This document shows positions 1 to 64,000 of a stretch of DNA of 64,000 nucleotides, one piece after another; position 1 is the first letter of the stretch; every line of letters starts with the position of its first letter. The translations under genes were made by a program, and so were the position numbers. The notes beneath the pieces are model-generated. The model was not told the DNA's origin. It saw only the letters and a list, made by a program, of their open reading frames with translations, and did no database searches. The stretch is from Cellulomonas sp. NTE-D12 (GTDB taxonomy: Bacteria > Actinomycetota > Actinomycetes > Actinomycetales > Cellulomonadaceae), in contig NZ_AP026442.1 in the NCBI RefSeq assembly GCF_027923705.1, forward strand, positions 132,853-196,852. The letters are read 5' to 3'.

Positions 1-361
1 CGTCGTCGAGCGGGGCCGGGTAGGGATGCTCGGGCGCACGGCGGAAGTCGACGGCCAGCAGCGCCCACCCGGTGGCGTCCGCGAGGTAGCGGCAGAAGGC
101 GTCGTGCGTCTCGAGGTCGTGGAACATCCACCCGCCGCCGTGCACGTACAGCGCGACCGGTGCACCGAGCCGCGGTCGGTAGAGCCGGACGGGGACACCG
201 TCGGCGTCCAGGTCCGCGACGTGCTCGATCGGCACCCGGTCGGCCTGGGCGAGGGCCGCACTGCGGGCGGCCGCGCGATCGACGTCGACCGTGGACAGGT
301 CCTGCGGACCCGAGTCGGGCAGCTGCTCGATGAGGGCGCGCGCCTGCGGGTGCAACGTCAT
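1..361 (-). CDS. alpha/beta-hydrolase esterase/lipase (HSL family), partial: N-terminus inside window, C-terminus beyond position 1
   Basis: The reverse-strand translation from the ATG at 361 reads MTLHPQARALIEQL...PVALYVHGGGWMFHDLETHDAFCRYLADATGWALLAVDFRRAPEHPYPAPLDD. The HGGG oxyanion motif and the FRRAPEHPYPA block are typical of hormone-sensitive-lipase family esterases. The listed + ORF 26..442 is its antisense shadow. Confidence 0.6.
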   Translation of the reverse strand, partial: MTLHPQARALIEQLPDSGPQDLSTVDVDRAAARSAALAQADRVPIEHVADLDADGVPVRLYRPRLGAPVALYVHGGGWMFHDLETHDAFCRYLADATGWALLAVDFRRAPEHPYPAPLDD

Positions 362-393
362 CCCGGGAGAGTACGTGGCGCCACGCCCCAGGG

Positions 394-1668
394 TCAGCGG
401 CGGCGGAGGAGCCAGATGCGGGGGTGGTGGCCCTTGGCGTAGACGCGCAGCGGGTCGCCGATCGGGGTCCACAGGTCGGCGGCGGCCGCGACGGCGCGCT
501 GCATCACCGTCACCTCGTGGGTGAGCACCGCGAGGCGGGCACCGCGCGCGGCCACCGCGTGCGCGGCGGCGAGCAGTCCTGCGTGGACGGCGGGCGCGTC
601 GGCATGGTTGCCGAGCAGGCCGCCCCACGGCGGGTCGGCCAGCACCACGTCGAACCGCTCGTCGGGGAGCAGCGACCGCAGGGCGACGGGGTCGGCGGCA
701 TCGCCCCTGGTCAGACGGGCGGCGCGGCCGAGGCCAGCCGCCTGCAGGTTCTGCTGCGCCCCGGTCAGCACGTCCGCATCCAGGTCGACGCCGACCGCCG
801 TCGCCGCCGGACCCGCCAGCAGCCGCTCGATCAGCAACGTGCCCGACCCGCACATCAGGTTGAGCACGCGGTCCTCGGCCCGGACGCCGGCCAGCCGGCT
901 CATCGCCGCGGCGATGGTGGCGTTCGCGGCACCCGGCAGGTCCACCACCCGCCACCGCCGGGCGGACAGCGGCCGCGGACCGATCCGCACCAGCACGTCC
1001 CAGCCCGGGTCCGCCTCGCCGTGCCGTCGGCCGCGGCGCACCTTCACCACCAGCTCGCCGTCGTCGGGCCGGTGCTGCAGCCCGGTCGCCTGGTGCAGCA
1101 GCTCGGCCAGCCGGCCGAACACCGCCGAGTCGGCCCCGGCGGCCTCGAAGCGGAAGGACGACGAGCCCGCCACGCGCAACGACGCGTACACCGCGTCGAC
1201 GATGCGGGACAGGTGGTCGCCGCTGGTCAGCGACCTGGGGCGCGGCACGTCGAAGTGCAGGTGGATCCACGCGGCGACCGCGGTGCGCAGCTCGAGGACG
1301 TCCCGCAGGGGACCGGTGTGCTGCACGGCCAGCGCATCGTCCCGGCCGGGCACCCCCGCCGGTGGCTGCGCGACGACCAGCACCTCGGTCGCCTCCGCGG
1401 CGAGCACGTCACCGAGACCGGGCAGGAAGGTCAGCTCGAGGGCCGTGCCGCGCGGCCCGCGTGGGGACGGCGCGGAGGTGCGAGGGGTTCGAGCGCGGTC
1501 GGCCTTCCGGTCGCCTGGGTGCCTGGGCGCACGCGCACGGTCGTCACCACGTCGCCCGCCGGGATGCTCGTCGCGACCGTGCCCGCTGGTTCGCCCGTCA
1601 CGACCGCGCCCGCCGGAACGCTCGTCCCGACCGTGCCCGCCGCCGCGGCGCGCGGGTGGCTGCGCCAC
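394..1668 (-). CDS. THUMP-domain class I SAM-dependent RNA (N6-adenine-type) methyltransferase; start uncertain (candidates 1407-1668)
   Basis: The C-terminal two-thirds of minus ORF 394..2184 reads ...LNLMCGSGTLLIERLL...VGVDLD...FDVVLADPPWG.... This gives a GxGxG SAM-binding motif and a DPPW motif IV of N6-adenine/RlmL-type methyltransferases. An N-terminal LELTFLPGLGDVLAAE THUMP-like start lies upstream of them. There is no canonical start just upstream of the THUMP domain. The nearest in-frame GTG (1668) would add an RG-rich repeat extension. Confidence 0.55.
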   Translation of the reverse strand: MAQPPARRGGGHGRDERSGGRGRDGRTSGHGRDEHPGGRRGDDRARAPRHPGDRKADRARTPRTSAPSPRGPRGTALELTFLPGLGDVLAAEATEVLVVAQPPAGVPGRDDALAVQHTGPLRDVLELRTAVAAWIHLHFDVPRPRSLTSGDHLSRIVDAVYASLRVAGSSSFRFEAAGADSAVFGRLAELLHQATGLQHRPDDGELVVKVRRGRRHGEADPGWDVLVRIGPRPLSARRWRVVDLPGAANATIAAAMSRLAGVRAEDRVLNLMCGSGTLLIERLLAGPAATAVGVDLDADVLTGAQQNLQAAGLGRAARLTRGDAADPVALRSLLPDERFDVVLADPPWGGLLGNHADAPAVHAGLLAAAHAVAARGARLAVLTHEVTVMQRAVAAAADLWTPIGDPLRVYAKGHHPRIWLLRRR

Positions 1669-1672
1669 GCCG

Positions 1673-2275
1673 TCAGGCCGAGACGGCGTCGAGCGCGCCG
1701 ACCGCCCGCAGCACGAACTGCTCGGTCTGCTGGATCGCCCGTGCCCGCGCGGCGCCCTCACCGGGCACGCCACGGCCGGACAGGCACGCGTTGACCAGGG
1801 GGACCGTCGTGGACAGGTCCTGCTCGGGGAACACCCCGGCGGCGATGCCGCGGGACAGCACGCCGCGCAGCACGCGCTCGAAGTCGGTGACGTGCTCACG
1901 CAGCCGCGCCTGGGTGGCCCGGGACAGCATCGACCGCAGCTCCGAGCCGGGCAGGTGGTGGTCGTGCTTGAGCTGCACCATCGCGCGCACGTAGCTGCGC
2001 AGCTGCTCCACGGGGTCGTCCACGTCCGCCAGCGACTCCTCGAGCGCGTCGGCGTAGGCCTCGGTCGAGTGGGCGATGTACCCGACGAGCAGCGCCTCCT
2101 TGTCGGCGAAGTGGTTGTAGACGGCCGTGCGGCCCACCCCGGCGGCGGAGGCGATGTCGGCGAGGGTGATGGTGTCGAACCCACGGTCGTTCAGCTGCTC
2201 GGCCAGGGCCGCGAACAGTCGTCGACGCGTCTCCTCGCGGTGCTCGCGGAGCGACCCGCCGATGATCTTGGGCAT
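1673..2275 (-). CDS. TetR family transcriptional regulator
   Basis: ATG at 2275 (MPKIIGGSLREHREETRRRLFAALAEQLNDRGFDTITLADIASAAGVGRTAVYNHFADKEALL...). This is the classic TetR N-terminal HTH and the protein is 200 aa. Confidence 0.8.
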   Translation of the reverse strand: MPKIIGGSLREHREETRRRLFAALAEQLNDRGFDTITLADIASAAGVGRTAVYNHFADKEALLVGYIAHSTEAYADALEESLADVDDPVEQLRSYVRAMVQLKHDHHLPGSELRSMLSRATQARLREHVTDFERVLRGVLSRGIAAGVFPEQDLSTTVPLVNACLSGRGVPGEGAARARAIQQTEQFVLRAVGALDAVSA

Positions 2276-2404
2276 GCTGACATCGTCGCACACGTCGTCA
2301 GCAAAGCCTTCCCTCAGTGCGGCGGCCGGGTGTGGCGCCGGGCACGTCTGAGGCAGACTCGAGCCGACCGCCGGGCCGTGCCGGCGCCGGAGGAGGAGGA
2401 CCGC

Positions 2405-2929
2405 GTGGCCGCCGAGATCGAGCCGGACACCAAGGACTGGACCTGGGTGCTGCAGCAGCCGTGCCCCGAGTGCGGGTTCGACGCGACGACGGTGGACCCG
2501 CGCTCGATCGGCGCGACCGTCCGTGCGCTGGTGCCCCGGTGGCAGGTCGCGCTGGCCCGCGACGACGTCCGCGACCGTCCCGAGCCGGCCACGTGGTCCA
2601 CCCTCGAGTACGGCGCCCACGTCCGGGACGTGTTCCGGGTGATGGACCAGCGGTTGGCGCTGATCCTCGAGCACGACGACCCGCAGTTCGCCAACTGGGA
2701 CCAGGACGCCACCGCGGTGGCCGAGCGGTACGACCTGCAGGACCCGGCGCTCGTCTCGCACGAGCTCGGGGGTGCGGCCGCCGTGCTCGCCGACCGCTAC
2801 GACTCCGTCCCGGACGACGCCTGGCAGCGACCGGGCCGCCGGTCCAACGGCTCGGTGTTCACCGTCGACACGCTCGGTCGCTACATGCTGCACGACGTGC
2901 TGCACCACCTGCACGACGTGCGCGGCTGA
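2405..2929 (+). CDS. DinB_2/mycothiol-maleylpyruvate-isomerase-N-terminal-like (TIGR03083-type) protein
   Basis: A GGAGGAGGA RBS lies 5 nt upstream of the GTG at 2405. The translation is VAAEIEPDTKDWTWVLQQPCPECGFDATTVDPRSIGATVRALVPRWQ...EYGAHVRDVFRVMDQRL.... It is divergent from the TetR gene at 1673-2275. Confidence 0.5.
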   Translation: MAAEIEPDTKDWTWVLQQPCPECGFDATTVDPRSIGATVRALVPRWQVALARDDVRDRPEPATWSTLEYGAHVRDVFRVMDQRLALILEHDDPQFANWDQDATAVAERYDLQDPALVSHELGGAAAVLADRYDSVPDDAWQRPGRRSNGSVFTVDTLGRYMLHDVLHHLHDVRG

Positions 2930-2939
2930 CACCTCCGCG

Positions 2940-5153
2940 CTAGGGCGCCGCGGGGTCCGGCGGCACGTCGGGCGGCACCTCCACGGGACCGGCCTCGGGC
3001 GGCCGTGGCTCGTCCTGCGGGTGCAGCCGCACGGCCACGAGGGCGACGTCGTCCTCCCGCCGCCCGGGCAGCACGCGCTTCAGGAGCTCGTCGCACAGCT
3101 CCGCGAGCCCGAGGTCCTTCGCGGCCAGCTCGGCGAGGAGGGCTTCCAGCCGCGCCATCCCGTCGCGCACGGGCATGTCCCGCCGTTCCACCAGACCGTC
3201 GGTGTACAGCAGCAGGGTGCTGTCCCGCTCGAGCACCACCTCGGTCTCGTGCCGGGGGACGTCCGGCATGATCCCCAGCAGCGGGTCCGGCTGGCCGTCG
3301 TGCAGCGGTTCGACGGTGCCGTCGGCGTGCAGCAGCATCGGCATCGGGTGGCCGGCGTTGGACCACCGCACGCGGGTCCGGTGCTGAGCCAGGTCCTCCG
3401 GCGTCTGCTCCAGGCGCGCGACGACGGCGGTGGCGATGGACTCGGTCTGCAGCGTGCGCATCGCCTTGTCGACCGTGCTGAGCACCTCCGCCGGCGCACC
3501 ACCGGTCGCCACGGCGATCCCCCGAAGGATCGAGCGGACCTGGCCCATCTCGGCCGCCGCCAGCACGTCGTGCCCCACCACGTCGCCGATCACCAGCACC
3601 GTGGCGCCGTCGGACTGGAGGAACGCGTCGTACCAGTCGCCCCCCACCCGGGCCGCCTCAGCTGCCGGCTCGTACCGCACCTCGATCTGCAGGTGGTCCG
3701 GCGACGGCGGCTTGGTCAGCAGCGACCGCTGCAGCCCCTCGGCCAGCGTCAGCTGCTCCTTGTAGAGCCGGGCGTTGTCCAGGGCGAGGCCGGCACGGCC
3801 GGCCACGTCGGCCGCCAGCTGCAGGTCCTCGTCCGTCAAGGGCGCCCGGCCGCGGTCGTGGAACAGCGACAGCACGCCGACGGTGCGCCCGCGGCCGCGC
3901 AGCGGAAGCACCACGGCGTTGCCCGGGTCGAGGTGGCGCAGCAGCTCGCTGGCCTCACCTGGCACCAGCACCTCGAGCATCGACGCGGTGGCGTCGCCGG
4001 GGACGATCACCGTCTCGCCGGTGCGCGCCGCGCGGTTGAGGAACGACTGCGGGGTCAGCGACGCCAGCCGCTGGGTGGCGTACCGCTCCACCAGCGCCCG
4101 TCGTCCCGGGTCGTGGTGCCACGAGCCGACGTCGCGGAGCCGCGGGCCGCGGCGCGGCTCGCCCGGCTCCACCAGCGTGACCACGCTCCAGTCGGCCAGC
4201 ACGGGCACCACCAGCTTGGCCAGCCGCCCGACGGCCTCCTCGGCCTGCAGCGTCTCGGACAGCTCCACCGCCACGGTCGACGCGAGCTGGGCGCGGCGGG
4301 CGGCGGCTGCCGCGAGGGCGGCGTCGCGGCGGCGGCCGGTCACGTCGAGGAAGTACACCGACAGCCCGTCGGGCGTCGGCCACGCGTGCACCTCGTACCA
4401 GGCGTCCAGCGGTGCGGGGTAGTACGCGTCGAAGTTCACCGGCTCGCCCGTGTCGACGGCCAGCCGGTAGCTCTTCTCGAACTGGGAGCCGACCGCCGCG
4501 GGGAACAGCTCCCACAGGTCCTGGCCCAGCAGCTCGTCGCGGCTGCGCTGCAGCAGGTGCTCGGCGGAGGAGTTCACGTAGGTGAACCGCCAGTGGGTGT
4601 CCACCGAGAAGAACGCCGTCGGCATCGCCTCGAGCACCCGGGCGACGCGCACCTCGTGGTCCCGCTCGGCGGTGGAGTCGAAGGCGGCGCCGAGCAGGCG
4701 GACCGCAGTCCCGTCCGGGCCGGGCAGCGCCAGGCCGCGCGCGGTGACCCAGCGGGTGACGCCGCCGGGCCGCACCACCCGGTACTCGGCGGCGTACTCA
4801 CCGGTGCTCTCGATCGCCTCCCGGATCGCCCGGTGCACCATCGGGACGTCGTCCGGGTGCACCGCGGAGTCGAAGCTCTCGATGGTGCCGCCGAAGGTCT
4901 CGCGGTCGTAGCCGAACATCTCCAGCAGCCGCTCGTCCCACGCCAGCACGCCGGTGCGCAGGTCCCAGTCGAAGATGCCGATGCCGGCGGCGGCGATGGC
5001 CGCGCGGCCCAGGGCGCGGGCGGGATCGAGGTGGTCGACGCCGCCGTCCTGGTCCGCGCCGGCCCGCTCCATGGCGACGGCCAGCGCTTCGATCTCGATC
5101 CGGTACGGGGGCGACAGCGGGAGGTTGGGCTCGTCGTCGTCCTGCGTCGTCAT
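2940..5153 (-). CDS. PAS-PAS-GAF-PP2C (SpoIIE/RsbU-type) sensor serine phosphatase
   Basis: The protein is 737 aa. It has N-terminal PAS-like repeats (...GIFDWDLRTGVLAWDERLLEMFGY..., ...FFSVDTHWRFTYVNSSAEHLL...) and a GAF-like middle. The C-terminal PP2C block reads GGDWYDAF...VLVIGDVVGHDVLAAAEMGQVR...NAGHPMPMLL...LLLYTDGLVERRD. Confidence 0.8.
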   Translation of the reverse strand: MTTQDDDEPNLPLSPPYRIEIEALAVAMERAGADQDGGVDHLDPARALGRAAIAAAGIGIFDWDLRTGVLAWDERLLEMFGYDRETFGGTIESFDSAVHPDDVPMVHRAIREAIESTGEYAAEYRVVRPGGVTRWVTARGLALPGPDGTAVRLLGAAFDSTAERDHEVRVARVLEAMPTAFFSVDTHWRFTYVNSSAEHLLQRSRDELLGQDLWELFPAAVGSQFEKSYRLAVDTGEPVNFDAYYPAPLDAWYEVHAWPTPDGLSVYFLDVTGRRRDAALAAAAARRAQLASTVAVELSETLQAEEAVGRLAKLVVPVLADWSVVTLVEPGEPRRGPRLRDVGSWHHDPGRRALVERYATQRLASLTPQSFLNRAARTGETVIVPGDATASMLEVLVPGEASELLRHLDPGNAVVLPLRGRGRTVGVLSLFHDRGRAPLTDEDLQLAADVAGRAGLALDNARLYKEQLTLAEGLQRSLLTKPPSPDHLQIEVRYEPAAEAARVGGDWYDAFLQSDGATVLVIGDVVGHDVLAAAEMGQVRSILRGIAVATGGAPAEVLSTVDKAMRTLQTESIATAVVARLEQTPEDLAQHRTRVRWSNAGHPMPMLLHADGTVEPLHDGQPDPLLGIMPDVPRHETEVVLERDSTLLLYTDGLVERRDMPVRDGMARLEALLAELAAKDLGLAELCDELLKRVLPGRREDDVALVAVRLHPQDEPRPPEAGPVEVPPDVPPDPAAP

Positions 5154-5207
5154 CCTGCCCCCAGTGCCCTGGCGACCTGATCATCGCTCGGTGCGATCAT
5201 CCCCTGC

Positions 5208-5500
5208 TCACCCCTCCGGGTCGAGGACGACCTTGATGCAGCCCTCCTCCTTGCGCTGGAACATCGCGTACGCGCCGGGAGCCTGCGCCAGCGGAAGCCG
5301 GTGGGTGCGCAGGTCGAGCACTCCCCGCGGGTCGGTCGGGTCGCTGACCAGGGGCATCAGGTCGTCCACCCACCGGCGCACGTTGGCCTGGCCGAACCGC
5401 AGCGCCAGCTGCTTGTCGAAGATGTCCATCATCGGCATCGGGCCGACGGCCCCCGGCAGCGGGCTGGCGCCCTTCGTCTCGACGCGCACGTCCTGGCGGC
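5208..5500 (-). pseudogene. remnant of a Zn-dependent alcohol/formaldehyde dehydrogenase (C-terminal about 90 aa only)
   Basis: The minus ORF 5208..5747 ends ...MDIFDKQLALRFGQANVRRWVDDLMPLVSDPTDPRGVLDLRTHRLPLAQAPGAYAMFQRKEEGCIKVVLDPEG. This matches the conserved C-terminus of MDR-superfamily Zn-ADHs such as FdhA (...HRLPL..AP.GY..F..KEDGCIKVVL.P). The upstream 80 codons of the ORF are not ADH-like. No N-terminal ADH sequence appears in any frame up to 6080. Confidence 0.5.
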
Positions 5501-5763
5501 CCGGCCGGGTCAGCGCGCGCACCGCGCACCCCTGGGCGGCGTGTCGGTGAGGTGCGTTCCGCGAGGCGGCTCGGAGGTGCGGGTCGCATCCATCGGGCCA
5601 CGGTGCCATCCGGGCTCGACCCTCGCATTCCGGACGTGGGTGCGGCCTCGGCGCGGGGCGTCGGCCAGCAGCAACGACCCGGGACCTCTTACCCATTGAC
5701 ATCCATCGATACTTGGAGCAGTGTCGCCATACATCGACAGACATCAATGAATGGAGCCCAGAG

Positions 5764-6000
5764 ATGCACCCCGAGCTGTTCCTGCTCCTCTACCAGCAGC
5801 GCGAGCGTCAGCTCGAGCAGCTGCACGCCCGTCGTGCGGCCGCTGCCGAGCGGTTCGAGCTCACCGGCGTGACCGTCACCCCGCCCGTCCTGCGGGCGCA
5901 CCGCGTCCCGGAGGCCCGGACCGGCCTGGTCGCGCGGCTGCGCACCGCCGCGTCGCCGTCGTCGGCGGCCGTCGCTCCGGCCTGCTGCCCGGCCTTCTGA
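5764..6000 (+). CDS. small hypothetical protein (78 aa) ending ...APACCPAF
   Basis: ATG at 5764 is preceded by GGAG. There is strong GC3 bias (CTG TTC CTG CTC CTC TAC CAG CAG CGC GAG...). It is followed by a perfect 14-bp-arm hairpin. Confidence 0.35.
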   Translation: MHPELFLLLYQQRERQLEQLHARRAAAAERFELTGVTVTPPVLRAHRVPEARTGLVARLRTAASPSSAAVAPACCPAF

Positions 6001-6035
6001 GCCCCGGCGCACCCGGCGGCCGCGTCGGCTCGACA

Positions 6036-6078
6036 CCAGTCGGTGAGCAGGGACCCGAGCCCCTTGCTCACCGACTGG
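6036..6078. terminator. perfect inverted repeat CCAGTCGGTGAGCA-N15-TGCTCACCGACTGG; either a factor-independent-type hairpin or a TetR operator
   Basis: Seen directly. The arms are 14 bp at 6036-6049 and 6065-6078. It ends 5 bp before the GTG of the downstream TetR gene and there is no U-tract. Confidence 0.4.
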
Positions 6079-6082
6079 TCGC

Positions 6083-6796
6083 GTGTATAGCCTGCTGGTC
6101 GTGCGTACAGCCGAGCCGTCGGACCACCGTCCGTCGTCGGACCTCACCGCCCGCGCCCGCATCCGAGACGCGGCCATCGCGTGCTTCGCGGAGGACGGGT
6201 TCACCGCCTCCTTCCGCACCATCGCGGCCCGCGCCGACGTCTCGCCCGGCCTGATCACGCACCACTTCGCCTCCAAGGTCGCGCTGCGCGCGGAGTGCGA
6301 TGCCGAGGTGCTGCGCCGCTACCAGTCGCTCAAGACGGACAGCCTCGGCGACCCGAGCGGCTTCCTCGTCGCGAACCTCTCGGAGCCCGGTCCGGCCGCC
6401 GAGCTGACGCTCTACATGCTGCGCGCCATCCACGCCGGAGGCCGTCCCGCGCAGCAGTTCCTGGAGCGGCTCGTCGACAACGCCCGCGGCGTGATGCAGG
6501 CCAGCGTCGAGGCCGGGCTGGTGCGCCCCTCGCGCGACGAGGAGGCCCGGCTGCGGCTGCTGGTCAACCAGGCGATGGGCGGACTGCTCATCCAGCTGCT
6601 GATCGCGCCCGAGGCCACCCCCGAGACCTTCGGTACGTCGGTGCTGGAGCTGCAGCGCGCGCAGATCCTGCCGCTCCTCGAGCTCTACACCGAGGGCTTC
6701 CTCGCGACGCCTCGCATGCTCGACGACTACCTCGCCTACCTCGGCGACCCGCCCCCTGCCGAGGCAGACGCCGAGAACGACGAGCGCACCGCCTGA
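6083..6796 (+). CDS. TetR family transcriptional regulator
   Basis: The HTH reads ARARIRDAAIACFAEDGFTASFRTIAARADVSPGLITHHFASKVAL. The start is GTG at 6083 or 6101, possibly leaderless. Confidence 0.75.
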   Translation: MYSLLVVRTAEPSDHRPSSDLTARARIRDAAIACFAEDGFTASFRTIAARADVSPGLITHHFASKVALRAECDAEVLRRYQSLKTDSLGDPSGFLVANLSEPGPAAELTLYMLRAIHAGGRPAQQFLERLVDNARGVMQASVEAGLVRPSRDEEARLRLLVNQAMGGLLIQLLIAPEATPETFGTSVLELQRAQILPLLELYTEGFLATPRMLDDYLAYLGDPPPAEADAENDERTA

Positions 6797-6883
6797 GGGC
6801 GTCGCCGCCACCGTCTCGCCGCCACGGCCCATCGGGCCGTACCGCGCTGTTCCATGCACGTTCCCCACCCACAAGGAAGTCCC

Positions 6884-7834
6884 ATGCCCACCAACCAGCC
6901 GGCCGTCCAGATCGAGGGCCTGACCAAGAGCTTCGGCAACGTCCACGCGCTGCGCGGCCTCGACCTCACCGTCCCGTCCGGCCAGGTGACCGGCTTCCTC
7001 GGGCCCAACGGCTCGGGCAAGACGACGACGATCCGCATCCTGCTCGGCCTGCTCCGCTCCGACGGCGGCCGGGCCACCGTGCTCGGCGGCGACCCGTGGG
7101 CCGACGCCGTCCGGCTGCACCGGTCCATCGCCTACGTCCCCGGCGACGTCACCCTGTGGCCCAACCTCACGGGCGGCGAGGCGATCGACATCCTCTGCCG
7201 GCTGTCCGGCCCGCTGGACCCGCGGCGCAAGCAGCAGATGCTCGACCGCTTCGAGCTGGACCCCACCAAGAAGGCCCGCACGTACTCGAAGGGCAACCGG
7301 CAGAAGGTCGCCCTGGTCGCGGCGCTGGCGTCCGACGCGGAGCTCCTCCTGCTCGACGAGCCCACCAGCGGCCTCGACCCGATCATGGAGACCGCGTTCA
7401 CCGAGTCGATCACCGAGGTGAAGGCGCAGGGCCGGTCCGTGCTGCTGTCCAGCCACATCTTCGCCGAGGTGGAGAAGCTGGCGGACACCGTCACGATCAT
7501 CCGCAACGGGGTCACCGTCGAGACGGGCAGCATCGCCCAGCTGCGGCAGCGGCTGCGCACGCAGGTCACTGCCGTGCTGGCCGGCGGGTCGGCGGCCCTG
7601 GCCGCGGTCGACGGGGTTCACGACCTGGTCCAGGTGGACGGGCAGACCCGGTTCACCGTGGACGAGGAGTCCCTGCCGGCCGTGCTGGCGCAGGTGGCCC
7701 GGCTGCAGCCCCGGTCGCTGGTGGCCAACCCGCCGTCGCTGGAGGAGCTGTTCCTGCGGCACTACGGCGAGGAGCTGGCGGCCGTCAACGGAGCCGACTC
7801 GAACGGTGCCGGGCGGAACGGGGCGCAGAAGTGA
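6884..7834 (+). CDS. ABC-2 type transporter ATP-binding protein
   Basis: An AAGGAAG RBS precedes the ATG at 6884. The translation begins MPTNQPAVQIEGLTKSFGNVHALRGLDLTVPSGQVTGFLGPNGSGKTTTIRIL. It has the LSGGQ-like YSKGNRQKVALV signature and Walker B LLLLDEPTSGLD. Confidence 0.85.
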   Translation: MPTNQPAVQIEGLTKSFGNVHALRGLDLTVPSGQVTGFLGPNGSGKTTTIRILLGLLRSDGGRATVLGGDPWADAVRLHRSIAYVPGDVTLWPNLTGGEAIDILCRLSGPLDPRRKQQMLDRFELDPTKKARTYSKGNRQKVALVAALASDAELLLLDEPTSGLDPIMETAFTESITEVKAQGRSVLLSSHIFAEVEKLADTVTIIRNGVTVETGSIAQLRQRLRTQVTAVLAGGSAALAAVDGVHDLVQVDGQTRFTVDEESLPAVLAQVARLQPRSLVANPPSLEELFLRHYGEELAAVNGADSNGAGRNGAQK

Positions 7835-9489
7835 CCACCGTCGCGCCCCGGACACGCGCTGCCGCGGTGGCGCTGCCGACGCGGGGGCGGCCGGCGGACA
7901 CGCTGGCGGGGCTCGGTGCGATGGTGCGCTTCGTCGTGCGCCGCAACCGCGTGCGGCTGGCGGTATGGCTCGTCGTGCTCGTCGGGATGTTCGCCTACGT
8001 CGGCGCCTACTACAAGAGCCTGTTCACCACGCAGCAGGCGCTCGACGACTTCGCCAAGGTCAGCGACACCCCCGGCATCCGGGCGCTGACCGGCCTGGCG
8101 GCGGCGCCGAACACCCTCGGCGGGGCCGTCTGGACCAAGGTCTGGATGACGTGCGCGCTGGCGCTGGCGTTCGGCGTCGTCTTCCTGGTCACCCGCAACG
8201 GGCGGGCGGACGAGGAGGTGGGCCGCACGGAGCTGCTGCGCTCGCGGGAGCTGGGGCTGCACGCGTACCCGGCGGCGTCGTGGCTGGTCTGCGCGGTGCT
8301 GTCCGTGCTGGTCGGCGCCCTGATCGCCGCCGTCTCGGCCGCCTCGGGCCTCGACCCGTACGGCACCGGCATCACCGGCTCGCTGATCGTCGGCGCCTCC
8401 GTCACCGGCGTGGGGCTGGTGGGCCTCGGGGTCGGGGCCGTGGCCGGTCAGGTCGCCTCCACGTCCCGCGGCGCCAACGCCCTGGGGTCCGCGGTGCTGG
8501 GCGTGCTGTACGTGATGCGGATGGTCGGCGACCTGGGCGACGGGCGGCTGACGTGGGCGTCGCCGGTGGGCTGGGGCCAGGAGATGCAGCCGTGGGGTGC
8601 CGACCGGTGGTGGCCGTTCGGGCTGCTCGTCGTGCTCGCCGTCGTGCTGCTGGCGCTGGCGACCGTGCTCGAGGCGCACCGCGACCACGGTGCCGGCCTG
8701 ATGCCGCAGCGTCCCGGGCCGGCCGGTGCGCCGGCGCGGTACGCGACCCCGCTGGGTCTGGGGCTGCGGCTGCAGCGCGGGCCTGTGGTCGGCTGGAGCG
8801 TCACCGTCGTGCTGTGCGGGCTGCTGTTCGGCTCGGTGGTGCACGCGATGGACAACCTGCTCAACGATGCCGGCACCCCGCTGCCCGCCATCCTGCGCGG
8901 CCGCGGCATCGACGCCCTGATGGCGGTGCTCGCCGGGATGATCGCCCTGATCGTGGCCGTGTACGCGGTGCAGTCGGCGACGACGCTGCGGGCCGACGAG
9001 GCCTCCGGCCTGGTGGAGACGCAGCTGGCCGGGGCGCTGTCGCGGTGGCGGTGGGCGCTGCAGCGGCTGCTGATCCCGGCCGTCGGCGGCGCGGTGCTGC
9101 TCGCCGCGGGCGGTGCCCTGCTCGGCGCCAGCTACGGGGCCACGGTGCACGACGGCTCGTGGACCGGCCGGATGGCCGTCGCGTCGCTCGTCTACTGGCC
9201 GGCGGTGATGGTGCTGGTCGGGGTGGCTGTGGCGCTGTTCGGCTGGCTGCCGCGGGTGGCGATCGCGCTGACGTGGGGGCTGCTGGCGGCGCTGTGGTTC
9301 GTCATGCTGATCGGCGACGCCCTGCACCTGCCCCACTGGGTGCTCGGGGTGCTGCCGTTCTCCGCGACCCCCTACATGCCGCTGGACCCGATGCGGTGGA
9401 CGCCCGTGGTGGTGATGACGGCCGTCGCCGCGCTCCTGGTGTGGGCCGGGATCGACCGGTTCGCGCGGCGGGACGTCGTCCCCGGCTGA
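7831..9489 (+). CDS. ABC-2 family transporter permease (multi-pass membrane protein)
   Basis: The GTG at 7831 overlaps the ATPase stop (GTGA), giving translational coupling. The 552 aa protein is highly hydrophobic with many predicted TM helices. The listed 1102-aa ORF 6181..9489 is a read-through artefact. Confidence 0.75.
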   Translation: MTTVAPRTRAAAVALPTRGRPADTLAGLGAMVRFVVRRNRVRLAVWLVVLVGMFAYVGAYYKSLFTTQQALDDFAKVSDTPGIRALTGLAAAPNTLGGAVWTKVWMTCALALAFGVVFLVTRNGRADEEVGRTELLRSRELGLHAYPAASWLVCAVLSVLVGALIAAVSAASGLDPYGTGITGSLIVGASVTGVGLVGLGVGAVAGQVASTSRGANALGSAVLGVLYVMRMVGDLGDGRLTWASPVGWGQEMQPWGADRWWPFGLLVVLAVVLLALATVLEAHRDHGAGLMPQRPGPAGAPARYATPLGLGLRLQRGPVVGWSVTVVLCGLLFGSVVHAMDNLLNDAGTPLPAILRGRGIDALMAVLAGMIALIVAVYAVQSATTLRADEASGLVETQLAGALSRWRWALQRLLIPAVGGAVLLAAGGALLGASYGATVHDGSWTGRMAVASLVYWPAVMVLVGVAVALFGWLPRVAIALTWGLLAALWFVMLIGDALHLPHWVLGVLPFSATPYMPLDPMRWTPVVVMTAVAALLVWAGIDRFARRDVVPG

Positions 9490-9579
9490 CCGGTCGAACG
9501 GACCCCCGCCCGGGAGGCGGTCCCGCGCTCGATCGGGATCGCCTCTCGGGCTGGACTCTGCCGCGCTCCGGGTTCATGC

Positions 9580-9605
9580 TAGTCACTGTCATTTGGCAGT
9601 GACTA
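9580..9605. promoter_or_regulatory. perfect palindrome TAGTCACTG-N8-CAGTGACTA; candidate TetR operator upstream of the MFS/TetR pair
   Basis: Seen directly 16 bp upstream of the MFS start codon. The downstream cotranscribed TetR at 11271 is the likely ligand. Confidence 0.45.
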
Positions 9606-9620
9606 TCAGCGGAGGCAGCG

Positions 9621-11210
9621 ATGAACCGGACGACGAGCGGCACGGTGGGGTCGCGCCGGTGGTGGGCGCTGGGCGGCGTCACCCTGGCGGTGCTGGCCGT
9701 GTCGATGGACGTGACGATCCTCAGCGTCGCGCTGCCGACGCTGGCCGGAGCGTTGTCGGCGACTGCCGCGGACCTGCAGTGGTTCTCCGCCGGCTACGCC
9801 CTGGTGCTGGCGGCGCTGACCCTGCCGGCCGGCTGGCTGGGTGACCGGCTCGGCCGCAAGCGGGTGCTGATGGGCTCGCTGCTGGTGTTCGCGGCAGGCT
9901 CCGCGGCCTGCGCCTACGCCGGGTCGGCGGCGTGGTTCGTCGTCGCGCGCATGCTGCTCGGCGTCGGCGGGGCCGGGGTGGTCGTGATGGCCGTCTCCGC
10001 GCTGACGGTGCTGTTCGACGACGCCGAGCGTCCCCGCGCTGTGGCGGTGTGGGGCGCCGCGAACCTCGTCGCGTTCCCCGTCGGCCCCATCCTGGGCGGC
10101 TGGCTGCTGTCCCACGTCTGGTGGGGCTGGGTGTTCCTGCTCAACGTGCCGGTCAGCCTGCTGGGCCTCGCGGCGGTCGCGGCGTGGGTCCCGGAGAGCT
10201 CCGCGGACCGGCCGCCTCGGCTCGACGGCGTGGGGCTGGTCGCCTCGAGCGCCGGGCTCGCGGCGCTGACGTGGGGGTTCATCCAGGCCGGTCAGGACGG
10301 GTGGAGCTCGGCTCGGGCGTGGGCCCTGATGGTCACCGGGCTGCTGGCGCTGGTCGGGTTCGGCGGCTGGGAGGCGCGGCTGGCACGGCGTGGGGGACAG
10401 CCGCTGGTGGACCCCGCCCTGTTCCGCTCGGCGTCGTTCAGCTGGGGCGTGACGCTGTTCGCCGTGCTGACCCTGGCGCTGATCGGCCTGATCTTCGCGC
10501 TGCCGCAGTACTTCCAGGCGGTGCTGGGCACCGACCCCCAGGGCTCGGGGCTCCGGTTGCTGCCCCTGGTCGGAGGCCTGCTGGTGGGGCTGGGGCCGTC
10601 CCGCGCCCTGGCGGTGCGGGTGGGGGTGAAGACGACGGTGGCGGCCGGCTTCGTCGTGCTGGCCGCCGGTCTCGCGATCGGTGCGACGACGACGACCGCC
10701 TCCGGCACCGGGTTCGCGGCGCTCTGGACGGCGGTCAGCGGGGTCGGCACCGGCATGGTGATGGCGACGGTCGCCGCCGCGGCCCTCGCCGAGATCCCGG
10801 CGGAGCGGGCGGGCGTCGGCTCGGCGGTGATGCAGGCCGTCAAGGGGGTCGGCGCGCCGCTCGGTGCCGCCGTGCTCGGCAGCGTGCTGGCCGCCGGCTA
10901 CCGGAACCACCTGCCTGTGGTGACCACCCCCGGTGGTGCCGGTGAGGCGATGCGCGCCAACGTGTTCGCCGGGCTGCGGGTCGCACGGCAGCTGCACGAC
11001 GCGCAGCTCGGCCGGCAGGTGCAGGCGGCGTTCGTGCACGGGGTGACCGGCACGTTGCTGGTGTCGCTCGCGGTGGCCGTGGCCGGCGCTGTGCTCGCGG
11101 TGCTGTTCCTGCCTCGTCGTGCCGCCGTCGTCCCTGCGCCTGGTGGCGACGCCGTGCAAGGCGTTGCGGCCGATCGGGTGCCCGGGGACGTGCCGGCGAG
11201 CACTCGATGA
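9621..11210 (+). CDS. MFS transporter, DHA2/EmrB-QacA-like 14-TMS drug:H+ antiporter
   Basis: GGAGG RBS. The translation is MNRTTSGTVGSRRWWALGGVTLAVLAVSMDVTILSVALPTLAGAL...GWLGDRLGRKRVLM...; it is 529 aa and hydrophobic throughout. Confidence 0.8.
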   Translation: MNRTTSGTVGSRRWWALGGVTLAVLAVSMDVTILSVALPTLAGALSATAADLQWFSAGYALVLAALTLPAGWLGDRLGRKRVLMGSLLVFAAGSAACAYAGSAAWFVVARMLLGVGGAGVVVMAVSALTVLFDDAERPRAVAVWGAANLVAFPVGPILGGWLLSHVWWGWVFLLNVPVSLLGLAAVAAWVPESSADRPPRLDGVGLVASSAGLAALTWGFIQAGQDGWSSARAWALMVTGLLALVGFGGWEARLARRGGQPLVDPALFRSASFSWGVTLFAVLTLALIGLIFALPQYFQAVLGTDPQGSGLRLLPLVGGLLVGLGPSRALAVRVGVKTTVAAGFVVLAAGLAIGATTTTASGTGFAALWTAVSGVGTGMVMATVAAAALAEIPAERAGVGSAVMQAVKGVGAPLGAAVLGSVLAAGYRNHLPVVTTPGGAGEAMRANVFAGLRVARQLHDAQLGRQVQAAFVHGVTGTLLVSLAVAVAGAVLAVLFLPRRAAVVPAPGGDAVQGVAADRVPGDVPASTR

Positions 11211-11270
11211 GGCGTTCGCGGGGTGCGGCGCGGCCGTCGCGCCCCGCGGGGCAGGCAGCACAATGGGCAC

Positions 11271-11879
11271 GTGCCCGCTGACGCCGCCCCCGCCACCGGC
11301 CTGCGGGAGCGCAAGAAGGCCCGCACCCGCACGGCCATCCAGCACCACGCCCTGCGGCTGTTCACCGAGCAGGGCTACGCGGCGACGACGGTGGAGCAGG
11401 TGGCCGAGGCCGCCGACGTGTCTCCCAGCACCGTGTTCCGCTACTTCCCCACCAAGGACGACCTGGTCCTGACGGACGAGCTGGACCCCGCGCTCATCGC
11501 CGCGATCCGCTCCCAGCCGGCCGAGCTGGCCCCGGTGTCCGCGTTCCGCGCGGCGCTGCGGCAGGTGTTCGGCGCCGTCGACGCGGGCCTGCTGGTCGAC
11601 GTCAAGACGCGCGCCACCCTGATCCTCTCGGTGCCGGAGCTGCGCGCCGCGATGCTGGACCAGCTGGCGCAGAGCATCACCTGGCTCACCGAGCTGATCG
11701 CCGAACGTGCCGGGCGCCCGGCAGACGACCCGGCGGCCCGGGCGCTGGCCGGCGCGATGGTCGGCGTCTGGATCGCCGCCGCGACCGACTGGGTGGCCCA
11801 CCCCGACGACGACCTGCTCGGCGCGCTGGACACCGCGCTCGCGTACCTGGAGAACGGCCTGACGCTCGACGTGCCGTGA
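11271..11879 (+). CDS. TetR family transcriptional regulator (downstream of MFS gene)
   Basis: RERKKARTRTAIQHHALRLFTEQGYAATTVEQVAEAADVSPSTVFRYFPTKDDLVL. The in-frame GTG is at 11271. Confidence 0.8.
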   Translation: MPADAAPATGLRERKKARTRTAIQHHALRLFTEQGYAATTVEQVAEAADVSPSTVFRYFPTKDDLVLTDELDPALIAAIRSQPAELAPVSAFRAALRQVFGAVDAGLLVDVKTRATLILSVPELRAAMLDQLAQSITWLTELIAERAGRPADDPAARALAGAMVGVWIAAATDWVAHPDDDLLGALDTALAYLENGLTLDVP

Positions 11880-11997
11880 GCCGGCGGGGGCTCGCGCCCG
11901 CGTGTCGGCGGCGACGGGCCATGGGCTAGCATGGGCCGCGCGTTGGGGGGACCGGGTCGGTCCCGCCGGGTGCACGACCAGCGAAAGTGCTGGTCAC

Positions 11998-12068
11998 GCG
12001 GGTGTAGTTCAATGGTAGAACTTCAGCTTCCCAAGCTGAGAGCGCGGGTTCGATTCCCGTCACCCGCT
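11998..12068 (+). tRNA. tRNA-Gly (anticodon CCC)
   Basis: GCGGGTG-TA-GTTC-AATGGTA-GAAC-T-TCAGC-TTCCCAA-GCTGA-GAGC-GCGGG-TTCGATT-CCCGT-CACCCGC-T folds as a cloverleaf with the anticodon loop TTCCCAA. CCA is not encoded. Confidence 0.85.
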
Positions 12069-12070
12069 CC
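12026..12070. repeat. attL core: 45-bp direct repeat (3' half of tRNA-Gly), identical to 28685-28729
   Basis: GCTTCCCAAGCTGAGAGCGCGGGTTCGATTCCCGTCACCCGCTCC is found identically at both positions by eye. Confidence 0.8.
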
Positions 12071-12138
12071 GCGTTTTCGCAGGTCAGGGCCCCACAGTGG
12101 CTCTGTCGGACCTCCTTGAGACCCTCTGCTGGTCGGCT

Positions 12139-12158
12139 CGTGCCTATACGTGCCTTAA
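12139..12158. promoter_or_regulatory. tandem 10-mers CGTGCCTATA-CGTGCCTTAA; candidate integrase arm-type sites (attL side)
   Basis: Seen directly. The same decamer family recurs as an inverted pair next to attR (28555-28582). Confidence 0.35.
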
Positions 12159-12172
12159 AGAGAGGTCCGGCC

Positions 12173-13537
12173 ATGCCTACCCGACACCATCGACGTGTAT
12201 CCGGCACCGTGCGGCGGCTCCCCAGCGGGAGATGGCAGGCCCGGTACACCGGACCGGACGGCGCGCAGCGCGCGGTCGGGGTCTATCCGACGAAGGCGGA
12301 GGCCGACCAGGCGCTCGCCTTCGAGATCTCCGAGATTGCCCGCGGCACCTGGCGGGACCCGCGGCGCGGGGACCAGCCGCTCGCGGACTTCCTGCGGACC
12401 TGGATCGCGACCCGCGCCGATCTGGCCCCGAGCACCCGTGCGCTGTATGAGCGGATGTTCACGCAGTGGATCGATGCGGACGTGCCGCTGGGCGACCTGT
12501 CCCGCAGCGTCTCGCGGCAGACGGTCCGGCTCGGCGAGCGCACCCTGGCGTCGATCGGTCCGGCCGACATCCGGGAGTGGGACGCCGCCGTTCTGGCCGA
12601 GGCGCGACGGCGGGCGGGGGCTCGGTGGACGAAGGCGAGCGTCACGCCGGAGCGGGTCAACAAGGCGATCCGGACGTGGGCTGCCGAGCAGGGCCGGCCC
12701 GTCGCGCCCACCGGCCGGATGTCGGCGTCGCTGCGTGAGGCGTGGCTGGCCGCGACCGGGGGAGAGGTGCCGCTGGACCCGCGTGCCGAGCGGCACAACC
12801 TCGGCCACACCGAGGCGGCGCAGGCCTACCGGTTCCTGCACACCGGGCTGGCCCAGGCGGTGTCCGACGGGCTCATCCTGGCGAACCCGTGCGCGGTCAA
12901 GGGCGCGAGCCAACGCGACTCCCGGCACCGGACCGAGCGGCGGGTGCTCGCCGCCGACGAGCTGTGGGCGCTGGCCGACGCGATGCCCGAGCGGTACCGC
13001 GCCGCGGTGGTCGTGGCGTTCCTGTCCGGGCTGCGCGCCGGGGAGCTCTTCGCGCTGCAGCGCCGGCACGTCGACCTGACCAAGGGGACGCTGCGGGTCG
13101 AGCAGGCGCTCGCGCTGCCGGGGAGCGGATCGGTCTTCTCGACGACGAAGTCGCGCGCCGGCGTGCGGACGGTGGTGCTGCCGTCGGTCGCGGTCGAGGT
13201 GCTGGCGGAGCACATGGCGCTGTTCACGCCGGCGGGACGAGACTCGCTGGTGTTCGGGACCTCGTCCGGGCGGCCGGTCAGCAACGGACATCGCTCGATG
13301 ATGTTCGGACGGGCTCGGAAGACCATCGGTCGCGACGACCTGACATGGCACGACCTCCGGCACTCGGCACTGACGCTCGTCGCCTCAACGGGGGCGACGC
13401 TGCCCGAGCTGATGGAGCGGGCCGGGCACTCGACGCCGCGCGCGGCGCTGCACTACCAGCACGCCGCGGACGACTCGCAGCGGCGGATCGCCGAGCGGCT
13501 CGATGTCCTAATGGCCGTTAAGCAGCCACGTGGCTAG
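12173..13537 (+). CDS. int: tyrosine-type site-specific integrase
   Basis: An AAAGAGAGG RBS precedes the ATG at 12173. The C-terminal catalytic region reads ...RAGELFALQRRHVDL...WHDLRHSALTLVASTGATLPELMERAGHSTPRAALHYQHA (R...HxxR...Y). It lies immediately 3' of tRNA-Gly. Confidence 0.85.
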   Translation: MPTRHHRRVSGTVRRLPSGRWQARYTGPDGAQRAVGVYPTKAEADQALAFEISEIARGTWRDPRRGDQPLADFLRTWIATRADLAPSTRALYERMFTQWIDADVPLGDLSRSVSRQTVRLGERTLASIGPADIREWDAAVLAEARRRAGARWTKASVTPERVNKAIRTWAAEQGRPVAPTGRMSASLREAWLAATGGEVPLDPRAERHNLGHTEAAQAYRFLHTGLAQAVSDGLILANPCAVKGASQRDSRHRTERRVLAADELWALADAMPERYRAAVVVAFLSGLRAGELFALQRRHVDLTKGTLRVEQALALPGSGSVFSTTKSRAGVRTVVLPSVAVEVLAEHMALFTPAGRDSLVFGTSSGRPVSNGHRSMMFGRARKTIGRDDLTWHDLRHSALTLVASTGATLPELMERAGHSTPRAALHYQHAADDSQRRIAERLDVLMAVKQPRG

Positions 13538-13667
13538 AGAGCCTGGGCACAGTTCCAAGCCAGATCGTTGATCCTCTGCACCAAGCCCGCGGTACGGGGC
13601 GACGCGCGGCCATTTTGGCTCATCGGCGGCCTGTCTTCTCAGGCCACGAGACCTCGGGTTACTTCTC

Positions 13668-14648
13668 TCAGGCCCGAAGTGGCACCTCTGATCGGCTCAC
13701 CGCAGCACTTGAGCCTAGTGAAGCCAGAAGCTTCCTGACGCCAGCCTCGCGCACGTCCCCGTAATTGCCGGGGCCAAGCCGAATCGACCGGATCGCGTCG
13801 ATCGCAAACGGTAGCTCGATGTATGGAACGATAGCCATTGATGTGGACCGGTATTTCACCAAGGACTCTGGAGCACCGGGACCGCCTGCGGGGCCCTCGG
13901 GTTCCAGGGCTGCCAGGAGCCGCCATTCCTCTTCCTGCCTGAACGCAGGGTCTTTCACGGTCGCGAGCAGTGCTGAGACTTCAAGCGCCTTGTAGTACGA
14001 CTTCACTCCCGGATGGTTCAAATTGAAGTCGCCAACAGCCCTGACGGCCTCAGAAGCGATATCAGCCGCGGCCTCGGAGCCATAGCGGACCTCGATGAGG
14101 CGACTCGCAGGTGTGTACATCGCGGGACTCCCGGACACCGCCGCCAACTTCGCCGCATCCAGTTCGATCGCGTACCCGTGCTCGGCCCCATAGCCACGCC
14201 ATTGGCTGAGCAGATCACCGGACTCGCAGAAGCATGCGGCATAGACACCGAAGTCTGTCGAGGCAAGCGTCTCGAAGAAGTACCGCTTGTACTCCTCGAA
14301 AGTCTCGACGGCGTAATGGCCTAGGTCATGTGCGAAGTGATCGGGCCTCAAGACCGGGTTATCCATCTGACTGATGGCGTTGAGGACGAGGTCTCGAGCG
14401 TAGAGCGCCTCGCGCGCATCATTCAGAAAGCGAACGTCCGTCGCACGAATCGTCTGCGTAGTGAGGATCCCGAGCAATCCCGAGGCTGTGGTGTAGTGAT
14501 ACAGCGACCTATTGGCAGACACGCCTCGCTCCGTTCCATACGTTGTCCTCGAGCATGGCGGGCCATCCCAGGCATCACAGGGAGGCGCGCTGACCTGCGG
14601 CGACGGGGCCGCGAGGATCGCTCTGTCGCTGCGGGTCGCGGTCGCCAC
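13668..14648 (-). CDS. DUF2971-like hypothetical protein (family enriched in defence islands)
   Basis: ...RSLYHYTTASGLLGILTTQTIRATDVRFLNDAREALY... matches the DUF2971 N-terminal signature (YxYxs...L...LwfS....NDpxE). The start is uncertain. Confidence 0.45.
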   Translation of the reverse strand: MATATRSDRAILAAPSPQVSAPPCDAWDGPPCSRTTYGTERGVSANRSLYHYTTASGLLGILTTQTIRATDVRFLNDAREALYARDLVLNAISQMDNPVLRPDHFAHDLGHYAVETFEEYKRYFFETLASTDFGVYAACFCESGDLLSQWRGYGAEHGYAIELDAAKLAAVSGSPAMYTPASRLIEVRYGSEAAADIASEAVRAVGDFNLNHPGVKSYYKALEVSALLATVKDPAFRQEEEWRLLAALEPEGPAGGPGAPESLVKYRSTSMAIVPYIELPFAIDAIRSIRLGPGNYGDVREAGVRKLLASLGSSAAVSRSEVPLRA

Positions 14649-14888
14649 GGGTACACCTCATTGGCCTCGGGTGGCGTCCCAAGTGTCTGCGGCGCCGAAG
14701 TAGTCAGAAGCGGGTCCTGCCCACGGGTGGGTCGGCGCCGGCCGAGGCTCGTGGTCGGCGGTTCTATGGACTTGACGCCGACCGCGCGCAACAGGCAACC
14801 GGCGCGAGGGCTGCTCCCATGCCCGAAGGCCGCGAATCATCCGCTTGGCGGGACCGCGGTCTCGCGAGTCCAACTACCGTCAGTCTCC

Positions 14889-15809
14889 GTGTGGGACGGT
14901 GAACTGGATGCGCGTCTGAGGCGCGAACTCATGGCCTGGCTGACGGTCCGGACCCACGACGGGGCTCAGCCGATCGGCACCAGTGAGCTGGCCGACTTCA
15001 TGTTCGACGGCGAGCAGTTCCGCGTGTTGGATCGCCAGCGGGGCATCACGAAACCGGCGGTTCTTCCGTCGGCTCTTAGCCTAAGAACGACGTATCGCTC
15101 ACCCGGTCAGCCGCTGCCATACGACGATCACATCGGGGACGATGGACTGGTCCGCTACAAGTGGCGCGGCGACGACGGTGAACACTGGGAGAACCGGGCG
15201 CTACGAGCCGCCATGCGCGCAGAAAGCCCGCTCGTGTGGTTCTTTGGCGTGGGACCCGCGTTGTGGCAGCCGGTGTATCCAGTATTCCTCGTAGGCGAGG
15301 AACCAGCAGAGCAGCAGTTCATTGTCGACCCTGATGTCGCGCGGGGTTTGATAACGCCAGGCTCGCGAGTGGAAGAACATCTGCGTCGATATGTCGTGGC
15401 GCAGACGCGCCGTCGTCTTCACCAGCCCGTCTTCCGTGCGACAGTTCTGCGAGCCTACGAGGGTCGCTGCGCCGTCTGTTCTCTCGCCCACCCGGAACTG
15501 CTTGATGCGGCGCACATCGTTCCCGACTCCAGCCCGCGAGGCATTGCATCCGTTCGCAACGGCATGGCCCTATGCAAGCTTCATCACTCAGCGTTCGATG
15601 CAAACATCCTCGGCATCGACCCGGACCTCAAAATCGCAATCAGACCGGATCTCTTGGCGGAGATCGACGGACCAACACTTCGCTACGGGCTCCAGGAGCG
15701 GCACGGCGAGCACCTGCGCGTACTGCCGCACGTGCGTGCGGAGCGTCCCGACCCCGAGCTGCTGGCCGAGCGGTTCGCAGTGTTTCTCGCGGAGCCGCAG
15801 GCAAGCTGA
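14889..15809 (+). CDS. SRA(YDG)-HNH endonuclease, Type IV modification-dependent restriction-like (ScoMcrA/TagI-like architecture)
   Basis: The N-terminal half GITKPAVLPSALSLRTTYRSPGQPLPYDDHIGDDGLVRYKWRGDDGEHWENRALRAAMRAESPLVWFFG aligns to the SRA/YDG-domain motifs (SL..GGY.DD.D.GD...YTG.GG ... NRAL.....PVRV.R). The C-terminus reads CAVCSLAHPELLDAAHIVPDS...NGMALCKLHHSAFDANILGI, an HNH (HNH_2) nuclease. An alternative start is the ATG at 14766. Confidence 0.55.
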   Translation: MWDGELDARLRRELMAWLTVRTHDGAQPIGTSELADFMFDGEQFRVLDRQRGITKPAVLPSALSLRTTYRSPGQPLPYDDHIGDDGLVRYKWRGDDGEHWENRALRAAMRAESPLVWFFGVGPALWQPVYPVFLVGEEPAEQQFIVDPDVARGLITPGSRVEEHLRRYVVAQTRRRLHQPVFRATVLRAYEGRCAVCSLAHPELLDAAHIVPDSSPRGIASVRNGMALCKLHHSAFDANILGIDPDLKIAIRPDLLAEIDGPTLRYGLQERHGEHLRVLPHVRAERPDPELLAERFAVFLAEPQAS

Positions 15810-15860
15810 CCGGACCAGTGGGGTTGGTCCGGCGCACTGGTTGCCGGGCAGAATGCGAGC

Positions 15861-18371
15861 ATGCAGGGGGCTGCGGAGTTGTTGATCGGCGGGTTCGCCG
15901 TCGTCGCAATGATCGCGATTGTGCGGATTCGCCATCGTGCCGCCGCGAGGCGACTGGAGGAGTTGCGGGTCGCGGCGGCTCCTTCGCTGGACGAGCTCCG
16001 CGGATGGCGAACCTCGGTTGAGACGCGCATCGACGATCTCGTCCACGAGGGTCGCTGGATCTCCCGCGACACATGGACCGACTGGACGAGGTCGGGGCCT
16101 CTCCCGGCGGCGGCGCTCCTCAAACTCGCTGGAGTGCCAGGCGCCGGCGAGGAGGCACGTCAGTCCCTCGCATTCCTCCGCGAAGAACTGGCCTCGCTCG
16201 TAGCGTCGGCGAACCAGCAGGTGCTCCGAAATGAACTCAGGGCCAGACGCGCCCTCTTCGACAGCATCGAGTCGCAGCCCCTGACCGACGAGCAGGCGGC
16301 CGCGGTGGTGACCTTCGACAACCGGGTGCAGGTGATCGCTGCCGCGGGCTCCGGCAAGACGTCGGTGATGGTGGCTCGGGCCGCATACTCGATCCTTCGC
16401 GGCTTCGTGCCTGCCGAGCGGATTCTGCTGCTGGCGTTCAACAAGGACGCCGCGACGGAACTGCAGGAACGGGTGACCACCCGGCTCGCTGCTGCTGGCA
16501 TCGCATCCGACGGATTGCGAGCCGCAACCTTCCACTCCTTCGGCCTCTCGGTGATCGGACAGGCGACTGGGCGGAAGCCGCGCCTGGCCGCCTGGCTGGA
16601 CGGTGGCGGTGACGTACAGATGGTTGGCCGGATCGTCGACGAGCTTCGTGACCGCTCCCCGTACTTCCGGTTCCGCTGGGACCTGTACCGCCTGCTGTTC
16701 GCTCGGATGGCGGACGAGCCGGGCGACGGTGAGCCGGACGCCTACAACTCAGCCAGCAAGGAGACGGGTTACCGCACCTACAACGGTGAGGTCGTCAAGA
16801 GCCAGGGCGAGCGGATGATCGCCGACTTCCTCTTCCTCAACGGCGTGCGCTACGAGTACGAGAAGCCCTACGTCTACGACGTCGCGGATGCGACGCACTC
16901 GCAGTACCGGCCGGACTTCTTCTACCCCGACATCGACGTCTGGCACGAGCACTGGGCGCTCGACCGTCACGGGAAGCCCCCGGAGGAGTTCGTCGGCTAT
17001 GCCGAAGGCATCGAGTGGAAGAAGTCGGTGCACCGCAGCCACGGCACGAGCCTGATCGAGACCACGTGGGCGACGATCCTTGACCAAACCGGCTTCCAGC
17101 CTCTGGCTGATGAGCTGAAGGCCCGCGGCTTGCCGCTGGACTGGAATCCCGACCGTCCTACCCGGGGCGCGGAACCTCTGAAGCACGAGGACCTGGCGCT
17201 GCTGATGCGCACCTTCCTCACTCACGTGAAGTCCAACTCGCTCACCAAGGAGCAACTCGAGGAGCGGCTCCAGGCGAACACGAAGGTCTCGCACTACCGG
17301 GCACAGCTCTTCCTCGGAGTGTTCTGGGAGATCTACGCGCAGTGGCAGGCTCGCCTGGCTGCTGACGACTCGATCGACTTCGAGGACATGCTCGTCCAGG
17401 CTGCCGATCACCTCGAGGCCCGCCGTGTCGACATGGGTTACGACCTCGTTCTCGTCGACGAGTTCCAAGACGCCAGCCGCGCGCGAGCTCGCCTGACCAG
17501 GGCCCTGGTGGACAAGCCGCACCGCTACCTGCTCGCCGTCGGCGACGACTGGCAGTCCATCAACCGCTTCGCCGGCTCCGACCTCTCCCTCATGACCGAC
17601 TTCGCGAACTGGTTCGGCGAGTCGAAGACGCTGCGGTTGCAGACGACCTTCCGCTCCCCTCAGTCGATCTGCGATACAGCCAGTGGTTTTGTCTCGAAGA
17701 ACACGCGGCAGTTCGCCAAGCAGGTCAGGTCGGTCCAGCCCGATTACGGGCCGCCGGTGTCGCTCGTTCGCGTTCCGCGTGCGGAAGCGGTCAGGGGAGC
17801 GGTCGCCGCAACTCTCGACGAGATCTCCCGGGGAGTCCGGGCCGGGAAGGTCCCACCGGGACTGTCGGGAGCGGTGAGAGTCGACATCCTCGGCCGCTAC
17901 CGGTTCGACCGCGACGTCATGCCGTTGCAGTCGTATCCCGGTCTGGCCGTCAGCTTCCGGACGGTCCACGCGTCGAAGGGCCTCGAGGCCGACTACGTGA
18001 TCCTGCCGAACGTGTCAGCGGGGACGTACGGCTTCCCGAGCGAAGTGGTGGACGACCCCGTTCTCTCGCTCGCCATGACCGACGCCGACCCGTACCCCCA
18101 TGCCGAGGAGCGTCGCCTGTTCTACGTCGCGCTCACCCGTGCTCGACGGGCGGTGACGATCATCGGCATCCAAGGCAAGGAGTCGAGCTTCATCGCCGAG
18201 CTGATCGCCGATCACCGCATCGAGCTCTCGCACTTGAGCGCGGTCGAGATGGCGGAAGCGTGCCCGGCATGCGGCAACGGCATCCTCGTCGTCCGACGGC
18301 ATCGGGCGACCGGCCGTCAGTTCCTCGGGTGCAACGCCTTCCCACGGTGTACCTACACGCGCAACCGGTGA
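15861..18371 (+). CDS. membrane-anchored UvrD/Rep-family SF1 helicase with inserted PD-(D/E)xK (DUF559/NERD-like) nuclease-like domain and C-terminal topoisomerase-type Zn ribbon
   Basis: There is an N-terminal hydrophobic helix LLIGGFAVVAMIAIVRI. Walker A is AAAGSGKTSVMVARA. An insert GERMIADFLFLNGVRYEYEKPY...YRPDFFYPDIDVWHEHWA lies between helicase subdomains. The DExx box is LVLVDEFQDAS and motif VI is LFYVALTRARRAVTII. The C-terminal ribbon reads CPACGNGILVVRRHRATGRQFLGCNAFPRCTYT. Confidence 0.7.
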   Translation: MQGAAELLIGGFAVVAMIAIVRIRHRAAARRLEELRVAAAPSLDELRGWRTSVETRIDDLVHEGRWISRDTWTDWTRSGPLPAAALLKLAGVPGAGEEARQSLAFLREELASLVASANQQVLRNELRARRALFDSIESQPLTDEQAAAVVTFDNRVQVIAAAGSGKTSVMVARAAYSILRGFVPAERILLLAFNKDAATELQERVTTRLAAAGIASDGLRAATFHSFGLSVIGQATGRKPRLAAWLDGGGDVQMVGRIVDELRDRSPYFRFRWDLYRLLFARMADEPGDGEPDAYNSASKETGYRTYNGEVVKSQGERMIADFLFLNGVRYEYEKPYVYDVADATHSQYRPDFFYPDIDVWHEHWALDRHGKPPEEFVGYAEGIEWKKSVHRSHGTSLIETTWATILDQTGFQPLADELKARGLPLDWNPDRPTRGAEPLKHEDLALLMRTFLTHVKSNSLTKEQLEERLQANTKVSHYRAQLFLGVFWEIYAQWQARLAADDSIDFEDMLVQAADHLEARRVDMGYDLVLVDEFQDASRARARLTRALVDKPHRYLLAVGDDWQSINRFAGSDLSLMTDFANWFGESKTLRLQTTFRSPQSICDTASGFVSKNTRQFAKQVRSVQPDYGPPVSLVRVPRAEAVRGAVAATLDEISRGVRAGKVPPGLSGAVRVDILGRYRFDRDVMPLQSYPGLAVSFRTVHASKGLEADYVILPNVSAGTYGFPSEVVDDPVLSLAMTDADPYPHAEERRLFYVALTRARRAVTIIGIQGKESSFIAELIADHRIELSHLSAVEMAEACPACGNGILVVRRHRATGRQFLGCNAFPRCTYTRNR

Positions 18372-18377
18372 CCCGTA

Positions 18378-18598
18378 CTCCTTCCCCTCCTCCTTCTCCT
18401 CCTCCTTCCTCCGTCGCCCCCTTCTCCTCCCTCACCCCCTTCTCCTCCCTCACCCCCTTCTCCTCCCTCATCCCCTTCTTCTCCCTCATCCCCTTCTTCT
18501 CCCTCATCCCCTTCTTCTCCCTCATCCCCTTCTTCTCCCTCACCCCTTCTTCTCCCTCACCCCTTCTTCTCCCTCACCCCTTCCCTTACCTCCCATCA
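18378..18598. repeat. polypyrimidine (C/T-rich on + strand) minisatellite, about 10 tandem copies of an 18-bp unit (CCCCTTCTTCTCCCTCAT and variants)
   Basis: Seen directly. The minus frame would read (MREKKG)n, but no credible gene context supports that. It lies between the helicase and DnaB-like genes. Confidence 0.8.
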
Positions 18599-18792
18599 CG
18601 ACTCGTCTTGCACGGTCGTGCGACGTGGGGCCCGGTGATCCCGTCGTCGATCCCTCGCCTCGTCGATCACCATGAAGGCCTCGGCTCATCCGACGGGACC
18701 TGACGTCGGCTGCTCTCGCGCCGGAGCGAGGTCGCGTTCGGCTGCAACCTCGCTTCGAGAGCTCTGTCGGGGGTCGGTGGCACGGTCGCCCC

Positions 18793-19518
18793 ATGCATTT
18801 CGACGGCCCGATGATCGCGGGGGGTCACCCCTATGAGCTGGACGCCCTGCTCAACGCGGAGGCTCCGACGATGCTCCCGACTGGCATCGTGGCGCTCGAC
18901 GAATTCACGGGCGGGATCGAGCGGGGCTCTCTGTGGGCGATCTCAGGCCTTGCCGGTATCGGCGTCAGCGGCCTCGCTTTGGCCCTCGCCGCCAACGCCG
19001 CGTCCGACGGCGACGTCATCGTCTGCAACGGCCACATTCCGTCACGTGTGCTCGCGCGTCGCCTCGCCGCGCTCGCCGGCAAAGAGCGACGACTTCGGGT
19101 CGCATCCTGGTTCAGCCTGCTACCGGAACCGCCCGACGATCTGGGTGACGGCACTCTCGAACAGGCGGACCTGGTCGTCGTGGACACCTGGGACGAGACG
19201 TGGCATGCAGCAACGTGGCCGGCGACTCGTACCGAGCTCACCCGCCGGCTTCGCTGGCTCCGACATCTCGCGCGCGACAACGGCACAGCCATCGTTCTGA
19301 CATCTCGCATGCCACAGGCCCGGAGCGACGATGTCGTGGGCTGGATGGCCGACGCGTTCGACGACGCGGCGGACGTCTGCATCGCGATCACCGCGATGGA
19401 GGACGCCCGCTTCGGAGCCCCGATCGCGGCGCGCGCGATCGTACGAAGCCGCAGCGTTGGACGGAGAGCATTTCGACTTGCAGGCGGGAGCGTGCCCCGG
19501 CTGACCCCCGAGCCGTGA
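18793..19518 (+). CDS. DnaB-C/RecA-fold protein with degenerate Walker A (pseudo-ATPase)
   Basis: LDEFTGGIERGSLWAISGLAGIGVSGLALALAANAASDGDVIVCNGHIPSRVLARRLAAL follows the DnaB C-terminal-domain pattern LDxxTGGhxxGxLhhhAuRPGMGKTxhALNhAxNxA....hhFSLEM. However GIGVSG replaces GMGKT (no P-loop lysine), and NGHI replaces SLEM. Confidence 0.5.
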   Translation: MHFDGPMIAGGHPYELDALLNAEAPTMLPTGIVALDEFTGGIERGSLWAISGLAGIGVSGLALALAANAASDGDVIVCNGHIPSRVLARRLAALAGKERRLRVASWFSLLPEPPDDLGDGTLEQADLVVVDTWDETWHAATWPATRTELTRRLRWLRHLARDNGTAIVLTSRMPQARSDDVVGWMADAFDDAADVCIAITAMEDARFGAPIAARAIVRSRSVGRRAFRLAGGSVPRLTPEP

Positions 19519-19535
19519 CGGTGCCCCGCAATTCG

Positions 19536-20222
19536 TCAGGACCGCGCCTTGAGGGCCTTCCGAGGCTTGACCTGCAGGTCGAGGGACCGGCGAACGTCGC
19601 GCGCGTTGTCGGACTCCGAGAAACGCATCCATGTCGCCACGTCGAGCAGCCGGAGCGTGGTCGGCGCCGGGCCGTCCATCGCGGGCGCCATGCCATCGAT
19701 CGCGGACCGAATCTGCGCGTCTTCGAGTGCGGTCTGAAGCGCGGACCAGGAGCCGGTGCTCCCCAACCCGAGTGCACCGCTGACGACCGAGTCGATGATC
19801 GGCAGCAGGTGGGGGCGCTTCCGGGCCAGCAGCTTGCTGGCTCGGGTACGCCCGATGCCGGGAATTGCCCGCACCCGCAGCCACAGCAGCCCTGCGGCTG
19901 AGTGCTCGCCGAGGACCGCGTCGTAGTTCGCCTTCCACAGCGGCAGGTCTGTCGGCACGCCCGACAGGAGATCGTCGGCGACGCCTCCCGTCACGAGTGC
20001 GCGGACAGCCTCCGGCTTGAAGCGGACGTCAAGCAGGGAGGCTGCCAACAGGTCGTCAGTCGTGAAGTGATCCGGCGGGTTATCCCCGAGGTCGTCGAAC
20101 AGGGATCCAGCAAACGGCTTGTCGCGGTAGTAGTGGTTGACCAGTTCCGCGCCGCGTTGCTCGACGACGTCGAGAATCGCGCTGCGGATGACGTCCGTCG
20201 ACGCTGATGGCTGACCAGGCAT
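19536..20222 (-). CDS. hypothetical protein with helix-hairpin-helix-like motif (IPGIGRTRASKLLARKRPHLLPIID)
   Basis: ATG at 20222 (MPGQPSASTDVIRSAILDVVEQRGAELVNHYYRDKPFAGSLFDD...), 228 aa. It is divergent from the relaxase gene across the iteron region. Confidence 0.5.
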   Translation of the reverse strand: MPGQPSASTDVIRSAILDVVEQRGAELVNHYYRDKPFAGSLFDDLGDNPPDHFTTDDLLAASLLDVRFKPEAVRALVTGGVADDLLSGVPTDLPLWKANYDAVLGEHSAAGLLWLRVRAIPGIGRTRASKLLARKRPHLLPIIDSVVSGALGLGSTGSWSALQTALEDAQIRSAIDGMAPAMDGPAPTTLRLLDVATWMRFSESDNARDVRRSLDLQVKPRKALKARS

Positions 20223-20301
20223 GGGATCTCCAGATCTGCTCGGGCTTGGGCCGACCGTAGCGCTCCCGACCTGCGGCGATGCGGGAGCAACGCGGTGTGG
20301 A

Positions 20302-20612
20302 GGACTCGCCTCGTCGCATGTTGTAGCCGCGCTGCACACGTCCTCACGTGGGGACCTCACGCGCCTGTCACCGGCTGACCGATAGACGACCCGATAGACG
20401 GCCATGTCACCGAGATGTCACCGGCCGGATGTCACCGGTTTGTCTATCGGTCTGTCTATCGCTGCTGAGGATCGTCGCGCGCGTGCCACGACCTCCGCTG
20501 CCTTCGTCGTCCGCGACGCCCTCCGGTCATCCGCTCGCCGTCGCGTGTTGCTCGTCGTCCCGCACTCCCGCTTCTAGGGGGGCCACACCGTGGCGCCCCT
20601 CGAGAGGGGGTG
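20302..20612. repeat. about 310-bp relaxase leader region with iterons (2x CGATAGAC direct, 2x GTCTATCG inverted, 3-4x ATGTCACCG); candidate oriT/regulatory region; copy A
   Basis: It is about 90% identical to 34557-34858 (copy B). Internal short repeats were seen directly. Confidence 0.6.
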
Positions 20613-20619
20613 CGTCGCG

Positions 20620-23532
20620 ATGCTGGCGATCGCCAAGCTGACGGTCGGCGACGGGTACGAGTACCTCTCGCGCCAGGTTGCGACCGGTGACATCGAGATG
20701 TCCCGCAGCCAGGCGCTGGCCGCCTACTACGCCGCGTCGGGCACGGAACAGGGCGTGTGGCTCGGCCGCGGCCTGGAGGGTCTGGCCGACGTGCGTCGCG
20801 GCGACCCGGTCACCCGAGAGGCGATGACCCGCCTGTTCCGCGACGGTCGCGACCCGTCGACCGGGGACGCGCTCGGCATCCCGTTCGACGCGCTGCACGT
20901 GGGCCGGGGCAAGCCCGTCGCCGGCTTCGACCTCGTCTTCACCGTGCCCAAGTCCGCCTCCGTGCTGTGGGCGCTCGGAGACGCGGCCACCCGCGAGGCT
21001 GTCGTCGGAGCGCACCGCAGCGCGCGGGCCCAGGCGCTGACGTTCCTCGAGGACAAGGCGATCCGGACCCGCGTCGGGGCCGGCGGGTCGCGCCAGGTGC
21101 GGACCCTCGGGGTGGTGGCGGCGGGGTTCGAGCACGTCGACTCGCGGCTGAACGACCCGAACCTGCACACGCACCTGGTGATCGCCAACAAGGTGCAGAC
21201 CCCGGATGGGACGTGGCGGGCGCTGGACGGGCGGACGCTGCTGCAGGCCACGGTCTCCGCCAGCGAGCTGTACGACGGGTTCCTTGCCGACGAGCTGAGC
21301 CGGCGGCTGGGGGTGAGGTGGGAGCTGCGCGACCGCGGTCCGCGGCGAAACCCGACGTTGGCGCTGCAGGGCCTGTCCGACGAGGTGCTCGACCTGTTCT
21401 CCCGCCGCGGCGCGCAGGTGGACGCCGCCCAGCAGGCGTGGGAGACGACGTTCGTCCTGAAGCATGGCCGCACGCCGGACCCGGTCGAGGTCACCAAGGC
21501 CCGCGGGCTGCTGACCCGCTCGACCCGCCCGGCGAAGGTGCTGCGGCCGCTCGGAGAGCTGTTCGAGGAGTGGGCCAACCGCGCTCGGGCGCTGACCGGG
21601 CTGGAGCCGCGGGACCTGGCCGCGCGGGCACTGGTCGGGGACTACGGGCGGAGCCTGCACGTGCACGACGTGGCCGGGCCGATGCGCGCCGCTCTGGTGG
21701 ACCAGGTGCTTGCGGACGTGCAGGGTCGTGCCGCCGTCTTCAGCACCTGGACGCTGACCGCGGCCGCGGCGCGCGCCACGCGGGTGCTGCCGATGGCCTC
21801 GCCCGACGAGCGGATCGCGCTGGTCGGAACCCTGGTCACCGCGGCGGCGGGGTGCTGCGTGCGGCTGGACGACGGGCAGGTCCGCCGGATAGGGGAGGAG
21901 AAGTTCACCACCCCGGCGATCCTCGCGGCCGAGCAGGAGCTGTTGAACCGGGCTATGGCGCCGACGGGCCTCGGAGTTCCGCATCCGGTCCAGATCGCGC
22001 GGCAGCTGGCCCGCTACCCCGGCTTGAGCGAGGACCAGCGCCGGGCGGCGGCCGCGGTGCTCGGGTCCGGGCAGGTGATCGACACCGTGGTCGGCCCGGC
22101 CGGGTCGGGCAAGACGACCACGCTGCGGGCGGTGATCGGCGCCTGGCAGTCGGTCTACGGGTCGTCGGTGATCGCCCTGGCGCCGTCGGCGACGGCAGCG
22201 CACGTGCTCGGCGAGGCGCTCGGGATCCGCGCCGAGACCACGGCCAAGTGGCTGTTCGAGCAGCCCCGGAACGACGAACGAGCGGCCGAGGCGCGCGAGC
22301 TGGCGGCCCGGTTGCCGCTGACGCCGACTGAGGCGAGCGACCAGCTCGAGGCGCGGATCGTCGACCTGATGTCGCAGGTGCAGGCATGGCGGCTGTCCCG
22401 CGGGCAGCTCGTCGTGCTCGACGAGGCGTCCCTGGCCGACACGCCCACGCTGGCCACACTCGCCGGCCAGGCGCAGGACGCCGGCGCCAAGATCGTGCTG
22501 GTCGGCGACCCGGAGCAACGGCCCGCCGTCGGCCCCGGCGGCGGGTTCGGCATGCTCGTGCACCGGCACGCCACCGCGCAGCTGACCGCGCTGCACCGGT
22601 TCACCCAGCCGTGGGAGGCCGCTGCCGTCCTGCAGATCCGCGCCGGCGACGCCCGCGCCATCGCGGTCTACCGGTCGCAGGGCCGGATCACCGTGGGGGC
22701 GCCCGACGAGGTCCTGGACACCGCCGTGCTCGCCGCCGGGCAGGACGCGGTCGCGGGGAAGGTGGTGCTGCTGCAGGCCGCCGACACCCGCACCGTCCAC
22801 GAGCTCAACGCCCGCGCCCACGCCGCGGCGGTCCTGGACGGCCGCGCCCGCCGCGACGGCGGTGTCCCACTGGCCGACCAGACCGTGGCCACCGTGGGGG
22901 ACCGGGTGGTGACCCGGCACAACGACCGCCGGCTGCGCACCACCGACGGGTTCGTCCGCAACGGCGCGCTGTGGGACGTGACCGCCACCGCGCCCGACGG
23001 GTCGCTGACCGTCCGACCCGCCGACCATCGGGACCAGCCAGGTGCCGACGTCCGGCTGCCGGCCGGCTACGTCCGCGAGCACGTCGAGCTCGGCTACGCC
23101 ACCACCACCGCCCGCTCCCAGGGGCGCACCGTCGACACCACCCACACCGTCGTCAGCGCCGCGATGGCCCGCGAAGACCTCTACGTGGCGGTCACCCGCG
23201 GCCGCGACCACAACCAGCTCTACGTCCCAACCGGTCCGTTCGACGCCGACTGCCCACCCGGCCCGTCCCGACGTCAGGAGGCCGACGAGACGCTGCGCAC
23301 CGTCCTGGCCACCAACCGCATCCCGGCCACCGCGACCGAGACGTGGGCCGCGAACCACCCGGGGGAACCGGTCCCGGTGCCATCGCGGGTGCCGACATGG
23401 CGACCCGAGCCCGTCGTCGTCGGCGGTGCCGAGCGTCGCCCGGTCCAGCCGCGGCGCGCGGCACCGCCCGCCGCCCTGCCACCGCCGCCGGTCCGGCCTG
23501 CCCACGCCCTCGACCGCTCACTCGGCCGCTGA
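20620..23532 (+). CDS. traA: MobF/TrwC-family conjugative relaxase-helicase (TraA-like)
   Basis: A GAGAGGGGG RBS precedes the ATG at 20620. The N-terminal relaxase domain reads MLAIAKLTVGDGYEYLSRQVATGD...AAYYAASGTEQGVWLG...HTHLVIANK. The C-terminal RecD-like helicase carries Walker A VVGPAGSGKTTTLRAV. The protein is about 970 aa. Confidence 0.85.
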   Translation: MLAIAKLTVGDGYEYLSRQVATGDIEMSRSQALAAYYAASGTEQGVWLGRGLEGLADVRRGDPVTREAMTRLFRDGRDPSTGDALGIPFDALHVGRGKPVAGFDLVFTVPKSASVLWALGDAATREAVVGAHRSARAQALTFLEDKAIRTRVGAGGSRQVRTLGVVAAGFEHVDSRLNDPNLHTHLVIANKVQTPDGTWRALDGRTLLQATVSASELYDGFLADELSRRLGVRWELRDRGPRRNPTLALQGLSDEVLDLFSRRGAQVDAAQQAWETTFVLKHGRTPDPVEVTKARGLLTRSTRPAKVLRPLGELFEEWANRARALTGLEPRDLAARALVGDYGRSLHVHDVAGPMRAALVDQVLADVQGRAAVFSTWTLTAAAARATRVLPMASPDERIALVGTLVTAAAGCCVRLDDGQVRRIGEEKFTTPAILAAEQELLNRAMAPTGLGVPHPVQIARQLARYPGLSEDQRRAAAAVLGSGQVIDTVVGPAGSGKTTTLRAVIGAWQSVYGSSVIALAPSATAAHVLGEALGIRAETTAKWLFEQPRNDERAAEARELAARLPLTPTEASDQLEARIVDLMSQVQAWRLSRGQLVVLDEASLADTPTLATLAGQAQDAGAKIVLVGDPEQRPAVGPGGGFGMLVHRHATAQLTALHRFTQPWEAAAVLQIRAGDARAIAVYRSQGRITVGAPDEVLDTAVLAAGQDAVAGKVVLLQAADTRTVHELNARAHAAAVLDGRARRDGGVPLADQTVATVGDRVVTRHNDRRLRTTDGFVRNGALWDVTATAPDGSLTVRPADHRDQPGADVRLPAGYVREHVELGYATTTARSQGRTVDTTHTVVSAAMAREDLYVAVTRGRDHNQLYVPTGPFDADCPPGPSRRQEADETLRTVLATNRIPATATETWAANHPGEPVPVPSRVPTWRPEPVVVGGAERRPVQPRRAAPPAALPPPPVRPAHALDRSLGR

Positions 23533-23593
23533 CCGCCCCGCCACTACTCCGACCGATCGCTACCGGAAGCACCATCACCGAAGGAGACCCGCG

Positions 23594-23812
23594 ATGACCC
23601 TCACTACCACCAACCCGTCCCGCGCCCCGTACCTGACGGTCGCCCAGGCTGCCGACGAGCTCGCCGTCACCGACCGCTTCATCCGCAAGCTCATCGCCGA
23701 GGGCCAGCTCCGCGCCGTCAAGGTCGGCGACCGGGTCCTCCGCATCCGCCGCACGGACCTAGAGGACTTCCTGCGACCGGCGCGCGTCGTCCCGCACCTC
23801 GGGCGGCGGTGA
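23594..23812 (+). CDS. xis: excisionase/MerR-type HTH DNA-binding protein
   Basis: An AAGGAG RBS precedes the ATG at 23594. The 72 aa protein reads ...YLTVAQAADELAVTDRFIRKLIAEGQLRAVKVGDRVLRIRRTDLEDFL, matching the excisionase-family helix-turn-helix. Confidence 0.65.
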   Translation: MTLTTTNPSRAPYLTVAQAADELAVTDRFIRKLIAEGQLRAVKVGDRVLRIRRTDLEDFLRPARVVPHLGRR

Positions 23813-23832
23813 GGCTGGAGCCAGACTGGGCG

Positions 23833-24504
23833 TCAGCCGCCGCTCTCAGTAGCCAGGTAGATCGGATGCGACGTTGGGTAACGCCGACGGGTCGCCGCAG
23901 GGTCGAAGTTCGCCGCCGACACGACATTCGCCGCCGGCCTCGGACCGTTCCGGACGAGGGCCGCGCGATCCACGGCCTCTATCTCTGCCATGAGCCGGCT
24001 CCGGACCGGCTCGATCGCCTTGTCGAGCAGCTCTTGAACTGTGGTGACGAGCTCGAAGAAGTCCCGCACCCGCTCGGAGGGCATCGTGCTCAAGACCGTT
24101 GGCGCGGTGACGTCGCGGACTTCAAGCGTCTCGGCGTCGAGCACGGCGACCGCATAGGTGACCGACAACTCCGACTGGGAGTGCGCGATAGTGCGGTTCC
24201 TGAACATCCTGACGAGCTGATGGGTGTCGCGGAGCGCTTCAGGAATCTTGACGAAGTCGGTCACCAGACGACGCCGCTCGGAGTGGAAGAAAGCGCGGCA
24301 ATAGGCCATGGCGGCCGTGGCTATAAGGGCTTCCGTGGCGCGGTCGAGCGTCGAACTGACGTCATCCTTGCTTCGTACTGCCAACTCCAGCGCTTCCCGC
24401 GCCTGCACCAGATCGGCCGCGTGGCTGGACATCTCGACGAAGTCACGCGCGTCCTTCGAATCGGGGACCATCACGAACTCGAACCGCGGCGCGTCGGCGC
24501 TCAT
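23833..24504 (-). CDS. hypothetical alpha-helical protein with Rx5H (HEPN-like) motif
   Basis: The 223 aa protein contains ...QLVRMFRNRTIAHSQSEL..., which fits the HEPN Rx4-6H catalytic motif. No other recognisable family was found. Confidence 0.35.
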   Translation of the reverse strand: MSADAPRFEFVMVPDSKDARDFVEMSSHAADLVQAREALELAVRSKDDVSSTLDRATEALIATAAMAYCRAFFHSERRRLVTDFVKIPEALRDTHQLVRMFRNRTIAHSQSELSVTYAVAVLDAETLEVRDVTAPTVLSTMPSERVRDFFELVTTVQELLDKAIEPVRSRLMAEIEAVDRAALVRNGPRPAANVVSAANFDPAATRRRYPTSHPIYLATESGG

Positions 24505-24536
24505 CGCATGAGTATGTCCGGCGCCGCCTGCGTCTG

Positions 24537-24713
24537 TTGCAGGAAGCGCACTTAGTCGGCGTCGGCTACGAGCGGCGCCTCACACGCTGTGCGGAGGCGG
24601 TCCGCCGATCGTGGCCCGGACTGGCTGTACCGCTGCGCAATCACCTCGGCGCGGTCGATAGCGTCGATCGCCGTGAGGATGTCACCGAGCCGGTACCGGT
24701 CCGAGCGGCTCAC
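24537..24713 (-). pseudogene. truncated HepT/DUF86-type HEPN toxin (N-terminal 57 codons only, lacks Rx4-6H motif)
   Basis: The minus-strand translation from the GTG at 24713 is VSRSDRYRLGDILTAIDAIDRAEVIAQRYSQSGPRSADRLRTACEAPLVADAD*. The first 28 aa match the DUF86/HepT N-terminus (rdr..L.dIleaid.I). The GTG overlaps the MNT stop (GTGA on the minus strand). Confidence 0.45.
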
Positions 24714-25219
24714 AGTGGCACCGCCTCGGCCAGCGCCGTTTCGGCGACGTGCGGCGCCAGCGCGTCGGCCGGCGCGACGTCGACACGCTCTCCGAGAAGC
24801 ACCGAGAGGTCGTCGGCGATCGCGGCGAGCGGGAGCAGGCCGCGGGTGCGGACGTCGAGGTCGACGAGGATGTCGACGTCGGAGTCCGGGCCGTCCTCGC
24901 CGCGAGCGACCGACCCGAAGACCCGCACGTTGGAGGCGCCGTGCCGGTGAGCGACGCGGCGGACGCGCTCGCGGTTCGCGCGCAGCTTCGCCATCCGCGG
25001 TGTGCGTACGTCCAGGTGGCGTGGGGCGGCCGCGACGCTCAGCTCCAGGCGCGCTCCCATCGCCGCGAGGAGCCGGTCGAGCGTCTCGACCGATGGCGAG
25101 CTGGCACCGGCCTCATACCGCGAGACTGCCGGCTGCGAGGTGCCGGCTCGTGCCGCCAAGGCGCCCTGACTGAGGCCCGCGGCCTCGCGGCTCGTGCGGA
25201 TCAGCGTGGCGGCTTCCAC
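24710..25219 (-). CDS. XRE-HTH fused to minimal nucleotidyltransferase (MntA-like antitoxin)
   Basis: The N-terminus LSQGALAARAGTSQPAVSRYEAG is an HTH_XRE. The C-terminus VRVFGSVARGEDGPDSDVDILVDL is the pol-beta-superfamily GSxxRGxxxxxSDxDhhV motif of MNT antitoxins. Confidence 0.7.
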   Translation of the reverse strand: MEAATLIRTSREAAGLSQGALAARAGTSQPAVSRYEAGASSPSVETLDRLLAAMGARLELSVAAAPRHLDVRTPRMAKLRANRERVRRVAHRHGASNVRVFGSVARGEDGPDSDVDILVDLDVRTRGLLPLAAIADDLSVLLGERVDVAPADALAPHVAETALAEAVPL

Positions 25220-25395
25220 GCGAACAGCATACTGCTAGAGGTATAAGGCGTCGTCTATTGATGCCAGCGATGGAGTCTGGGGACCTGACGATGTGTAGCG
25301 CAGATCGCCTCGTTGTGGTCGGCACCTGTTCACCGATCGGCCTCGGCGCAAGGTGTCGGCGGCATTGACTACCGTCAGGCTCGGAGGTGGTCCCT

Positions 25396-25923
25396 GTGCC
25401 TATCCGCAACAATCCGTTCGGCGTCGGCTTCTCTGGCGAGGAGAAATGGGTCGAGGGCGAGCTGCGCTGCCAGTGCTGCGCGCTGCCGTTTGCCGCCAGG
25501 TACAACAGTGCCGACCCCGTGCCACCCACCTGGTGCCCGCAATGTGTCGACCACCATCCCGCCCCGCATGAACCCTTGCCGCAGCGGCTGGCGCGTGCGG
25601 AGGCACATTCCGCGGTCTACAAGCAGCGCATGGTCACGATGGCCCGGGCGCTTTCGGCTACGAGACGCGAGCTCCGGCACGTCGCCGCGGAGATCGACCA
25701 CGCACGCCGCGACGGGCGGCAACAGGCGGCCGCCGCCTACGAATCACGCGACGAACTCCAGGAGGTCCTCGTCGCCGTCGCACGCGAGCACGTCCCGGCG
25801 CGCGGGGCATGCTCATGCGGGAAGCGGGTCTGCCCCACTGCGGCAGCGATCGACGGCAGCGGTCGAGCTGGGCGCCGCGTGCGCACTGCGGCCGAAGACC
25901 TCGAGATGCGCGAGTACGACTGA
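25396..25923 (+). CDS. hypothetical Cys-rich (zinc-ribbon-like) protein
   Basis: A GGAGGTGG RBS precedes the GTG at 25396. The N-terminal motif is CQCCALPF...CPQCVDHH and the C-terminal motif is CSCGKRVCPT. The region between them is helical and charged. Confidence 0.4.
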   Translation: MPIRNNPFGVGFSGEEKWVEGELRCQCCALPFAARYNSADPVPPTWCPQCVDHHPAPHEPLPQRLARAEAHSAVYKQRMVTMARALSATRRELRHVAAEIDHARRDGRQQAAAAYESRDELQEVLVAVAREHVPARGACSCGKRVCPTAAAIDGSGRAGRRVRTAAEDLEMREYD

Positions 25924-26085
25924 CGAACCGACCTCGACCAGAAGCACTCGCCAGCCGCCGTCGTGGACCGTCGTTCGACTCCTACCGGATGGAATCGCGC
26001 AAGGCGTGGCCGCGGTGGTCGAGCACACGAACCAAGGCGCTAGTGTGGTGCTCAAGGTCAACTATTATCGGCATCTGAGGGGAAG

Positions 26086-27327
26086 ATGGCTACCTACCTC
26101 CCGAGGCTGGTGGACGACCAGCTCGCCCGAGGCCTTCGCTCCGCGGGTGCCGTCGTGCTCGAAGGTCCGAAGGCGTGCGGCAAGACGACCACGGCGCGGC
26201 AGCAGGCCGCCAGCCTCGTGCGCCTCGATGCGTCTCCGCAGCTTCGTGCAGCCGGCCAGGTCGACCCCGGCCTGCTGCTCGCGGGGGAGACGCCCCGGCT
26301 GATCGACGAGTGGCAGCTGGTTCCTGAGGTGTGGAACGCCGTGCGTCACTCGGTCGACGACCGACAAGCCAGCGGACAGTTCATCCTCACGGGGTCCGCC
26401 ACCCCTACGGACGACGTCACGCGGCACACCGGCACGGGCCGGTTCTCCCGGGTGCGGATGTTGCCGATGTCGCTGTACGAGCAGCAACGGTCGAATGGCC
26501 AGGTGTCGCTGCGGGCGCTTCTCGACGGCGAGCCCGCCACCAGTGCGGGCAGCGACGTCGACCTGCTTGGCGTGGCGCAGCTGCTGTGCCGAGGCGGTTG
26601 GCCGGGGAACCTCGACCGGGACCTGGGGGATGCGCTCAACGCCAATCGCGACTACCTGGCCACGATCGCCGGCGCCGACATCGTCACGCTCGACGGCGTC
26701 CGCCGGGACCCCCGCAAGGTCACCGCGCTGATCTTCGCGCTGGCGCGCAACGCCGGAACCTACGTGACCAACCGGACGCTGCAGGCGGACATCACCGGCG
26801 ACGGGCAGACCCTTGCGCCCCGGACCTTGGACAACTACCTGGACGCCCTGGCGCGACTGTGGCTGTACGTCGAGCAGCCCGCCTGGGGGCAGCACATGCG
26901 GTCGTCCGCGCAGGTGCGGCGAGCGCCCAAGCGCCACCTCGTCGACCCCTCCCTCGCCGCGGCGGCGATGGGCGCCACACCTGAGGCATTGGTGGCCGAC
27001 CCCGAGACGTTCGGGCAGCTGTTCGAGAGCCTTGTGTTCCGAGACCTGTCGGTCTACGCCCAGGCCGTCGACGCTCACGTCTTCGCCTACCAGGACACCA
27101 CCGCCGAGTTCGATGCGGTCGTCGTCCGCGACGATCGCTGGATAGGGGTCGAGGTCAAGCTCTCCGGCCGCCCGGAGATCATCGACGGGGCTGCATCGAG
27201 CATGCTTCGGCTCGCCGAGCGGATGCGAACTCCGCCATCCGCGCTCGCCGTCGTGACGGCCACCGGGCCTTCCTACCGCCGAGCGGATGGCGTCGTCGTC
27301 ACCTCGATCCTCAACCTTGGTCCCTGA
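26086..27327 (+). CDS. AAA+ ATPase (AAA_14) with DUF4143 C-terminal domain
   Basis: VVLEGPKACGKTTTARQ is a Walker A and LIDEWQLVPEVWNAVR is a Walker B-like motif. It is paralogous to the minus-strand protein at 35033-36304. Confidence 0.75.
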   Translation: MATYLPRLVDDQLARGLRSAGAVVLEGPKACGKTTTARQQAASLVRLDASPQLRAAGQVDPGLLLAGETPRLIDEWQLVPEVWNAVRHSVDDRQASGQFILTGSATPTDDVTRHTGTGRFSRVRMLPMSLYEQQRSNGQVSLRALLDGEPATSAGSDVDLLGVAQLLCRGGWPGNLDRDLGDALNANRDYLATIAGADIVTLDGVRRDPRKVTALIFALARNAGTYVTNRTLQADITGDGQTLAPRTLDNYLDALARLWLYVEQPAWGQHMRSSAQVRRAPKRHLVDPSLAAAAMGATPEALVADPETFGQLFESLVFRDLSVYAQAVDAHVFAYQDTTAEFDAVVVRDDRWIGVEVKLSGRPEIIDGAASSMLRLAERMRTPPSALAVVTATGPSYRRADGVVVTSILNLGP

Positions 27328-27509
27328 GGCCAGTCCTTGTGTGGCGCACTGCTGGCGGCCGTCACGGCTGCGGTCGGAAGGCTGCAGCCTGGCTTGGGGC
27401 GCGTTATTTGACCACTGTGGTTCATAAGGTGCTTTCAGCTAATTAGGACGACACCAACCACGGCGTCACCACGCGGCAGGGCTGCGAGACAGCCGCTAGC
27501 GTCACCCTC

Positions 27510-27866
27510 ATGTCGGCGACGGTGTCGTTGTGGTCGAGCCGCGCCGCGCTTCGCTGGGTGACGCGGCTGGGCCTCGCCGGCGCGGGCCTCGCGGTCCTGA
27601 TCGCGTGGTGGGTGGCGCTCGGCTACGCGTCCGGCCTCCTTGCCGCCGCCTCCGCAGTGGCCACGGTGGGGTTCGTGGGCGCGGTGACCGGGTACCGCCG
27701 ACGATGGACGAGCCTGATCGTCATCGGTCTGGTGGTCGCCGCGCTGGCGGCTCCGACCGGGTTCGCGTACCTCGGCAATCTGATCGCGCTTGTCTCCGTC
27801 GTCGCGACAGCGGCGCAGCTCGCTCGAGGAACCGCGCGCCACCGTCCCGCGGAACGTCAGGGGTGA
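27510..27866 (+). CDS. small membrane protein (3-4 TM)
   Basis: The 118 aa protein is hydrophobic (LGLAGAGLAVLIAWWVALGYASGLLAAASAVATVGFVGAV...). Confidence 0.45.
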   Translation: MSATVSLWSSRAALRWVTRLGLAGAGLAVLIAWWVALGYASGLLAAASAVATVGFVGAVTGYRRRWTSLIVIGLVVAALAAPTGFAYLGNLIALVSVVATAAQLARGTARHRPAERQG

Positions 27867-27868
27867 CC

Positions 27869-28135
27869 ATGTATCCGGACACCCGAGGTGCACAACACCA
27901 CCTGGTGAGGAGCGTCGTTCGCAGCCCGTGGCTCTGGGGCGGCTTCCTCGCCAGTCTCGTCACGTCGCCTGCGCTGTTCCTCAGCTCACTCGTCGCGGGC
28001 GGGGTCGGCGTCGCCCTTGGAGCCTGGCTCTGGTCGGCGCGGCGTCGGATCGTCACGCTCGCGCTGGGCGCCGGGCTGGTTCTGGGGGCGCTCCCATACA
28101 GCCTCGCGGCGCTCAGGGCGATGCTGGTCGGCTGA
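27869..28135 (+). CDS. small membrane protein
   Basis: The ATG at 27869 is 2 nt after the previous stop. The 88 aa protein has two hydrophobic segments. Confidence 0.4.
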   Translation: MYPDTRGAQHHLVRSVVRSPWLWGGFLASLVTSPALFLSSLVAGGVGVALGAWLWSARRRIVTLALGAGLVLGALPYSLAALRAMLVG

Positions 28136-28554
28136 CATTGGCTGCCGATCGCCCGGCCGCCCCGGACCCTGAGCCAATCAGCCGCAGGCCGGTGCAGGGA
28201 CCGTGACGGTGCCAGCTGCGGGGAGTTCGTGGTCCTCATCGACCTCGACGGGGCGCTGTAGACAATCTACTCACAGGTAGAATACTTGTGCCGCAATGAG
28301 GTGGTCGCGCCTAAAGTGCGGTGCGGAGAAGCACTCGCACTACTCAATTGGCAGCCGTCGGGAACGGTTGATCGCCGGAGCATCCTCGTGCGATTTGCAG
28401 TCGCTAGCGAGCACCACCGGCCCGGGTGAGGCGACTCCCAGGACGTCCTCCGTGCCTGACCGAGCACCGCAGCTCGTCGCCTCGAGCGCACGAGCGTCAT
28501 CGAACGAGCAGGTCGGCGGCTTGCAGCGGCCCCGAAACACCATGATGTCAGCCC

Positions 28555-28582
28555 CTTAAGGCATGCCTTTACGTGCCTTAAC
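28555..28582. promoter_or_regulatory. inverted pair CTTAAGGCATG / CGTGCCTTAAC; candidate integrase arm-type sites (attR side)
   Basis: It uses the same decamer family as 12139-12158. It lies about 100 bp from the attR core. Confidence 0.35.
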
Positions 28583-28684
28583 GGGGTTCCCAGAGGGCCC
28601 TACGGGTGCCGCTCGGTGTAGAGTCGCACTCGTCTGACCAGCAGTTTTACCCGGTCTTGAACGTCCGAAACCCCTACTGTGTGG

Positions 28685-28729
28685 GCTTCCCAAGCTGAGA
28701 GCGCGGGTTCGATTCCCGTCACCCGCTCC
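28685..28729. repeat. attR core: 45-bp direct repeat of tRNA-Gly 3' half
   Basis: It is identical to 12026-12070. Confidence 0.8.
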
Positions 28730-28989
28730 AGCATCTCCCCAGGTCAGAGCCAACCGGGTATCGAACTGACGGGTGGTACCTCAGCCACGAGGGATCGGGC
28801 GACGACGTCCACACGGTGATCATGTCGAAACGACCCTCGAGGATCGTGCCGTCTTGGCTCGACACGCCCAGACCGAGCGCCCTCACGACATCCTGCCCCG
28901 GGCATGTACTCGTAGCTGGTCCGGCACATCACCGCAGATCACTCCCAGCCCTGCGTTGCTCAGCGGCTCAAAGCGGTCGCAGCGCACCG

Positions 28990-29676
28990 CTAAGCCGGGG
29001 ACCGAGTCGTGATGCGCTCGATGAGATCGCCGTGACCGCGGCGCTGGAGGTGCTCTCTCAGGTAGCTTGCGTGATTTGGCAGGACCGGCGATGCGACGTA
29101 CTCCTCGAGGGCTCTCCGCTCCCGCCTCACGTCGCCCACGGCGCGGAGCACGTCCGCGATGTCGAGCGGACCCGCTGGGCTCATCCCGATGGCTGTGGCG
29201 CCGTGACTCTCGAAGGCCGCGAGCAGAGAGGCGCGGTCCTCGAACTGGGAGAGCCAGGGGAGTCCGTGACGTTCCAGTGCGACACCGGCCGCAGCGGCGG
29301 CCGATGGATCGTCCAGCATCCACCAGAAGTCCGAAGCACCGTCGCCTGTCACGAGTTGGCCGATCGTCCGTCGGAGATGACAGTCGTAGTCGTTGATCCA
29401 CGGACCACGCGGCTGGTGGCTGCGGGTCATCTCCGGCACATAGACACCGAAGTCGAGACGGAAGGACCCGTAGCGCCTCTCGCGCAGTCCCGGGACCGGC
29501 GTCCAGGCCAGCGGCTCCTTGGGTGCCATCCAGAAGTAGACGACGTGCACCATCCCGTCGCCCACCGTGCGGTTGAAGCAGTGCCCGCGCTTCCGGAAGC
29601 CCAATTCCTTGAGCGTCGGCGCGTGCCGGGTCACGATGTCCCGCATCCGCTCGGACTCCGCGGTCGGCGCTGCCAC
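28990..29676 (-). CDS. hypothetical protein (DUF4304-like)
   Basis: ...MRDIVTRHAPTLKELGFRKRGHCFNRTVGDGMVHVVYFWMAP.... The likely start is the ATG at 29646. The overlapping + ORF 28816..29715 is R/H-rich and not protein-like. Confidence 0.45.
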   Translation of the reverse strand: MAAPTAESERMRDIVTRHAPTLKELGFRKRGHCFNRTVGDGMVHVVYFWMAPKEPLAWTPVPGLRERRYGSFRLDFGVYVPEMTRSHQPRGPWINDYDCHLRRTIGQLVTGDGASDFWWMLDDPSAAAAAGVALERHGLPWLSQFEDRASLLAAFESHGATAIGMSPAGPLDIADVLRAVGDVRRERRALEEYVASPVLPNHASYLREHLQRRGHGDLIERITTRSPA

Positions 29677-29754
29677 GAGAGCGATTGTTCCGGATCGGAG
29701 CGCTTCACGTCTTGATCACTCTCGGCTCGACGTTCAGGCGCCAGAATCGGTTGC

Positions 29755-30663
29755 GTGGCAGACAAGCTCGTGCGGCGGCAACACACCGTCTCGCGGTTCT
29801 ACCTTGCCGGCTTCGCCGCGGAAGGGCGGACGTTGGTCCGCGTTCCACTGGCCGATCCCTCAAGCGCTCACTCGGTGGGGGTCAGCGATGCCACGGTAGT
29901 GAAGGACTTCTACTCACTGGACTGGGGTGACGGGGAGCTCGACGACTTCTTCGAGCACGCGTTCGGCGAGGTGGAGGGCCTGGCGGCGCCTGCCCTCCGG
30001 CGCGCGTTGGATCCGGCCTCGCGGTGGCCACTCGACAAGGACGACAAAGCCGTCCTCGCGCTGTGGGTCGCGCTCCAGCACCTTCGTTCGGAGAGCATCC
30101 GGACGACTCGGACGAACGTCAACGCCCTCATGATCCGGCTCGTCGTCGGGACATCCGGCAAGGCTGCGCTCCGACGCCACATCGAGAAGTCCGAAGGCGA
30201 AGCGATTAGTGATGACCGGCTCGACGCTGAGTGGCACGACCTCACCCAGACGGGCGGCACCGAGATGTCGGACGACGTTGCGGGCCACCTGACTTCCATC
30301 TCGGAGACGTTGTCGCCCACCGCGCACATGCTCTACGACCAGCAATGGTCACTCGACTACTTCGAGCGGAAGGCCTTGGTGACGTCGGACCACCCCGTCG
30401 TCATGCTGCCGCGCCCCGGCGCGGCCGAGTGGGAGGGCATCGGGCTGGCGACCGCTGGTGGCTTCGCGGTACCTCTCGATCGCAGGAGTGCCCTGGTTAT
30501 CGGTGCTTCGCCAGACCTCCCTGACATGCGTGTCCCGGGGAACGCGGCCCTCGCTAACAGGGTCAACGCTGGCGTCGCAGCCAATGCCCGCCGTGCCGTC
30601 TACCACCACCCAGACGACCGAGAGGTCCTTCGCGGTCTGAAGCTCCCGCCCGTACGGAGATAG
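29755..30663 (+). CDS. DUF4238 family protein
   Basis: The N-terminus VADKLVRRQHTVSRFYLAGFAAEG matches the DUF4238 signature (HhVPqFYLrgF). Confidence 0.55.
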   Translation: MADKLVRRQHTVSRFYLAGFAAEGRTLVRVPLADPSSAHSVGVSDATVVKDFYSLDWGDGELDDFFEHAFGEVEGLAAPALRRALDPASRWPLDKDDKAVLALWVALQHLRSESIRTTRTNVNALMIRLVVGTSGKAALRRHIEKSEGEAISDDRLDAEWHDLTQTGGTEMSDDVAGHLTSISETLSPTAHMLYDQQWSLDYFERKALVTSDHPVVMLPRPGAAEWEGIGLATAGGFAVPLDRRSALVIGASPDLPDMRVPGNAALANRVNAGVAANARRAVYHHPDDREVLRGLKLPPVRR

Positions 30664-30980
30664 GAGCTCAACCCACGCACAGGTGAGGACATGGTCAAGG
30701 AGGCCGGACTTTTCGCTGGCCTCAGCGCCGAGCAACTACGAGCGTTTCAAGGGCCCGAGAGGCACGACCGTGACGGCCTCAGCCTTTCGGACCTCGTGTG
30801 GCCGATTCCGGGGCGCCGCTTCCGGTGGCAGGCGCACGGCGGTCCTCCCGCTGGACACAAGTAGAGGACGCGACGGTCGAGGCGGTCTTCGAGGCGGCCC
30901 GACGGTCCACCACCTGGCGGCCTCAGGGCTGAGCGGCTTCCGCGTCGACGGCCCGGCGTCCGTCGACGCCGGGCCGGGCC

Positions 30981-33020
30981 CTACTCCGCGCTCTCGCCGG
31001 CACCCGCCACCGGAGCCGGATCGTCTGCCTCGACGTTCGCGACAGGCTCCGCAGCCACATCTGCCGGCGACAGGATCGACGGCCCACCCCAGTTCCGCAG
31101 GGTGCCTGTCAGGGTTGCCGCCAGCCCGGTGATCGCTCCGCTGGCGTCGCCACCTCCGACGAGGACCTCCGGCACGATCTTGATCTGACCGTCGGCGACC
31201 GCCCCGGCGACCGCGACGGCCGCAGTCGCGGACTGGCCAAGGGCCTGGACCTGGGCCTCGTAGCCGGCGGCCTTCGCGAGCCCGAGCGCCTCGATCGCCT
31301 TCGCCTCGGCCAGGCCGATGGCGCGACGCTTGTCGGCCTCCGCCTGTCCGGTGAGCCGGACGAACGAGGCCTCGCCCTCGGCGGCTGCGCTCCTGGCGGC
31401 TGCGCCGGCTTTCTGGATGTCGACGTTGACGTTCGCCTGGGCGAGCTCCTTCTGCATGTCGGCAGTCCCGCGCACCCGCTCGAGGTCGACGCGGACCGCC
31501 TGGGCGCGCTGCTGCTCCTCGAACGTCACGCGTTCCTGGTTCGCGATCTCGCGTTCGGTCAGGACGGCCACGAGCTCGGGCGGGAAGATGACGTCCTGGA
31601 TGTAGACCCCACGTGTCTCGACCTCGTACTTCGTCAGGTAGCCCGTGATGTACTCCTGCGCCTTCTGCTGGACGACATCGCGCGTCTCGATGAACTGCAC
31701 GGCCGGCAGCTCCTGGAGCGCATTGCGGAAGTAGTTGCCCACTGCCGACTGCAGCACCTCGTTCACCAGGTTCTGCATGGTGCCGACCATGGAGATCACC
31801 TTCGGCGCATGCGAGTCGGGCACGTGGATCTGCACCTGGAGGTCGATCCCGAAGACGAATCCTTCGCGGGACTTTCCGTCGATGGGGCTCAGCGCCGCAT
31901 CCAGGTTGTGAGCGGCCGAGGTCTCGTTGGCCCAGTTGAGCGTGAGGATGGAGGTCGGCACGATCTCCGCGGCATACAGGCGCGGGTTGATCGCGTACTT
32001 GCCCGTCCGGAGCGGCTCGTTCCAGATGCCGCGGTGGCCGGGCCGCACGATCGAGCCGAACTTGAAGTCCTCGCCCGACGTGTCCACGGTGGGCAGCCCG
32101 ACGTACGCCTTGATCACGGCGACCTCGCCCTGGCGCACGACGAGCATCGGCACCAGCTCCACGCTGACCAGGAACGGGTTCAGCAGGTAGGACCCGTACA
32201 GCAGCGGGTCGTGCTGCAGGCCGATGCGTCCGCCGTGGTCGAGGAACGCCTGGTAGTCCTGGTAGTTGTTGTGCTGCCCGTTCTTGCTCGCCAGGATCGC
32301 CTCGATCTTCTCGGCATCGGGCGCATCCGCCGCCTCGAGGTCCGTGATGTCCTGGAAGCCGCCGAGCCGGCTGGCGATGTCGCCACCCTCCGGTGCGAGG
32401 CCCTCGAGGGTCGTCACCACGGCGACCACGTCCTGGTCGGCCTGCGGCTGGACGAACGTGACCCGCAGCTGTTCCGGCATGAGGCCGAAGCTCTCGGCAG
32501 CCGGCGCAGCCCGCCGCGCGCCGCCGGACATCGGGACTCCGTACACCCTGCTGGCGGTGAGCACGAGGAAGGCGAGGGGGTGCAGCGGCAGCAGCGAACC
32601 CGGCGGGAGCACGGGTCGCTGGACACCCTTCTGGCCGCCCTCGGTCAAGAACGTGTCGAGGTCGGTGAAGTTGGCGAAGACGTCTTTGTACTGTGCGCTC
32701 TTGGCACCGATCGGCAGGGGCGCGCCGAGCTGGGAGATGACGACGCCGATCTCTCCGGGCGACACGCGGACCCAGGGGTGCTTGGTCACGGAGAAGACGG
32801 GCCACAGCTTGAACCGCAGACCCGGCATCAGCAGCTTGCCCTGATAGCCGGCCTCACCATGGAACGCAATGGCTTGATCGGCGGTCAACCGGCGTCCGAA
32901 CCTCTTGTTGACCAGTCCGACCTCGGCCGCCCCGATGAATCGGAACGACCGGATGAGAACGACCACCAGAACGACGATGACAATGAGCGCCGCAGCGCCC
33001 CCTGGCGACGAGAAAGGCAC
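30981..33020 (-). CDS. flotillin/SPFH (band-7) domain membrane protein
   Basis: The GTG at 33020 has an AGGAGG RBS 5 nt upstream. An N-terminal TM helix (AAALIVIVVLVVVLI) is followed by an SPFH domain (FRFIGAAEVGLVNKRFGRRL...) and a long coiled C-terminus rich in A/E/Q. The protein is 679 aa. Confidence 0.75.
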   Translation of the reverse strand: MPFSSPGGAAALIVIVVLVVVLIRSFRFIGAAEVGLVNKRFGRRLTADQAIAFHGEAGYQGKLLMPGLRFKLWPVFSVTKHPWVRVSPGEIGVVISQLGAPLPIGAKSAQYKDVFANFTDLDTFLTEGGQKGVQRPVLPPGSLLPLHPLAFLVLTASRVYGVPMSGGARRAAPAAESFGLMPEQLRVTFVQPQADQDVVAVVTTLEGLAPEGGDIASRLGGFQDITDLEAADAPDAEKIEAILASKNGQHNNYQDYQAFLDHGGRIGLQHDPLLYGSYLLNPFLVSVELVPMLVVRQGEVAVIKAYVGLPTVDTSGEDFKFGSIVRPGHRGIWNEPLRTGKYAINPRLYAAEIVPTSILTLNWANETSAAHNLDAALSPIDGKSREGFVFGIDLQVQIHVPDSHAPKVISMVGTMQNLVNEVLQSAVGNYFRNALQELPAVQFIETRDVVQQKAQEYITGYLTKYEVETRGVYIQDVIFPPELVAVLTEREIANQERVTFEEQQRAQAVRVDLERVRGTADMQKELAQANVNVDIQKAGAAARSAAAEGEASFVRLTGQAEADKRRAIGLAEAKAIEALGLAKAAGYEAQVQALGQSATAAVAVAGAVADGQIKIVPEVLVGGGDASGAITGLAATLTGTLRNWGGPSILSPADVAAEPVANVEADDPAPVAGAGESAE

Positions 33021-33421
33021 GTGTTCCTCCTGCAGCGGGGGCGCCCCCTGGCGCCGGCTGAAGTATCCACCTGGCCGCGGTCGCGCGAGGGGGATTCGCC
33101 GGCCCGAACCATGCGTGCGCGTCGACACTGCGCAGGGCCAACGACAGCGCATCGCTCCGGCCGGCCGTCGCTTCCGTCGCCGGCCCGAAGACCCCTTCAC
33201 CTATGGCGGACTCGCACTCGGGGTGAGACTCGTCGGAGGCACTGGCGTCCACGAGCTCAGACGGGCCATCGCCGTGCAGCGGGGCCGACCAGGGTGGTCG
33301 CAGTCCCACCGACCGCGAGCGCTGGCCCGCCGAAGGGGCCCGCGCTCGCGGCGCGACGGGTCACCTCCGCGGCCCGTCGAAAGCCACACCTGACGCATCG
33401 GCGGCGTCTACGTTCGGCGTC

Positions 33422-34489
33422 GTGGCGCCGCGCACGGAAGCTGGACCGCAACCTGGTGAAGAGCCGGCGCTGCCTGTCGTCTGGCGCGTCGGCCGCCCCG
33501 CGCTGCTCGTCGCCCGGGTCGGCACCGGCCTCAGTCTCGCCGCGATTGCGGCGGTGACCGCCTGGGTGCTCTGGTGGCCGGACGCGGACCGGACAGCAGC
33601 CGCGCTCGCCGCGGCCGTCGCCCTGGTCTTCGTCGTGCTCCTCTGGCGAATGGGACTGCACCCCTCGCTCGAGGCGACCGCTGCCGGACTCACCGTCCGC
33701 AATCCACTTCAGACCGTCGAGATCCCGTGGGCGGAGGTCCGCGAGACCATCCCCGGGTACGACGGCATCAGGATCACGCGCTACGGCCGTCCCTCCGTCA
33801 CCGTCTGGGCTGTGCAGAAGGCGAACATCAGCACGTGGTCGCGAGCGCGAACGCGGGCCGATGTGGTGGCGGCGACGATTGACCACCTGGCGCGGGTCCA
33901 TGGCGCCCACGACCACGCGCACGCGTCGACGATGCGATCCATTTCGAACGAGCCCGAGCCACGCGACGCCGCCGCGCTGCCTCTGCCCTTCCCGTGGACG
34001 ATGTCTCGCGTCGAAGCGTTCGTCGTCGGCGAGCTGCGGCACTCGTCGTCACCGCTGCTGAGCGGCGCGGTGGCTCTCCTGTTCGCTGCACTCGCGCTGG
34101 GGGTCCTCGGATTCCTCGGCGACGACCTGTGGAACAACTACGTGCTGCAGCAGCGCGGAATCGTCGTCCATGCCACGGTGCTGGCCGTCCCCGGCCAGGT
34201 GAAGGTCACCTGGCCGGCTATCGCACCGCGCGCCGTCTTCGTCGACCCCGGCCACCCCTCTGGCACCTATGCCGTCGGCGACGTCGTCGAGGTGCAGTCG
34301 GATCCGCGAGAGCCGACCCTTGCCCGGCTGGTCGGCGTGAAGCCAGATGCCGGGGACCGGATCAGGTCTGGAGCGGTCGGCGTCGTGGGGTTGTTCCTGG
34401 CGGGCGCTTACGCCAAATGGTCACGCTGGTTGCTGTTCGCCCAGCGGCACGCTGCCACCACCGGCTCGGGGCGGCACCGCAAGCCCTGA
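33422..34489 (+). CDS. membrane protein: bacterial PH (bPH_2) domain fused to DUF3592-like domain
   Basis: 2 TM + ...GLTVRNPLQTVEIPWAEVRETIPGYDGIRITRYGRPSVTVWAV. A second TM pair then flanks ...VFVDPGHPSGTYAVGDVVEVQSDPREP.... Confidence 0.5.
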   Translation: MAPRTEAGPQPGEEPALPVVWRVGRPALLVARVGTGLSLAAIAAVTAWVLWWPDADRTAAALAAAVALVFVVLLWRMGLHPSLEATAAGLTVRNPLQTVEIPWAEVRETIPGYDGIRITRYGRPSVTVWAVQKANISTWSRARTRADVVAATIDHLARVHGAHDHAHASTMRSISNEPEPRDAAALPLPFPWTMSRVEAFVVGELRHSSSPLLSGAVALLFAALALGVLGFLGDDLWNNYVLQQRGIVVHATVLAVPGQVKVTWPAIAPRAVFVDPGHPSGTYAVGDVVEVQSDPREPTLARLVGVKPDAGDRIRSGAVGVVGLFLAGAYAKWSRWLLFAQRHAATTGSGRHRKP

Positions 34490-34556
34490 GCGGGTCACGG
34501 TGGCGACCGGGAGCGCACCGCTGAGCTGCGCGCCGGGGACATCGGCACAGCGATCG

Positions 34557-34858
34557 ACCGATCCGTCGCATGTTGCAGCCTCGGTGCACACGTCTCCGCG
34601 TGGGGACCTCACGCGCATGTCACCGGCTGACCGATAGCCAACCCGAGAGACGGCCATGTCACCGGCCGGATGTCACCGGTTTGTCTATCGGTCTGTCTAT
34701 CGCTGCTGAGGATCGTCGCGCGCGTGGCACGACCTTGGCTGCCTTCGTCCTCCGCGACGACCTTCGGTCATCCGCTCGCCGTCGCGTGTTGCTCGTCGTC
34801 CCGCGCTCCCGCTTGTAGGGGGACCACACCGTGGCGCCCCTCGGGAGGGGGGGTTCTT
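34557..34858. repeat. orphan degenerate copy (B) of the relaxase leader/iteron region, including the first about 30 bp of a relaxase ORF
   Basis: It is about 90% identical to 20302-20612. The iterons are partly mutated (CGATAGCC, CGAGAGAC), and homology ends right after GTGGCGCCCCTCGGGAGGGGG. Confidence 0.6.
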
Positions 34859-35032
34859 CGCCAGCTACACCGCCATCCACCTAGGCAACGCCTCAGACCG
34901 GTCAGCCGGCTCGCTCGTTCTCGCGCTCCTCACGCTGGTCCTCGTGGTGGCCGGTCTGTCGAGCCTGATGGCCGCCGTCGCGACGGCGCGCGCGGCCTCC
35001 GCTCGGTTCACCTCGGGCTGACCGGGGACGTC

Positions 35033-36304
35033 TCACGCCGCGATGAGTCCCAAGGGGACCACGCCGATCCCGTCGGGTCGGCGGTAGGCGCTCGGTCCGG
35101 TGTTGACGATGATCGCGTCGAGCAGCGCGTCGCCCAGATGGCCGGCGAGCCAGTGCAGGTGAGTGGTGTCGCGGTCGTCGACCGTGGTGGCGAGCTTCAC
35201 CTCGATGGCGAGGACCTTGCCGTCGTCGCGGACGACGACGAGGTCGATCTCGTGGTCGCCGTTTCGGGTTCGCAGATGGCCGACGTTCGCTTCCGCGGCC
35301 TGAGCCGGGACTCGGATGCAGAGAGCGGCGAGCGACTGGAACAGGTGCCCGAGCATCGTGCCCGCCTGCGGGCCGATCGGTGTCCCCTCGCCATCGAGGA
35401 GAGCGTCGCTGGTGAGGCCGAGGAGCCGAGCGGCCAGAGCCGGGTCTGCGAGGTGGTGCTGCGGTGCTTGACCAAGACGCGCCAGGGGATTGCCGAGCGG
35501 CGCCCATGCAGGTACCGGATCGAGCAGCCACAGCTGAGTGAGCACGTCGCGATACGCGATGCTCGTGCTGCGAGCGGGCTTGTCGTCCTGTCCGGGGGTC
35601 GCGGCGTCCAGCAGGCTCGAGTAGCTGGCGGTCGACGACGTGGCCGCGGCGTAGGCGCGGAGCCAGGCCAGCATGGAGTCCGGCTTGCGCACTGCCAAGC
35701 CCTGCTCGGGGACGTCACGATCGACCGCGTTGCGCAGGTAGGAGTCGAGCTGGAACTTCAAGGCGCGTGGGGTCAGGCCCCGCAGACCGGGAAAGCCGGA
35801 CGCGAGGATCTCCTCCGTGTAGTCGGCCAGGCGCAGTGGGCACGAGCCGTCCAGTGGGCCCCGCGCTCCCGACAGCAGGCCACGCAGGCTCACCGTCGGT
35901 TCGCTGACGCCTCGCTCGGAGAGCGTCATCGGCCGCATCCTCAGGCGGCCGATGCGGCCGGCGCCGGAGTGAGCGGTGGCGCCGGGTGCCGGTGCCGCGC
36001 TTCCGACCAGCAGGTACTGGCCCCCGCTGCGGTCCTCGTCGACGGCCCTGCGTACGACGTCCCACACCTCGGGGACCTTCTGCCATTCGTCGATCAGCAG
36101 CGGGCGCGCTCTGGTCAGGACCAGCTCGGGGTCGGCTTGGATCGATTCCCGGTTAGCACGCGAGTCCAGTCGGAGCAGCCCGTGGGCCCGCTGCTCCGCC
36201 GTGGTCGTCTTGCCGACCGCCTTCGGGCCGTCGATGGCGATGGCGGGGACCTGCGGGAACAGCTCGTCCAGCTCATCATCGACGATCCGCCGGACGTAGG
36301 GCAT
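35033..36304 (-). CDS. AAA+ ATPase (AAA_14) with DUF4143 domain
   Basis: IAIDGPKAVGKTTTAEQ...LLIDEWQKVPEVWDVVR. It is a paralogue of 26086-27327. Confidence 0.75.
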   Translation of the reverse strand: MPYVRRIVDDELDELFPQVPAIAIDGPKAVGKTTTAEQRAHGLLRLDSRANRESIQADPELVLTRARPLLIDEWQKVPEVWDVVRRAVDEDRSGGQYLLVGSAAPAPGATAHSGAGRIGRLRMRPMTLSERGVSEPTVSLRGLLSGARGPLDGSCPLRLADYTEEILASGFPGLRGLTPRALKFQLDSYLRNAVDRDVPEQGLAVRKPDSMLAWLRAYAAATSSTASYSSLLDAATPGQDDKPARSTSIAYRDVLTQLWLLDPVPAWAPLGNPLARLGQAPQHHLADPALAARLLGLTSDALLDGEGTPIGPQAGTMLGHLFQSLAALCIRVPAQAAEANVGHLRTRNGDHEIDLVVVRDDGKVLAIEVKLATTVDDRDTTHLHWLAGHLGDALLDAIIVNTGPSAYRRPDGIGVVPLGLIAA

Positions 36305-36613
36305 GCGGCTATCCTACAGGTGGCACGCGGTGAATCAGTCAGTTAGCAGTGGTCGAATCAGACAGTTCGCACGTCGCGAGCACGACAGCTAGCAGCGTGG
36401 CCGGCACGACACGGGCGGATACTCGCCGCCCCCACGCGTCGTGGGAAGACCGGGCCCTGGCGAGTCGTCGAGCTCATCTGAGTCCCGGGCCAAGAGGCCG
36501 CTCGACCGTCGTTGCGAACGGCGACGATCACCCTCTCGGCTCTCGGGAAATTCACAGGCTGCGGCGCCACGATTTCGCAGGTCATTTCCGGCGTGGGCGA
36601 GAGAGGTCGGCCT

Positions 36614-37393
36614 GTGGCTGACGCGGCAGGAGCTCCGATCCTCGAGGTCGACGGTCTCGTCGTGCGGTACGGGTCGTACACCGCGGTCGACGGTCTGAGC
36701 CTCAGCGTCGGGCGTGGTGAGATCTTCGGTCTGCTCGGGCCGAACGGCGCCGGGAAGACGAGCACGCTCTCGGCGATCGAGGGGCTGCTGAACCCCGCGG
36801 CCGGGGCGGTGAAGGTCGTGGGACACGTCGCGACGAGCGAGCCGCTCGCCGTGCGCGCGCTCATCGGCGTCCAGCTGCAGGCGTCCAGCTTCCAGGCGGA
36901 GCTGACGCTCACCGAGATCCTGCGCCTGTACTCGGGGCTCTACGGGCTCACGCTGTCCGGCGACGAGCTGAACCAGCGGCTCCGCCGTGCCGGCCTGGCG
37001 GACGAGGCGGGCAAGCGCTACAAGCAGACGTCCGGCGGACAGCAGCAGCGCTTCTCGCTGCTCGTCGCGATGCTGCACGACCCGCCACTGCTCCTCCTCG
37101 ACGAGCCCACCTCAGGCCTGGATCCGCAGGCCCGGCGCCAGCTGTGGTCGCAGATCGAGCGGGCGCGAGGCGAGGGCGGCTCGATCCTGCTGACCACCCA
37201 CTCGATGGAGGAGGCCTCGGCCGTGTGCGACCGGGTCGCGATCATCGACCACGGTCGGCTCGTCGCGCTGGGCACGCCCGCCGAGCTGGTCGACCAGCAC
37301 CGCACCGACCCGCGGGTGCTGCGCGCGGCGCACGGCGACGTCACGCTCGAGGACGTGTTCATCGGCCTGACGGGGGACGAGATCCGTGACTGA
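36614..37393 (+). CDS. ABC transporter ATP-binding protein (ABC-2 type)
   Basis: A GAGAGG RBS precedes the GTG at 36614. The translation is ...ILEVDGLVVRYGSYTAVDGLSLSVGRGEIFGLLGPNGAGKTSTLS...SGGQQQRFSLL...LLLLDEPTSGLD. Confidence 0.8.
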   Translation: MADAAGAPILEVDGLVVRYGSYTAVDGLSLSVGRGEIFGLLGPNGAGKTSTLSAIEGLLNPAAGAVKVVGHVATSEPLAVRALIGVQLQASSFQAELTLTEILRLYSGLYGLTLSGDELNQRLRRAGLADEAGKRYKQTSGGQQQRFSLLVAMLHDPPLLLLDEPTSGLDPQARRQLWSQIERARGEGGSILLTTHSMEEASAVCDRVAIIDHGRLVALGTPAELVDQHRTDPRVLRAAHGDVTLEDVFIGLTGDEIRD

Positions 37394-38156
37394 GACGACC
37401 CTCCTGAAGCCGCCGCCGGTCGGCCTGGCGATGCGCACGCTGCTGCGCGCCGACGCCACCGTGCTGCTGCGCAACCGGCAGGCGCTGCTGCTGTCGATCG
37501 TGCTGCCGGTCGCGATGCTGTTCATCACCGGTGCGGGCAGCGGGCGACGACAGGTTCTCGATCCGGGGTACCTGATCGGCCTGGCGATCACGTACGGGCT
37601 GATGGCGTCGGGCCTGTTCGGGTACCCGATGGCCGTGGCGCGTGACCGCGAGTCCGGCGTGTTCCAGCGGATGCGCGTGACGCCCGTGCCGATGTGGACG
37701 GTCTCGGTGAGCCGGATCGTCGTGCAGCTGGTGCTCTCGCTGGTCATGTCGCTGGTGGTCCTCGGCCTCGGCGGCGTGCGCCACCACCTCACGTTCGGCT
37801 TCTCGAACTGGCTCCTGGTCCTGGCGATCTCGCTGCTGGGCGCGCTCGTGTTCCTGGCGATCGGGCAGGCGATCGTCGGCCTCACCACGACCTCGGGCCA
37901 GGTGAACGCGTTCAGCCGGGTGCTGTTCGCGCTGCTGCTCGTCGTCGGCCTCGTCGGCTCCTCCGGCCTGCTGGGGACCACGTTCAAGACGATCGCCGGC
38001 TGGACGCCCGTCGGCGGCCTGTCCAACCTCTTCAGCGCCGCCACCGGCAGCGTCGCCTGGGGTTCCGACCAGGTGATCGGGCTGGTCGCGTCGGTCGGGT
38101 ACGCCGTGGTGTTCGGGTTCATCGGCGTCCGGTGGTTCCGCTGGACGGTCCGCTGA
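37386..38156 (+). CDS. ABC-2 family permease
   Basis: The GTG at 37386 overlaps the upstream stop. The 256 aa protein has about 6 TM. Confidence 0.7.
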   Translation: MTETTLLKPPPVGLAMRTLLRADATVLLRNRQALLLSIVLPVAMLFITGAGSGRRQVLDPGYLIGLAITYGLMASGLFGYPMAVARDRESGVFQRMRVTPVPMWTVSVSRIVVQLVLSLVMSLVVLGLGGVRHHLTFGFSNWLLVLAISLLGALVFLAIGQAIVGLTTTSGQVNAFSRVLFALLLVVGLVGSSGLLGTTFKTIAGWTPVGGLSNLFSAATGSVAWGSDQVIGLVASVGYAVVFGFIGVRWFRWTVR

Positions 38157-38419
38157 GTCCCGACGAGGCACGCTCGGATGTGGTCCGCCGCGTCGCCGAG
38201 GGGCTGCCGTTCCTCGCCACGCACCTCGCGCGGGTAGCCGCCGGCAGGGCCGCCACGGATGCACCCGTGTTCTCAAGAGGTGCGGACCGCGGCGGCGGGC
38301 CATGATCGATCGATGGCTCGTGTGCGGGGGGACACGCCGGGGGACGGGCGCACCCGTGCACGGACGTCGGTGGGGAGCCGTGCCGGTGTCCCGACCGCCT
38401 GCAGACGGGGAGACGGGTC

Positions 38420-38800
38420 GTGGACTCTCTGAGCTTCACGGCCGCCCTCGACGGCATCCCCACAAGCCGCCGGTGGGTGGTGGCGTGGGCTCGTCGTGCC
38501 GGCTGCCCGGAGGCCTGCGTCAGCACCATCGCCCTGCTGACCACCGAGGCCGTCACCAACGCGGTCCGGCACGGGCCGGACCGCGGGACGGTGACCGTCG
38601 CGGTGTCGCAGGTGCGCGGGCAGTGGCGGGTGGCGGTGACGGACCAGAGCCGTGGTCGGCCCGTGGTCCGGGACGTGGAGCCGTGGGCGCTCGGCGGCCG
38701 CGGCGTCATGCTGATCGACCGCCTGGCGGCCGCGTGGGGCGTCGACAGCGGGCGCGGCGGGGCCAAGACGGTGTGGTTCCACGTCGCGTGCGCCGATTGA
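38420..38800 (+). CDS. anti-sigma regulatory factor-like HATPase_c (RsbW-type Ser/Thr kinase) protein
   Basis: ...STIALLTTEAVTNAVRHGPDRGTVTVAVSQVRGQWRVAVTDQSRGRPV...GGRGVMLIDRLAAAWGV... (N, G1, G2 boxes). Confidence 0.55.
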   Translation: MDSLSFTAALDGIPTSRRWVVAWARRAGCPEACVSTIALLTTEAVTNAVRHGPDRGTVTVAVSQVRGQWRVAVTDQSRGRPVVRDVEPWALGGRGVMLIDRLAAAWGVDSGRGGAKTVWFHVACAD

Positions 38801-38894
38801 TCCGGAGGCCGCGCGACCCGCTCGATCATCGACGTGCCGGCCGCCGAGAGGTCCGGGCGGCCCGGAACCGGTTGGCCCCGGGCCGCCCGCGGAC

Positions 38895-39872
38895 CTAGAC
38901 CCAGAACGTGCGCAGCCGGTCCGCGAGGCGTCGTCCCTGGTCGTGGCCTCCTCGCGCGGCCTGCAGGCGCGTCGACGGGTCGAGGGCGTTCGCGTCGAAC
39001 ACGTCACCGGCGCCTGCGTCGGGAAACACCGTCTCCACCTCGCTGCCACCGGCGCGCAGCTCCTCGACCTGCGAGGCGAGGTCCATCCGCCACGCGGCCG
39101 GCATGCGGGACCGGCCGCCGAAGGGTGAGAGGACCAGCACCCGCCCGTACCCCGCGGCGAGGTCGGCGTTCTCGCTGCGCCGGTAGCCGCCGTTGAGGTA
39201 GCGACGCTCGCCGATCGGGTAGGGCACCATCGCCGACGTGCTGGCGGCGACGGCGTCCACCAGGTCCACGCCGCTGTCCCGGTCGAGCCCGACGGGTTCG
39301 CCGGTGCGGGCGTCCACGGCGACCAGCACCACTCGCTGCTGCGGCCAGTCGGTGCCGGGCAGCCGGCCGGCGACGACGTCGCGCCAGCGTGCGCCCGCCG
39401 CTCCGTCTGACGCGTCCCGCTCGAGCGCCGCGGCGCCCATCCGGCGGCGCATGTCCGCGGCGTCCGCCGCGGACGCGATCACCTCGTCGGACCAGGCGAG
39501 GTAGCCGGCGCCGGAGACACCCCGGGCAGGGCCGTGACCTGCGCTGTTCCGGGGACCGTTCCCGGCGCCCGCGCCGTTACCGGGAACGGTCCCGGTGCGG
39601 GCGTGCGCGTCCGGGAGCGGCGGCTCCTCGACGATGGCGGAGTAGAGCTCCGCAGGTCGGGGACCGCCGGTGATCTGCGCCGCGACGGTGGCGCCGGACG
39701 ACGTCCCGACGATCAGGTCGGCCACCGTGACGTCGACGCCGGCGTCGGCCAGCCCGGCGATGACACCGATCGCCCAGGCGTTGCCCGCGGCGCCGCCGCC
39801 GGCGACGACGAGCGCCCGCCCGGCAGCCGACGGACGGGGGGACGAGGACGAGGACGAGGAAGGTGCGTTCAT
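38895..39872 (-). CDS. patatin-like phospholipase
   Basis: ALVVAGGGAAGNAWAIGV (the GGGxxG oxyanion motif) and GTSSGA (GxSxG). The Asp dyad region is present. Confidence 0.7.
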   Translation of the reverse strand: MNAPSSSSSSSPRPSAAGRALVVAGGGAAGNAWAIGVIAGLADAGVDVTVADLIVGTSSGATVAAQITGGPRPAELYSAIVEEPPLPDAHARTGTVPGNGAGAGNGPRNSAGHGPARGVSGAGYLAWSDEVIASAADAADMRRRMGAAALERDASDGAAGARWRDVVAGRLPGTDWPQQRVVLVAVDARTGEPVGLDRDSGVDLVDAVAASTSAMVPYPIGERRYLNGGYRRSENADLAAGYGRVLVLSPFGGRSRMPAAWRMDLASQVEELRAGGSEVETVFPDAGAGDVFDANALDPSTRLQAARGGHDQGRRLADRLRTFWV

Positions 39873-40192
39873 GTCAGTTGCCTCTCGGGAGATGCCTGGT
39901 GGGCGCTCCCGGAACGACTAACGCAGCTGCGCGGTCGCCGACCTCGAGGGAGCACCCGATGCGGGTACTGCCGACATGGGTCTCACCTCCTGTCGATCGG
40001 TCCTGGCCGTCCGGACGTCCACGCGTCGACGACACGGTCTCCGGACTGCCCGCCCACTATCGCGGCCCGCGGGTGCTCCCGTCCATCGAATTCGGGTTCA
40101 CCGCGTGGACGTCCCACCGAGGGTGCGCATGGTCCGAGCCTGCACCGGCCGGCGGCATCCTGGGGACGGATCGGCCCGGTCGAGGGCCGTCC

Positions 40193-41272
40193 CTATGCGG
40201 TGACCAGGGAGTCCAGCTGGGCGGCGTTGGTCGCGACCACGCCGGCCGACTCGCGCAGCAGGGCGCTGACGTGTGCCGAGCTGGTGGCGCCGTCGGCCAC
40301 CGCGGCCACGCCGGAGCTCATCTCGCTGGCGACGGCCGTCTGCTCCTCCACGGCACTCGCGAGCGCCGCCTGCTGCAGCTCGATCTCGTTGATCAGCTTC
40401 AGGATGTCCGTGATCGCCTTCTCGGCATCGGTGCTGTCCGCCTGGATGGCGCCGATCATCTCGGTGATCTCCGCCGCGGCGGTCCGGGTGCGGCCGGTCA
40501 GGTCCTTGACCTCGTTGGCCACCACGGCGAACCCCTTGCCGGCCTCGCCGGCGCGGGCGGCCTCGATCGTCGCGTTCAGTGCGAGCAGGTTGGTCTGGTC
40601 GGCGATCGCGGAGATCAGCTTGGTCACGGCGCCGATCCGGTCGCTCGACTCGCCCAGCTTGGCCAGCCGCTCGTTGGCCACCCCGGCGATCCGGACGGCG
40701 TTGGCCGTGCCCTTCGAGGCGGCGGCCGCGCCGACGGCGATCTCCCGGATGCTGGCGGACATCTGCTGCGAACCGGCCGCGACGGCGTCCGCGCGGTTGG
40801 ACACGTCCGCGGACACGGCGGCGATCTGGTCGCTCAGCTCGGTCAGCGAGCCGGAGGAGCTGAACAGCTCTCCGGCCACCGACTTGGTGACGCGGAGGTT
40901 CTCGGTCGCCTCGGTGTCGTCGGCCCACACGACGACGAACCCGTCGGCCAGGCGGTCCACCGTGGTGCGCGCCGACGCGCGGCGCCCCGCCTCCTCGACG
41001 GTGACCACCCGGGTCACAGGGAAGGACCTCTCGTGGGCGATGATCGCGCCGAGCTCCTTGCGCAGCGCCGGCATCACCGCCTCGCCGCGCTCCGCAGCCA
41101 CGCGAGCGGCCAGGGCGTCGGCCGCCCGGTTGCGGGCGACGATCTTGCCTTCCGCATCCGTCACCAGGATGGCGGCCGGCGCAGCGAGGAACACGTCGAA
41201 CGCGCCCGCGCGGATGAACTGGGCATCGAACCCGTTCGACGACGACGTGGTGCGGGACCGGCGGCGGAACAT
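40193..41272 (-). CDS. soluble PAS-containing methyl-accepting chemotaxis-type signalling protein
   Basis: The C-terminal MCP signalling domain reads ...[34 protein letters not shown].... An N-terminal PAS-like region is present. There are no TM segments. Confidence 0.7.
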
Positions 41273-41334
41273 GGCGACCCTTCGTTAGGCGTGACCTCTG
41301 CTACGCCTATCGGCAGCACGCGGTGGGTGCTGAG

Positions 41335-41370
41335 AAGTTGCAGAGTGTGTAAAGTTGCACAGCCTGCAAC
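41335..41370. promoter_or_regulatory. AAGTTGCA direct repeat plus GTTGCA-N5-TGCAAC inverted repeat; candidate operator in the MCP/MFS divergent promoter
   Basis: Seen directly. Confidence 0.3.
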
Positions 41371-41474
41371 GCGGTGATCCCGCGGTGAGCGGGCTCCCAG
41401 CCCACGAGAGAGTCGGTCCCGTCGTGCCCCACGCAGCTCCCGCACGGCCCGCAGGTACGTCTGCGGCCCCCGTC

Positions 41475-43541
41475 ATGACCCAGCGCCAGATCATGCTGGT
41501 GATCTACGCGCTCATGGCGGGCATGTTCCTGTCGTCGCTCGACCAGACGGTGGTCGGCACGGCGATCCGCACCATCGGCGACGACCTGCACGGCCTGAAC
41601 CAGCAGGCGTGGGTGACGACGGCGTACCTGATCACGTCGACGATCGCGACGCCGATCTACGGCAAGCTCTCCGACATCTTCGGCCGGCGGCCGCTGTACA
41701 TCTTCGGCCTGACCGTCTTCATCCTCGGGTCGTTCCTGTCGTCGTTCTCGACCTCGATGATCATGCTGGCCGCGTTCCGCGCCTTCCAGGGCATCGGCGC
41801 GGGCGCGCTGATGTCCGTGCCGCTGGCGATCATGGGCGACATGCTGGCGCCGCGGGAGCGCGCCAAGTACCAGGGCTTCTTCCTCGCCGTGTTCGGCGTC
41901 TCCGCCGTCGTCGGCCCGCTGATCGGCGGCGTGTTCGCGGACGCGTCGCAGATCCTGTGGATCGCCGGCTGGCGCTGGGTGTTCCTGATCAACGTCCCGG
42001 TCGGCGTCGGCGCGATGTTCATGGTGCTCGCGTTCCTGCACCTGCCGAAGTTCCACAAGACCACCGCGCCGCGCATCGACTGGTGGGGCGCGTCCGCCGT
42101 CGTCGTCACCCTGGTCCCGCTGCTGCTGGTGGCCGAGCAGGGCCGTGAGTGGGGCTGGACCTCGGCCTCCGCGATCACCTGCTACGTGATCGGCGTGGTG
42201 GGGCTCATCGCCTTCTTCGTCGCCGAGACGATCATGAAGGCAGACGCGATCATCCCGCTGCGCCTGTTCCGGTCGTCGACGTTCTCCATGTCGACGGTCC
42301 TCGGCTTCCTGGTCGGCTTCGGCATGTTCGGCGCGATGCTCACCCTGCCGCTGTACCTGCAGCTGGTCACCGGCCTGACGCCCACCGAGTCGGGCTTCGC
42401 GACGCTGCCGATGGTCGGCGGCCTGATGATCGCCTCGGTCGGCTCCGGCCAGGCGATCGCGCGCACCGGCAAGTACCGGATCTTCCCGATCACCGGGACG
42501 CTCGTGACCGCCGGCGGCTACCTGGTGCTGACGTTCATGACCGTCGACCGGCCGCTGTGGTTCCTGATGATGGCGATGTTCTTCATCGGCCTCGGCTTCG
42601 GCCAGCTGATGCAGTCCCTCACGCTGGCGACCCAGAACGCGGTAGAGGTGACGGACATGGGCGTCGCCACGAGCTCGGCGACGTTCTTCCGCCAGATCGG
42701 CGGCACGCTCGGCACCGCCGTGCTGCTGTCGGTGCTGTTCGCGCTGATGCCCACCAAGGTCAGCGGTGCGATGCAGAACAAGGCCGACCTGACCAGCGCG
42801 CTGGACGCCGCACTGACCCCGTCGGTCGCCTCCGCACCGGCCAACCAGGGCGTGATGAACCAGATCTGGAACCCGATCGTCACCCCGGTGAAGGCGCAGG
42901 TGCAGACGGGGCTCGACCAGGGCACCGCCGCCGCGACGCAGGCCGCGGACGCGGCCGTGACGCAGCAGGTGACCGCCGCCGTCCAGGCCCAGGTCGCCGC
43001 CGGTGCTCTGCCGGCCGCGCGGGCGCAGGCCGTGATCGACAGCCAGGTCGCAGCGGCCAAGCCGGCGGCCGAGCAGAAGGCGCTCGCGGCGGCGGCCCAG
43101 CAGGCCGGCGTCACGGTGGCCGACGGCAAGCTCGCCGTCGACTACACCGACGCGACGCAGCGGGGTGCGGTGGTGGACAAGGTGGTGCCGACGATGATCG
43201 ACCAGCTGAAGAGCGCGTCCGCCCCGTCGACCTCGTCGTCGAGCACCGCGGACACGTCCTTCCTCAAGGGTGCCGACAAGCGGCTGACCAGGCCGTTCCT
43301 CGCCGGGTTCAACGACTCGGCGGTGGCCGTCTACTGGGTGGGCCTGAGCGTGATGCTGCTGGCCTTCGTCCTCACCTGGTTCTTCAAGACGCCGCCGCTG
43401 CGTCAGCGCTCCGCACTGCAGGAGCGAGCCGACGCCCTGCACACCGCCGACGACCTCGAGGTCGACGCGATCGACGCCGCGGTCGGTGCCGGGGCCCCGA
43501 CGGGACCCGGTGGCGGAACCGTGCACACGCACGGGGCATGA
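41475..43541 (+). CDS. MFS DHA2-family transporter with about 200-aa Ala/Gln-rich loop inserted before the last TM
   Basis: ATG at 41475 (MTQRQIMLVIYALMAGMFLSSLDQTVVGTAIRTIGDDLHG...). It has 13 TM, then a low-complexity segment (about aa 450-650), then a final TM (AVYWVGLSVMLLAFVLTWFF). Confidence 0.75.
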   Translation: MTQRQIMLVIYALMAGMFLSSLDQTVVGTAIRTIGDDLHGLNQQAWVTTAYLITSTIATPIYGKLSDIFGRRPLYIFGLTVFILGSFLSSFSTSMIMLAAFRAFQGIGAGALMSVPLAIMGDMLAPRERAKYQGFFLAVFGVSAVVGPLIGGVFADASQILWIAGWRWVFLINVPVGVGAMFMVLAFLHLPKFHKTTAPRIDWWGASAVVVTLVPLLLVAEQGREWGWTSASAITCYVIGVVGLIAFFVAETIMKADAIIPLRLFRSSTFSMSTVLGFLVGFGMFGAMLTLPLYLQLVTGLTPTESGFATLPMVGGLMIASVGSGQAIARTGKYRIFPITGTLVTAGGYLVLTFMTVDRPLWFLMMAMFFIGLGFGQLMQSLTLATQNAVEVTDMGVATSSATFFRQIGGTLGTAVLLSVLFALMPTKVSGAMQNKADLTSALDAALTPSVASAPANQGVMNQIWNPIVTPVKAQVQTGLDQGTAAATQAADAAVTQQVTAAVQAQVAAGALPAARAQAVIDSQVAAAKPAAEQKALAAAAQQAGVTVADGKLAVDYTDATQRGAVVDKVVPTMIDQLKSASAPSTSSSSTADTSFLKGADKRLTRPFLAGFNDSAVAVYWVGLSVMLLAFVLTWFFKTPPLRQRSALQERADALHTADDLEVDAIDAAVGAGAPTGPGGGTVHTHGA

Positions 43542-43606
43542 TCAGCGTGACGGGGACCCCGGCAGCCGGGGTCCCCGCCGGCTCGGCCCGACGAGGAGGA
43601 GGCGCC

Positions 43607-44266
43607 GTGAACCATCCAGCAACGGTCGTCCCGGCCGCACCGGGACTGGACCGGCCCTGCTCGCTGCGGGAGCAGAAGAAGCAGCAGACGCGCCATGCGA
43701 TCCACGACGCGGCCTGCCGGCTGGTGATGGAGCGCGGCCTGCCGCACGTCACCGTGGCGGACATCTGCGCCGAGGCGACCGTGTCCGAGCGGACCTTCTT
43801 CAACTACTACCCGTCGAAGGCGGCCGCCGCGCTGGGCCTGCCGGACACCGCCCTCGCGGCGCACGACGAGGAGCGCTTCCTCGCGGCGCACGGGCCCCTG
43901 GTGGACGACGTGTGCCTGCTGGTCGCCGACACCGCCGAGCTGCACGACCACGACCTGCCGCGGCTGCGCGAGCTGATCCGCCTCGAGCCGGACCTGCTGA
44001 CCGCGGTGAAGCAGTGGACCGTCAGCCTCCGCAAGCGGATCGTCGAGCTCGCCGAGCAGCGCACGTCACCGGAACGCGCCCGGCTCGCCGTCGCGCTGGT
44101 GTTCGCGGCGCTGCTGCTGCACGCCGACGGCGGGTACACGTCGCACCCGCCGACCGCGCGGGAGCTGCGGGAGACCGTGGCGCGCCTGGTCGCGGTCGGG
44201 GCGGAGTCGGAGGACTCCTTCGCCGCCGACCTGGCGCCGGTGCTGGTGCCGGGCGTCGCTCGCTGA
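43607..44266 (+). CDS. TetR family transcriptional regulator
   Basis: A GAGGAGGAGG RBS precedes the GTG at 43607. The HTH reads LREQKKQQTRHAIHDAACRLVMERGLPHVTVADICAEATVSERTFFNYYPSK. Confidence 0.75.
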   Translation: MNHPATVVPAAPGLDRPCSLREQKKQQTRHAIHDAACRLVMERGLPHVTVADICAEATVSERTFFNYYPSKAAAALGLPDTALAAHDEERFLAAHGPLVDDVCLLVADTAELHDHDLPRLRELIRLEPDLLTAVKQWTVSLRKRIVELAEQRTSPERARLAVALVFAALLLHADGGYTSHPPTARELRETVARLVAVGAESEDSFAADLAPVLVPGVAR

Positions 44267-44295
44267 GCACCGGCGCGGTGGCAGCGGAGGGTCGA

Positions 44296-44475
44296 TGTTC
44301 TGGGTGGTGATGACGGTGGTCGCCTCGACCGTCACGGTGACCTACGCGGTCATCGGCCGGTACGGGCAGCGTTGGGGCATCTCGGTGGAGCGCACGCGGC
44401 GCTTCCGCACCTCGAGCTGGCTCGCCGCCGGGTGGACCGCCGTCTGCGTCGGTCACTTCCTCGTCGGCCGCTGAG
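44296..44475 (+). CDS. small hydrophobic protein (59 aa)
   Basis: The ATG at 44296 is followed by MFWVVMTVVASTVTVTYAVIG.... It has GC3 bias and ends 4 nt before the convergent MFS stop. Confidence 0.3.
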
Positions 44476-44478
44476 CGG

Positions 44479-45747
44479 CTACCGGCCGCCGCCGGGGGTG
44501 GTCGGCACGGCGGCCTTGCGCGGCCACAGCGCGGTGGCGGCTCCCGTCGCGGCGGCGGCGACCACCGCGAGCACCAGTGCCGCACCGCGTAGTCCCGCGG
44601 CGCCGAGCCAGCCGGCCAGCGGGTAGGTGACCAGCCAGCAGGCGTGCGACAGGGAGAACTGCGCGGCGAACACCGAGTGCCGTTCGCCGGCGGGCACGTG
44701 CCGCACGATCAGCCGGGCGATGGGCACCTCCGCGGCCGCCCAGCCGGCGCCGACGGCGAGCCACACCAGGCCGACGGTCACCAGCCCCGCCGTCGGCGCC
44801 TGGATGCCGAGCGCGAGCGGCACCGCGAACGTCGCCACCGTGAGCAGCACGGCTCCGCCGAGCATCACGCCGCGCTCCGACCGTCGGCGCAGCACGGCCG
44901 GTAGCGCCAGCGCCGTCGTCATCGACCCCAGGCCGTTGACCGCCAGGAGCAGGGCGACCACGTCGTTGCTCTGCCCGAAGGTGTCGCGCGCGATCACCAC
45001 CGTCTGCACCAGCACGAACGCGCCCGCCGCCGCCACGGCCAGGTTCAGCGCGAGCGCCGGACGCAGGCCGGGGGTGCGGGCCATCAGCAGGGCGCCGTGG
45101 CGGACGCGGGCGCCGAGCGGCAGCTCCTCGAACGGCGTGCCCTCGTCCGCAGCGGCCGGGGTGGCCGCACGCGGGACGACGACGGACATGATCAGCACCG
45201 CCGAGGCCGCGAACCCGAGCCCGGTCCCGACGAACAGCGCGTGCGTCGACACCACCAGCAGCAGGGCCGCGGCCAGCATCGGGGACAGCACCATCTCCAG
45301 GTCGTCGGCCAGCCGGGAGAACGACAGCGCCTGGGTGTACTCGTGCTCGTCGGTCACCACGTCGGGCAGCGCGGACTGGAAGGTCGGGGTGTGCACGGCG
45401 GACGCCGCCTGCAGCACGAACACCAGCACGTAGATCTGCCACACCTGCCCGGCGAACGGCAACGCCAGGGCGACGACGGCCCGCAGCACGTCCGCGGTGA
45501 CCATCACCGACCGCCGGGGCAGCCGGGCCACCAGGGCGGTCGCCACCGGTGCGAGCACCACGTAGGCGACCATCTTGATGCCGAACACGGTGCCGAGCAC
45601 CGCACCGGCCCGGCGGCCCGCGAGGTCGTGCGCCAGGAGCCCGAGCGCGACGGTGGCCAGGCCGGTGCCGAGCAGGGACACCACCTGCGCCGTCAGCAGC
45701 CGTCGGTAGGCGGCGTTGCGGAGCACGGGTCCGATCGGCGAGGGCAC
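44479..45747 (-). CDS. MFS transporter (12 TM)
   Basis: The 422 aa protein is hydrophobic throughout (...VSLLGTGLATVALGLLAHDLAG...). The start is a GTG. Confidence 0.7.
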   Translation of the reverse strand: MPSPIGPVLRNAAYRRLLTAQVVSLLGTGLATVALGLLAHDLAGRRAGAVLGTVFGIKMVAYVVLAPVATALVARLPRRSVMVTADVLRAVVALALPFAGQVWQIYVLVFVLQAASAVHTPTFQSALPDVVTDEHEYTQALSFSRLADDLEMVLSPMLAAALLLVVSTHALFVGTGLGFAASAVLIMSVVVPRAATPAAADEGTPFEELPLGARVRHGALLMARTPGLRPALALNLAVAAAGAFVLVQTVVIARDTFGQSNDVVALLLAVNGLGSMTTALALPAVLRRRSERGVMLGGAVLLTVATFAVPLALGIQAPTAGLVTVGLVWLAVGAGWAAAEVPIARLIVRHVPAGERHSVFAAQFSLSHACWLVTYPLAGWLGAAGLRGAALVLAVVAAAATGAATALWPRKAAVPTTPGGGR

Positions 45748-45832
45748 CGGGCGATGCTACGGACCGCGGCCGCCCGCACCGCGCCGGTCGGGCTCACCGG
45801 GCGGGACCGTGGGCCGCCCTAGCATCGGCGCC

Positions 45833-46507
45833 GTGAAGGTGCTGCTGCTCGAGGACGACCCCGAGCTGGCCCCGGAGCTGGCCGCGGGCCTGCGCCGGCA
45901 CGGCTTCGTCGTCGACCGGGTGGGCACGTGCGCGGACGCGGACCTGCAGGTCGCCGTCAGCCCGTACGACTGCCTGGTGCTGGACCGCCGGGTGCCGGAC
46001 GGCGACGGCCTGGCGCTGATCGAGCAGTGGCGCGCCCGCGGCATCTTCACCCCGGCGCTGGTGCTGACCGCACGCGCGGAGGTGGCGGACCGCGTCGACG
46101 GCTTCGAGCGTGGGGCCGACGACTACCTGGTCAAGCCCTTCGCGCTCGCCGAGCTCGTCGTCCGGGTACGCACCCTGGGTCTGCGCGTCCGGGAGTCGAG
46201 GCCGCGCGTGCTGCGCGCAGCGGGGCTCGAGCTGGACGTCGCCCGGCACCGGGTCACGCTCGACGGGGTGCTGCTGACGCTGAGCGCCAAGGAGTTCGCG
46301 GTGCTGGAGGTGCTGCTCGAGCACGCGGGAGATGTGGTGCGCCGCGGGGAGCTGGTCGCACGGTGCTGGGACGAGCTGAGCGAGCCGGGGTCCAACGTGG
46401 TGGACGTGCTGGTCGGCCAGCTGCGGCGCAAGCTCGGCTCGGCGGAGCTGGTGGAGACGGTACGGGGCGTCGGCTACCGGCTGGCCGCCGAGCCGCCCGT
46501 CGGGTGA
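45833..46507 (+). CDS. OmpR-family response regulator
   Basis: VKVLLLEDDPELAPELAAGLRRHGFVVD...LVLDRRVPDGDG... is the receiver domain. ...VRGVGYRLA is the winged-helix end. Confidence 0.8.
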   Translation: MKVLLLEDDPELAPELAAGLRRHGFVVDRVGTCADADLQVAVSPYDCLVLDRRVPDGDGLALIEQWRARGIFTPALVLTARAEVADRVDGFERGADDYLVKPFALAELVVRVRTLGLRVRESRPRVLRAAGLELDVARHRVTLDGVLLTLSAKEFAVLEVLLEHAGDVVRRGELVARCWDELSEPGSNVVDVLVGQLRRKLGSAELVETVRGVGYRLAAEPPVG

Positions 46508-47760
46508 GGACCGTCAGCCCGGCCGTGCGCCGGATCCGCACGATCCGCTGGACCACCACGGCGGTGTTCGCGGCGACGACGGCCCTGTGCCTGGCGGTGC
46601 TGGTGGTCATCGCCCTCCGGATCGACACCACGTCGCGTGTGCGTGCGCTCGACGCGGGGCTGCGCTCGCAGGCGAGCAGCCTCGCCGAGGTGATCGGCTA
46701 CGCGGACGGCGCCTTCGACCTGTCGTGGCTCGACACCACCCGGGACGTGCGGACCGCACCGGTGGTCGGCGTGGTCACCCCCGAGGAGATCGCCTACGCC
46801 GCACCCGACCAGGCGGCGCTGCCGGCCGATGCCGAGCTGCGGCGGGTGCTCGCGGACCTGGGCTCGCACCCCGGGGTGACGGTCTTCGAGGCCCCCGGCG
46901 TGAACGGCACGGAGGTGCACTGGGCGGCGGCCTCCCTGCTCGCGGCGTCGGCGCACGGCGTCACCACCGGCGCGATCGTCGTGGTGGGCGGACCGCTGGA
47001 CGGCGGCGCCGAGCACAGCCGGCTGGCGCTGGGGCTGGTGGTCACGGCCGCCGCGCTGGTGGTGGCGGCGGCGCTGCTGGGGCACCTGGTGTCGGGCTTC
47101 GCGATGCGGCCGGCGGTGCGGGGGCTGGCCGAGCAGGAACGGTTCCTGCTCGAGGCGTCCCACGAGCTGCGCACGCCGCTGACCGTCCTCGGGGTGATCC
47201 TGGACGACGCGGCGCACCCGGGTGGAGCCCCGGACGCGCTGGTGCGCGCCCGACGGCAGGTCGACCGGCTGGCCACCGTCACCTCCGCGCTGCTGCTGCG
47301 TGCGCGGGCGAGCAGCGGCGCGGCGCCGGTGACCCTCGAGCCGCTGCACCTCGACCAGCTCGTCGAGGTGGCCGTCGCGGAGACCGGCGCGGACGTCCGG
47401 CTGCACACCGAACCGACGGTGGTCAGCGGCAACCCCGAGCTGATCGCGCAGGCCGTCCGCAACCTGGTGGACAACGCCGTGCGGCACGCGGCGCCGCCGA
47501 TCGCGGTCACGGTCCGGGACGGGGCGGTCGAGGTGACGGACGGCGGTCCCGGCATCCCGCCGCGGCTGCGTCGGCGGATCCGTCGACCGGGCGTGAGCCG
47601 CGGGGACGGCACGGGGACGGGGCTGGCGATCGTCGAGTGGGTGGCGCACACCCACGGCGGAACGCTGACGCTGGACGACGCACCCGCCGGAGGGCTGCGT
47701 GCCCGGCTGACGTTCGACGACGGCCCTCATCGTCCGCTCATGGGACGCCGCCCACACTGA
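46504..47760 (+). CDS. sensor histidine kinase
   Basis: The GTG at 46504 overlaps the RR stop. It has 2 TM. The H-box is SHELRTPLTVL and the C-terminus is a HATPase (NLVDNAVRHA...GGPGIP...GTGLGLAIV). Confidence 0.8.
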   Translation: MRTVSPAVRRIRTIRWTTTAVFAATTALCLAVLVVIALRIDTTSRVRALDAGLRSQASSLAEVIGYADGAFDLSWLDTTRDVRTAPVVGVVTPEEIAYAAPDQAALPADAELRRVLADLGSHPGVTVFEAPGVNGTEVHWAAASLLAASAHGVTTGAIVVVGGPLDGGAEHSRLALGLVVTAAALVVAAALLGHLVSGFAMRPAVRGLAEQERFLLEASHELRTPLTVLGVILDDAAHPGGAPDALVRARRQVDRLATVTSALLLRARASSGAAPVTLEPLHLDQLVEVAVAETGADVRLHTEPTVVSGNPELIAQAVRNLVDNAVRHAAPPIAVTVRDGAVEVTDGGPGIPPRLRRRIRRPGVSRGDGTGTGLAIVEWVAHTHGGTLTLDDAPAGGLRARLTFDDGPHRPLMGRRPH

Positions 47761-47764
47761 GTCC

Positions 47765-48418
47765 ATGACCTCGGTACGCGTTCTGGCGGCGGCGATGATC
47801 GTCGCCGCTGCTGCGGCTCTCACCGGGTGCAGCGCCGGCACCGGCGGCTCCTCCGCCGGCCCGTCGGCCGTACCCACCACCCCGGTGGCGACCGCTGCGT
47901 CGGCATCGCCCTCCGCGAGCCCGACCGCGCCCACGGGCTCCGCCTCGTCGGCCGCACCGACGCCGTCCGGCTCGTCGGACGCCCTCCGCTCGGACCGCTG
48001 CACCGCCTCGGCGCTCACCGCCTCGTTGGCGCAGGGTGGCGCCGCCGCGGGCAGCATCATGCCGTCGCTGGTGCTGACCAACACCGGTCCGCAGCGCTGC
48101 ACGCTGCAGGGCTTCCCGGGCGTCTCGTTCGTCGGCGACGGCAACGGCACCCAGATCGGCGCCGCCGGCACCTTCGAGACGTCGAGCCCGCACGGCACCG
48201 TGACCCTGGACCCCGGCAGGACGGCCCACGCGCCGCTGCGGATCGCCCGGGCCGAGAACTACCCCGCGGAGACGTGTCAGCCGGTCCCCGCCGACGGGCT
48301 GCGCGTGTACCCGCCGGGGTCCACCCAGGCGCTGTTCGTGGCGACGTCGGGGCTGACGGCGTGCCGCAACACCCAGGTGCAGCTGATCTTCGTCCAGGCG
48401 CTGCTGCCGGGCAGCTGA
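47765..48418 (+). CDS. DUF4232 lipoprotein
   Basis: The signal peptide carries the lipobox LTGCSAG. The body reads ...LTNTGPQRCTLQGFPGVSFVGDGNGTQIG...DPGRTAHAPLRIA....... Confidence 0.6.
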   Translation: MTSVRVLAAAMIVAAAAALTGCSAGTGGSSAGPSAVPTTPVATAASASPSASPTAPTGSASSAAPTPSGSSDALRSDRCTASALTASLAQGGAAAGSIMPSLVLTNTGPQRCTLQGFPGVSFVGDGNGTQIGAAGTFETSSPHGTVTLDPGRTAHAPLRIARAENYPAETCQPVPADGLRVYPPGSTQALFVATSGLTACRNTQVQLIFVQALLPGS

Positions 48419-48434
48419 GGCGTCACCCGTCGGT

Positions 48435-49268
48435 GTGAGCCACCGGCGTGAGCCGGTCGGCGCGAGCACTGCGGCGCGGGGTGCCCGACGGCCGGCCACT
48501 AGGCTGGCCGCCGTGGTCGACGCGTCAGGCACGGTGGCGTCGTCCCGAGCCGCACGTCGTGGAACTGGCGCTCGCGGACGAGGCCGTCCGCGCGACCCGG
48601 GCCTCGAGGAGCGGACCCGCCTCGTCGCGCTGGAGCTGTTCGGCAAGCGGGGCTTCTCCGGCCTGACGATCGACGAGGTGGCGGCGACCGCCAAGATCGG
48701 CAAGTCGTCCATCTACCTGCGCTGGCCCGACAAGCAGACGCTGCTGGCCGACGCGCTCCGCGGCATCCAGGGCGCCGACCCCGCGCAGGCGGCCACGGGC
48801 ACGGACGACGACGCCGACGAGGGACCCGAGGGCCGCAGCACCCCCGAGCCGCAGACGCTGCGCGACTACCTGCTGGCGCACGTGCACCGCCGGGCGGACC
48901 TCTACCTCGGCCCCTACGGCCTGGCGATGCTGCGCCTCTACGTGGAGGCCCGCGCCTACCCGGACCTGTTCGGCGCGATCCGCGAGCAGGCGATCTCCCG
49001 GCTGGTGCTCGACGAGCGCGAGCGGGTGGCCCAGGCCGTGCGCGCCGGCGTGCTGCCGCCGGACGCGGCCCCGGTGCGCATCCTGGACGCCGTGGAGGGC
49101 GCCATCTTCATGCACCTCCTGGTCACGCCGCCGGAGCTGCTGGACCGCGTCCGCGCCGGTCTGGACGACTACGTGGAGCGGATGGTCGACGACCAGCTGC
49201 GCGCGGCGGGGTACGACGCGCAGGCGGACGCCGAACGCGTCCGACGGCTCAGCCCTCCCGGAAGCTGA
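48435..49268 (+). CDS. TetR family transcriptional regulator (start uncertain; in-frame GTGs at 48513/48534)
   Basis: RTRLVALELFGKRGFSGLTIDEVAATAKIGKSSIYLRWPDKQTLL. Confidence 0.7.
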   Translation: MSHRREPVGASTAARGARRPATRLAAVVDASGTVASSRAARRGTGARGRGRPRDPGLEERTRLVALELFGKRGFSGLTIDEVAATAKIGKSSIYLRWPDKQTLLADALRGIQGADPAQAATGTDDDADEGPEGRSTPEPQTLRDYLLAHVHRRADLYLGPYGLAMLRLYVEARAYPDLFGAIREQAISRLVLDERERVAQAVRAGVLPPDAAPVRILDAVEGAIFMHLLVTPPELLDRVRAGLDDYVERMVDDQLRAAGYDAQADAERVRRLSPPGS

Positions 49269-49524
49269 CCCCGAACCCACCGCGCGGGTAGTGCCACCGC
49301 AGCGCTCCGGGGGCGGCGACGGCGAGGCACGTGCCGCACTCCAGGCAGGCGGCGTGGTCGGCCACGATGCGGCCGTCCTGCTCGCTGTACACGCCGGCCG
49401 GGCACACCGCGATGATCCGGGCGCCCGTGCCGGTGGTCCGGCACAGCTCCTGGTCGATCTCGATGTGCGACTCCTCCTCGTCGAGCACCACCCGGTTCTT
49501 CGCCAGGCGCTCGGGGACCGACAT
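49249..49524 (-). CDS. fixX: ferredoxin-like protein FixX/YdiT
   Basis: MSVPERLAKNRVVLDEEESHIEIDQELCRTTGTGARIIAVCPAGVYSEQDGRIVADHAACLECGTCLAVA; 91 aa. Confidence 0.8.
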   Translation of the reverse strand: MSVPERLAKNRVVLDEEESHIEIDQELCRTTGTGARIIAVCPAGVYSEQDGRIVADHAACLECGTCLAVAAPGALRWHYPRGGFGVSFREG

Positions 49525-49529
49525 CGCCC

Positions 49530-50846
49530 TCACAGTGCACGCACCCCCGCCCATCCGTCGCTGACCAGGTCGCGCACGGACACCGCGGACCTCCTGACGC
49601 TGTCCCGCGCCACCGCCGCCAGGTGCTTGCGCGGCGTGCCGTCGAGGCTGAACACGTCGCGGAACAGGCCGGCGGCGAGCTCGCCGTAGGCGCCGTACAT
49701 CCGCGGGCGCTCGAGGAACTTCGGCGCGCGCGCGTAGGTGCGCAGGTCCTTGACCACGAAGCTGTCGTCGAGGTGGCGGCGGTAGGCCGCCAGGCCGGTC
49801 GCGGTGACGTCCTGCGCCGCGATCGCCTCGCCGATCCCCTTGGCCGCAGCGACGGCGGAGCCGATCGCCAGGTCCATGCCGCGCACGGTCAACCCGGAGT
49901 TGATCGTCAGGCCCGCGGCCTCGCCGACCACCACCAGGCCGCCGGTGACGATCTGCCCGAGCATCTCCAGGCCGCCCTCGGCCACCAGGTGGGACCCGTA
50001 CTCGACGATCTCGCCGCCGCGCAGGTACGGCTCCAGGACGGGGTGGCTCAGGTAGTGCTCGAACACCTCGGGCGCCGTCCGCCCGTGCTTGACCAGGTCG
50101 TCGAGGCGCAGGACGACGCCGACGGACAGCGACTCCGTGTTGGTGTACAGGAAGCCGCCGCCACCGATGCCGAGCGTGCAGTCGCCGACGATCGCGTGCG
50201 CCGCACCCTGGTCGCCGCTGACCGCGAAGCGGTCCTCGATGACGGTGCGCGGCAGGGACACCACCGCCTTGACCCCCACCGCGAGGTGGTGGGTTGGTGG
50301 CTGGGGACGCAGCCCGATGCTGCGGGCCAGGAACGAGTTGACCCCGTCGGCCGCCACCACCACGCGCGCGCGCAGCTCGTCGTCGCCCGCGCGGACGCCG
50401 ACCACCTGCGGTCCGGCCGGCGTGTCCTCGCGTAGCAGGGAGTCCACGCGGACGCCCGGCATCAGGAAGACGCCGGCCTCCTCGGCGCGCTCCGCGAGCC
50501 ACGGGTCGAACCGGGCCCGGAGCACCGTGACGGCGTTCACCGGGTCGGCCAGCGGGCCGCCGGCGTAGTCCAGGGACACCGAGGAGTCGCCGGTGAGGAA
50601 CGTGGTCACGTGCCGCGTGATGCGGCGCTCCACCGGTGCGGAGTCGGCGAAGCCGGGGAACACCTCGTCGAGCACGCGTCCGTAGAGCACGCCGCCGGAC
50701 AGGTTCTTGGCGCCCGGCGCCTCGCCACGCTCGATCAGCACCACCGACAGGCCCTGCTGCGCGAGCAGGTAGGCGGTGACCGATCCGGCCGGCCCGGCGC
50801 CGACGACGATGACGTCGAAGTCCGGCTCCGCGGCGGCGCTGCTCAT
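49530..50846 (-). CDS. fixC: ETF-quinone oxidoreductase-like flavoprotein FixC/YdiS
   Basis: MSSAAAEPDFDVIVVGAGPAGSVTAYLLAQQGLSVVLIERGE... (FAD GxGxxG); 438 aa. Confidence 0.8.
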   Translation of the reverse strand: MSSAAAEPDFDVIVVGAGPAGSVTAYLLAQQGLSVVLIERGEAPGAKNLSGGVLYGRVLDEVFPGFADSAPVERRITRHVTTFLTGDSSVSLDYAGGPLADPVNAVTVLRARFDPWLAERAEEAGVFLMPGVRVDSLLREDTPAGPQVVGVRAGDDELRARVVVAADGVNSFLARSIGLRPQPPTHHLAVGVKAVVSLPRTVIEDRFAVSGDQGAAHAIVGDCTLGIGGGGFLYTNTESLSVGVVLRLDDLVKHGRTAPEVFEHYLSHPVLEPYLRGGEIVEYGSHLVAEGGLEMLGQIVTGGLVVVGEAAGLTINSGLTVRGMDLAIGSAVAAAKGIGEAIAAQDVTATGLAAYRRHLDDSFVVKDLRTYARAPKFLERPRMYGAYGELAAGLFRDVFSLDGTPRKHLAAVARDSVRRSAVSVRDLVSDGWAGVRAL

Positions 50847-51778
50847 GCCGTCCCGCCCAGGGCGGCCGTCAGCGCCGGTACCACCTGGTACAGGTCGCCC
50901 ACGATCCCGTAGTCGCACTGGGCGAACACCGGCGCGGCCTTGTCGCTGTTCACCGCGACGATCACCTTCGCCTCGCGGACGCCCACCATGTGCTGCAGCT
51001 GCCCGGAGATGCCCACGGCGACGTACAGCTCGGGGGAGACCCGCTGGCCGGAGATGCCGATGTAGCGGTCCTTCGGCAGCCAGTCGACACCCTCCGCGAG
51101 CGGCCGCGAGCAGGCCACCTCACCGCCGAGCGCGCCGGCCAGTCCGCTGATCAGGGCCACGTCCTCACGGGCCTTCAGCCCACGACCGACCCCGACCACC
51201 ACGCGCGCGGCGCCCAGGTCGACACCGGCGACCGTGGTGGGCCGCACCTCGACCACCTGTGCGGGCAGCGGGGTCGCGGCGACCTCCTCGACCGGGGCCG
51301 GCGCGGAGTCGGAGGGGGTGACGACGGCACCGGCGTCGACCGCCAGGACGGCCGGTCCGCCGGCCACCGCGGTGCGGTGCTGGCTGATCCCGCCGAGCAC
51401 CGACCGGGTCACCACGACGTCGTCGCCGGACAGCTCGACGCCGTCGATCCCGGCGAGCACCGGGCTGCGCAGGGCCGCGCCGACCGCGCCGAGCAGCGCC
51501 CGGCCGCCGGGCGTCGTCGCTCCGACCACCGCGCGCGGTGCAGCCTCGGCGACCAGCCGGGCGACGTCCGGCGCGAAGGCCTCGACAGGTGCGGTGCCGG
51601 GCTCACCGAGCCAGAGCACGCGGTCGACGACGCCGGCCACGGCCTCGGCCACCGCCCGGCGGCCCGCCACCACGGCGACCACCTCGGTGCCCAGGGTCCG
51701 GGCCACCTCGACCAGACCCGTGGCTGCGGCGTCGTCGGCGACGACGATCCACGACTGTGCTGTCCGTGCTGCGTTCAC
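50843..51778 (-). CDS. etfA: electron-transfer flavoprotein alpha subunit (FixB/YdiR)
   Basis: A GAGGAGG RBS precedes the GTG at 51778. The translation is ...VACSRPLAEGVDWLPKDRYIGISGQRVSPELYVAVGISGQLQHMVGV.... Its stop overlaps the fixC start (ATGA). Confidence 0.8.
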   Translation of the reverse strand: MNAARTAQSWIVVADDAAATGLVEVARTLGTEVVAVVAGRRAVAEAVAGVVDRVLWLGEPGTAPVEAFAPDVARLVAEAAPRAVVGATTPGGRALLGAVGAALRSPVLAGIDGVELSGDDVVVTRSVLGGISQHRTAVAGGPAVLAVDAGAVVTPSDSAPAPVEEVAATPLPAQVVEVRPTTVAGVDLGAARVVVGVGRGLKAREDVALISGLAGALGGEVACSRPLAEGVDWLPKDRYIGISGQRVSPELYVAVGISGQLQHMVGVREAKVIVAVNSDKAAPVFAQCDYGIVGDLYQVVPALTAALGGTA

Positions 51779-51797
51779 GTTCGTCCTCCTCAGGGCT

Positions 51798-52583
51798 CTA
51801 CAGGGCGCCGGACTGACGCAGCGCGCCCACCAGCTCGGTGGCGGCGGCCGCGGCGTCGGACCCGTCGAAGATCCGCGCGGTGCGCTCGGCACCACCGGGC
51901 TTGGCGGTGGCCAGCGTGGTGAGCACGGCGCCGGGCTCGGCGACGGCCAGCTCCGCGAGGCTCAGCACCTCGACCGGCTTCTTGGCCGCCGCGAGGATGT
52001 CCTTCATCCCGGCGACGCGCGGCACCACGGCATCGGCCGTCGCGGCCAGCACCACCGGCGTGGGCACCGAGACGACGGCGGTGCCGGCGGGGAGCTCGCG
52101 CTCGACGACCAGCCCGGCCGTCCCGGCGTCGGCCACCCGCACGGCGCTGACCGCCGCCAGGCCCAGCCACCCGAGCGTGCCCGCGAGGGTGAGCGCCACC
52201 TGGCCCGCCGCCACGTCGACCGACGAGTCGCCGGCCAGCACCACGTCCACGTCGCCGATGCTGCGGACGGCCGCGGCGAGCACCGCCGCGATGCGCGTGC
52301 CGTCGGCACCGTCCAGCGCGTCGTCGGCCACCAGCACCAGGCGGTCCAGGCCGCGGGACAGTGCCGCCTTGCGGGCCAGCGGGGTGTCGATGCCGGCGGC
52401 GCCGACGGTCAGGCCGATCACCTCGCCACCGGTCGCGTCCGCCAGCTGACGGGCCAGCTCGAGCGCCACCGGGTCGTACTCGCTGACGGCCCACTTGGCG
52501 CGGCCGAGGTCGACGGACCCGTCGGCCGCGACGTCCGCGTCCTGGGGGTTGGGCGCCCACTTGTAGGCGACGACGATCTTCAT
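51798..52583 (-). CDS. etfB: electron-transfer flavoprotein beta subunit (FixA/YdiQ)
   Basis: A GAAGGAG RBS precedes the start. MKIVVAYKWAPNPQDADVAADGSVDLGRAKWAVSEYDPVALELA...; 261 aa. Confidence 0.8.
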   Translation of the reverse strand: MKIVVAYKWAPNPQDADVAADGSVDLGRAKWAVSEYDPVALELARQLADATGGEVIGLTVGAAGIDTPLARKAALSRGLDRLVLVADDALDGADGTRIAAVLAAAVRSIGDVDVVLAGDSSVDVAAGQVALTLAGTLGWLGLAAVSAVRVADAGTAGLVVERELPAGTAVVSVPTPVVLAATADAVVPRVAGMKDILAAAKKPVEVLSLAELAVAEPGAVLTTLATAKPGGAERTARIFDGSDAAAAATELVGALRQSGAL

Positions 52584-52616
52584 CGCAGCTCCTTCACGTA
52601 GCAGCCGAGCGCGGGC

Positions 52617-53759
52617 TCAGCTGTGGTCCTTGACGATCTGGCGGCCGGCGATGTGCACCATGATCTCGTCGGTCCCGCCGCCGAACCGGTGGCCGCGGAT
52701 GTCCCGCCACAGGCGCGAGACCCGGGTGCCGACGGTCACGCCGACCCCGCCGAAGATCTGCATCGCCTCGTCGGCGACCTCGAACGCCGCCATCGCGCAG
52801 TACCGCTTGCACAGCGCGCCCTGGCTCTTCAGCGGCACCTGCTGGTCGAGCATCCAGGCCGTGCGGAACACGAAGTTGCGCATGTTCTCGACCTTGATGG
52901 CCATGTCCGTCAGCTTCTGCTGGATCAGCTGGAACTCACCGATCGGCCGGCCGAACTGCACGCGCTGGGCGGCGTAGCTCGCCGCGTCCTCGAACGCGCA
53001 CTCGGCCAGGCCCAGGCACTGCGAGGCGATGACCAGGCGCTCCATCTCGAAGTTGCGCATCAGCTGCTTGAAGCCGTTGCCCTTGACGCCCACCAGGCAG
53101 GACTCGGGCAGCGTGACGTCGTCGAGGAAGATCTCGCACGAGTCCGAGATGTGCCAGACGATCTTGTCCAGCCGGTTCGTCGTCACCCCGGGCGCGTCCA
53201 TCGGCACCAGGTACATCGAGATCGCCTTGCGCGGGTCCTCGACCGCCGGGTCCTTCGCCATCAGCAGCAGGTACTTGGACTGCAGCGCGTTGGTGATCAG
53301 CGTCTTCGTGCCGTTGAACGTCACCAGGCCGTCGTGGTGCACCGCGCTGGTGGTCATCGCGGAGTTGTCCGACCCGGCGCCCGGCTCGGTGAAGCCGAGC
53401 GCGAACGGCACGTCGCCGCTGCTGAGCAGGCCCAGCACCTCCGCCTTCTGCTCCTCGGAGCCGAACTCGATGATGTCCATCGCCTGCAGCAGCTCGAGGC
53501 CGTAGCCGTTGTTCAGCCCCTGCCGGGCGGTGCGGGCGGCCAGCAGCACCAGCGTGATCGCGTCGACCGGCGTGCCGCCGTACTCCTCGGGGAAGCCGAG
53601 GGACATGAAGCCCGCCTCGTGCATCGCCTTGCGGAACGACGTCGGCGGCTGGTGGTGCAGGTCGAGGTCCGCGATGTACGACTCGGGGCACTCTCGCTCG
53701 AGCAGCTCGTCGAGGCTCTCGAGGAGCAGCTGCTGCTCGTCGGTCAGTCCGAAGTCCAT
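52617..53759 (-). CDS. acyl-CoA dehydrogenase (YdiO/CaiA-like)
   Basis: ATG at 53759 (MDFGLTDEQQLLLESLDELLERECPESYIADLD...). The C-terminus reads ...QIFGGVGVTVGTRVSRLWRDIRGHRFGGGTDEIMVHIAGRQIV. The protein is 380 aa. Confidence 0.8.
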   Translation of the reverse strand: MDFGLTDEQQLLLESLDELLERECPESYIADLDLHHQPPTSFRKAMHEAGFMSLGFPEEYGGTPVDAITLVLLAARTARQGLNNGYGLELLQAMDIIEFGSEEQKAEVLGLLSSGDVPFALGFTEPGAGSDNSAMTTSAVHHDGLVTFNGTKTLITNALQSKYLLLMAKDPAVEDPRKAISMYLVPMDAPGVTTNRLDKIVWHISDSCEIFLDDVTLPESCLVGVKGNGFKQLMRNFEMERLVIASQCLGLAECAFEDAASYAAQRVQFGRPIGEFQLIQQKLTDMAIKVENMRNFVFRTAWMLDQQVPLKSQGALCKRYCAMAAFEVADEAMQIFGGVGVTVGTRVSRLWRDIRGHRFGGGTDEIMVHIAGRQIVKDHS

Positions 53760-54007
53760 GGTCTGCCTTCCGCCGTCGGCGCGTCTGGGGGTGGTCGGGC
53801 GACCCTCACCGGGTGCCGCACGGCGATCGTCGGCCCGGCCCACGGGCGCGCACCAAGGACGATGGTCCCCGTTACGGACGACACGGGTCCGAATTTAGGG
53901 CCGGTGTGGCACGCGGAAGGACGATGGTCCTTTTTGCCGACGATCCGCGTCCGGAATCGTGATCCGCGTCCGGCGGGACCGTCCGCGGGTTGACGAAGGA
54001 GTGCGAC

Positions 54008-55585
54008 GTGGCACAGGTGATCACGGCAGCCCAGGCGGCCGCGCTGCTGAAGGACGGCGACACCGTCGCACTGAGCGGGTTCGGCCTGGCCTGCGTCAAC
54101 GAGGAGACGATGTCCGCCGTCGAGGCCCGGTTCCTCGCCGAGGCGCACCCCCGCGACCTGACCGTGATCCACGCGAGCGCCGTCGGCAACCGTCGCGACA
54201 AGGGCATGAGCCACTGGGCGCACCAGGGTCTGATCAAGCGCTGGATGGGCGGCATCGCCATCGCCTCGCCCGCGCTGGCGAACCTGATCGGCGCCGACGG
54301 CTGCGAGGCCTACAACCTCCCGCAGGGCGTGATCTGCCAGCTGTACCGCGAGGTCGCGGCGAAGCGTCCCGGCGTGATCACCAAGGTGGGTCTCGGCACG
54401 TTCGTCGACCCGCGCGTCGAGGGTGCCCGGATGTCCCCGTCCTCCACGGACGACTACGTCCAGCTGCTCGAGCTGGGCGGCGAGGAGTGGCTGTTCTACC
54501 CGTCGTTCCCCATCACGGTCGGGCTGATCCGCGGCACGGTGGCCGACGAGCGCGGCAACCTGACCCTCGAGCACGAGGGCCTGAAGATGGAGGTGCTCCC
54601 CATCGCGCAGGCCGTGCGCAACAGCGGCGGCATCGTGATCGCCCAGGTGGAGTCGATCGCGCAGGCGGGCAGCCTCGACCCGAACCTGGTCAAGGTGCCG
54701 GGCATCCTCGTCGACTACCTCGTCGTCTCCGAGCCGGAGAACCACTTCCAGACGGAGAACACCCACTACAACCCCTCGTTCTCCGGTCAGCTGCGCGTGC
54801 CGCTGTCCGGCGTCGAGTCCATCCCCCTCAGCGAGCGCAAGGTGATCGCCCGACGCTGCGCGATGGAGCTGCGTCCCGGTGCGGTGCTGAACCTCGGCGT
54901 CGGCATCCCGTGCGACGTCGGCACGGTGGTGGCCGAGGAGGGCCTGAGCGACCAGATCATGCTGACCACCGAGGCCGGCGCGATCGGCGGTGTGCCGGCC
55001 GGCCTGAAGGACTTCGGCCACGCGTACAACCCCGAGGCCCTGGTCGACATGCACGCGCAGTTCGACTTCTACGACGGCGGCGGCCTGGACTGCGCGGTGC
55101 TGGGCCTGGCGCAGACCGACCAGCACGGGAACGTCAACGTCTCCAAGTTCGGCGTGCGGGTGGCCGGCTGCGGCGGGTTCATCAACATCTGCCAGTCCGC
55201 CAAGACGCTGATCTTCGCGGGGACGTTCACCGCCGGCGGGCTCGACGTCGTCGTCGCCGACGGCCGGCTGGAGGTCCGCACCGAGGGCAAGGCGCGCAAG
55301 TTCCTCGCCGACGTCGAGCAGATCACCTTCTCCGGCCCGTACTCCCGCGAGCGCGACCAGCGGGTGCTGTACGTCACCGAGCGGGCGGTGTTCGAGCTGC
55401 TCGACGGCGTGATGACGCTCATCGAGATCGCACCCGGCGTCGACCTGCAGCGGGACGTCCTCGACCTCATGGACTTCACCCCGGCGGTGTCCCCGGACCT
55501 GGCCGAGATGCCTGCCGGGCTGTTCGCCGAGGTGTGGGGCGGTCTGGGCGCCACCGCGGGCGTCCCCGAGCCCGCCCTCGGCTGA
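54008..55585 (+). CDS. family I acyl-CoA:acetate/3-ketoacid CoA-transferase, fused alpha/beta (YdiF/Pct-like)
   Basis: A GAAGGAG RBS precedes the GTG at 54008. It has the SENTHYNPSFSG and ...TEAGAIGGVPAG... motifs. The protein is 525 aa (the 531-aa ORF includes an upstream Met). Confidence 0.75.
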   Translation: MAQVITAAQAAALLKDGDTVALSGFGLACVNEETMSAVEARFLAEAHPRDLTVIHASAVGNRRDKGMSHWAHQGLIKRWMGGIAIASPALANLIGADGCEAYNLPQGVICQLYREVAAKRPGVITKVGLGTFVDPRVEGARMSPSSTDDYVQLLELGGEEWLFYPSFPITVGLIRGTVADERGNLTLEHEGLKMEVLPIAQAVRNSGGIVIAQVESIAQAGSLDPNLVKVPGILVDYLVVSEPENHFQTENTHYNPSFSGQLRVPLSGVESIPLSERKVIARRCAMELRPGAVLNLGVGIPCDVGTVVAEEGLSDQIMLTTEAGAIGGVPAGLKDFGHAYNPEALVDMHAQFDFYDGGGLDCAVLGLAQTDQHGNVNVSKFGVRVAGCGGFINICQSAKTLIFAGTFTAGGLDVVVADGRLEVRTEGKARKFLADVEQITFSGPYSRERDQRVLYVTERAVFELLDGVMTLIEIAPGVDLQRDVLDLMDFTPAVSPDLAEMPAGLFAEVWGGLGATAGVPEPALG

Positions 55586-55653
55586 GCCCCCACAGCTTCG
55601 AACCGACCCCATCGTGCGGGCGCCGTCGCCCGCACCTCTCGAAAGGGCACGTG

Positions 55654-56934
55654 ATGTCCAACCAACCGGCGCCCACCCTGAACAGGTGGACCGTCCTGAC
55701 CGGCTCGGTGCTGGTCCTGCTGTGCACAGGCGCCATCTATGCGTTCTCCGTGTTCGCCGGCCCCCTGACCGCCGGCCACGGCTGGACGATGTCCCAGGTG
55801 ATGCTGGCGTTCACCATCAACGGCGCCGTCGCCCCGATCCCCATGATCCTGGGCGGCTACATCATCGACCGCGGAGGCGCCCGGTGGGCGATCCTCTTCG
55901 GCGCGATCCTGTTCGCGCTCGGGTTCGTGCTCACCGGCACGGCCACCACGCTGACGCAGCTGTACCTGTACTACGGCCTGGTCGCCGGGCTGGGCCAGGG
56001 CTTCGCGTACTCCGGCTGCCTGAACAACACGATCAAGCTGTTCCCGGACCGCCGCGGCTTCGCGGCCGGCGTCATCACGGCGGGCATGGGTGCCGGCTCG
56101 GTGATCGCGGCACCGGTGGCGCAGTCGATCGTCAAGAGCAACGGTCCCGGCGCCGCCTTCGTGCGGATGGGCCTGGTCTACGCGGTCGTCGTGGTGATCG
56201 GTGCGCTGCTGGTCCGGCCGGCCCCCGTCGGCTACAAGCCGGCGGGGTGGACGCCGCCCGCCGGCGCTCCCGCGGTGGAGAACCGGACGTGGCGGGACAT
56301 GCTCGGCAAGCCGACGTTCTACCTGATCTTCGTGATGCTCGGTGCCGGCGCGTTCTCCGGCCTGATGATCGCCTCGCAGCTGTCGCCGATCGCGCAGACC
56401 AGCATGTTCGGCATCACGGCCGGCACCGCGGCGGTGCTCGTCTCGGTCTACTCGATCTGCAACGCCCTGGGCCGCTTCGGCTGGGGCGCCGTGTCCGACC
56501 GACTTGGGTACACCACGGCGGTGGCGTTCATCTACGGGCTGGTCGCCGTGTCCTTCCTGGTGATGCTGACCGTGCACTCGACCGTCGGGTTCGTCATCGG
56601 CATCGTCGGCCTCGGCCTGTGCTTCGGCGGCGTGATGGGCGTGTTCCCCGCGCTGACGATGAAGACCTACGGCCCGCGGTTCCAGGGGGTCAACTACGGG
56701 ATCATGTTCACCGCGTACTCGATCGCCGCGTACTTCGGGCCGAAGATCGGCGCGAGCCTCGGCAAGTGGAACCCCAAGCACCCCGGCAGCGGTGACTACA
56801 CGCAGCCGTTCGTCATCGCGATCGTCGTGACGCTGGTGGGTCTCGGCCTGACCCTGGCGCTCGCGCGGATGACGGCGTCGAAGACCGCGGCCGTGGCTGC
56901 CGCGGAGCCGAACCGCGTCGGCGCGGGCTCCTGA
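55654..56934 (+). CDS. MFS transporter, oxalate/formate antiporter (OFA)-like
   Basis: ATG at 55654 (MSNQPAPTLNRWTVLTGSVLVLLCTGAIYAFSVFAGPL...). The protein is 426 aa with 12 TM. Confidence 0.7.
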   Translation: MSNQPAPTLNRWTVLTGSVLVLLCTGAIYAFSVFAGPLTAGHGWTMSQVMLAFTINGAVAPIPMILGGYIIDRGGARWAILFGAILFALGFVLTGTATTLTQLYLYYGLVAGLGQGFAYSGCLNNTIKLFPDRRGFAAGVITAGMGAGSVIAAPVAQSIVKSNGPGAAFVRMGLVYAVVVVIGALLVRPAPVGYKPAGWTPPAGAPAVENRTWRDMLGKPTFYLIFVMLGAGAFSGLMIASQLSPIAQTSMFGITAGTAAVLVSVYSICNALGRFGWGAVSDRLGYTTAVAFIYGLVAVSFLVMLTVHSTVGFVIGIVGLGLCFGGVMGVFPALTMKTYGPRFQGVNYGIMFTAYSIAAYFGPKIGASLGKWNPKHPGSGDYTQPFVIAIVVTLVGLGLTLALARMTASKTAAVAAAEPNRVGAGS

Positions 56935-56992
56935 GCCGGCACGCGCCGAACGAAGCCGTCGGGGTGCGCGGAGTCTCCCCCCGCGCACCCCG

Positions 56993-58510
56993 ATGACCGA
57001 CGGAGGACAGATGGGCCCGGACCTGAGCCTTGCGGCGGCGGTGGCCGCCCGGGCGCTCGACGGTCCGCACCGCGTCGCCACGGTGGACGACCAGGACGCG
57101 ACGCTCACGTTCGCCGAGCTGGACCGTGCCGCGGCCGGCCTCGCCGCCACCCTCGCCGATGCCGGGGTGGCGGCGGGCGACCGCGTCGCCTGGGCGGGCC
57201 GCAACCATCCCGGTCTGCTGATCACGTTGCTGGCGGCCCAGCGCCTCGGTGCCGTGCTCGTCCCGCTCAGCTTCCGCGCAGCACCCGGCGAGACCGCCGA
57301 GATGGTGCAGTGGTGCGGCGCTCGCGTCGTCGTCGGGCTCGAGGCCGCGGCGGAGCAGCTGGCGGACCTCCCGTCGTCCGTCACCACCCTGCGCTGGGGC
57401 GCGGAGCTGGTGAACCGGCCGGGACCCGCGCGACCGCGGGCCGCCGCACCGGACGACCTCGCGGTGCTGCTGCACTCGTCCGGCACGTCCGGCAGGCCCA
57501 AGGCGGTGATGCTGAGCCACGCCAACCTCTGGTGGAGCGCCCGCAACCTCGAGGCGGTCCTCGACCTGCACCGGGCCGACGTGACGCTGGCCGTCGCCCC
57601 GCTGTTCCACGTCGGCGGCCTGAACTGCTTCACCCTGGCGACGCTCGCGCGGGGCGGCACGGTGCTGCTGCGCGCCGGCTTCGGCCCGGCGCGCACGCTG
57701 GCCGACCTCGCGTCGCGCGTGACCACCGTGTTCGGCGTCCCCGCGATGTACGAGGCGGTCGCGCGGCAACCCGGCTTCGCCACTGCGGACCTCTCCGGCG
57801 TCCGGGCGGCGATCGTCGGCGGCGCCGCCGTCCGCCCACAGCTCCTCGAGGCCTACCGGGCCCGCGGCCTCGCGCTGTTGCCGTCCTGGGGCATGACCGA
57901 GGCGGCGCCCTGCGGGACGGTGCTGCCGGCGGCGTGGGTGGCCGCCAAGCCGACCTCCGTGGGACTGCCGCTGCCCTACCTCCGCGTCGAGCTGCACCAC
58001 CCGGAGACCGAGCAGCCGGTGACGGGCGTCGGCTGCCCGGGGGAGATCTGGCTGAGCGGCCCGCAGGTGACCGCCGGCTACTGGGCCGATCCCGAGGCGA
58101 CGGCCCGTGCCGTCCGCGGCGGCTGGTTCCGCACCGGCGACCTCGCCGCGTGGGACGACGACGGGTGCCTGCGGCTGGTGGGACGGCTCTCCGAGGTGGT
58201 GAACTCCGGCGGCGAGAAGATCTGCCCCGGCGAGGTCGAGGCCGCGCTGATGCCGCTGGCCGAGGCCCGCGACTGCGAGCTCGTGGTGCTCGGCGTCCCG
58301 GACGCGACGTGGGGCGAGGTGGTGGTCGTCGTCGCGGAGTGCCGCTCGCAGCCGGCCCCCACGCTCGACGACGTGCGCGCGGCGGCCGGTGCCTCGGTCG
58401 CCCGGTTCAAGCTGCCGAAGCACCTGCTGGTGGTCGACGCGCTGCCGCGCACGCCGACCGGCAAGGTGGACCGCCGCGCGCTGACCGAGCTGGCGCAGCG
58501 CCGGCTCTGA
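56993..58510 (+). CDS. AMP-dependent acyl-CoA synthetase/ligase (FadK-like short/medium-chain)
   Basis: The AMP-binding motif is LLHSSGTSGRPKAVMLSH. Other motifs are ...YGMTEA..., ...GWFRTGD... and ...PRTPTGKVDRRAL. Confidence 0.8.
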   Translation: MTDGGQMGPDLSLAAAVAARALDGPHRVATVDDQDATLTFAELDRAAAGLAATLADAGVAAGDRVAWAGRNHPGLLITLLAAQRLGAVLVPLSFRAAPGETAEMVQWCGARVVVGLEAAAEQLADLPSSVTTLRWGAELVNRPGPARPRAAAPDDLAVLLHSSGTSGRPKAVMLSHANLWWSARNLEAVLDLHRADVTLAVAPLFHVGGLNCFTLATLARGGTVLLRAGFGPARTLADLASRVTTVFGVPAMYEAVARQPGFATADLSGVRAAIVGGAAVRPQLLEAYRARGLALLPSWGMTEAAPCGTVLPAAWVAAKPTSVGLPLPYLRVELHHPETEQPVTGVGCPGEIWLSGPQVTAGYWADPEATARAVRGGWFRTGDLAAWDDDGCLRLVGRLSEVVNSGGEKICPGEVEAALMPLAEARDCELVVLGVPDATWGEVVVVVAECRSQPAPTLDDVRAAAGASVARFKLPKHLLVVDALPRTPTGKVDRRALTELAQRRL

Positions 58511-58560
58511 GCCGGCCGGGTGGGGGTCTCGCATCGCACGGGACCGACCACCGGGGTCAC

Positions 58561-59061
58561 TCACACCTCCCGCAGCACCTCGCGGGCGAACCGCAGCGAC
58601 CGCTCCCGCAGACCCTCGATGCGCCGCCGCACCACCCCGGCGGGGTCCTGGCCGGCCTCGATGATCGTCGGGCGCCGCCGCACGTTGCGCGAGCACTCGA
58701 ACCGGGTGCAGATCAGCGTGCCGATGGTGTCGCCCCTGCGGCCGGCGGCCCCGGCCCGGCGGGCGACGTACAGCGACACGTCGTCGGTGGCCGTCACGTC
58801 CTCGCACCACGCGCAGACGGCGCGGCGCCGGGAGCCGGGGTCGTCGGGCGCCCGCAGCGCGACGCCGACCAGCGCGTCGTCGACGGTGAGCACGACGTAG
58901 GCGCGCAGCGGTGCCTTGCGGTCCACCCAGCCCAGGTAGTCGAGGCGGTCCCAGGCCTCGGGAGTCAGGCCGGACAGGTCGGGGAGGGTTACCTGCGACG
59001 CCTCGCGGCGCGAGCAGTTGACGAAGGACGAGCGGATCTGGGACTCGGTCAGGGGGTTCAC
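58561..59061 (-). CDS. FBP C-terminal treble-clef zinc-finger domain protein
   Basis: The GTG at 59061 begins VNPLTESQIRSSFVNCSRREA...CAWCEDVTATDDVSLYVARRAG...IGTLICTRFECSRNVRR. Confidence 0.45.
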   Translation of the reverse strand: MNPLTESQIRSSFVNCSRREASQVTLPDLSGLTPEAWDRLDYLGWVDRKAPLRAYVVLTVDDALVGVALRAPDDPGSRRRAVCAWCEDVTATDDVSLYVARRAGAAGRRGDTIGTLICTRFECSRNVRRRPTIIEAGQDPAGVVRRRIEGLRERSLRFAREVLREV

Positions 59062-59389
59062 GGCTCTCGGCTCTCGTGCGACGGGGAGCCGTCGACACCG
59101 GCTGCCGCACGACGAGGTGGTCGCCAGGCGGGCGGGTCGACGGCGAAGGACGAGGGCCCGCCGAGGGTGCGCCGAGCGCGCCGGACCGTGCGGTCCGACG
59201 GGGTTGCTGCCGTGAGGCGTCAGGCGTTCCGGGCGGGCGTCCGGCCCAGGCCCGAGCAGGCCGCGACGGCCGCCCCGCTTCCCCGCTGCATCGTGATGCG
59301 CTCCGTGCTCACCGGCCGCCGGCTGCTCCCGCGGCACATCCGCCCGCCATGGTGCGACGCCGCCGGGCGCCGGGGCAAGCCGATTCGTC

Positions 59390-60994
59390 CTATGCCTGGC
59401 CGGTGCCCGGCTCGTGCCGGAACAGGTCGCGCACCCGCTGCCGGGCGCGGACGTCCTCGCCGCTCGGGTCCAGCTGCACCACCAGGTGCACGTAGTCGCC
59501 GGGCAGCAGGATCGACCGCGACGTCGGCGCGTAGTCGTGCATCGAGCGGCGCAGGCGCACCACCCGGGTGCCCGCCGGCAGGTCGAGCTCGGCGATGCGG
59601 TGCCCGGCCGCCGCGCTGCCGAGCTCGACGGCCAGCTCGATCGTCGCGTCCTCGTCGTACGGCTGGCCGGGGGTGCCCGCCGCCAGGCCGGCGGCGGGCC
59701 CGGCCGACGGACCGGCTGCGAGGAACCGGTGCAGCAGCACGTCGTAGATCGGCTTGCCGCGCAGCAGGTCGGCGGTCAGCAGCGCCAGCAGCACGCAGCC
59801 GGCGACGGGCAGCGTGTGCACCACGCGACCGGACATCTCGGCGACCAGCAGGATGCTGGTGATCGGCGCCTGCACGCTGGCCGCGAGCACACCCGCCATC
59901 GCGCACAGCGCCAGCGTCGGCACGTAGGCGTGCGGCAGCCCGGCGTGCCCGGCGGCCAGGGCGAACGCACTTCCGGTCAGCGCCCCGACGGCGAGGATCG
60001 GCATGAAGATGCCGCCGGGCGTCCCGCTGCCGAAGCTGGTCGACGTGAACAGCAGCTTGACGACCAGCAGCACCAGCACCAGGCCCAGCCCGCCGCTGAC
60101 CGTCTCGGCGAACCGGATCAGGTCCTCGCCGCCACCCAGCACCTGCGGCAGCGCGAGGCCGACGGGCAGCGCCAGCACCATGGCGAGCACCGGCCGCCAC
60201 CGAGCCGGCACCCGCCGGTAGGCCGTCTGCGAGCCGAGCAGCGCCCGGTTGGTCACCACCCCGACGGCGCCGGCGACCGGACCCAGCAGCACCACCCAGA
60301 GGTACAGGTGCACCGGCAGCACGGGCACGGCGCCGAAGTCGAGCACCGGCTGCAGCCCGAACACCACGGACGACACCACGTCGGACGTCAGCGCCGCGGA
60401 GGCGGCCGTCAGCAGGACCGCCGGCGAGAAGCTCCGGTGCAGCTCCTCCAGCGCGAACACGGTCCCGGACAGCGGCGCGCTGAAGGCTGCCGACAGGCCC
60501 GCCGCAGCGCCGGCCGTCACCAGGTGGTCACGCTCCAGCCGGGTCGCGCCCACGGCAGCAGTCACCGCCTGGGCCGCCCCGGCACCGATCTGGATCGACG
60601 GCCCCTCGCGGCCGAGCGACAGACCGGCCAGCGACCCGAGCGCCCCGCCGACGAACCGCACCACCAGCACACCGGCGGCCCGCACCCGCAGCCCGTACAG
60701 CACCATGCCCTTGACCTGCGGGATCCCGCTGCCCGTCGCCGCCGGCACCCGCCGCAGCGCGGCGGCGATCACCAGGGCCGCGGCCACGGCGGCGGCCAGC
60801 CACAGCGGCACCAGCACCGGCTGCTGCGCGAGCCGCAGGTACACCCGGCGCGCGACGCCGACGCCGGCACCGAGCAGCGCCCGGTAGGCCACCACCAGCA
60901 GGCCCGCGACCAGGCCGGTCAGCACGGCACGCCACACCAGCCGCCACGTGGCGACGTCGCGGGGGGACAGCTGCAGCCGCACGGCGCAGGTCAC
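59390..60994 (-). CDS. ClC family chloride channel/H+-Cl- antiporter with C-terminal TrkA-C-like domain
   Basis: GSGIPQVKG, GREGPSIQIGAGAA and GTVFALEEL are ClC selectivity motifs. The C-terminal soluble domain reads ...LPAGTRVVRLRRS...VHLVVQ.... Confidence 0.8.
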   Translation of the reverse strand: MTCAVRLQLSPRDVATWRLVWRAVLTGLVAGLLVVAYRALLGAGVGVARRVYLRLAQQPVLVPLWLAAAVAAALVIAAALRRVPAATGSGIPQVKGMVLYGLRVRAAGVLVVRFVGGALGSLAGLSLGREGPSIQIGAGAAQAVTAAVGATRLERDHLVTAGAAAGLSAAFSAPLSGTVFALEELHRSFSPAVLLTAASAALTSDVVSSVVFGLQPVLDFGAVPVLPVHLYLWVVLLGPVAGAVGVVTNRALLGSQTAYRRVPARWRPVLAMVLALPVGLALPQVLGGGEDLIRFAETVSGGLGLVLVLLVVKLLFTSTSFGSGTPGGIFMPILAVGALTGSAFALAAGHAGLPHAYVPTLALCAMAGVLAASVQAPITSILLVAEMSGRVVHTLPVAGCVLLALLTADLLRGKPIYDVLLHRFLAAGPSAGPAAGLAAGTPGQPYDEDATIELAVELGSAAAGHRIAELDLPAGTRVVRLRRSMHDYAPTSRSILLPGDYVHLVVQLDPSGEDVRARQRVRDLFRHEPGTGQA

Positions 60995-61468
60995 CTCCCA
61001 GGGGGCCGACGGCGGGTGCGGGTGTCGGCGGTGCGAATCATCCCACCTCCACCCGTTCGCCTCACGTCGGGTGGCGCGTGAAGCCCTCTCCGGCGACTAG
61101 CCTTGACTCGGGCCGCCGTGCGGCGTGCCCTCGGACCCCGACCGGGGAGGTGAGCCCTCGTGGACCCAGGCAGTACTCGACGGGCTCGCCTCGCAGCGGT
61201 CGCGCTCCGCACCTCCCGGATCTGATCCCGGACGGCCGGGCGCCGTCGCACGTGGCGGGCTCACGCGCTCGTCGACGTCGTCGAGCGGGTCGGAGCGCCG
61301 GCAGCATCGCCGCGCCCCGTCGTCGTGCCCTCCCGCGGCTCCCGTGACACGCGTCCCGTCACCTGTCAGCACAGCCCCGCCCTGCGTGAACGCGGCCTGC
61401 GTGCCTGCCCGCGCCTCGCACGCGCACCCACGCCTCTCGGCCGGGCTGCCGAACGTTCGGAGTGCCCC

Positions 61469-62824
61469 ATGTCCGTCTCTGCCATGCACCCGGCGCCGCC
61501 AGGCCGCACCGGCCTGCGGTCCCGTGCCGCCCGCAGCACCCAGTCCCTCGCCCTGCGCCGTGAGGTCGCCGGCGCGCTCGTGTCCGTCGCCGGTCTGCAC
61601 AACCGTCCGGTGCGCGACGCCGACGGCAACGAGGTCGGCCGCGTCGACGACGTCGTCGTCCACTGGGACAGCGGCTACTCGCCGCTGACCGGCCTCATCG
61701 TCCGCGTCGGCGCCCGTCGCACCTGGGTGCACGCCCAGGACGTGATCACGATCGAGCAGCAACAGGTCCTGCTCCGCTCCACCCGCTTCGACCTTCGGGA
61801 CGTGGTGCGGCGCGAGCGGGAGCTGCAGCTGCTCGGGGACGTGATCGACCACCAGCTGGTGGACGTCGCCGGGATCCGGGTGGTCCGCGCCTCCGACCTG
61901 TACCTCACGCAGGTGTACGGCGTGTGGCGGCTGGTGGGGGTGGACGTCTCCCTTGCCTCGCTGCTGCGTCGCGTGCTGCCCGGCGGGTGGGGCCGGCGGC
62001 CGAGCCCCAGCCAGGTGCTCGACTGGTCGAGCATCCAGCCCTTCGGCGTGCCGGGGGAGTCGGTACGGCTGCGTCGCGGGCACACCGAGCTCCACCGGAT
62101 GCGGGCGGCGGACCTCGCCGACCTGCTGGAGAGCCTGGGACGTGCCGAGCGGCGCGAGCTGCTCGAGGGTCTGGAGCCGGAGACGGCGGCCGACGCCCTC
62201 GAGGAGATGAACCCGCGCGACCTGAACGACCTGCTGCGGGACGCGCCCGTCCAGCAGGCCGCGGACCTGGTCGCGGCCATGGAGTCCGACGAGGCGGTCG
62301 AGGCGCTGCGCGAGATGCCGGAGGAGGAGCGCAGCGAGCTGCTCGACGCGATGTCCGAGGTGCGCGGTGCCGAGCTCGGTGCCCTGCTCGAGTACGACGA
62401 GGAGACGGCTGGCGGCTACATGACGTCGCGGCTGGTGCGGCTGCACTCCGAGCGGACGGTGGCGGACGCGATCGCCGCGGTCCGGGCGGACGCCGCCCGG
62501 GGCGAGACGCCGGCCGGCGTGGTGGTGGTCGACGACGACGGCGCGCTGGTGGACGACGTGTCCCTGGTCGAGCTGCTCGGCGTCGACCCGTCCACGCCGC
62601 TCGGTCGCGTGGTCGGCGCACCGTGGCCGGTCACCGTGCCGCTGGGCGCGGGGCTGGAGGACGTCGTCGAGCGGATGACGGACAACCGCGGCTCGTCGGT
62701 GCTGGTGGTCGACGACCGCAACCGGCCGGTGGGCCGGATCCTGGCCGACGACGTGGTGGACGCCCTGGTGCACCAGGACGACCGGCGGTGGCCGTGGCAG
62801 CGCCGTGCGGGGAGCGCGTCGTGA
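61469..62824 (+). CDS. cytosolic PRC-barrel + MgtE_N + CBS-pair protein (no membrane domain)
   Basis: The MgtE_N helical domain reads ...LLEGLEPETAADALEEMNPRDLNDLLRDAPVQQAADLVAAMESDEAVEALREMPEEERSELL.... Two CBS motifs follow (GGYMTSRLVRLHSERTVADAI..., ...VTVPLGAGLEDVVERMTDNRGSSVLVVDD...). Confidence 0.65.
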   Translation: MSVSAMHPAPPGRTGLRSRAARSTQSLALRREVAGALVSVAGLHNRPVRDADGNEVGRVDDVVVHWDSGYSPLTGLIVRVGARRTWVHAQDVITIEQQQVLLRSTRFDLRDVVRRERELQLLGDVIDHQLVDVAGIRVVRASDLYLTQVYGVWRLVGVDVSLASLLRRVLPGGWGRRPSPSQVLDWSSIQPFGVPGESVRLRRGHTELHRMRAADLADLLESLGRAERRELLEGLEPETAADALEEMNPRDLNDLLRDAPVQQAADLVAAMESDEAVEALREMPEEERSELLDAMSEVRGAELGALLEYDEETAGGYMTSRLVRLHSERTVADAIAAVRADAARGETPAGVVVVDDDGALVDDVSLVELLGVDPSTPLGRVVGAPWPVTVPLGAGLEDVVERMTDNRGSSVLVVDDRNRPVGRILADDVVDALVHQDDRRWPWQRRAGSAS

Positions 62825-64000
62825 GCGCCCGGACGCAGGGCGCCCCGACGCAGGGTGTCCAGACGACGAGCGAGGCCGACGCCCTCGACCAGCGGGTGCC
62901 GCGCCGGATGCGGATGAAGGTCGCGCTCGCGGCGCTCGGGGCGGTGGTCGGCCCGGGCCTGATCGCCGGCCTGTCCGACGACGACCCCGCCGGCATCACC
63001 ACGTACTCGGTGCTCGGCACCAACTACGGCTACCGCCTGCTGTGGGTGCTCACGGTGTCGACCGTGGCCCTGATCCTGTTCCAGGACCTGGGTGCCCGCA
63101 TCGGCGTCGTCACCGGTCAGGGCCTCGCCGGCCTGATCCGGCAGCGGTACGGCGCGCGCGCCGGTGTGCTGTCGATGGCGGCGCTGCTGCTGGCGAACAT
63201 CGGCACCACCACGGCGGAGTTCGCGGGCATCGCCGCGGGGTTCCAGATCTTCGGGGTGAGCCGGTACATCTCCGTGCCGATCGCCGCGGTGATCGTGTCC
63301 ACGCTGGTGCTCCGGGGCGGGTTCCGCGGCGTGGAGCGGGTGCTGCTCGCGCTGTCGGCGGTCTTCGTCGCCTACATCGCGGCCGGGATCCTCGCCAAGC
63401 CGGACTGGGGTGCGGCGCTGACCGGCTCGGTGGTGCCGTCGATGCCGACCGGACGGGACGCGATCCTGATCGCCACCGCCACGCTCGGCACCACGCTCGC
63501 GCCGTGGGGGCTGGCGTTCATCCAGTCCTACGCGGTGGACAAGCGGCTCACCCCCCGCGAGCTGGGGCTGCTGCGGTGGGACGTGATCACCGGTGCGGTG
63601 CTCACGGGCGTGATCGGCTTCTTCGTCGTCATCGCGACCGCCGCCACGCTGCACAAGCGCGGCCTGACCATCCAGGACGCCTCGGACGCCGCCGTGGCCC
63701 TGGAACCGCTCGCCGGCCGCCTGGCCTCCCAGCTGTTCGCGGCCGGGCTGATCGGTGCCGCCCTGCTCGCGGCGTCGATCCTGCCGCTGTCCACCGCCTA
63801 CTCGGTGGCGGACATCGCGGGGCGCCCCGCGGCGCTGGACGACTCGATCGCGGAGGCGCCGCTGTTCTACGGCACGTTCGCGTTCGTCACCGTCACCGGT
63901 GTGGTGCTGGTGCTGCTGCCGGGCGTCTCCCTGGTGCCGGTGCTGGTGGGCACGCAGGTGATCAACGCGGTGCTGCTGCTGCCGCTGCTCGGCTACATGT
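62821..64000 (+). CDS. mntH: NRAMP-family divalent metal (Mn2+/Fe2+) transporter MntH-like, 3' partial
   Basis: The GTG at 62821 overlaps the upstream stop (GTGA). The translation is ...VVGPGLIAGLSDDDPAGITTYSVLGTNYGYRLLWVL...ANIGTTTAEFAGIAAG...; the DPGN-like and MPH-region motifs are present. Confidence 0.75.
   Translation, partial: MSARTQGAPTQGVQTTSEADALDQRVPRRMRMKVALAALGAVVGPGLIAGLSDDDPAGITTYSVLGTNYGYRLLWVLTVSTVALILFQDLGARIGVVTGQGLAGLIRQRYGARAGVLSMAALLLANIGTTTAEFAGIAAGFQIFGVSRYISVPIAAVIVSTLVLRGGFRGVERVLLALSAVFVAYIAAGILAKPDWGAALTGSVVPSMPTGRDAILIATATLGTTLAPWGLAFIQSYAVDKRLTPRELGLLRWDVITGAVLTGVIGFFVVIATAATLHKRGLTIQDASDAAVALEPLAGRLASQLFAAGLIGAALLAASILPLSTAYSVADIAGRPAALDDSIAEAPLFYGTFAFVTVTGVVLVLLPGVSLVPVLVGTQVINAVLLLPLLGYM

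What the first reader, a model, noticed from the sequence alone, without database searches (positions are those of the whole stretch)
20302..20612. Relaxase leader with iterons (candidate oriT), duplicated as a decayed orphan copy at 34557-34858
Upstream of traA lie 2x CGATAGAC (direct), 2x GTCTATCG (inverted) and 3-4x ATGTCACCG. This organisation is typical of relaxase and accessory-protein binding sites at oriT. A second copy, about 90% identical, lies 14 kb away outside attR. It includes the first codons of a relaxase ORF before the homology stops and its iterons are partly mutated. This implies an older related element inserted nearby and was largely deleted. The two copies are also substrates for homologous recombination that would delete about 14 kb.
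Basis: seen in the sequence. Interest (0 to 1): 0.55.

Follow-up and report, generated by a model that had tools for sequence, protein, structure and literature searches.

The report
Relaxase control/oriT region, with relic copy
A 300-base non-coding stretch that always sits in front of the DNA-transfer enzyme gene of a small mobile island in Cellulomonas occurs a second time 14 kb away, as the leftover of a second, related island that lost that gene. This is real and tidy, but it is an ordinary feature of mobile elements.

Summary
Window 20312-20611 and 34564-34851 are direct repeats, 92.7% identical apart from one 11-bp gap. The octamers GTCTATCG/CGATAGAC and the TGTCACCG repeats occur essentially only at these two places. 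One detail is wrong: homology stops 8-9 nt before the relaxase ATG (20620), so copy B holds no real relaxase codons.

Copy A lies inside an intact 16.7-kb integrative mobilizable element. This element sits in tRNA-Gly, has 45-bp att repeats at 12026-12070 and 28685-28729, encodes integrase, MobF relaxase and an HTH_17 excisionase-like protein, and shows no recognisable mating-pore genes.

The same module, with the same left edge, precedes every relaxase fetched at 68% identity or more. A pattern built on its most conserved block hit only 4 metagenome contigs, so it is not a generic repeat.

The module is composite: a 45-bp distal box that looks like a promoter or operator, a long inverted repeat around the iterons that is the best oriT candidate (its core resembles the R388 nick site TTGTCT|AT), and a leader with an anti-Shine-Dalgarno helix. 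Wobble pairs fall almost only on the + strand, so part of it may act as an mRNA leader.

Copy B is a relic of a second related element: in another Cellulomonas, a homologue of its left-hand neighbour gene sits directly upstream of relaxase-excisionase-integrase. oriT function itself is untested.

The parts
11998..12070 (+). tRNA-Gly(CCC). Its last 45 nt (12026-12070) are attL of the intact element.
   Evidence: ARAGORN; perfect 45-bp direct repeat with 28685-28729
12174..13537 (+). Tyrosine integrase with an Lsr2-type DNA-binding domain.
   Evidence: Pfam Phage_integrase 5.7e-17 and Lsr2_DNA-bd 1.8e-7. The start codon was read from the sequence.
19536..20222 (-). DUF6308 gene, divergent from the relaxase gene. 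It is the left neighbour of module A.
   Evidence: Pfam DUF6308 3.3e-36. ATG at 20222 with GGAG upstream.
20312..20611 (+). Module A: the conserved non-coding relaxase-upstream module (candidate promoter/operator + oriT + leader).
   Evidence: Duplicated at 34564-34851. Conserved upstream of all relaxases fetched at 68% identity or more, with the same left edge.
20313..20357 (+). Distal 45-bp unit: GTCGCATGTT-N10-TGCACAC-GT-N7-TGGGGACC.
   Evidence: Invariant blocks in alignment A4. nhmmer finds the same unit at -77 of relaxases only 42-44% identical, and upstream of a second operon there.
20366..20438 (+). Four TGTCACCG repeats (20366, 20405, 20416, 20430). The last three lie in the loop between the octamer arms.
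   Evidence: Present only in winA, winB, L001, L003 and the partial L097/L098 copies; in loci whose relaxase is seen, that relaxase is at least 79% identical.
20380..20399 (+). Left arm of the long inverted repeat: 2 x CGATAGAC (20380-87, 20392-99).
   Evidence: Pairing with the right arm is kept in 87% of cells across 9 sequences.
20442..20461 (+). Right arm: 2 x GTCTATCG (20442-49, 20454-61). GGTTTGTCT|AT matches the R388 nick region GTATTGTCT|AT at 9 of 11 positions.
   Evidence: R388 oligonucleotide sequence from PMC4176350. YTGTCTATCG is conserved in 7 of 9 module copies.
20540..20586 (+). Proximal, degenerate copy of the 45-bp unit (GTCGCGTGTT...GCACTCCC...TAGGGGGGCC). GCACTCCC (20562-69) is complementary to the ribosome-binding stretch.
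   Evidence: The anti-SD helix is kept in 96.8% of cells.
20576..20613 (+). GGGG..CCCC hairpin (20576-20600), then the Shine-Dalgarno stretch GAGAGGGGGTGC (20602-20613). Its 3' part GGGGGTGC (20606-20613) pairs with the anti-SD stretch.
20620..23532 (+). MobF (TrwC-type) relaxase-helicase, 970 aa.
   Evidence: Pfam TrwC 2.2e-80 and AAA_30 5e-53. 100% identical to the Cellulomonas sp. NTE-D12 MobF relaxase.
23594..23812 (+). HTH_17 excisionase-like gene. It follows the relaxase gene in most of the relatives examined.
   Evidence: Pfam HTH_17 8e-12. Same gene order in L001, L003, L004, L086, L088, L089 and L095.
28685..28729 (+). attR of the intact element.
33422..34489 (+). bPH_6/DUF3592 membrane-protein gene, the left neighbour of module B and cargo of the relic element.
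   Evidence: Pfam bPH_6. Homologue P0125 sits directly upstream of relaxase-HTH_17-integrase in L095. The same gene-module junction occurs in L097/L098.
34564..34851 (+). Module B: orphan copy with 3 TGTCACCG repeats. Both left octamers are mutated (34632-39, 34644-51). The right arm (34683-702), both 45-bp units and the hairpin are intact.
34854..35022 (+). 3' remnant (55 codons) of a truncated membrane-protein ORF that abuts module B. It marks the deletion junction.
   Evidence: Translation. No start codon behind the retained SD. No relative in any locus.

Best explanation
The 300-bp segment is the conserved non-coding backbone module that precedes the MobF (TrwC-type) relaxase gene in a family of small integrative mobilizable elements of Cellulomonas and its relatives.

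It has three parts.
1. A distal 45-bp box (GTCGCRTGTT-N10-TGCACAC...TGG). This most likely acts as a promoter or operator.
2. A long inverted repeat (2 x CGATAGAC ... 2 x GTCTATCG) enclosing three of the 3-4 TGTCACCG repeats. This is the best candidate for the site where the relaxase, and perhaps the HTH_17 protein, assemble and nick, i.e. oriT.
3. A proximal leader in which GCACTCCC can pair with the ribosome-binding stretch around a GGGG/CCCC hairpin. This would throttle relaxase translation.

Copy A serves the intact 16.7-kb element in tRNA-Gly. Copy B, together with the bPH_6 gene on its left, is what remains of a second, related element. That element's relaxase, excisionase and integrase were removed by a deletion running from just upstream of the start codon into a neighbouring membrane-protein gene.

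Shown here: the duplication, the conservation, the module boundaries, the synteny and the helix conservation. Inferred: promoter activity, translational control, nicking, and any action of relaxase A on copy B in trans.

The confidence of 0.6 is for the whole statement. I put about 0.85 on 'conserved relaxase cis-module, with copy B a relic of a second element' and about 0.55 on 'the module contains the oriT'.
For: - The duplication and motif enrichment are real.
- The intact element is bounded by 45-bp att repeats at tRNA-Gly. It carries integrase, relaxase and HTH_17 but no T4SS or coupling-protein domain.
- The module is found upstream of all fetched relaxases of 68-83% identity, with homology starting at the same CCGTCGC in all, although the upstream genes are unrelated.
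- All the motifs are absent upstream of relaxases at 54% identity or less, apart from the shared 45-bp unit/box, so the module co-varies with its relaxase.
- Only 4 metagenome contigs hold the block-I pattern, and there is no plasmid match.
- Three helices are kept in 90% of cells against 46-58% in slid controls, with 6 pairs changed on both sides.
- TTGTCT|AT matches the R388 nick core.
- For the relic: a bPH_6 homologue lies directly upstream of relaxase-HTH_17-integrase in L095. L097/L098 carry the same bPH_6-74 bp-module junction. A truncated ORF abuts the right end of B.
Against: - There is no experimental or direct computational proof of nicking.
- The 45-bp unit also precedes a second, unrelated operon in distant elements. 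This fits a promoter/operator better than a nick site.
- G.T wobbles (25 cells, 12 pairs) lie almost only on the + strand, against 2 A.C cells. This points to an RNA (leader) role for the inverted repeat itself.
- The RNAalifold covariation term is near zero.
- The tested helices were taken from the same alignment used to score them, which biases the test, and there are only 9 sequences.
- The resemblance to the R388 nick was noticed post hoc, and the spacing to the nearest short inverted repeat differs (6 nt against 8-9 nt).
- No att sites bound the relic.
- The consensus scan found no sigma-70-type promoter.
Confidence: 0.6

Rival explanations
1. Expression control only. The module is a promoter/operator plus a long structured 5' UTR of the relaxase mRNA. 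The inverted repeat is an RNA stem whose loop carries protein-binding repeats, and an anti-SD helix follows it. oriT lies elsewhere in the element.
For: - The 45-bp unit is repeated upstream of a second operon in L009, L093 and L094.
- A GC[AG]CACCT box lies 22-65 nt upstream of the start in about 26 of 88 MobF relaxase loci. It is often complementary to the SD, in 18 of 85 minimum-free-energy folds.
- The wobble asymmetry on the + strand is 25 to 2.
- The module ends exactly at the SD.
- The + strand folds better than shuffles, z = -3.6.
Against: - No Rfam family matches.
- The covariation energy is about 0.
- The - strand folds nearly as well, z = -3.1.
- No transcription start or promoter could be identified.
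- From general knowledge of MOBF systems, relaxase-upstream intergenic regions are where most oriTs lie. The method of the preprint 10.64898/2026.01.13.699239 relies on this.
- The two roles commonly overlap, so this rival excludes oriT only weakly.
Confidence: 0.3
2. Copy B arose by duplication or transposition of module A within this genome, not from a separate element.
For: Among the full-length copies compared, B is closer to A (92.7%) than to any other, L001 being at about 83%.
Against: - The bPH_6-74 bp-module junction of B exists in other samples (L097, L098), with B-type substitutions and, in L097, the same 11-bp gap.
- A bPH_6 homologue is relaxase-linked in L095.
- The left edge of B is the family-wide backbone/cargo boundary.
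- The module has no terminal repeats or target duplication.
Confidence: 0.07
3. A generic interspersed repeat (MITE/REP-like) that happens to lie near the relaxase gene.
For: It occurs twice in 64 kb and contains inverted repeats.
Against: - There are only two copies in the window.
- Only 4 contigs in the metagenome collection hold its most conserved block, and the two long enough to test (L093, L094) have it next to a relaxase gene.
- Wherever the downstream gene is seen, the module sits at the same distance from a relaxase start.
Confidence: 0.02
4. An iteron-type origin of vegetative replication for the excised element.
For: Direct repeats spaced 11-14 bp apart. A DnaB_C-like ATPase and a UvrD-like helicase are encoded nearby.
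Against: - No Rep initiator domain was found.
- The module has no AT-rich unwinding stretch.
- The repeats are missing from the L004-type half of the clade although the module is kept.
Confidence: 0.03

Closest known systems
oriT of MOBF plasmids (R388 TrwC; F TraI)
   Same: - It is a non-coding region directly upstream of the gene for a TrwC-family relaxase-helicase.
- It has inverted repeats.
- Its core GGTTTGTCT|AT matches R388 G17-T27 (GTATTGTCT|AT) at 9 of 11 positions, including GTCT and a purine after the nick (PMC4176350).
- It co-varies with the relaxase clade.
   Different: - There are four copies of the nick-like octamer, two on each strand, forming a long inverted repeat.
- The short inverted repeat ends 6 nt before the putative nick, not 8-9 nt.
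- G18 replaces the conserved T18.
- No RHH accessory gene (TrwA/TraY type) lies nearby; an HTH_17 gene follows the relaxase gene instead.
- The host is an integrative element in a 72% G+C actinobacterium.
- No nicking data exist.
Integrative mobilizable elements with their own relaxase (iMOB) and relaxase-less relatives that keep only an oriT (iOriT; CIME-type decayed elements)
   Same: - Element 1 has integrase, att sites in a tRNA gene and a relaxase, but no mating-pore genes.
- Copy B with its cargo is a relaxase-less remnant next to a related relaxase-bearing element.
- This is the situation described for tandem or decayed elements in PMC5704250 and for iOriTs derived from iMOBs in 10.64898/2026.01.13.699239.
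   Different: - The 2017 review knew of no IME with a MobF relaxase.
- The relic has no recognisable att sites or integrase.
- The relic carries derived mutations in both left octamers, so it may be dead rather than a working hitcher.
SD-sequestering mRNA leaders (translational attenuators)
   Same: A C-rich stretch upstream can pair with the purine-rich ribosome-binding site. This pairing is kept across the clade, and a related box recurs in distant relaxase loci.
   Different: No ligand, protein or temperature trigger is known. There is no Rfam family and no mapped transcript.

Membership tests
MOBF-type oriT | A cis-acting site physically linked to, and co-varying with, a TrwC/TraI-family relaxase gene | tested here: met
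   The module precedes every relaxase fetched at 68% identity or more, and module identity tracks relaxase identity. Its specific motifs are absent upstream of relaxases at 54% identity or less.
MOBF-type oriT | [quoted passage not shown] | tested here: inconclusive
   GGTTTGTCT|AT matches R388 at 9 of 11 positions, and ACCGG/CCGGT and the octamer inverted repeats are present. But the spacing is 6 nt rather than 8-9 nt, G18 replaces T18, and two other GTGT-type candidates exist in the 45-bp unit.
MOBF-type oriT | Strand- and site-specific nicking by the cognate relaxase, and mobilization of a plasmid carrying the site | not testable with these tools
   This needs a cleavage assay and a mating assay.
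Integrative mobilizable element (iMOB) | A site-specific integrase with flanking att repeats, its own relaxase, and no mating-pair-formation or coupling genes | tested here: met
   attL 12026-12070 and attR 28685-28729 are a perfect 45-bp repeat at tRNA-Gly. Integrase, TrwC relaxase and HTH_17 are present. No T4SS, VirD4 or FtsK-type Pfam domain is found between the att sites. Excision and transfer were not tested.
Relaxase-less oriT island (iOriT) / decayed cis-mobilizable element | An oriT related to that of a co-resident relaxase-bearing element, no relaxase of its own, and element boundaries (att) | tested here: inconclusive
   The module copy is related (92.7%) and no relaxase follows it. 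No att repeat was found, with up to 3 mismatches and in a sensitive short-word search. Both left octamers are mutated relative to L097.
Known cis-regulatory RNA families (Rfam 15) | A match to a curated covariance model | tested here: not met
   No match at E<=1 in 19800-21000 on either strand.
Iteron-type replication origin | Iterons next to a Rep initiator gene and an AT-rich unwinding element | tested here: not met
   No Rep domain. The region is 67-69% G+C with no AT-rich stretch.

The most novel reading that the evidence does not exclude
The module is, at least in part, an undescribed structured mRNA leader family for actinobacterial MobF relaxases. A dedicated 45-bp promoter/operator box, shared by two operons of these elements, drives a roughly 260-nt 5' UTR. 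In that UTR, the octamer stem with its repeat-bearing loop, together with an anti-SD helix, gate relaxase translation. The same sequence serves as oriT at the DNA level. In copy B, the two octamer mutations were selected to stop the resident relaxase from nicking the chromosome at an orphan site.
Probability: 0.2. Interest if true: 0.55.

Novelty: new member of a known kind. Interest (0 to 1): 0.33.

Why it matters
Origins of transfer of integrative elements are mostly unknown, and I found none described for actinobacterial MobF elements in the papers searched. This window offers a compact, well-bounded 300-bp candidate. It comes with a natural 'mutant' copy in the same genome and about eight divergent relatives, which together form a ready-made design for mobilization, nick-mapping and leader-reporter experiments.

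It also documents a MobF-type mobilizable island, a class that the 2017 IME review listed as unknown. Finally, it shows how such an island decays into a relaxase-less remnant next to a living relative. The practical consequences are modest: possible 14-kb deletions, and possible trans-mobilization of chromosomal DNA if copy B still works.

Tried and rejected
- Rfam scan of 19800-21000 at E<=1: nothing.
- Sigma-70 promoter and terminator scan of 20000-20800: nothing.
- blastn of the intergenic region against 72,556 plasmids: no match.
- Search for a third att copy, to define the relic as a tandem insertion at tRNA-Gly: none with up to 3 mismatches, and none in a word-size-7 search.
- Reading the 45-bp unit as a sigma-70, SigF or ECF promoter by eye: spacings and hexamers do not fit, so I abandoned this.
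- My first, by-eye polarisation suggested a 3:1 excess of B-specific changes. The scripted count gives 9 against 5 with 7 ambiguous (p=0.42), so I dropped the 'faster decay' claim.
- Hypothesis that the 55-codon remnant right of B is the C-terminus of the bPH_6 gene: rejected, because homologues of that gene are full length at 341-396 aa and the remnant matches nothing.
- Hypothesis that the DUF4143 ATPase right of B is a close paralogue from the same backbone: only 37% aa identity, so it is uninformative.
- Literature searches for an experimentally mapped actinobacterial MobF oriT: nothing usable in the held library.
- Single-sequence folding does not separate the strands (z = -3.6 and -3.1).

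Full report
SOURCE AND SETTING

The relaxase encoded at 20620-23532 is 100% identical to the MobF relaxase of Cellulomonas sp. NTE-D12, found on a 3.68-Mb contig. The window is 72% G+C.

A tRNA-Gly(CCC) gene lies at 11998-12070. Its last 45 nt are repeated perfectly at 28685-28729. Between these att repeats, the Pfam scans identify:
- a tyrosine integrase with an Lsr2-type DNA-binding domain (12174-13537);
- an HNH_2 protein;
- a UvrD-like helicase with a zinc ribbon;
- a DnaB_C-like ATPase;
- a DUF6308 gene (19536-20222, - strand);
- a TrwC/AAA_30 relaxase-helicase (20620-23532);
- an HTH_17 excisionase-like gene (23594-23812);
- an HTH_3 + nucleotidyltransferase gene;
- a DUF4143/AAA_14 ATPase.

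No type IV secretion, coupling-protein or FtsK/TraB-type domain was found. This is therefore a 16.7-kb integrative mobilizable element with its own relaxase. G+C drops from about 75% to 65-70% between roughly 13 kb and 36-38 kb. The stretch beyond attR also looks foreign.

THE OBSERVATION

The two copies are real. Window 20312-20611 aligns with 34564-34851 in direct orientation.
- A scripted count gives 21 substitutions and one 11-bp gap in 300 columns. Identity is 92.7% excluding the gap, and the longest identical run is 62 bp.
- GTCTATCG occurs 6 times in 64 kb (0.8 expected) and TGTCACCGG 7 times (1.1 expected). All lie at these two loci except one TGTCACCGG on the - strand inside traA.

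The layout of copy A, from left to right, is:
- one TGTCACCGG (20366);
- CGATAGAC twice (20380, 20392);
- TGTCACCG three times (20405, 20416, 20430), 11 and 14 bp apart;
- GTCTATCG twice (20442, 20454).

This forms a 20-nt-armed inverted repeat with three of the repeats in its loop. Copy B lacks one loop repeat. Both its left octamers are mutated (CGATAGCC, CGAGAGAC), while its right arm is intact.

Homology stops at about 20611, 8-9 nt before the ATG at 20620. That ATG gives the 970-aa annotated protein and the MLAIAKL N-terminus shared by relatives. Copy B therefore ends at the ribosome-binding stretch and contains no relaxase codons.

RELATIVES

I fetched contigs for relaxases that are 83, 79 and 67-69% identical (L001-L004, L085-L090).
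- All carry the same module directly upstream of the relaxase gene (alignments A2 and A4).
- In every case similarity begins at the same CCGTCGC(A/G)TGTT, although the genes to the left are unrelated. These are DUF6308, an HTH_34 gene, what look like chromosomal genes, or defence-type cargo such as TIR, SLFN, PIN, HEPN and Fic.
- The left edge of the A/B duplication is therefore not a local rearrangement scar. It is the general boundary between conserved backbone and variable cargo in this element family.
- To the right, most relatives continue with relaxase, HTH_17 and an integrase. No mating-pore genes lie within 10 kb.

A scan of species-representative genomes returned 80 more relaxase loci, nearly all at 33-54% identity. 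Their upstream regions lack the octamers, the TGTCACCG repeats and CTGAGGA. The module is thus specific to, and co-varies with, one relaxase clade.

A pattern built on the most conserved block (GTCGCRTGTT-N10-TGCACAC-N-T-N7-TGG) matches all nine known copies. It found only four contigs in the metagenome collection. Two of these (L093, L094) are long enough to show a relaxase gene next to the match; in L092 the match lies about 200 bp from a short relaxase-like fragment, and L091 is too short to say.

ANATOMY AND WHAT EACH PART SUGGESTS

(a) Distal 45-bp unit (20313-20357)
- An HMM of this unit finds it at -77 from the start of relaxases only 42-44% identical (L009, L093, L094).
- In those same loci it also occurs a second time, in the opposite orientation, about 130 nt upstream of an unrelated operon. 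That operon encodes proteins of 141 and 464 aa of unknown function.
- The same box in front of two transcription units is what a promoter or operator does, not what a nick site does. I could not fit it to a sigma-70, SigF or ECF consensus, and the consensus scan found no promoter.

(b) Proximal, degenerate copy of the unit (20540-20586)
- This copy sits at the position the unit has in the 42% clade.
- Its GCAC(T/A)CC(C/T) box is complementary to the ribosome-binding stretch GGGGGTGC (20606-13), around a GGGG/CCCC hairpin.
- A related box, GC(A/G)CACCT, lies 22-65 nt upstream of the start in about 26 of 88 MobF relaxase loci from many Micrococcales and Propionibacteriales.
- That box is often complementary to the SD/start region, for example GCACACCTC...GAGGTGTGC in L038. 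It pairs that way in 18 of 85 minimum-free-energy folds.
- This points to translational occlusion of the relaxase start as a family trait.

(c) Central inverted repeat
- The + strand reads GGTTTGTCT ATCG. The R388 nick region is GTATTGTCT|ATAGC, taken from the oligonucleotide R(25+18) in PMC4176350.
- That paper also states that GTGT/GTCT before the nick, T23, and a purine after the nick are typical of MOBF.
- The match is 9 of 11 positions, and YTGTCTATCG is kept in 7 of 9 module copies.
- This is the best nick candidate. However, I noticed it post hoc. T18 is G here, and the nearest short inverted repeat (ACCGG/CCGGT) ends 6 nt, not 8-9 nt, before the putative nick.
- The 45-bp unit also contains two GTGT-type candidates: GTCGCGTGT|T, and GGTGT|GG in relatives. 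The latter resembles F's GGGGTGT|GG.

DNA SITE OR RNA LEADER?

I counted three helices across the nine sequences: the octamer arms, the anti-SD helix and the inner hairpin.
- They form standard pairs in 90% of cells, against 46-58% when the partner is slid by 1-3 columns.
- Six pairs changed on both sides, against 1-2 in the slid controls. No shuffle reached the observed covariation score.
- The caveats are that the helices came from RNAalifold on the same alignment, the sample is small, and RNAalifold's own covariation term is about zero.
- The non-Watson-Crick cells are strongly asymmetric. There are 25 G.T cells (12 pairs) on the + strand against 2 A.C cells. The folding strand is therefore the + strand. 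This is either the relaxase mRNA or, if the + strand is the transferred strand, single-stranded DNA.
- Folding of the single sequence does not separate the strands (z = -3.6 and -3.1).
- No Rfam family matches.

My reading is that the module is composite, with expression control at both ends and a possible relaxosome site in the middle. From general knowledge, these roles commonly overlap in relaxase operons. I put oriT content at about 0.55, and 'control region only' at about 0.3.

ORIGIN OF COPY B

The gene left of B (33422-34489; bPH_6, named DUF3592 by NCBI for a homologue) is full length when compared with its homologues.
- In Cellulomonas sp. McL0617 a 51%-identical homologue sits directly upstream of a TrwC relaxase, an HTH_17 gene and an integrase (L095). 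The 471-bp spacer there also contains GTCGCGTGTT-type boxes.
- In two unrelated sequencing runs, near-identical (98% aa, L097) and 85%-identical (L098) versions of the gene are followed by the same 74-bp flank and a B-type module. B therefore belongs to its own element lineage with bPH_6 as left-hand cargo.
- To its right, B abuts the last 55 codons of a membrane-protein ORF with no start codon behind the retained SD. This is a deletion junction.
However, I found no third att site.
- In most relatives the integrase lies on the side of the module away from the tRNA gene here. The relic therefore need not have used the tRNA-Gly site.

On 'decay':
- L097 shares the 11-bp gap. The loss of one repeat is thus a lineage trait, not decay in this genome.
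- L097 has both left octamers intact. The two octamer mutations are the only changes specific to this genome's copy B within the 165 nt that can be compared. Two hits in 16 of 165 nt has a chance of roughly 0.01, but this rests on two events only.
- Polarising all A/B differences with L001 and L003 gives 9 B-specific, 5 A-specific and 7 ambiguous changes (p=0.42). There is no significant rate excess.

CONSEQUENCES

The two direct copies share a 62-bp identical run. Homologous recombination could therefore delete 14.25 kb, taking out the relaxase, attR and the relic's cargo. This is an inference.

Published work on R388 reports that TrwC can integrate DNA into a nic-site-containing molecule (abstract of PMC4176350). 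That TrwC-type relaxases also recombine two oriT copies is my own recollection. Relaxase-mediated recombination, or trans-nicking at B, is therefore conceivable. If the octamers matter, B may already be inactive.

COMPARISON WITH KNOWN SYSTEMS AND NOVELTY
- By position, repeats, nick-like core and co-variation with the relaxase, the module works like a MOBF oriT region. Membership cannot be established without nicking or mobilization data, and the nick-architecture test is inconclusive.
- Element 1 meets the sequence definition of an IME with its own relaxase. The 2017 IME review stated that no known canonical IME encoded a MobF relaxase (PMC5704250).
- A 2026 preprint infers oriT regions from the first intergenic region upstream of relaxase genes. 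It describes relaxase-less 'iOriT' islands, some recently derived from relaxase-bearing ones (10.64898/2026.01.13.699239). Copy B with its cargo fits that picture, as a probably defunct case.
- I rate the finding as a new member of a known kind, of moderate-to-low interest.
- The more novel possibility is an undescribed leader RNA and promoter box family for actinobacterial MobF relaxases. This is not excluded, but it rests on thin comparative evidence.

Noticed in passing
window 18361-18584: About 12 tandem copies of an 18-nt (9+9) pure-pyrimidine unit, TCCTCCCTCAYCCCCTTC, begin at the stop codon of the UvrD-like helicase gene. This forms a long polypurine/polypyrimidine tract inside the mobile element. 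Its function is unknown.
   Followed up: no
L009 3049-3096 (-), L093 9317-9364 (+), L094 9594-9641 (+): The 45-bp unit found upstream of the relaxase gene also lies about 130 nt upstream of a second operon. That operon encodes proteins of 141 aa (MGYTWSKGADAVLEHTAVDWDGVWS...) and 464 aa with no Pfam match, in elements whose relaxases are only 42-44% identical to the window's. It looks like a shared promoter/operator of a small regulon.
   Followed up: partly
upstream regions of about 26 of 88 relaxase loci (e.g. L006, L025, L036, L038, L042); window 20562-20569: A GC(A/G)CACCT box lies 22-65 nt upstream of the start of MobF relaxase genes across many actinobacterial genera. It is often exactly complementary to the Shine-Dalgarno/start region, e.g. 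GCACACCTC...GAGGTGTGC in L038. This suggests a family-wide SD-sequestering leader.
   Followed up: partly
window 12174-13537; L003 1-1063: The element's tyrosine integrase carries an Lsr2-type DNA-binding domain in its N-terminal half. The integrase of the 79%-relaxase relative L003 has it too.
   Followed up: no
L003, L004, L086, L088, L089, L094 (genes flanking the conserved module-relaxase-HTH_17 backbone): The variable genes flanking the conserved backbone are mostly defence-type. Left of the module: TIR, SLFN/AlbA, PIN-VapB, HEPN, Fic and Gp49/HTH. On the other side of the backbone or further off: AbiEii, an OLD-family nuclease, HEPN and GmrSD. This fits reports that defence genes gather next to oriTs.
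   Followed up: no
window 26086-27327 (+) and 35033-36304 (-): There are two DUF4143/AAA_14 ATPase genes, one inside the intact element and one just right of the relic copy. They share 37% aa identity, and 70-75% nt identity over about 190 nt, in inverted orientation.
   Followed up: partly
window 34632-34651 versus L097: Relative to the nearly identical module in another sample (L097), the only two changes specific to this genome's copy B fall in the two CGATAGAC octamers. This could be chance, or selection against a nickable orphan site.
   Followed up: partly
window 20684-20692: One further copy of the iteron (CCGGTGACA on the + strand) lies inside relaxase codons 22-24 (TGD). It is shared with L001 but not L003, and is probably incidental to coding.
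   Followed up: partly
L001 2854-3533: In the 83%-identical relative, what look like chromosomal genes (sigma-70, anti-sigma zf-HC2, NTP_transf_9) reach to within about 95 bp of the module's left edge. There the module sits at the very end of the element.
   Followed up: no
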